Positions 1 to 26,472 of a stretch of 26,472 bases of DNA are shown here, piece after piece (within the stretch, counting starts at the first letter, position 1; each line of letters starts with the position of its first letter). Origin of the DNA: a virus. Its lineage: Duplodnaviria > Caudoviricetes. A program made the position numbers and the translations under genes. The stretch lies in IMG/VR virus record IMGVR_UViG_3300038393_000298, positions 1-26,472 of that record; one strand, 5' to 3'. The notes under the pieces were generated by a model, which was given only the letters and a program-made list of their open reading frames with translations, made no database searches and was not told the origin of the DNA.

Positions 1-2
1 GA

Positions 3-3000
3 ACGTATACAAGAGAGATCGAAGGTAAGGTAAACACTAACACAACCGATATCGCTGCTATGAAGCTAGTGGATACCGCCATCAACACCGCACAAGCGAA
101 CATCCAACGCACTCTCACGCATAGCGGGGTTGTGGATTATAAATCAACAATTAACACCAATGGTTCAACAACATTGGGCGATATATCGGTATTTACAACC
201 GGAACTTGGTTAAATCGTTTCAAACTAGGAAAGACAAATTCATTTCTAAACGGATTCAAGGCACTAATCCAAGATACCAACAATAGCGATAGTGGGATAT
301 TTGTTGACCTTCCAGCACCACCAACCTTCGGCACCCGTGACGACCTCGTATTCCTAGAGGGCTATTTCCCTGCCAACGGTAATGGCGTGGATATGTCGTG
401 GAGGATCAGGACGGTTGCATGGGTGGATTTTGGGACTTACCAAGACGGAATGACACTTACTAATGGTGGTGCAATTGGTAAGTTCTATGTCGTAACTGCA
501 CAAGGAGGAAACGCAAGTCCAATAGCAACAAATGATACTAATATCGTTTGGAGTTATTTCAGATCAGCCAGCGTAGCATTAGGATTAACTGATTCTGGAC
601 TCTATGTTTGCGGTGACGGATCTAGTTCAGCAAAAACAACACTTAACACCCTTGACGGTTATTCCTACGCCATCCCATTATTCCGCATCAAACGCAGAAA
701 CAGCGGAGGATGGAATAAAAATACCAATTTATCGGGTGCTAGGGATTATGCTCAGTATTTTGGTTTGGGTGGTCAAGCTAATTTAACCACACAGGACATT
801 CAGAACAACGGAAAAACATTGGCACAAGTACAATCGGATTTTGTTGGGAAGACAGTTGATTTAAATGGAGCTTACGGTGATGGAAGTCCATATACGGTTA
901 TTAGTGCTGCAACATCTTCACAAGGTTCGCAATACACAACACTTACATTTGATAGGGCTGTTAAAACTGCATTTACTACAAGTACAACCGTAACGGTTAA
1001 ATCAGACCGTCCCGACTCTCTCTATTCCAACATCATCGATGCATCCGACATCATCGACCTTCGCCACCTTGCACGTTCATCCTACAATCTTCAATCGTTA
1101 CTCGAAGAAACATTGGATAAAGCCGAACGTGGTGAGTTGACTACGAAGGACACGAAAACAGCGTATAAAGAGCATTACAACTTGCAGAAAGCACCATTGG
1201 GATTGGCTCAGGATTTGCAGAGTGTGAACGTGAAGCGAGCAGATGGAACGGTTGTGGCTCTGAAGAATCTGTTGGGGATGATCGGTAATTGTGAGGATGC
1301 AAGTAAATTCTCAACAGCAGGGGTAACAGTTGCTTTAGATTCCAACATTAAAAAATACGGAAATAACTCTATTGCTTCCACTTCTACCGTTAGTGCTACT
1401 TCAGTGCAAACGAGATTTCCTGTTATTTCTATAGATCCATCTAAATACTATATTGTCGTAGCGGATATTTACAATTCAAATATGACAAGCACATTTTTAA
1501 AAGCATTGAGTGGAGATGGTGCAACTACTTTTAAAACAGAGTCCGCTATCACTACAACAGGTTCTTGGGTGACTCATTATATTAAACTTGCACCATCTGA
1601 TTTAACAGGACAAACAAGCATTAGACTTGATTCAGATGGCGTCGTTTCCGCAGTAGGACAAAAAATGAATACAGACGGAGCGAGAATCTACGAAATCGAC
1701 AGTACCACATACAACCTGATCGATGTAGATGCAAACTGGACAGGTGGCGATAAAATTTCCATTTTATTCCCTTATGTGGATTCGCCTGTGAACTTTGTGG
1801 AGAATTTGGTTCCTGATTTTGCTAGTGGTCAATGGACTTTAGGTGCAGGAGCGTCCATAGATTCGCCTTACAAATTAAAACATGCTGGAGGTTATACTTC
1901 TTCTGTAACAATCCCAGTTGTTGCAAGTGCCAAATATACAGTTTCAAGAGATACTGATCTTGCTAGTGGTTCAAATGCGAAGTTGGTTTTAACTTGGTTA
2001 GATTCCAGTGGTGCAACAATCTCAACAGAAGCTAACTATTGGGGAAATGACGTTTCTGGTAAAACATTCACTGCTCCGGCTAATGCAACTAAGTTGAAAA
2101 TTGAATGGACTACGATAAATAGCGGAACGTACACTCTAAGTAACTTGCAAATCGAACAAACATCTACTGCCAACACATTCGTCCCATTCGGCAGATACTA
2201 CATCCCTTACGATTACGCTGTCGGCACATCCAAAAACTACATCACAGAATCGTTCAACTCGCACAGACAGACGTTCTCGGATGCTCAGATTAGCGAGACT
2301 GTGACGGATCGAGTAGAAGCCTTGATGACACCGCAGAAGCATGTGACGGTGACTCAGGCTACAGCAGGGACTTGGGCTGTCAATGATACGATTAAGTTTA
2401 CATCGTACAATGGGGTAATTAGCGGGGTTATTGATAGTGATACGCAGTTTGCAACTATTAGTGTAGGTAATTCAGATAGCACACTCGTAGTAAGTGACGT
2501 TAGCAAACTAAGTGTAAATGACGTTGTCAACGTTATACTTAATGACTTGTCAGTTGGATGGTCTAGTTTAACCGTAACTGCAATTGATACCACGAACAGT
2601 AAGATAACATTAAGCGGAAGCAATAACTTTAATGTATCTAAGATTGTAGGAGGTTTTGTGGTCGAAACCACCACATCATCCTCACTCCCAACCGTAACAG
2701 CCACAGGCATAGTAGGAACATGGAGTGGACTTGGAACCAAAACAGCAACGTACACGATCACGACACCGCCAACTTCGAATCAAAGTGACATTTTATTCAA
2801 ATATAGTGTCAACTATCCGTTTGGCAAAGGACTCGCAAACTTGCCTGTCAACGTGGATTTGGTGGAAGTGAATGGGCAGAGACATGTGAGTGGTCAGACG
2901 GTAAGTGTTAAGGCGAATTTTGATGGTAAAACGGCTGGATCAACTGATTTGATTCCTCACACTGCTAAATTCAATAACAACTCAACATCGTTAGTTTCTC

Positions 3001-5267
3001 CTAGTGGTTCATGGACTGAATTTGGATCGGGTTATTCCACAATATCAGCACTAGATTCTAGTACAACAAATATTGCTTCTACTCTTGTCAGCGGTAACTA
3101 TGGTCAAGTATTATTCTCCTTCGACTTAATCCGAGCCATCGAGGACAAGTTCGGAGAAACCGCATTTGTGGGATGCTTGACTACTGCGGATAAGGTGGCG
3201 TGGCTTAAGAATAGTGCGAATGTGAGTGATATTTCAATTAGTTGGTATGGTTATGGCTCTGCTCCAAGTGGTGGTTCTTTAACTAACAAGGCGTATCTGA
3301 AGAGTTGGGCAAACGATACTACTAACTGGAATGGGAGTGCTACCCACAATAGTGCATCTGTCACATCCTTAACTATGTCAGGTGCTAATTATTATGGTGG
3401 TGCGTCATTTGCAAATAGAATGATTGACACTAACGGAATGATTTTCTTCCTTGCCTACGCAGATCCTAGTGATGGAGTAACCGCTTCGACCTTGTTCACC
3501 GATTATGTAGAGCTGTCAGTCACTCTAGCTACAGCAGAAACAGGCTACACCGTGTTCCAACCTGAGCAGCAAATGCCTGTTTTATCGGAGAATATGTTGA
3601 CAGCGAATCAAGCGTTTCCTGTGGATGTGAGTGGTTTTAGTGTAATTGGTTCATCTGTTTTATCTATAGATTCGCTAGGTGTACTAAAGGCAGATGCTTC
3701 TGCTAAGGGCGGTGCTGATGGATCAAGATGGGGTTTAACGCTTGATAACAGCACAGGAAAAGCAAGCTATCACACTTTCTCTGGTGAGTTTAAAGGGGTT
3801 GCAGGGAAATCGTATAGAATTTTCTTCTATGACGGAACAACAATCACTTATTTAATTAGTACATTAACAGCGACAGGAAATTGGCAAACGATTAATGCTT
3901 CCGCTATTCGAGCAAACACTAATCAATATATCCGTATTGACGACAACGGAGCAACTGGAGATACCACTTTCTATCTGCGTAAATTGAAATTAGAAGCAGG
4001 AAATAACCCTAATCCTACTTTTAGTGCAGGACGCAATAAAAAGAAAATTTTAACTGGATTGGGCAAACGTGCAGGAAGTATGACGGAGAATCCGATTCGT
4101 ATTTACTACAAATACGCTTCGACTTTCGATGCACCAAGCACATTCACGCAAGAGATCGATCAAGCTGGATATGATAGTTTAAGCAAGCAGGATGGCGTGT
4201 TGTATTCAAGGACAACCAGCACAGCAGGGCAATACGCTCAGATGTTGATTGAATATGATCCTAATAGCAATATGAGTTTGAAAGAGTTTAAAGCGATGTT
4301 GCGAAATCTGACCGCATCCGCAACGTTGTACGGTCAGGGGGATAATGCAGGAGTGTTGGCGAATGGGGCAACGACGAAATGGTGGGTCAACTCAACGTCA
4401 ACATGGACAGGTGGAACAGGTTCGTATAATAATACTTCAAGTTCTCCGTCTACAATCACAGTTACGGATGCAGGAGCAGGAAATGTAAATTACATCACGA
4501 AAGATCAAAAAATTTACATCCTAGTTCACAGCACATACCCTGCATCAGCAAGCAACGCAAGCTCACTTTTCGTGGATTACTGCAATTTGACGGTTTCTCT
4601 CAGCGACCAAGTGGATTTCGTTAAATCGAACATTTTAAAAGTAAATCCACAAACGAAAGAAATTAAGACGATGTTCCCTGCTATCTCTTATCGTTCGATT
4701 GGAAACGGTGGGGGAGTGGATCGGGTATCGTTGTATTATCGTTATGTCCCATGGCAGGGGGATAACACGCTAGTTCCTGACGCCATTGTTAAACGTCCAG
4801 ATTGGATGTACATCACATCTGAAGCATCCGGGAAAGCAGAAACGTTCTCAGGTGTCAACTATGATAAGTATAAGAACGTCATCAATAAGCTATTCGGTTC
4901 CTTGTACAGCGGAGGAGATTACACAGGACAGCGGTTAAGCACATCGGTTCCACAGGCGAATGAGAGCGTGACCCCATCGATTATGAGGGTGCCATTATCA
5001 ACTGGCTTAGAAGGAACCACATCGAGCTTTAAAGATGCCAAGACTGCATTATTAGATAGCGGAAGTGTCGCTTACCTAGTGACAGATCCAACGTTGATCA
5101 GCAGCGGTAAATTCGTGAACTTTGTGCCATTCTTAGTGTTGAAAAATAGCGAGGTCTATCTGGCGATTAAACACCGTACTTCTTCACTGGTGGCTGAAGC
5201 TGGTCAAGTGGGAAGTCAGGCAGTGTTGTTCAGAATCGACGGAAGACCGTTGGCAAAGGGGTTGTAA
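3..5267 (+). CDS. Large modular phage tail fibre / receptor-binding protein (5'-truncated by window edge)
   Basis: Frame is open from base 3 (TYTREIEGKVNTNTTDIAA) into the 1735-aa ORF at 60, so the true start lies upstream. Ser/Thr/Gly-rich beta composition, three 'xNLL/NLV/NML...' CBM-like jelly-roll modules and a duplicated ~190-aa domain. Followed by a tail chaperone-like gene and tail/lysis genes. Confidence 0.8.
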   Translation, partial: TYTREIEGKVNTNTTDIAAMKLVDTAINTAQANIQRTLTHSGVVDYKSTINTNGSTTLGDISVFTTGTWLNRFKLGKTNSFLNGFKALIQDTNNSDSGIFVDLPAPPTFGTRDDLVFLEGYFPANGNGVDMSWRIRTVAWVDFGTYQDGMTLTNGGAIGKFYVVTAQGGNASPIATNDTNIVWSYFRSASVALGLTDSGLYVCGDGSSSAKTTLNTLDGYSYAIPLFRIKRRNSGGWNKNTNLSGARDYAQYFGLGGQANLTTQDIQNNGKTLAQVQSDFVGKTVDLNGAYGDGSPYTVISAATSSQGSQYTTLTFDRAVKTAFTTSTTVTVKSDRPDSLYSNIIDASDIIDLRHLARSSYNLQSLLEETLDKAERGELTTKDTKTAYKEHYNLQKAPLGLAQDLQSVNVKRADGTVVALKNLLGMIGNCEDASKFSTAGVTVALDSNIKKYGNNSIASTSTVSATSVQTRFPVISIDPSKYYIVVADIYNSNMTSTFLKALSGDGATTFKTESAITTTGSWVTHYIKLAPSDLTGQTSIRLDSDGVVSAVGQKMNTDGARIYEIDSTTYNLIDVDANWTGGDKISILFPYVDSPVNFVENLVPDFASGQWTLGAGASIDSPYKLKHAGGYTSSVTIPVVASAKYTVSRDTDLASGSNAKLVLTWLDSSGATISTEANYWGNDVSGKTFTAPANATKLKIEWTTINSGTYTLSNLQIEQTSTANTFVPFGRYYIPYDYAVGTSKNYITESFNSHRQTFSDAQISETVTDRVEALMTPQKHVTVTQATAGTWAVNDTIKFTSYNGVISGVIDSDTQFATISVGNSDSTLVVSDVSKLSVNDVVNVILNDLSVGWSSLTVTAIDTTNSKITLSGSNNFNVSKIVGGFVVETTTSSSLPTVTATGIVGTWSGLGTKTATYTITTPPTSNQSDILFKYSVNYPFGKGLANLPVNVDLVEVNGQRHVSGQTVSVKANFDGKTAGSTDLIPHTAKFNNNSTSLVSPSGSWTEFGSGYSTISALDSSTTNIASTLVSGNYGQVLFSFDLIRAIEDKFGETAFVGCLTTADKVAWLKNSANVSDISISWYGYGSAPSGGSLTNKAYLKSWANDTTNWNGSATHNSASVTSLTMSGANYYGGASFANRMIDTNGMIFFLAYADPSDGVTASTLFTDYVELSVTLATAETGYTVFQPEQQMPVLSENMLTANQAFPVDVSGFSVIGSSVLSIDSLGVLKADASAKGGADGSRWGLTLDNSTGKASYHTFSGEFKGVAGKSYRIFFYDGTTITYLISTLTATGNWQTINASAIRANTNQYIRIDDNGATGDTTFYLRKLKLEAGNNPNPTFSAGRNKKKILTGLGKRAGSMTENPIRIYYKYASTFDAPSTFTQEIDQAGYDSLSKQDGVLYSRTTSTAGQYAQMLIEYDPNSNMSLKEFKAMLRNLTASATLYGQGDNAGVLANGATTKWWVNSTSTWTGGTGSYNNTSSSPSTITVTDAGAGNVNYITKDQKIYILVHSTYPASASNASSLFVDYCNLTVSLSDQVDFVKSNILKVNPQTKEIKTMFPAISYRSIGNGGGVDRVSLYYRYVPWQGDNTLVPDAIVKRPDWMYITSEASGKAETFSGVNYDKYKNVINKLFGSLYSGGDYTGQRLSTSVPQANESVTPSIMRVPLSTGLEGTTSSFKDAKTALLDSGSVAYLVTDPTLISSGKFVNFVPFLVLKNSEVYLAIKHRTSSLVAEAGQVGSQAVLFRIDGRPLAKGL

Positions 5268-5268
5268 C

Positions 5269-6225
5269 ATGAATATCATCATTGATCGTAATACAATGAA
5301 AGTGGCGGGCTTCGGCTCGCCTTCTTCTTTTCAATTCGAAGTAGCCAACGTAGAAAACATCAGCAAAGAAATCGTAGTCACGGAGCAAGTTCCGAAGACA
5401 ATCGACGGTAAAGTGTTGTACAGATTACCGCAGCCTGACAAAGAGATCGTGACGCCTGTTACTAGAACCGTAGAAACTATCGAAGAAAATGACCGTCCTA
5501 TCATCGTTAAAGAATCGAAGAAAGTCCCGCTACTCGACGCAAAAGGAAAACAAGTTACGTATCAGCCTATGGTATTCGACGAGGATGCGCAAGCGCAAAT
5601 TCCTAGCGGTAATCCTATCGCTTGCTTTACAACGGAAGAAGTTGACGTACACAAGACGGACAGCGAAGGTAATACGCTTTATTGGGTCGAGATAACAGAT
5701 GATGTTACCACATATGAACCGCAAGATGACGCAGAGATTACGGATGAGGATCCGAATTGGACGGAAGACCTCGAAGTTATCCTGGAAGATATTGACGTAG
5801 AAAAGACCGTTACTCTACTCGATTCTCCGAAAAGTTTCGATTATGAAGAAGTCGAACCGTCTCTTTCCACTCTACGTAAGATTAAGATCGCAGAGCTAAA
5901 CGTAGCTTGTAATAAAGCGATACTTAGCCGGTTTACATCGAATATCGACGGAGTGGATTACGAGTTTTCTTACGACCAGGAAGCGCAGAGTAACTTTAGC
6001 GGAGCCGGCCACGCATTTAGCAGAGGTTATACGACAGAGATCGAATGGACTGCACATAAAGACGGTGAAGATATTCGGATTATGCTAGATGCACAAAAAT
6101 TCGATGAAGTCGCTATCGCCGGTATGATTCATGTTAATTCGAATGTTACACGGTTCCGTAACGAGTTAATTCCGGCAGTAATGGGTGCTGCGACTGTATC
6201 CGAGATTATTTCGGTTGAGTGGTAG
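5269..6225 (+). CDS. Tail fibre-associated protein with C-terminal DUF4376-like domain (putative assembly chaperone)
   Basis: Starts 1 nt after the fibre stop. Acidic N-terminal part; C-terminus KIKIAELNVACNKAILSRF...YEFSYDQEAQSNF...IISVEW has the DUF4376-type pattern typical of genes next to tail fibres. Confidence 0.7.
   Translation: MNIIIDRNTMKVAGFGSPSSFQFEVANVENISKEIVVTEQVPKTIDGKVLYRLPQPDKEIVTPVTRTVETIEENDRPIIVKESKKVPLLDAKGKQVTYQPMVFDEDAQAQIPSGNPIACFTTEEVDVHKTDSEGNTLYWVEITDDVTTYEPQDDAEITDEDPNWTEDLEVILEDIDVEKTVTLLDSPKSFDYEEVEPSLSTLRKIKIAELNVACNKAILSRFTSNIDGVDYEFSYDQEAQSNFSGAGHAFSRGYTTEIEWTAHKDGEDIRIMLDAQKFDEVAIAGMIHVNSNVTRFRNELIPAVMGAATVSEIISVEW
5304..5331 (+). terminator. Intrinsic terminator-like hairpin inside the 5' end of the DUF4376-like gene
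   Basis: GGCGGGC-TTCG-GCTCGCC (cUUCGg tetraloop) followed by TTCTTCTTTT. Confidence 0.5.
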
Positions 6226-6227
6226 TG

Positions 6228-6440
6228 ATGAAGCAGTACGTATGGAGACTGCTAATCGCCATAGATCAACTGCTGAATACTTTATTTTTCGGAGATGAGG
6301 ACGAAACCATCTCGTCACGACTCGGTAAACGGATGCTAAAAGGAGATAAACTAGCAACGTTATTATGACGTTGTCTAAACTTGATCCAGGTGGATCACTG
6401 CGTTAAATCAATTGAGAAAGACGAAGGGGAGCCACTTTAG
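6228..6440 (+). CDS. Small phage protein (DQLxN...DETISSR family) with in-frame TGA at codon 47; candidate selenoprotein or recent nonsense pseudogene
   Basis: Absent from the ORF track. Manual translation: MKQYVWRLLIAIDQLLNTLFFGDEDETISSRLGKRMLKGDKLATLL*(TGA 6366-6368)RCLNLIQVDHCVKSIEKDEGEPL-TAG. The family-like C-terminus (DHCxKSIExDEG) continues past the TGA. The ORF fills the gap between the upstream stop (6225) and a terminator. Confidence 0.75.
6382..6397 (+). promoter_or_regulatory. Bacterial SECIS-like stem-loop
   Basis: TGATCC-AGGT-GGATCA perfect stem. The apical loop starts 19 nt after the in-frame TGA and has G in its second position followed by GU, resembling the AGGU loop of the E. 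coli fdhF SECIS. Confidence 0.55.
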
Positions 6441-6455
6441 GCTCCTTTTATTTTT
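6424..6455 (+). terminator. Rho-independent terminator
   Basis: AAGGGGAGCC-ACTTTA-GGCTCCTTTT followed by ATTTTT, overlapping the TAG of the small gene. Confidence 0.7.
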
Positions 6456-6473
6456 GGAAAGGAGGAGATACGT

Positions 6474-8669
6474 TTGAACTTTCCTATTGTATACGACAAG
6501 TTCGATACATCATACGTCGGATACGGTCTTGCAATATTAGACAATGCCAAAGACGTAAAAGTACGTGAGAAGTTAAACGGAGAGCATACGCTAGAGTTTA
6601 CGCTTCCTAGGGATGACGAAAAATGGTCCGAAGTACAAATCGATAACTTTGTCAAAGTTGACGAAAAGTTGTACATCATTCGCACATTGGACGAAGTACG
6701 AGATAATAATGGCCGCCTTCTATCTAACGTTCAGTGCGAAAGTATTATCTCGGAATTACTAGACGAGTATATCTCGTATTTTGAGCTAATCAACGTATCC
6801 GCTCAGTATGCGGTCGATACGTTTATCTCCGGAACTAGGTTTAAAGCCGACGCTACTAGAATAACGGTCAATAACGACATTGAAGTCGAAGACTGTACGC
6901 CAGTAGCTGCGATTAACAAAATGATTACAACGTGGAAATGCGAAGTGGAGTGTGCTGGACTTCCGGATGTTGATGGAAAAATTGAAATAACATTGCTTCC
7001 GCAGCGTGGGTCGGATAACGGAGTACAATTCCGCTATCGTAAGAATTTGAAGTCGATTAAGAAGACGTCAGACGGACGAGGAATCATTACACGCCTCTAT
7101 CCGATTGGTAAAGACGGTTTAGGTATAGAGTCCGTTAATAGCGGAGTTGCTTACTTGGACAGCGCCAGTATCGGAGCTTATCCACGTCCTAAGAAAGCTT
7201 CGAAGAAGTTTAACGACATTGACGATCCTACAGAGTTAAAGCAGGCAGGTATCGATTATCTTGCTACTGTAGATACACCAAAAGTCACGTATGATGTCGA
7301 TATTCTCGAGCTAAAAGCGTTGGCCGATTTTGGTTCAACAGAATCTTTCGATCTTGGCGACGTTATTCGAGTGATTGACGAAGAACTTGGAATCGATGTT
7401 GCCTGTCGCATCGTTGACTATGAGCGATACCCTTATGAGCCTACACGTTCAAAAGTTATACTCGCGAATTATCTAGATACTATCATCGATTACTTGGGAG
7501 AGTTAGAAGAGGCCAAGCGAGTGGTCGATTCTGTCACATACAAAAATAAAATTAATACGTACTGGCTCGACGGAGTTATTAACGTATTACAAAATAAGTT
7601 CAATTCTTCGCAATCCAATTGGTATACAGACGATAACGGAAATATTATTTTCGAAGCACAAGACGGATCTAGTGCGATGAAACTAGCCGGAGATGGCTTC
7701 GCTTTATCGAATGAAAAAGACGTCAGTGGTGCGTGGATTTGGCGTACTTTCGGAACGGGTTCAGGTATTACTGCAGACGAGATTAATGCCGGAATATTGA
7801 ACGCATCAGTCGTTAGGATATTGGCCGATATAGCCACTTCTATCGATGGTTCCGGGATTCATATTGCGAATGGAAATAGCGATCGGGTACGCATTGGTGA
7901 ATATTCGAGCGGTAAGTATGGAGTATTGGTTACGGACGGCACCGCTAACCAAGTCGAGTTAGGCGAGTATGAATCGGGCAAAGTCGGATTAAAAGCAGCT
8001 AATGGATCGTCTCGCGTAATTATAGACGGTACCAACGGGTTTAAGATTCAGAAGACAACGAACGGCGGAAGTACTTGGAGCGATCAGTTATATATCGACT
8101 CTAGCGGTACGATTCATTTAGTGGGCGGTGTTATTGACTGGAATAGTGTTAGTGCGCCAAGTGCTACACAGGTCGGAGCTTTATCTAGTGACTCGCCTAA
8201 GTTGACGTATATCGGCAGCGATGGTATTTACACCGGCACCCTAAGCGCGGATAGAATCAACGGTGGGACCATCAACGCAGACGTAATTAACGTTACGAAT
8301 ATCAATGCAGGAAATCTGAAAAACGGGACAACGCTTAACGGTCAACTTGTAAACATAACTAATTTAAACGCTAGTAATATTACATCCGGAACCATATCAG
8401 CGGATCGAATATCGACTAATATTTCGCAAGTAAATACACAACTACGATTAGGCTCTCCGGGACAAACGGGCCAGTCGATAATCATTAACGATAATTGTTC
8501 GATATCTAATGTGGGAGACGGTTTAAAAATTGGGACAATGGGAGCTATAACTTTCGCTGCTGGTAGCGGTGACGGTAACGTTCAGATTCTCGTAGGTCCG
8601 AGTACGTACTATACCGTAGCTACTCGGGAATGGGTGACTGCAAATGCAGGAACGGCTAAGTTCGGATAA
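6474..8669 (+). CDS. Phage tail spike / prophage tail endopeptidase-like (Prophage_tail/Tal) protein
   Basis: SD AAGGAGGAG and TTG start. Motifs GLAILDNA..VKVREKLNGEHTLEF, RYRKNLKSIKK, IITRLYPIGKDGL, DLGDVIRVIDEELGI, WIWRTFGTGSGITADEINAGILNA, plus C-terminal 'INAGxI / ISADRI' trimeric beta-helix repeats. Confidence 0.85.
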   Translation: MNFPIVYDKFDTSYVGYGLAILDNAKDVKVREKLNGEHTLEFTLPRDDEKWSEVQIDNFVKVDEKLYIIRTLDEVRDNNGRLLSNVQCESIISELLDEYISYFELINVSAQYAVDTFISGTRFKADATRITVNNDIEVEDCTPVAAINKMITTWKCEVECAGLPDVDGKIEITLLPQRGSDNGVQFRYRKNLKSIKKTSDGRGIITRLYPIGKDGLGIESVNSGVAYLDSASIGAYPRPKKASKKFNDIDDPTELKQAGIDYLATVDTPKVTYDVDILELKALADFGSTESFDLGDVIRVIDEELGIDVACRIVDYERYPYEPTRSKVILANYLDTIIDYLGELEEAKRVVDSVTYKNKINTYWLDGVINVLQNKFNSSQSNWYTDDNGNIIFEAQDGSSAMKLAGDGFALSNEKDVSGAWIWRTFGTGSGITADEINAGILNASVVRILADIATSIDGSGIHIANGNSDRVRIGEYSSGKYGVLVTDGTANQVELGEYESGKVGLKAANGSSRVIIDGTNGFKIQKTTNGGSTWSDQLYIDSSGTIHLVGGVIDWNSVSAPSATQVGALSSDSPKLTYIGSDGIYTGTLSADRINGGTINADVINVTNINAGNLKNGTTLNGQLVNITNLNASNITSGTISADRISTNISQVNTQLRLGSPGQTGQSIIINDNCSISNVGDGLKIGTMGAITFAAGSGDGNVQILVGPSTYYTVATREWVTANAGTAKFG

Positions 8670-8683
8670 AGGAGGGATGAAAA

Positions 8684-8785
8684 ATGAGTGATGAAACTCA
8701 ATGCGGCGCTGGCGGAGGCATCAGCGATAAACCTATGGAAATACTTGAAGCGGTAGTCGTTGAAGTAGAAAGTGACGGTGAATAG
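8684..8785 (+). CDS. Small acidic hypothetical protein (33 aa)
   Basis: SD AAAGGAGG upstream. MSDETQCGAGGGISDKPMEILEAVVVEVESDGE fills the gap and ends 2 nt before the next ATG. Confidence 0.55.
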   Translation: MSDETQCGAGGGISDKPMEILEAVVVEVESDGE

Positions 8786-8787
8786 TT

Positions 8788-10800
8788 ATGGCGTCCATTA
8801 CGTTAATATCGGCCACGCTAGATTATTCATTTTCACCTGTAGCTGTAGGAGTAACGTTCAGTACTTCTGGTGTGTCTGATGGGCAAACTGTTAATTTCCG
8901 ATTCTTTTTTCAAGGGGTTGGAAATGTCAACAATTACTCAGGGACATATAATGGCGGTGCAGCCAAAACAGTCTATTTTATACTTAGCGGAGTACCCGAT
9001 ACTTCACACTTAACGGTAGATGTTGTTGCAAGTACAAATAACTTCTCCACATACTCTAATTATGTAACAGCCACAAACGAAACCACTCCATCTTTCCCGA
9101 CAACAACATGGGACAATGGATACACACCAAGATTGAAAGACCAATATGTGCAAGAATGGAATGGATCAGGGTACACCCATTCCAATACTACGCAAGCCGG
9201 GAACTGTATTCCACAGGCTCTTACTTCTATGTTAGAAACGTTTTACTACAAAAAGTACGGCGTGAGCGGAGTTCGCTATTCAGTATCATGGATATTCGGA
9301 AACCGTTCATCTTCTGACATAGAAAGTAATGGCGGAATGATGATGGATGAAGCTCTTAGCCAATTACAAGCTGATGGAACACCTTTATTTAATGAATTAT
9401 CCGATCTGCCATACCCGGATAACATGATGTATTTCAACTGGGATGCAGGAGGATATACGAATACAGGCGCAAAAAATCGTGTCGCGAGTAAATATAGCGA
9501 CATTATCACGAATGCTAGGAAAAGCAGGATTGCTAGTTGGACGAAGTACAGTCCTGCACTATCTAATTTTTCAAGTCTAATTTCTGCGTTACAATCCAAT
9601 GGAGTTATCCTTGTACAACTTAGAGAAGCGTATAATTTTTGGACAGGAGATTTAGGTGCCAATTTTGAGGTAAAAAAGCCAGATGATTTTTCCGTTCCTA
9701 ATGATAATCACGATGTCATTATCCGTGGATGGAAGCAGATCAGCGGTCAATACTATTGGATTTGCCATAATAACTGGGGGTCTTGGTTCGGTAACGGTCA
9801 AGGCTATTTTTTATTACCTATCAATTATACAGGTATCGAGAACTACTGGACAGCAACCGAGAACATTACGACATTAACACTTCCAGTTCCAAACACTCCT
9901 ACTGATGCACCTATATTAGATACCGCAATGGATGGCGATGGCCGGTCTGGCGATACCTTATATGTTAAGTTTAACGGTGTATCCGGCGCCGATTCTTATA
10001 GTGTGAAAATCCGTAGAGGATATGATAATGCTACCACGTATGTAACAAGCAGTTTTACATCTGGTATTTATTGCGGTCACTTACAATATGGGGTGACTTA
10101 TTATATCAGTTATGCCGGAGTTAATTCGGCGGGAACAGGTGTTTATTCTACTGAAAATGCTGCAACTACCTTACCGCAGCCACCTACAATCAGTGGAACC
10201 ACGACACAGAGTACCATATCCATCACAGCAAGCATTGCATCTCCTGTCGGTAATTTTACGGAAATTCAAGTTGAACGTTACGATGCCAGCTCAAATTATA
10301 TAGACACGAAGTTCATATCTTTTGATGATTTTAACGCAGGGAACAAAACGGTCACATGGTCCGGATTAGGAGCAACTACAACTTATAAATTCAAAGCTAG
10401 AACGATGTTTACTGTCAGCAGTGTGAACTTGTACAGTAACTACTCATCCACTTCTACTCTTACAACCAGCAGCAGACCGGCTAACTTCTCCTGGACTACA
10501 TCAAAAGTTTCGGGGCAAGATTTCAATCTAACAGCTACAGAGTGGAATAGTTTCACATCTCGCATCAACCAGTTTCTAACGTATAAAGGGCAGCCAACGA
10601 TTTCATTCACAACAGCGCCATATACATCTAGTGACCGAACGTTTTACTATTGGATGTACAATCAAGCAGCAAATGCTTTTATTAACACGTTAAACACATA
10701 TACCAGTACGCCATATACTCACGGTACTGCATCGTCCGGGGGTATTATTTATGCGTACTTTTTGAACGACATGGTATCAGCTTTAAATAATATATCTTAA
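8788..10800 (+). CDS. Tail-associated protein with papain-like (C1) cysteine protease domain and FN3-like domains
   Basis: Catalytic-type motifs AGNC140IPQA, NH308DVIIRGW and WICHN328NWGSWFGNGQGYF. FN3-like segments (LQYGVTYYISYAGVNSAG; GLGATTTYKFKART). C-terminal RPANFSW...LTATEWNSF domain seen in Firmicute phage tail proteins. Lies between the tail spike and the lysis genes. Confidence 0.75.
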   Translation: MASITLISATLDYSFSPVAVGVTFSTSGVSDGQTVNFRFFFQGVGNVNNYSGTYNGGAAKTVYFILSGVPDTSHLTVDVVASTNNFSTYSNYVTATNETTPSFPTTTWDNGYTPRLKDQYVQEWNGSGYTHSNTTQAGNCIPQALTSMLETFYYKKYGVSGVRYSVSWIFGNRSSSDIESNGGMMMDEALSQLQADGTPLFNELSDLPYPDNMMYFNWDAGGYTNTGAKNRVASKYSDIITNARKSRIASWTKYSPALSNFSSLISALQSNGVILVQLREAYNFWTGDLGANFEVKKPDDFSVPNDNHDVIIRGWKQISGQYYWICHNNWGSWFGNGQGYFLLPINYTGIENYWTATENITTLTLPVPNTPTDAPILDTAMDGDGRSGDTLYVKFNGVSGADSYSVKIRRGYDNATTYVTSSFTSGIYCGHLQYGVTYYISYAGVNSAGTGVYSTENAATTLPQPPTISGTTTQSTISITASIASPVGNFTEIQVERYDASSNYIDTKFISFDDFNAGNKTVTWSGLGATTTYKFKARTMFTVSSVNLYSNYSSTSTLTTSSRPANFSWTTSKVSGQDFNLTATEWNSFTSRINQFLTYKGQPTISFTTAPYTSSDRTFYYWMYNQAANAFINTLNTYTSTPYTHGTASSGGIIYAYFLNDMVSALNNIS

Positions 10801-10821
10801 CGCTAGGAAGCGGGTGGATCG

Positions 10822-11112
10822 GTGGGAAATGAAGCAGAACGGTTAGCGGCGTTAGAAGCAGAAATAAGTTCGTTAAAATCGTTAATGGTTCGTATGGATA
10901 CAAAACTTGATACGTGGTCAGCGCACTACCTACCAAGGACAGAAGCAGCGGAAATGTTCCGGGCCAGAGACGAGAGAATAAAAGATTTAACAGACGAAAT
11001 TACTCGTCTTCGTGACGAGAAGCAACAGACGAAGCACATAATTCCAGCGTGGATTCAAACGGCTATTGCACTTGCTGCAGTAGTCGTTTCTATTTTTGCG
11101 CTAAGAAACTAG
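10822..11112 (+). CDS. XhlA/hemolysin-like holin-associated protein
   Basis: Coiled-coil N-terminus, single C-terminal TM helix (WIQTAIALAAVVVSIFAL), directly upstream of the endolysin. Confidence 0.65.
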   Translation: MGNEAERLAALEAEISSLKSLMVRMDTKLDTWSAHYLPRTEAAEMFRARDERIKDLTDEITRLRDEKQQTKHIIPAWIQTAIALAAVVVSIFALRN

Positions 11113-11121
11113 GAGGACGAA

Positions 11122-11910
11122 ATGGAATTAAAATGGATCGGCTCGCCAAACTTCGGTAAAGGACGTAGTGGGTGCAAGCCGTTAGCGATTATCAGCCATA
11201 TCATGTGCGGAACATTGGACGGAACAGATTCGTGGTTTAAGAATCAATCATCGCAAGTATCCGCTCACTTTGGGATTGGCCGTGATGGTACCGTACACCA
11301 ATACGTTTTGGAGGATGACACCGCTTGGGCCAACGGTAGAAAAGACACGCCAGATACAGCATGGCTTGCGAATTTTCCTGCGGTGAATCCAAATTACTGG
11401 ACTATTAGCATTGAACACGAAGGCTACCCGAATCAAGAGCTAACACCGGAACAAACCGCCGCTACTATCGAGCTGCACAAGTATCTCGTTGCTAAATGGA
11501 ATATACCGGTCGATGACGTGCATATTACGGGGCATTTCCGCATTGATTCCGTATCTCGCTCCGACTGTCCTGGTCCGCATTTTCCGTGGGCAGACATATT
11601 TAGTGCGCTAAAGCCAGCGCCAGCGACACCCGCTCCAACTATCGAAAAGGTACCGTATGATTCGAACCAATTCAAGTATCTCGCAGGATTGGCGAAAGGT
11701 ACCGATGGGCAAGCGGAATGGGCGAAAGGAGAGCTTGCGAAGATGATGGCGTATGTAACCGGTGGTGCTACGGTATCTAATGGCGATGCCAAGACGGAGG
11801 CTGTTATTATTTACAACAAGGTATTTGTTCCGGTAGCTGACGTGTTGAATCTGCTCGGTATTGGTTACGCATGGGATGACGCTAATAAAAACGTAAAGGT
11901 CGTGAAGTAA
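11122..11910 (+). CDS. Endolysin, N-acetylmuramoyl-L-alanine amidase (Amidase_2)
   Basis: Motifs IISHIM, VSAHFGIGRDG, DTAWANG, ISIEHEG and GHFRID...CPG. Pro/Ala linker. C-terminal VFVPVADVLNLLGIGYAWDD resembles the Cu-amine-oxidase-N-like cell-surface binding domain. Confidence 0.9.
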   Translation: MELKWIGSPNFGKGRSGCKPLAIISHIMCGTLDGTDSWFKNQSSQVSAHFGIGRDGTVHQYVLEDDTAWANGRKDTPDTAWLANFPAVNPNYWTISIEHEGYPNQELTPEQTAATIELHKYLVAKWNIPVDDVHITGHFRIDSVSRSDCPGPHFPWADIFSALKPAPATPAPTIEKVPYDSNQFKYLAGLAKGTDGQAEWAKGELAKMMAYVTGGATVSNGDAKTEAVIIYNKVFVPVADVLNLLGIGYAWDDANKNVKVVK

Positions 11911-12098
11911 TGTTAGATAAAGCGAAGAAAGCAACGTTCTGGCTTGCGATCCTTGGCGCAGGTAAATTAGTTGCGGAAGGATTCGGAGTACACTTTGATG
12001 ATGCGTTGATTAACGGATTAGCTGACGGATTGGCAGCGTTGTTTACGTTGGTAGGTATTGTTAAGGATCACGGTGCAAATAATAATATAACATCATAG
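11910..12098 (+). CDS. Holin (2 TM)
   Basis: 62 aa with two hydrophobic helices; TAATG overlap with the endolysin stop. Confidence 0.8.
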   Translation: MLDKAKKATFWLAILGAGKLVAEGFGVHFDDALINGLADGLAALFTLVGIVKDHGANNNITS

Positions 12099-12110
12099 AT
12101 TACACTCCAT

Positions 12111-12146
12111 ACCCTTCGTGCTTATGTGCGAGGGGTCATATTTTTG
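12111..12146 (+). terminator. Terminator of the late/lysis operon
   Basis: ACCCTTCGTGC-TTAT-GTGCGAGGGGT followed by CATATTTTTG. Confidence 0.7.
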
Positions 12147-12148
12147 TT

Positions 12149-12188
12149 TATACGTTCACTCACTCGCTCATACGAGCGTTCATACATA
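12149..12188. repeat. parS-like palindromic site, copy 1
   Basis: CGCTCATACGAGCG at 12165-12178 is identical to 18278-18291 and is flanked by CGTTCA half-sites with 4/8-nt periodicity. Confidence 0.55.
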
Positions 12189-12205
12189 AATATTTTCGTG
12201 TACTG

Positions 12206-12234
12206 GCACATTCACCTACTCCCATCATATAGTA
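12206..12234 (+). promoter_or_regulatory. Putative sporulation sigma-K-like promoter
   Basis: GCACA - 15 nt - CATATAGTA matches the mACm / CATAnnnTA sigma-K consensus. No good sigma-A promoter was seen before this operon. Confidence 0.45.
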
Positions 12235-12351
12235 TCGTATAACATCATAGATTGGGGTTAAGGCAAATGTATAAAACTCTACGCATAATCATCTTGTTAC
12301 TACTACTTCCTTACAAACACGAAGAAGACTACTTGAAGGAGGTTAAGTAAA

Positions 12352-12540
12352 ATGGCGTTAATGAAAACGAAGTCAGTATCGTTCAACATCGAAACTGAGA
12401 TCGAAAAAGAATTATTAGCGTGGGCAACTAGCCAGCATATCGGGTTCAGTACCTATGTAAAAGCGCTCATCGAAGCGGATAAAAAGAGAAAAAGCCGACC
12501 TGTAATGGAAGGTCAGCTCCGCGAATGGAAGATAACGTAA
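12352..12540 (+). CDS. Ribbon-helix-helix (CopG/Arc-like) DNA-binding protein
   Basis: SD AAGGAGG. KSVSFNI beta strand followed by two helices (EKELLAWA; FSTYVKALIEAD). Confidence 0.7.
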   Translation: MALMKTKSVSFNIETEIEKELLAWATSQHIGFSTYVKALIEADKKRKSRPVMEGQLREWKIT

Positions 12541-12664
12541 GAAGGACGTAAATGGGCCAAAGTCACTGACGCATACCTGCCGTCAGTTTATGCGAGCCAT
12601 TCGGAAAAATTGCTAGTACGTCATATATGATTTAAAAAATATTTTCAAACGGAGTGATTACACC

Positions 12665-13066
12665 ATGAAAAAAGGAATGACGATTCGAGAGTTCCTTCAC
12701 CGCGAAGAAGTCACATTTTTCGAGAAAGCAAAACGCCACATCCAACGCAACAAATCCTTCTATATTACTGCCGCTGGTTACACCATCTTCTTTATCTACG
12801 CCTCCACAATCGACGCTTCCGCCGCAAGTTCACTCGAAATTGACCGTAAAGCCACCGCAATTTACAAGAAATTAGTTTCCGTTGGTAAATGGGTTGTTAT
12901 TATCAAAGCTGCGTTTGATGTCGTTCAAACCGCCACGTCTGGAGACTTTGCCGGAGTTAAAACAAAGTTAATCGGCTATCTAATCGTATTCTTAACTCTA
13001 CTCGGATTACCGTGGGCATTCGAGGAAATCCAAGGTCTATTTGAAGATAAAGCAGTTAACGGGTGA
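12665..13066 (+). CDS. Membrane protein, TrbC/VirB2 pilin-like
   Basis: Hydrophobic segment ending in an ASA cleavage-like site, then two TM helices separated by 'SGDFAGVKTKL', the layout of VirB2-like pilins. Confidence 0.55.
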   Translation: MKKGMTIREFLHREEVTFFEKAKRHIQRNKSFYITAAGYTIFFIYASTIDASAASSLEIDRKATAIYKKLVSVGKWVVIIKAAFDVVQTATSGDFAGVKTKLIGYLIVFLTLLGLPWAFEEIQGLFEDKAVNG

Positions 13067-13728
13067 TTAAGATGAAATTCGTAATTACAAGCGCATTCGG
13101 CGCAGTAGAAGCTATTCGATCCGGTATTAATCATAAAGGCATCGATCTCGCTATGAGTAAAGGTACACCGCTTAGAAGTATCACAAACGGGGTAGTCGAG
13201 CGAGTAACGGAGTACAGAGGTAATATAGGAAATGGTGTTATCATACGTGCTGAAGACGGTAGCCGACATATATTCGGTCATATGGATCGAGTTTCAGTTA
13301 ATACAGGCGATCATGTACACGCAGGTAGTTTTATCGGAACTAGCGGTAACAGTGGGTTCAGCACAGGTCCGCACCTCCACTTCGGTATTTTTAAAGACGG
13401 TCAATTCATCGATCCAACGCCAGTAATCGAAAAAGTTGACGCAATGGCTGGCGCTATGGGACCGTTTAAAGGTACTGGATTTATTACGGATCTCATCATT
13501 TCAAAAACGCGAGAACACGCAAAAGAAACGGCTACAGATATGCTTCTTGGCGTATGGGATGCGGTGACAGACATTCTATCGCAAGTAGAATACGGAGCAT
13601 TTTTAATAGGCACGGGAATACTCGTTATCTTGCGAGCTGTCGGCTTTAAGCATCCGTGGATTCGTCCTGGTGTACTACTAACGGTGCATGTGTTATTGAG
13701 ATTCTTATTAGGGGGTTTGTCGGTATGA
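13063..13728 (+). CDS. M23 family peptidoglycan endopeptidase with C-terminal membrane anchor
   Basis: HKGID (HxxxD), GNGVII, FGHM and GNSGFSTGPHLHF motifs; two C-terminal hydrophobic helices. Confidence 0.9.
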   Translation: MIKMKFVITSAFGAVEAIRSGINHKGIDLAMSKGTPLRSITNGVVERVTEYRGNIGNGVIIRAEDGSRHIFGHMDRVSVNTGDHVHAGSFIGTSGNSGFSTGPHLHFGIFKDGQFIDPTPVIEKVDAMAGAMGPFKGTGFITDLIISKTREHAKETATDMLLGVWDAVTDILSQVEYGAFLIGTGILVILRAVGFKHPWIRPGVLLTVHVLLRFLLGGLSV

Positions 13729-13871
13729 AAAGAATGTTATTCGGTGAAGATTCCAGAGACTATTTCAACAAACTATCGCCTGATGAACTGTTTAACTGGT
13801 GTGTAATGCTTTACGATTTGTGCGAGTGGTTAGGGGAACAAATCGATGAAATGAAGGAGGATGAAGAATAA
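13725..13871 (+). CDS. Small acidic hypothetical protein (48 aa)
   Basis: ATGA overlap with the M23 stop and SD GGGGGT. MKRMLFGEDSRDYF...EMKEDEE; start revised from 13656 in the ORF track. Confidence 0.55.
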   Translation: MKRMLFGEDSRDYFNKLSPDELFNWCVMLYDLCEWLGEQIDEMKEDEE

Positions 13872-14005
13872 TGGATTTTTGGATCATGAGTGCTTGTGCT
13901 TTATTAGGCATGTGGAGAAGTAATTACTGGATGAAAAAGCATACCGAAGATACAAAAATAGTTCTAGTGGAGAAGGTCGGAAAGAATGAAAAGCATCAAG
14001 TTTAG
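13871..14005 (+). CDS. Small hypothetical protein (44 aa) with hydrophobic N-terminus
   Basis: TAATG coupling and SD AAGGAGG. MDFWIMSACALLGMWRSNYWMKKHTEDTKIVLVEKVGKNEKHQV; overlaps the ATPase start. Confidence 0.5.
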   Translation: MDFWIMSACALLGMWRSNYWMKKHTEDTKIVLVEKVGKNEKHQV

Positions 14006-16400
14006 CGACTATATTAAAGTAATCAAACCGAACTACGTTTATCTTCGACTCAAGCCAGCTAACCATATCCGCAACAATTCTACAGATAAAATCGCAAAAG
14101 TAATCTCCTCATTGTACAAATCCTTCACGCAGCAAATTAAAGCAGACGAACACAAGGCGGTAAAAGTGTTAGGCAAGGAATTTATGATCGGTACCAAGTA
14201 TAACTTCGAAGTCAATTCAAAAGTATCCTATTTCGTCTATATCGAAAAGAAAAAGATCGAGTTCTACTTTATTGTTCCAGCGAATTGTCTTTCGATTATC
14301 AAAGAACGTATGACTGACGCATGGGGCGGTATCACAATTGAAGAAGTATCCGCCATCCCTACTTTTTCCGATAGCGCAATACAGAAGCAACTCGTTTATA
14401 AGAAGGAAGACGGATTATCTCTCGAAGTCAATAAGACAAATAACGATTTGCTCCGTTCCAACCTTAACGTCGTTGATGTCATGGAGGACGGTGACAAAAT
14501 CGGCATATTCTACAACTTCCTGCCGACATCGCAGTTCTCATGGCCGAGTGCTTATCGTAATACCATCGAAAAGGTTAAGCGTGGGATCCCAACTGACCGC
14601 GATAAATTCGACTTGTGGTTCGCGTTTAAGTGGTTGATAGCGGAAGTTAACTCAACGTTAAATGGGATCGCTGAATCATTCGGATCTTCTAAAAAGAAAG
14701 ATGAATCAACCAGCCTTCTCGAAACGGCATTACAGCGTATGAATGGCGGTAAGGAAATCAGCGAGAGTACCAAGCGAAAAGCATCGTCAACTATAGTAAA
14801 CACTCAAATTGCGTTAGTATCCGAAAGTAAAGAGAAGTCTCGCGAGTATAACAACATGCGATCGCTGGTGCAGTCATTTGACGCAATCAGTGGTGATAAT
14901 TATCTAATCGCCAAGCCGTTAAAGAAAAAGATAGATTATACCGCATTATCGATCGGCGGCGAGATCAATAAAACTAGCGCCGAAGAATGCAACAACTTTA
15001 TAGCATTACCTGGACGTGAGTTACTAGAGCAATACGATTTTATTGAAAAGATCGAAACAAAAGAAACACAAGTTCCGGAGGATTTACGAAAAGGAAAATT
15101 CAGAATTGGCGTCAACGCTTATAGAGGGATGCAACAATTAGCTTACCTCTCCACAGATTTTGAATACCAACAGTTGCCACTAATCCTCATCGGACCACAA
15201 AGAGCAGGGAAGTCAACTCTAATAGGAAATCTTTGTTATGATGCTATAAAAGCTGGAGAATGTACTATTATCTTTGATTACATCGGGAACTGCGAATTAA
15301 GTGGCGAAGTTTCAGAATTATTTTCTTCAGATAAGATTTTAAATATTGATTGTGATAATTTTAGTACCATGCAAGGACTTGGCTATAATGAGGTTGGCAT
15401 GAGCGACGATGCAGACATTCAATACGATAACGCTAAGAAGCAGACGACACAATTAACCACACTAATAAACTCAGTGAATGTAGATGACAGTCAATTATCC
15501 GCTAGGATGGAGCGTTATTTAGAATCTGCCAGTAATGCTGTATTCTTACTCGGAGGGCCGATTAGAGACGTATTTACAGTGCTACAAAATCATCAAGTCA
15601 GACACTCGTATTTGAATCAGATACCCAAAGCACAACAAGAAAATATGGAAGAGTACATTACCGCACTTCAAGAATTAGATGAACTTAGCAAAGATGGAGA
15701 CTTAATAGGCACCAAGATCCACCTAGTTAGCGGTATTATCGACCGTCTCAATAAGCTTAAGAAAAATACGTACCTAGAAAAGATGCTAAAGAAAGATACA
15801 GCAAATAATATTAATCTTGTTACAGAGATGCAGAAAAATCAGTTGATTTGCTTACGTATGCCAGAAGTTATGTTTTCCACGGATGGCGAGCGCGATATAT
15901 ACACGACTTATTGGTTAACTAAGATATGGATGGCGCTACAAATTAGAAAAGCTCAACTGAAAGATCGAAAGCTATTTACGAAGTGCAATCTAATAATCGA
16001 TGAGTTGTACCAAGTTGAAAACACTGAAAAATCTCTGTCTAAGATTATTTCACGTCTCGCTAAGTTCGGACTTAAGCCGATTATCTCATGCCACTACTTG
16101 AACCAAATCAAGTATATCCGTGAAGAGTTGCGGTCGGCCAACGCCAGCTACATGCTAATCGCTGGTTGCGATAAGAAGAATTTCCACGAATTATCGAGCG
16201 AGCTTTATCCATTCGAAGAGTCCGATCTGCTTAAGCTACCACGTTATCACAGCATGAACCTCATCAAGAATAAGACCGGTTACGCACGGTTCATAACGAA
16301 GCTTCCGAAGCCAGTGTCGGTATTCGGTAAGCAGAAGCGGATTAAGGTTAAAGCGTCGATAAAATCGCTAGTACCATACAGACGGAAGCCTGCGCTATGA
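13986..16400 (+). CDS. Large P-loop ATPase of the VirD4/TraG-VirB4-HerA-FtsK superfamily
   Basis: Walker A GPQRAGKST, IIFDYIG, Walker B LIIDELYQ, and the 'RLAKFGLKPIISCHYLNQI' motif equivalent to the RKxG..hhhsQ motif of coupling proteins. Confidence 0.75.
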   Translation: MKSIKFSDYIKVIKPNYVYLRLKPANHIRNNSTDKIAKVISSLYKSFTQQIKADEHKAVKVLGKEFMIGTKYNFEVNSKVSYFVYIEKKKIEFYFIVPANCLSIIKERMTDAWGGITIEEVSAIPTFSDSAIQKQLVYKKEDGLSLEVNKTNNDLLRSNLNVVDVMEDGDKIGIFYNFLPTSQFSWPSAYRNTIEKVKRGIPTDRDKFDLWFAFKWLIAEVNSTLNGIAESFGSSKKKDESTSLLETALQRMNGGKEISESTKRKASSTIVNTQIALVSESKEKSREYNNMRSLVQSFDAISGDNYLIAKPLKKKIDYTALSIGGEINKTSAEECNNFIALPGRELLEQYDFIEKIETKETQVPEDLRKGKFRIGVNAYRGMQQLAYLSTDFEYQQLPLILIGPQRAGKSTLIGNLCYDAIKAGECTIIFDYIGNCELSGEVSELFSSDKILNIDCDNFSTMQGLGYNEVGMSDDADIQYDNAKKQTTQLTTLINSVNVDDSQLSARMERYLESASNAVFLLGGPIRDVFTVLQNHQVRHSYLNQIPKAQQENMEEYITALQELDELSKDGDLIGTKIHLVSGIIDRLNKLKKNTYLEKMLKKDTANNINLVTEMQKNQLICLRMPEVMFSTDGERDIYTTYWLTKIWMALQIRKAQLKDRKLFTKCNLIIDELYQVENTEKSLSKIISRLAKFGLKPIISCHYLNQIKYIREELRSANASYMLIAGCDKKNFHELSSELYPFEESDLLKLPRYHSMNLIKNKTGYARFITKLPKPVSVFGKQKRIKVKASIKSLVPYRRKPAL

Positions 16401-16982
16401 TGCGACGGGCTTTTCGTCTATTCCTAGTTGTCGCATTAACTCTAGTGCTTGGCGTTTCTTTTCTTCGAAGGTTGCATATGATTGTTGTTTAGCACGGTCT
16501 TCTTCGTAGTCTGGAAGAGAGTGACAACGAAGTTGAGGTGATTGCGCGGAGCGCTGATTATTATTCCATTTATTTGTTTGACGTTTATTTTTTAAGTTAT
16601 TTAGTTCGGGTGCATGTTGTTCACTAGGCGGTACTTCCTGCGCACTATTTGGCGGTGCATCCGATTCGCTAGGTGGTGTTTCTTGTTCACTAGCAGGCTT
16701 TTCGATTATGTAGAGATTAGAAGTATGACGCTGCTTATCATTAATAGTTTCGATTGGTCGGAGTTCCTTTTCGATTAAGCCCTTCTCGACCAGTGATTTA
16801 ACAACGTCGATTGCTTTGCGACGGCTCATACGACTATATTTAGCGATCGTACCGTATGATGGGAAGGCAGCTCCGGTCTTGCGGTTCATAAATGAGCGAA
16901 TCACCATAAACGCCATTTGTTCGTAAATAGTAAGTCCTTCAACTTCGAAAATACTAGCGTCCATAACTACGATTTTGGACAT
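16395..16982 (-). CDS. Winged-HTH (HTH_36-like) plasmid-type replication initiator
   Basis: Motif AFPSYGTIAKYSRMSRRKAIDVVKSLVEKGLIEK...SNLY, internal iteron-encoded PSE repeats, SD AGGAGG, divergent from parA. Confidence 0.7.
   Translation of the reverse strand: MSKIVVMDASIFEVEGLTIYEQMAFMVIRSFMNRKTGAAFPSYGTIAKYSRMSRRKAIDVVKSLVEKGLIEKELRPIETINDKQRHTSNLYIIEKPASEQETPPSESDAPPNSAQEVPPSEQHAPELNNLKNKRQTNKWNNNQRSAQSPQLRCHSLPDYEEDRAKQQSYATFEEKKRQALELMRQLGIDEKPVAS
16559..16695. repeat. Iteron-like repeats plus AT-rich tract inside rep (putative plasmid-state origin)
   Basis: Four 21-24 bp units from 16609: GGTGCATGTTGTTCACTAGGC, GGTACTTCCTGCGCACTATTTGGC, GGTGCATCCGATTCGCTAGGT, GGTGTTTCTTGTTCACTAGCA. 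Adjacent to an AT-rich stretch at 16559-16605. Confidence 0.6.
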
Positions 16983-17032
16983 AAAAAATCTCCTCCTGGG
17001 TACGTTTTAATAAACGTATAGAGAGAAGAAAA
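16983..17032 (-). promoter_or_regulatory. Attenuator / RBS-sequestering hairpin in the rep leader
   Basis: On the minus strand UUCUUCUCUCUAUACGUUU-AUUA-AAACGUACCCAGGAGGAGA-UUUUUU-AUG: the stem includes the SD and a U6 tract precedes the start codon. Confidence 0.55.
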
Positions 17033-17078
17033 GAGTCCCGTAATATTACCTTCGTTTTAGACAATAGGAAATTAAACC

Positions 17079-17107
17079 TTGACATGTCTGTTTTTTAAAC
17101 ATATAAT
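17079..17107 (+). promoter_or_regulatory. Consensus sigma-A promoter driving a small antisense RNA
   Basis: TTGACA - 17 nt - TATAAT, perfect consensus. Confidence 0.85.
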
Positions 17108-17113
17108 GAAGGT

Positions 17114-17166
17114 AATTAAATTATTCGTTGTAGGGGCCGCATTGCAGTGCGGTTCTTTTCTTTTTC
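17114..17166 (+). ncRNA. Putative ~50-nt countertranscribed antisense RNA (copy-number control)
   Basis: Lies between the perfect promoter and the terminator AGGGGCCGCA-TTGCAG-TGCGGTTCTT-TTCTTTTT, contains no ORF, and is antisense to the presumed rep 5' leader. Confidence 0.6.
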
Positions 17167-17254
17167 TATTCGTTTTATTTTTAATTGTAATGCAAATAAG
17201 CACATCATATCTTTTTATGTGTGCGCCAAAGTAAACCTGCAATAACGACAGTTT

Positions 17255-17261
17255 TGTCGAA
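17255..17261 (+). promoter_or_regulatory. Spo0A box
   Basis: Exact TGTCGAA in the rep/parA intergenic region, within the palindrome CGACA-GTTT-TGTCG. Confidence 0.45.
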
Positions 17262-17335
17262 ATTGTAGATTCAGTTTGCGCATGTCCATCTTAACACAGG
17301 TTGCCTGAATATGGGAAGAAATATTTTGTTTTTAA

Positions 17336-17364
17336 TAGACAAGCTATGTAAATAGTGGTATTAT
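17336..17364 (+). promoter_or_regulatory. Sigma-A promoter for the par operon
   Basis: TAGACA - 17 nt - TATTAT with extended -10 TG. Confidence 0.65.
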
Positions 17365-17443
17365 TAAGTTAATCAAATACGAAATAGTTTGCGCAGCCCT
17401 CGGTCGAAAGATCGGGGGTTTATACGTAGAAAGGAGCGAAAAT

Positions 17444-18211
17444 GTGGCGATAACTATTTGTATGGCGGTTCAAAAGGGTGGAGTCGGTAAGACTACGACT
17501 TCGGCCATCACATCACATCTCCTGGCGAAAGAATCACGGGTACTAGCGGTAGACTTCGATTCTCAAGGCAATCTTACACAATTCCTTACGCAGAGAAACA
17601 TCTACGATTTTGAAGGTCGCACCGCACTCGAAGCTTGCAAAGAGAAGGATCCGCGTCCATATATCTATCGTATAACGGACAACCTTCACATATTACCGGC
17701 AGAGGACTTTTTATCGTTACTGGCTCGGTATCTATACGATGAGTACCGCGGTAATAAGTCGCTACTGCTGAGGGAAACGTTAGCGGTCGTTAAAGATGAT
17801 TACGATTACATTGTTATAGACTTACCGCCAAATCTCGGAGAGCAGACGGTTAATGGGTTGGCAGCTTCAGATTATGCTGTTATCATGCTGCAGAGCGAGC
17901 CGTTTTGCTATGATGCAGTCGATAGGTTCGTCGAGTTCCTTATCGAGATTCAGAAAAATGCGAATCCGGATTTGAGGCTTGCCGGTATATTAACGTCCAT
18001 GCTCGACACCAGGGCGTCACTTGATAACGGAATCCTTGATCGAGCGAGAAGTACATACGGAGATATTGTCTTTAATACAACGATTAAGAGGCGAACTCGC
18101 TTGAAGGAGTTCAGCGTTAGTGGTGTCATTGAATCGACGAAGGCCGACCGTGATGCGCTAGAGCAATATTACCAATTCGTAGAGGAGCTGAAGCAACGTG
18201 TCCAATCGTAA
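17444..18211 (+). CDS. parA: ParA/Soj family partition ATPase (type Ib)
   Basis: Deviant Walker A QKGGVGKTT, VLAVDFDSQGNLT, YDYIVIDLPPNLG; no N-terminal HTH. Confidence 0.93.
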   Translation: MAITICMAVQKGGVGKTTTSAITSHLLAKESRVLAVDFDSQGNLTQFLTQRNIYDFEGRTALEACKEKDPRPYIYRITDNLHILPAEDFLSLLARYLYDEYRGNKSLLLRETLAVVKDDYDYIVIDLPPNLGEQTVNGLAASDYAVIMLQSEPFCYDAVDRFVEFLIEIQKNANPDLRLAGILTSMLDTRASLDNGILDRARSTYGDIVFNTTIKRRTRLKEFSVSGVIESTKADRDALEQYYQFVEELKQRVQS

Positions 18212-18476
18212 AGCGGACTTATTAAGCGATTTAATCAAGCCGAGAAACCCAATCGAGGGAGTAAGCGATAGTTCAAACGCTCATACGAGCGAACCTTCGA
18301 ATACTCAAACGGTCATTTATATAAACGGTAGTGATGACGAGCGAAAGCGTAGATACTCGTTTGATCTTCCGGATTCACTACATCTACAGCTTAAGATACA
18401 TGCGGCATCACAACGGAAAACCATGTCAGATATCGTTGAAGAGGCATTGCGTCAGTACTTAACGTCGTCCAAATAG
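18198..18476 (+). CDS. ParG-like RHH centromere-binding partition protein
   Basis: Overlaps parA. Disordered N-terminus, then RYSFDLPDSLHLQLKIHAASQRKTMSDIVEEALRQYL (RHH). Confidence 0.8.
   Translation: MSNRKADLLSDLIKPRNPIEGVSDSSNAHTSEPSNTQTVIYINGSDDERKRRYSFDLPDSLHLQLKIHAASQRKTMSDIVEEALRQYLTSSK
18270..18327. repeat. parS-like 8-bp periodic array inside the RHH gene (copy 2)
   Basis: AGTTCAAA CGCTCATA CGAGCGAA CCTTCGAA TACTCAAA CGGTCATT TATATAAA CG; contains CGCTCATACGAGCG. Confidence 0.5.
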
Positions 18477-18490
18477 GGCGGCGTATTTTT
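18462..18490 (+). terminator. par operon terminator
   Basis: ACGTCGTCC-AAATA-GGGCGGCGT followed by ATTTTT. Confidence 0.65.
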
Positions 18491-18497
18491 GTGTGAT

Positions 18498-18527
18498 CGA
18501 ACGAGTGAACGTTCATATGAACGTATA
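18498..18527. repeat. parS-like palindrome (copy 3)
   Basis: Perfect 16-bp palindrome ACGTTCATATGAACGT (18509-18524) with extra GAACG half-sites. Confidence 0.55.
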
Positions 18528-18540
18528 AAAATAACCCACG

Positions 18541-18903
18541 TTAATCATTGTGTGGGTCATATTTATTAAAGAAGTATCGAAGGTATTCCATTGCCTCTTT
18601 ATAAGCGTTTTTATCTCGCATCATTATTTTGTCCAATCGTTTCCGCGCTTCGACAAGATGCGTCCAATCCAGATCAGTCGACATCGTAGACATTTTCGTG
18701 CTAATTTTCATAAAATCGTCAATGAGTGATTTATCACGATATACATCCGATAACTTAATGACCGTTTCAAGAGACGGGTTTTTACGTGACTTTTCTAATT
18801 CGTAAATATAGTTACGGGATACTCCGATTCTTTCGGCCACATACGGACCTGTAAGTCCAAGCTCTTTCCTACGCATTCGCAAACGCTCGCAGAATTTCTC
18901 CAT
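18541..18903 (-). CDS. XRE-family HTH repressor
   Basis: RLRMRRKELGLTGPYVAERIGVSRNYIYELEKSRKNPSLETVIKL; SD GGAGGTG; divergent from the replication operon. Confidence 0.88.
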   Translation of the reverse strand: MEKFCERLRMRRKELGLTGPYVAERIGVSRNYIYELEKSRKNPSLETVIKLSDVYRDKSLIDDFMKISTKMSTMSTDLDWTHLVEARKRLDKIMMRDKNAYKEAMEYLRYFFNKYDPHND

Positions 18904-18928
18904 CGTAAATCACCTCCAAATATTTTTA

Positions 18929-18962
18929 TACGATTTTTTGACGATTTGCTTTTATTAGGATA
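18929..18962 (+). promoter_or_regulatory. Repeated phage promoter/operator motif, copy 1
   Basis: TACGATTTTTTGACGAT-N12-GGATA, repeated at 24862-24896. Confidence 0.55.
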
Positions 18963-19000
18963 CGTATAAGTAGAACGACATTTTCTAAGGAGGTGGATTC

Positions 19001-19414
19001 GTGACTGACGGAAATAAAATTTTCGTCAAGATGTACGTCGATGCATTTCGAAGTGGCATGGTTGCAGACATGGGTACCGAGAGATGGACGACGTTATGCG
19101 CAATAGCAAGCTTTATGAACGAAAAAGGAGAATGTTATCCGACGCAAGATCATATCGCAAGACTCATCGGTGTTTCAAGGCAGACAGCGAATAAATACAT
19201 TAGGTCACTATTAGATTACCAGTGGAAAGGTCAGGCGTTATTAATCGCTAATCGTGTGCGCGATGAAAAGACCGGTAAATGGGAAAACAATCGATACACA
19301 GTGTCACCAGTGAGCAATTTAACAATATTCAACGTAGAGTCGATAGCCATGTCAACGTTTACCGACACCGTGTTCACCGACAACGTGAACGTTGACACTA
19401 AGAAGATACACTAA
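19001..19414 (+). CDS. Winged-HTH (HTH_36-like) phage replication initiator
   Basis: Motif ECYPTQDHIARLIGVSRQTANKYIRSL...NRYTV; SD AAGGAGGTG; first gene of the replication operon. Confidence 0.75.
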   Translation: MTDGNKIFVKMYVDAFRSGMVADMGTERWTTLCAIASFMNEKGECYPTQDHIARLIGVSRQTANKYIRSLLDYQWKGQALLIANRVRDEKTGKWENNRYTVSPVSNLTIFNVESIAMSTFTDTVFTDNVNVDTKKIH

Positions 19415-19445
19415 TAAAGAAGAACCACCGTTAAAGAAGATAAAA
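19350..19445. repeat. Iteron-like repeats at the 3' end of the initiator (putative lytic origin)
   Basis: 15-bp period GTTTACCGACA / GTTCACCGACA / ...TTGACA, bracketed by the inverted pair TGTCAACGTT (19350-19359) / AACGTTGACA (19388-19397), followed by A-rich AAGAAGA repeats and an AT-rich spacer. Confidence 0.5.
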
Positions 19446-19580
19446 TATTGCATTCGATTTATTTCATAAATCTCATGCGCCGGATAAATGATATTCAAAC
19501 ATTTGTATATACAAATATATCGACATAACAATAATACCATACTTATTCGGTAGAATATATACGTTATAAGGAGGAGTTAT

Positions 19581-19967
19581 ATGGCAAATAAGAAAACATC
19601 TGCCGACTGGAGAGATCGCCCGCTAGAGAAGTGGAACGTCGCCACATTTCATTATTACCTATCCGATAAGCATTTAGACCTATACGGCATTAATTACGTT
19701 CCGTTTCGTGGATGGATGGCGGAGAAAGGCATGCTTAAGCGAGAGATTGACGAAAATGGTCCGGAGATCGTGAAACAATTTATCGACGCTTGCTTTGCGG
19801 ATTACCGGCCAACAGCGCAGTATCCTGGACTAAACTTCGGATTCATGGCGACATATCAGAAGTCGCGGATATTACCGCCAATACTCGCAGATGAGCAAAG
19901 GAAGCAACGTTTGAGTGAGTGTGCGAATGAACGTATGAGCGTACAGGAGATTAACGATTATTTATAG
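19581..19967 (+). CDS. Phage replication-associated hypothetical protein
   Basis: SD AAGGAGGAG; helical 128-aa ORF between the initiator and the DnaC-like loader. Confidence 0.7.
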   Translation: MANKKTSADWRDRPLEKWNVATFHYYLSDKHLDLYGINYVPFRGWMAEKGMLKREIDENGPEIVKQFIDACFADYRPTAQYPGLNFGFMATYQKSRILPPILADEQRKQRLSECANERMSVQEINDYL

Positions 19968-20015
19968 TCCATTTTTGAATCTAGTCGATATAATAACATT
20001 TTAGGAGGCGATTAA

Positions 20016-20297
20016 ATGGCATACAGCCGCGAAGAAATGGAAACGACTTGTGTTTACGATTACCAGGAGAATTCGTGGATCGTCTATAGCTGCGTACAGA
20101 AGCACATCACGAAGTTACTCCGAATTGCTGGCGAACCATATTGGTCAGAAAAGGACGGAGAAAGGCTAATTGCTGGCAAGTGGAAACTCGTCGGTACAAA
20201 TGTACGGTTTGCGAAGAAAGCGTCAGGAAACATAGGGTTACTCGGTAGAAACTCAGCGCAGAATCGACGTGAGGAGGAGTTGGATGACGCACAGTAA
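20016..20297 (+). CDS. Hypothetical phage protein
   Basis: SD AGGAGG; 93-aa ORF in the operon. Confidence 0.7.
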   Translation: MAYSREEMETTCVYDYQENSWIVYSCVQKHITKLLRIAGEPYWSEKDGERLIAGKWKLVGTNVRFAKKASGNIGLLGRNSAQNRREEELDDAQ

Positions 20298-21039
20298 AAA
20301 CTGTATACTGGCAGGACCATGTAAACAAGCGAACTCTCCATCGTGTAACAAGTTATGTACGAGTTACGTAGCACTTCACGGATATTCAGGCGATTCCGGG
20401 AGGGTTAGATCCGCTGGCATTCCGAAAGACTATGCACTAGTCACCGTTGACAACTCGCCAGTCAGGAACGAACAATCAAACGTTTACTCATCGGTTGATG
20501 CGTATGTTCGCACGTTTGCACGAATGTTCACGGATGAGCGGATTAAGTCGCTGTACTTGTATAGTGATGCAAGTGGTACAGGAAAGACAACGACGGCGTG
20601 TGCGATTGCGAATAGTTATATCATTGCGAATTATATCGGAAGCCTACAGCGAGGGATTAAACCGTTAGATCGTCCGGCTCTATTCGTAGATGCAAATGAA
20701 CTTCAGACGTTATACAACGAGTTCAACAGGTCAAAAGTTCCGGAATACATCGCAGAACCAGCAGCAGCCAAGTACTATCAGACGTTGAAGTTAGCACAGG
20801 AAACTCCGTTTGTTGTTCTCGACGATATTGGCGTAAGAACTCCGACGGAGGGCTGGAGATCGGACTTGCATTCGATTATTAACGCTAGGGTGACAAACCA
20901 GCTACCGACGGTCTATACGAGTAACATCATGTTAGCAGAATTAGGCGAAATATTCGGAGAAAAAAGACTTCAAGACAGAATCAAAGACCTTTGCATACAA
21001 TTATCTTTTATAGGCGAGTCAAAAAGGGGGAAACGATAG
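20284..21039 (+). CDS. DnaC/IstB-like AAA+ helicase loader
   Basis: N-terminal Cys cluster, Walker A ASGTGKTT, Walker B VVLDDIG, PTVYTSN, RLQDRI, GESKR. Start revised to ATG 20284 after SD GAGGAGG. Confidence 0.88.
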   Translation: MTHSKNCILAGPCKQANSPSCNKLCTSYVALHGYSGDSGRVRSAGIPKDYALVTVDNSPVRNEQSNVYSSVDAYVRTFARMFTDERIKSLYLYSDASGTGKTTTACAIANSYIIANYIGSLQRGIKPLDRPALFVDANELQTLYNEFNRSKVPEYIAEPAAAKYYQTLKLAQETPFVVLDDIGVRTPTEGWRSDLHSIINARVTNQLPTVYTSNIMLAELGEIFGEKRLQDRIKDLCIQLSFIGESKRGKR

Positions 21040-21522
21040 GTGAACGAATACGAACCGCTACAGCGACGTTTTAATTTTGGCGACTTGGTAATGGTCGAAG
21101 ATGAGCCGGATCAGATTTACCGCATTGCTGGCTATCAAGTAACCGTATATTTCGAACCGGGAAAGTCCGATCGTGACTTGATGTACGATTTAGTAGACGC
21201 AATTACAAACGAAATGGTAATGCCTGCTGTCGATGAGGAGCTTACGCTGTTGGCACCAGCGGATAAAGCAGACGAGTTTCTAGCGAATAGGCAACGCAAG
21301 GAAACTCCGAAGTCAAATAGCATACATTTCGGCATTGACTTGAACAGTCGAGCAGACCGTGAGCTTGTCGACATGATACTCGATAAATATAACGATTATA
21401 TGTTTGCAGCATCTGACTTAAAGGGGATAGCTCCGAGCAAAGCGCTTAGAAACTGGCGCAAGGATGCGAAAGAGTGTTTATCTGAATTGCGTGAACTAAT
21501 GGGTGGTGAAGAAACTAATTAA
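21040..21522 (+). CDS. Hypothetical phage protein (SH3-like N-terminus)
   Basis: FNFGDLVMV...IYRIAGY and C-terminal VDMILDKYNDY pattern; abuts both neighbours. Confidence 0.65.
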   Translation: MNEYEPLQRRFNFGDLVMVEDEPDQIYRIAGYQVTVYFEPGKSDRDLMYDLVDAITNEMVMPAVDEELTLLAPADKADEFLANRQRKETPKSNSIHFGIDLNSRADRELVDMILDKYNDYMFAASDLKGIAPSKALRNWRKDAKECLSELRELMGGEETN

Positions 21523-21950
21523 TGACAATCAACATTACACTACCTACACCCGACATAGTTGTAGTTAATGACGGAAGAAGTTTCGATCGAAGTGATTACG
21601 GAAGTTTAAAGGATTGGCAGTATTACGCAAAATACAGCGATTTCTTTGAAGCTATAGACGACAGTTTTGGCGGACTGTATATATACTATACGAATCAATG
21701 TGTCTTATATGTCGGTCGGACTATTTCTGTAAAGAAAAGAGTGCGAGAACATTTTGCGGGATCTACTCCGTTAAAGAAGTACATCAAGGATTTTACGAAA
21801 GTGGAATGTATTTTTGTTCCTGACATAACAGACCAGGAAATATACGAAGCTTACGCTATAAAAATTTATCAACCGTTACTGAATATCGCGAAGACTAGCA
21901 GAATGATAAATGACATAGGCAATCATTTATCGGATGAGCAGACGGGTTAA
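21522..21950 (+). CDS. GIY-YIG nuclease family protein
   Basis: GGLYIYY...VLYVGRT.SVKKRVREH...E...I...QPLLN. Confidence 0.85.
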   Translation: MTINITLPTPDIVVVNDGRSFDRSDYGSLKDWQYYAKYSDFFEAIDDSFGGLYIYYTNQCVLYVGRTISVKKRVREHFAGSTPLKKYIKDFTKVECIFVPDITDQEIYEAYAIKIYQPLLNIAKTSRMINDIGNHLSDEQTG

Positions 21951-21959
21951 GGAGGTTCT

Positions 21960-23312
21960 ATGAGTAATTATGGCGAGTGTTTACTAAGTAAAGTAATCGA
22001 CAGTAACGATCCATCGGTGTTTGTACGATTTAACGTTGATGAGGCGCACTTTCAAACGGACAGCGAGCGTAATGCTTACCGATTTATAAAGAGTTACGCA
22101 GATGAAAATCACGGTCAAGCACCTAGTTACGCCACACTTGTTTCTGAAGTGGATGGATTTACTTATATTCCGCAAGTTTCGGATAGTTACGAGTACTTAG
22201 TTGCTAAGCTAAAAGACTCGGCAGGAAAAAGAATGCTGCATGACTTCTTAACCAGTTCTGAGTTCTCGAATAAATTCAGTGAGAACAACACAGAAGATTT
22301 TTGCAACGGGTTGATTTCTGAGCTGGAAAAGATTAAGATTGGAGTGTCACAAAGTGTTCGCATAGGTACGAACATAAAAACCGAAATAAATACATTCCTG
22401 GAAGAATATAGGAACCGTAAAGAAGGTAAGTCGTTTAAAATATGGCCGAGTAAGTTTCCCACAATAAATAACGAAGTCGGCGGCGGTTACTTCTCCGGAA
22501 ACACATACGCATGGTTCGGAAGGTCCGGTCGCGGTAAGTCAGTATTTGCGATGGAAGAGGCGATCGAATCAGCGATGAATGGAGCTAACGTCCTGGTGTG
22601 GGCGCTAGAGATGAGCAAATTCGAATGGATGGCGAGAGCCTACAGCAGCATATCCGCTAGAGAAGGAATCTTAACTGCGAACATTGACGGCATGGATTAC
22701 GAAGCAGGATTCGAGAACCGCCAGCTACTAAGAGGTGGACTATCGGAGGACTTCGAGAAGGGCTTTGAGACGTTCTTGAGTACGCTACAAAGCGTCATTC
22801 CTGGCACCCTTATTATACGTGCAGTAGACGATGAAAACTTCGTTAGAAGGGATTTACGGCAGTTAGAGAGCGATATAATCCAAACGAAAGCGGATGTGGT
22901 TGTCGTAGATCCGATATACTATCTCGAACAGGAGAGGAACGATAGTCGGGTAGCTGGCGGTGACATCGCTGCTACATCGAAGAAGCTACGTCATATTGCA
23001 GGTAGAACATCGACAGTGATTCACGTTATTACTCAGGCGGAAGAGACGAAGGCGGATCGTGATGAAGATGGTAATCGTGAGTTAAAAGCACCAGTACGTG
23101 CGGAGTTGAAGAAATCAAAGGCGATTTTGGAGGATGCTGCGTTGTGCCTTGGGATCGATAGCAAGGACGGTCGCGGGGTTATCGAACTGTCGAAGGGTCG
23201 TCAAGGCGGAGAAGGAGCTGTTGCAGAGGTTCTTTATTTGCCTAATTACGGGATAGTGAGAGAGATGGAAACGGGAGAAGTAGTTGCAAGCCAATTTAAC
23301 TCCGTATTTTAG
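21960..23312 (+). CDS. DnaB-like replicative helicase
   Basis: Walker A GRSGRGKS, WALEMS, VVVVDPIYYL, VITQA, KGRQGG. Confidence 0.9.
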   Translation: MSNYGECLLSKVIDSNDPSVFVRFNVDEAHFQTDSERNAYRFIKSYADENHGQAPSYATLVSEVDGFTYIPQVSDSYEYLVAKLKDSAGKRMLHDFLTSSEFSNKFSENNTEDFCNGLISELEKIKIGVSQSVRIGTNIKTEINTFLEEYRNRKEGKSFKIWPSKFPTINNEVGGGYFSGNTYAWFGRSGRGKSVFAMEEAIESAMNGANVLVWALEMSKFEWMARAYSSISAREGILTANIDGMDYEAGFENRQLLRGGLSEDFEKGFETFLSTLQSVIPGTLIIRAVDDENFVRRDLRQLESDIIQTKADVVVVDPIYYLEQERNDSRVAGGDIAATSKKLRHIAGRTSTVIHVITQAEETKADRDEDGNRELKAPVRAELKKSKAILEDAALCLGIDSKDGRGVIELSKGRQGGEGAVAEVLYLPNYGIVREMETGEVVASQFNSVF

Positions 23313-23324
23313 TTTGGTGGATTT

Positions 23325-23412
23325 TGTCGAATATAATTAATATCTCAATACGATATATCGAAAATTTTGTCGATTAAAGTGGATTTACTTTAATTAGATA
23401 ACGTTGTAAAAT
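23325..23412 (+). promoter_or_regulatory. Spo0A boxes plus sigma-A promoter upstream of primase
   Basis: TGTCGAA (23325-23331), near-matches TATCGAA (23356-23362) and TGTCGAT (23368-23374), then TTTACT-17-TAAAAT (23384-23412). Confidence 0.55.
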
Positions 23413-23436
23413 TTTACGCACAGGAGGAACCTTTAG

Positions 23437-24429
23437 TTGATTAATGTAAACGGTCGCCAAATTCCTGTAGACATTCGTAGTGAATTAGAAACATTTACGT
23501 GGCATAGAGCGAGATGGTCGGTAGATAAGTTAATCGCCGCAAGCCCATTCCGATATGACCGCACTCCATCTTTCTTCTGTAACTTGGAAGGAGAGTACGC
23601 CGGAGCATGGGGAGACTCCGGTGCAAGCGATGATAACTGGAAAAGCGGAGGATTTGTCAAACTCCTGTCTTTTCTACGTAACGAAACGTTCACAGAAACT
23701 TGTGACTATCTACTCATGCGTTACGATTGTCGACAGATGTATGATACTGGTAATTTAAAGTTAAATATGTCGACAAGTATTCGGCTAAACAAACATTTGA
23801 AACTGTTAGATCCAAACATCTTAATGCAGTATCTATTTCGCCATCCGTATTTAGGGAAGCGCGGGATCACCGAAGAAGTCCAGCGAAAGATGTATATCGG
23901 GTATTGCCGTACCAGTAAGGCGGTAACAATTCCGTGGTTCTTACCAAACGGTCAGTTAGCGAATATCAAGTTTCGTAAAACTGGCGAAAAGACGTTTTGG
24001 TATCAACGTGGCGGAATGCCATTACGTAACTTAGTTTATGGTATTAACGTCATATACCGAAATCAGATTCGAGAGGCAACGCTAGTCGAATCAGAGACTG
24101 ATGCCATGTTTCTTATGAGCGCTGGGATTAATGCAATTGCCACCGGTGGAAGCGTACTGACAGCGGAAAAGACTGCGGTGATTAAACGATCGCCAATCGA
24201 AAGACTTTATATAGCAACGGATAATGATGCGGCGGGCAGGCTGTTGCAGCAGCAGGTTATAAAGTTATTATCCGGAAGTGTCGAATTATTTATTGTGAGA
24301 TTTCCTGACAAATATAAAGACGTGAATGAAATTGGTAATTATGCAGAGGTTAGGCGATTTGTTTATGAAGCTGAACGTGCGCAGACATGCATTCCCCGGT
24401 TAATTATGAAGCGAGGTAGCGTACAATAA
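23437..24429 (+). CDS. DNA primase (TOPRIM)
   Basis: YLGKRGI, LANIKFR, LVESETDAM, IATDNDAAG, KDVNE; follows the helicase; SD AGGAGG. Confidence 0.88.
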   Translation: MINVNGRQIPVDIRSELETFTWHRARWSVDKLIAASPFRYDRTPSFFCNLEGEYAGAWGDSGASDDNWKSGGFVKLLSFLRNETFTETCDYLLMRYDCRQMYDTGNLKLNMSTSIRLNKHLKLLDPNILMQYLFRHPYLGKRGITEEVQRKMYIGYCRTSKAVTIPWFLPNGQLANIKFRKTGEKTFWYQRGGMPLRNLVYGINVIYRNQIREATLVESETDAMFLMSAGINAIATGGSVLTAEKTAVIKRSPIERLYIATDNDAAGRLLQQQVIKLLSGSVELFIVRFPDKYKDVNEIGNYAEVRRFVYEAERAQTCIPRLIMKRGSVQ

Positions 24430-24435
24430 AGGCGC

Positions 24436-24455
24436 GAGTAGACGTTAATCTACTC
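24436..24455. terminator. Hairpin between convergent primase and XRE genes
   Basis: GAGTAGA-CGTTAA-TCTACTC; no U-tract. Confidence 0.35.
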
Positions 24456-24464
24456 TCCGACCTG

Positions 24465-24692
24465 CTACCTATACTCGATCCAGTCGTATAAATCTTCGAT
24501 TCTAGTTGGGACAACTTCAGATATGGCTCGACTGATGAGGTATGCGGTTCTTAATGACATAACTCTTCTATTCGTTGAATAATCACTTATCTGTTGGCGA
24601 GTGATGCCGGTTCGATCCGCTAGTTCCTGTTGTGTCATTCCGGCGAGTTTTAATCGTTCTCGTAGCAGGCAGTTACCGACTTCGAAAGTCAT
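24465..24692 (-). CDS. XRE-family HTH regulator
   Basis: LRERLKLAGMTQQELADRTGITRQQISDY...IEDLYDW. Start revised to ATG 24692 after SD GGCGGTG. Confidence 0.85.
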   Translation of the reverse strand: MTFEVGNCLLRERLKLAGMTQQELADRTGITRQQISDYSTNRRVMSLRTAYLISRAISEVVPTRIEDLYDWIEYR

Positions 24693-24778
24693 TGAAACAC
24701 CGCCAAATAGTACGTATTTACTACAGTTTATCAAACGTTAAAAGTATAATAAAGACGCTGTTTGACGTCAATTAATAG

Positions 24779-24807
24779 TTGTCTATATCATGCAAAAGTG
24801 GTACAAT
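24779..24807 (+). promoter_or_regulatory. Sigma-A promoter upstream of the sigma-like gene
   Basis: TTGTCT - 17 nt - TACAAT with extended TG; an overlapping TTGACG-18-TATCAT lies at 24762-24791. Confidence 0.5.
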
Positions 24808-24861
24808 AGACTTATGTAAGAAATGCCCAAAAATGGTTATTAAAAAACTTTTAAAATTTTG

Positions 24862-24896
24862 TACGAGTTTTTTGACGATCATGAAATTTTTGGATA
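24862..24896 (+). promoter_or_regulatory. Repeated phage promoter/operator motif, copy 2
   Basis: TACGAGTTTTTTGACGAT-N12-GGATA. Confidence 0.55.
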
Positions 24897-24941
24897 TATA
24901 GTAGTGTAAGGATAAAAATTTAATAAGAGGAGCTGAGGCGG

Positions 24942-25640
24942 TTGGGTAAACTGAACAAATCGCGAATCGAAGAACTGGCTGTAATGTACTACGACATTAT
25001 GTGTGGAGGGCCAGGCGATAAGAATGTGATTACTTACGAACTGTTTACCATGTATCAACCCTACATACAGCACAAAGCAGAGCAGGCATCGAAAGAAACG
25101 GGGATTGATAGTGCAGAGTTTGAATCTTGTCTCAGCGTGAAGGTTTGGACAGCATTGGAAAAGTGGAATAAGGATGGAGGAGCAACATTCTACACTTATC
25201 TGCGAAGGATCCAAAACATAGAGATAGCTAAGGTGATTAGAGATGAGAAGTCGAAGAACTCCAACGAGGTTCATACAGAAGAGTTAATGAAGACAAAATC
25301 TGATTTCGTTAATAACGACGGTTTTCAGCAGATAGATAATACCAACGATGTTGGACTTATAGAAATGAGTTGTAACATAGATAATGAGGATTTAGATCGC
25401 GAACTCATAAGAAAAGACCAGCGGCAACTGGTCAGTGATTTGGTGAGAGGTTCCGGCAAGAACGCTCCCAAAGTTGAACCGATTGTTAGTGTGTTTTTAA
25501 ACGGTGATGTTACTTCTCTACAAGACGTTGGCGACGTTCTTGGAGAGTCTAAGCAAACGGTAAGTAATCGGCTTAAATCTCTTCGAAAAGTGTTTGGCGA
25601 ACACGACTTCGGATCAATCAGAGATTATTACGTTGCTTAG
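24942..25640 (+). CDS. Phage sigma-70-like transcription factor
   Basis: Region-2-like LSVKVWTALEKWNKDGGATFYTYLRRI and region-4 HTH SLQDVGDVLGESKQTVSNRLKSL. Confidence 0.7.
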   Translation: MGKLNKSRIEELAVMYYDIMCGGPGDKNVITYELFTMYQPYIQHKAEQASKETGIDSAEFESCLSVKVWTALEKWNKDGGATFYTYLRRIQNIEIAKVIRDEKSKNSNEVHTEELMKTKSDFVNNDGFQQIDNTNDVGLIEMSCNIDNEDLDRELIRKDQRQLVSDLVRGSGKNAPKVEPIVSVFLNGDVTSLQDVGDVLGESKQTVSNRLKSLRKVFGEHDFGSIRDYYVA

Positions 25641-25652
25641 GTTATAGGTTAA

Positions 25653-25687
25653 CGGTGTGTGGCGCTTAGGCATTGCGTCATACACCG
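25653..25687 (+). other. 13-bp RNA hairpin downstream of the sigma-like gene
   Basis: CGGTGTGTGGCGC-TTAGGCATT-GCGTCATACACCG with two G-U pairs on the + strand; no U-tract. Confidence 0.5.
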
Positions 25688-26023
25688 ACCCTAATAATAT
25701 TATACCACGGTTTCGTGGTTACTATACGTGAAGGTAAAAATTACTAATGTAGTAGTTTTGTTTAACTATGCCTGTTTACAATGTAATCATTTAGTACACT
25801 TCTAATTTAGTATATTTTACGATGAATTGTCAATATCAAAACACACAATTTACCATATTTTAATCGACAATTAATGCCTTTTTAACGCAAGAAATCAGCT
25901 TACCACTATAGAAATAGTGTATATCTTGAGTTGGTAGTACGCTATAAAAGTACTTATATCGTACTACGAACGCTAGATAATTACTAAAAACGGCGTTCGC
26001 ATTAACTTATACGGAGGGATTGC

Positions 26024-26472
26024 ATGAGTTATAAAAAAGGCGCAGCAGCACTTGGAGCATTAACGCAACAAAACGGAGGTGGAAATAAATCCGAGATTAC
26101 TTCGTTCAAATCCGGCACCACATTGAAAGTGCGCGTAAAAGGTACGGAAGATTTGCTTCAGTACTACAACTACGGAGTGTTCAAAAAAGTTAACTCGTTT
26201 GTTCCGAAGAATCCAGCTACTCGTAACGAAAAGGGGTTCATCATCGGTAATCCTACTCCGTGGGATCAGGCTTCGCAGTACTACTTTGATTTAGCGAAGA
26301 AAGCTTCTAGTGATACGGAAGCCGAGAAGTTAAAAGTAGAAGGCAGAAAGTACAAAGCGTCTGAAAAGTTCTTAATGGGATTCTTCGACTTAGAGCAAGG
26401 AAAAGACATTGTTGTAGATTTAACGAAAGCTCAGGCGCAGGCCGTATATGCAACTATCCTGGAATACGAAAA
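26024..26472 (+). CDS. Putative phage single-stranded DNA-binding protein (3'-truncated)
   Basis: Absent from the ORF track. SD GGAGG; MSYKKGAAALGAL...FKSGTTLKVRVKG...FLMGFFDLEQGKDIVVDLTKAQA, open to the window end. Position and pattern resemble gp32-like SSBs of Bacillus phages. Confidence 0.55.
   Translation, partial: MSYKKGAAALGALTQQNGGGNKSEITSFKSGTTLKVRVKGTEDLLQYYNYGVFKKVNSFVPKNPATRNEKGFIIGNPTPWDQASQYYFDLAKKASSDTEAEKLKVEGRKYKASEKFLMGFFDLEQGKDIVVDLTKAQAQAVYATILEYE

Follow-up and report, generated by a model that had tools for sequence, protein, structure and literature searches.

The small gene at positions 6228-6440 of this viral DNA raises the question of whether a phage can encode a selenoprotein. 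Its frame of 70 codons opens with ATG at 6228, or alternatively with an in-frame GTG at 6225, runs into a TGA at codon 47 and continues to a TAG at 6438-6440. The window, meaning the whole stretch of 26,472 bases that was analysed, is a single virus record whose genes for tail, lysis and replication are those of a phage of Bacillota type, and the small gene lies among the following features.

3-5267, plus strand: large ORF open at its 5' end, likely a tail fibre or receptor-binding protein judging by its position (no family match)
5269-6225, plus strand: upstream gene with DUF4376, a Tfa-type tail-fibre chaperone domain (PF14301, E 6e-10; phrog_1348)
6228-6440, plus strand: predicted selenoprotein gene of 70 codons, phrog_3342 (ORF, profile match, predicted four-helix structure)
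6366-6368, plus strand: in-frame TGA, codon 47, predicted selenocysteine (Sec) codon aligned to a conserved Cys (homologue alignment)
6382-6397, plus strand: predicted bacterial SECIS with a 6-bp stem and an AGGU loop at 6388-6391 (hairpin conservation, covariation)
6396-6401, plus strand: codons of His57 and Cys58, the latter being the presumed partner of residue 47 (homologue alignment, co-loss)
6424-6449, plus strand: stem and T-run resembling an intrinsic terminator, which holds the true stop TAG 6438-6440
6474-8669, plus strand: downstream gene for a tail protein of the prophage-endopeptidase type (PF06605, PF18994)

The layout given in a preliminary description of this DNA stands: a single internal TGA interrupts a frame that stays open after it, and the frame ends inside the terminator-like stem, one of five such sites in the region where 1.1 are expected. 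The same holds for two further statements, that the window lacks sel genes (none among the 27 ORFs of this partial phage record in a Pfam scan) and that TGA is a normal stop elsewhere, closing genes at 13066, 13728 and 16400. No tRNA gene and no Rfam family was found in the window. Some phages use reassigned stop codons, and the internal TGA might in principle reflect such a genome-wide reassignment (code 4 or 25) or an assembly error. However, TGA ends ordinary genes of the window and also closes long ORFs in G001-G003, and a contig from run X2, which belongs to a study other than that of the possible source run X1, covers 6200-6470 with 0 differences to the window. The TGA is therefore not an assembly error, and with genome-wide recoding also ruled out by the stops elsewhere, both explanations have a negligible probability.

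With the TGA read as a sense codon, residues 1-66 of the protein align to positions 7-75 of the 90-position profile of phrog_3342 (E 5.5e-19), a full-length match across the TGA to a family whose function, as for phrog_34710 and phrog_23985, is not assigned. The difference is that most members of phrog_3342 have Cys47 and many have a C-x2-C upstream of it. No Pfam model matched the 70-residue protein, and no NCBIfam family matched it (P0001) at E up to 1. The conserved motifs of the phrog_3342 relatives are DQ-x2-N, DETxSSR and HC, and the acidic and His residues are nearly invariant in the family. Among 308 homologous database proteins 287 are full length and 21 end early. Column 47 is Cys in 246 of the full-length homologues, while His57 is kept in 285 and Cys58 in 265. 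The proposal that the UGA occupies a conserved Cys codon thus agrees with the alignment; the family pattern given in the preliminary description was correct in having a Cys followed by H-C at this position, but its spacing, C-x-x-L-x(5)-H-C, was not, the actual pattern being C-x2-L-x6-H-C. Trp is found at column 47 in 0/287 pairwise alignments; three cases in a MAFFT alignment disappeared under pairwise alignment and were rejected as artefacts.

The proteins that end early point to the same codon. By pairwise alignment 20 of the 21 stop at position 46-47, at the codon before Cys47, and one stops at 41; these counts come from a profile built from truncated forms, and most of the stubs are represented by their protein sequence only. 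All 15 early-ending proteins in the MAFFT alignment end at column 46. The 20 stubs include that of the window itself and those matching L001 and L134.

The TGA recurs in divergent relatives. In 80 viral loci, codon 47 is TGC or TGT in 69, TGA in seven and another codon in four, the seven TGA loci representing three distinct sequences that are 64-71% identical to the query. In total, six distinct TGA alleles are available as DNA (the window, L001, L003, L004, L096 and L134), and the five beyond that of the window are 52-73% identical and have the TGA at the same codon. Together with the identical independent contig, these alleles mean that the TGA is neither unique to this genome nor a read error, either of which the preliminary description had named as a reason to give up a Sec codon. 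L096 was obtained with a viral TGA pattern (8 family members in 15 matches) and L134 with a metagenome TGA pattern (1 family member in 42 matches); in both patterns the TGA and the downstream H-C motif were fixed and the loop was left free. Two more TGA alleles in register were found at loose contig ends in soil and rhizosphere runs (X2/X4 and X3), and no new one was found among the 39 loci of the P0051 scan.

An unbiased scan with TGH, which admits TGA, TGC and TGT alike, covered 27 of the 64 parts of IMG/VR and gave 121 matches. The automatic family test was passed by 116, comprising 113 Cys and 3 TGA forms, and the five others were dropped, two of them being Cys forms by eye. In IMG/VR, about 3 in 100 copies have both the TGA and the hairpin. 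Control patterns with TGA at Cys58 gave three matches and those with TAA or TAG at codon 47, which were one base stricter, also gave three, with no family member in either case. A scan of genomes with alignment A1 found two loci, in Cupriavidus and Roseivirga, and none in Bacillota; the first metagenome scan found no relative among 134 stretches, and a search for 'shorter' proteins of the family returned nothing. In one IMG/VR locus (L279) the phrog_3342 gene is present in two tandem copies, 234 nt apart and both with Cys.

The hairpin TGATCC-AGGT-GGATCA (6382-6397), whose loop is separated from the TGA by 19 nt, had been proposed as a SECIS, and its conservation with compensatory changes only in TGA alleles had been suggested as a check. 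The alleles bear this out. In every one of the six distinct TGA alleles, positions +20 to +22 read AGG and at least five of six pairs form in the same register, with a constant geometry of a 4-nt AGGN loop, 6-7 pairs and a distance of 19 nt. AGG is present in only one of 48 distinct Cys alleles, there with 4/6 pairs. In the unbiased scan (103 distinct sequences) loop and stem occur together in 3/3 TGA and 0/100 Cys alleles, nine of the latter having the stem only and one the loop only. Changes on both sides that preserve pairing are found at three of seven pairs, and 88% of cells are paired compared with 24-62% in slid registers of the alignment. The covariation score was reached by none of 500 shuffles, a control that ignores relatedness, and RNAalifold finds the same stem unaided.

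Given the residues of each allele and the codon usage of the window, the chance of loop and stem together is 0.005-0.038 per allele, and the hairpin codons have diverged less at synonymous sites (0.39) than the codons elsewhere (0.87-0.95). The arrangement also exceeds chance, as only one of the 822 TGA triplets in the window, codon 47 of the small gene, is followed by an AGG hairpin at 19 nt; when three related phage records are added, 5 of 5082 triplets pass and four of these five are the small gene.

The folding energies are more mixed. The hairpin alone has -6.7 kcal/mol, and five of the six alleles are at or below -7.5 kcal/mol, the level used as a criterion for a bacterial SECIS, in the 45 nt after the TGA (window -7.9); L004, at -6.5, misses this level at 40-50 nt. 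Speaking against the hairpin, the naked fold of the whole of 6360-6440 (81 nt) has a different minimum-energy structure (z 0.57). In a context of 60 nt the probability of the two loop-closing pairs is 0.87 for the window, and the pair probabilities in L004 and L096 are 0.39-0.41. A covariance model of the six alleles, run against 59 sources, recovered those alleles strongly, which is circular for the six, and five Cys alleles weakly. One Cys allele, L020:1639-1683 (the same gene as L081, in a Cupriavidus prophage), has an AGGC loop on a bulged stem at the SECIS position, which may be left over from a former Sec form or have arisen by chance from its FQADH codons. Another Cys form, L259, has an AGG loop with 4/6 pairs.

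The region behind the TGA is constrained as protein. Codons 48-67 have a pN/pS of 0.31 and 29 codons ahead of the TGA one of 0.30, showing that the frame after the TGA is under purifying selection to the same degree as the frame before it. In all six alleles the frame is open for 23-26 codons beyond the TGA, with stops in both other frames; the codons there keep His-Cys and Glu-x-Asp-x-Gly, and the true stops are all TAA or TAG. A true stop at the TGA, with the 46-residue stub as the product or the gene as a pseudogene and the hairpin serving otherwise as a pause or processing site, is very improbable in view of this constraint and of the missing nonsense allele at Cys58. What could speak for it is that TGY becomes TGA by one base change, that TGA ends ordinary genes in these phages and that one origin for all alleles is not rejected. 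The selection on the frame would also be explained if a near-cognate tRNA (Trp or Cys) read through the UGA with aid from the hairpin and with no selenium involved, and hairpins 3' of stops can stimulate read-through. However, Trp is never found at column 47 among the full-length homologues, the codon is TGA only and never TAA or TAG, and the invariant feature, an apical loop rich in G at the distance expected of a SECIS, fits the bacterial model in the literature, so that this explanation is also improbable.

The reading preferred here is that the small gene represents a new selenoprotein family of Bacillota phages in which codon 47 is a predicted Sec codon decoded by the SelB of the host, and on the sequence evidence its probability is put at roughly 0.88. 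Host machinery aside, the standard computational criteria for selenoproteins appear to fit, namely the pairing with Cys, the recurrence, the tie between hairpin and TGA, and the selection past the TGA. By analogy with the known bacterial pathway, host SelB-GTP-Sec-tRNA would bind the AGGU loop and UGA47 would be read as Sec, while a cell without SelB decoding would produce a 46-residue stub lacking His57-Cys58.

In phylogenetic trees the TGA alleles fall in two groups among the Cys forms, requiring two to three changes, and a single TGA clade is not rejected (AU p 0.556). Given this possible common origin and the relatedness of the alleles, the counts do not stand for six independent events. 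The carriers, with the morphotype read from ORF lists, include a myovirus-like phage with a serine recombinase as well as sipho-like proviruses, and these differing phage types imply that the gene moves between phages. L134 (2-3100) is a small remnant behind a host guaA with an N-terminal integrase fragment and fibre-like, XkdW/XkdX-like and DUF4376-like genes. The TGA, hairpin and frame are intact in it, and its setting of guaA and integrase fragment is as in an integrated remnant.

With no sel gene found in the window, itself a partial phage record, the Sec machinery would presumably be supplied by the host. tRNA-Sec is absent from 4/4 partial phage records, which is what supply by the host would predict. 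Among named phages and plasmids the best matches are distant Bacillota elements with 36-45% identity, and comparison of the guaA fragment beside L134 with plasmids was uninformative. A tRNA-Sec model passes the cut-off in the Cupriavidus genome, but likewise in 5 of 14 control genomes. A supplement of PMC5029168, read here as its list of organisms that use Sec, has entries for Bacillus, Alicyclobacillus, Brevibacillus, 17 Paenibacillus, Clostridium and Desulfosporosinus, and in rows 266-282 of its file 3 the 17 Paenibacillus genomes have zero known selenoproteins. A Sec-competent host for the TGA phages is thus plausible, and uncatalogued families, including those borne by prophages, could fill part of the Paenibacillus gap.

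Compared with bacterial genes decoded through SelB and a SECIS (the model of Zhang and Gladyshev as given in the accessible text of PMC13188914), the small gene has a UGA at a Cys column, a hairpin inside the gene whose small loop contains G and lies 19 nt further on, and systematic truncation at the UGA in protein databases. The hairpin of SaoC from Gram-positive bacteria, with a 7-bp stem and a GGU loop (accessible text of bioRxiv 10.1101/2022.07.06.499078), also resembles the element described here. In contrast to the bacterial genes, this one is phage-encoded, lies in a virion-assembly module and does not belong with the thioredoxin-fold UxxC/CxxU oxidoreductases: the model is all-helical, and neither +3 nor -3 is a conserved Cys in the six alleles. 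No recognisable entry for it occurs among the 119 families in Table 1 of PMC13188914 as available.

The poxvirus glutathione peroxidases of molluscum contagiosum and fowlpox viruses similarly borrow the Sec machinery of the host for a viral gene, and in fowlpox the SECIS is within the coding sequence (available portion of PMC8310308). These are captured host enzymes with a eukaryotic SECIS, whereas the family found here is of phage type, has a SECIS of the bacterial kind and lacks any known enzyme fold. The poxvirus enzymes are the only viral selenoproteins named in that portion of the paper. The word 'phage' is absent from the accessible text of PMC13188914, PMC12013277 and PMC13326102, among them two catalogues of prokaryotic selenoproteins from 2026. 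A tRNA-Sec was called by tRNAscan in Basilisk-like phages, with no selenoprotein, in the accessible part of PMC6145125. No phage selenoprotein was found by full-text searches for phage or viral selenoproteins in the literature covered, which included few subscription papers and lay outside the BSepDB tables and bioRxiv supplements, so a prior mention is possible.

Codon 47 is very likely a real Sec codon, and the case would thereby combine a known recoding mechanism with an uncatalogued protein family and an unusual carrier. If true, it is one of the first phage selenoproteins, and it means that a phage has put bacterial Sec recoding to use in its own protein family, one located in a morphogenesis module rather than in metabolism. 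It would also add to the selenoproteome a family that gene callers cut at residue 46. The family provides Cys and Sec versions of one 70-residue protein that arose in nature, along with a compact, naturally covarying Gram-positive SECIS on which SelB recognition can be studied. It also raises the possibility that phage propagation is limited by selenium or by the sel genes of the host.

The likely partner of residue 47 is Cys58. This residue is lost in 19 of 40 homologues without Cys47 and in 2 of 245 that keep it, in sequences that are not independent, and this co-loss suggests that Cys47 and Cys58 are a functional pair; both cysteines are lacking in 19 of 285 homologues. An extra C-x2-C, four and seven residues upstream of position 47, is present in 101 of 245 Cys forms. 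The last nine residues of 14 of 15 stubs contain no Cys, and L004 alone among the six TGA alleles keeps one; the TGA alleles have thus mostly lost the upstream Cys that many Cys forms carry. A U-x-C redox or metal site, as first suggested for this protein, was rejected, as Cys49 is present in only two of the six TGA alleles. The pair U47-C58 is likelier, and a selenenylsulfide or thiol-exchange centre of Sec47 and Cys58 would then replace the Cys47-Cys58 pair of the relatives.

In an AlphaFold2 model, with U modelled as C, the small protein is all-helical (mean pLDDT 94.1), with four predicted helices at residues 2-19, 28-37, 41-51 and 57-60. The predicted fold matches uncharacterised phage proteins in BFVD, and a Cys homologue (P0004) leads only to unnamed viral clusters in the ESM Atlas. 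A PDB sequence search returned no solved fold for the small protein, Foldseek gave 0 matches and the best VIA Z was 2.9; this lack of a structural match does not show that the fold is novel.

The neighbouring genes give some indication of the role. The stop of the DUF4376 gene (TAG 6223-6225) abuts the start of the small gene at 6228, which suggests that the two are translationally coupled. The upstream gene has DUF4376 or phrog_1348 in all five TGA contexts tested (the window, L002, L009, L096 and L134). Across the whole scan of upstream genes, from which 10 of 50 automatically picked ORFs were left out as short or partial, 15 of 42 have one of these two. Seven further upstream genes match phrog_2618, and five of those align with a similar C-terminus. 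The accessible text of PMC7882524 describes DUF4376 as the conserved C-terminal assembly domain of TfaMu that mediates fibre assembly. The upstream gene here has the same domain at its C-terminus, but the TfaMu modules are described there as fibre and chaperone only, and a small Cys/Sec partner is not among their genes. Gene order therefore suggests that the small protein may act as a helper of the DUF4376 chaperone, and the joint claim that it does so with a Sec47-Cys58 centre is put forward tentatively.

A selenoprotein of another kind might also be encoded, a metal-binding or catalytic mini-protein using Asp13, Asp25, Glu26, Sec47, His57, Cys58 and Glu63 that is a passenger of the tail module unrelated to fibre folding. 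Its acidic and His residues are nearly invariant, the extra C-x2-C of 101 Cys forms could complete a zinc site, and some homologues adjoin non-tail genes, at least six of those scanned sitting behind terminase, HNH, portal, capsid, helicase or transglycosylase genes. The TGA alleles have dropped the C-x2-C, however, which argues against a four-ligand metal site, and the linkage to the DUF4376 gene spans myo- and sipho-like phages, making the passenger role rather unlikely. The role of chaperone helper can be extended to a phage-born family without cellular counterpart, in which temperate phages of soil Bacillota would have evolved their own SECIS in a tail-fibre assembly gene and swapped a second Cys pair for one Se-S centre, with tail-fibre maturation tied to the Sec pathway of the host and to selenium, as a host-range or nutrient gate on the production of virions. 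This extension is speculative and quite unlikely as a whole, and the selenium- or host-dependent switch suggested in the preliminary description is likewise speculation.

The tail module of the window also contains a 670-aa protein with a papain-family (Peptidase_C1) domain at 8788-10800. In G002 and G003 the gene immediately after the TGA gene is also papain-like, but smaller (L089:6249-6989). The proximity of a thiol protease to a putative Se/S protein may be of relevance. After the lysis genes, the block at 12352-16400 holds a small DNA-binding gene, a membrane protein, an M23 peptidase and an 804-aa ATPase. G001 and G002 contain similar blocks, and clostridial plasmid proteins are about 45% identical to the ATPase. 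A ParA gene paired with a ribbon-helix-helix gene at 17444-18476 suggests that the phage may be maintained as a plasmid.
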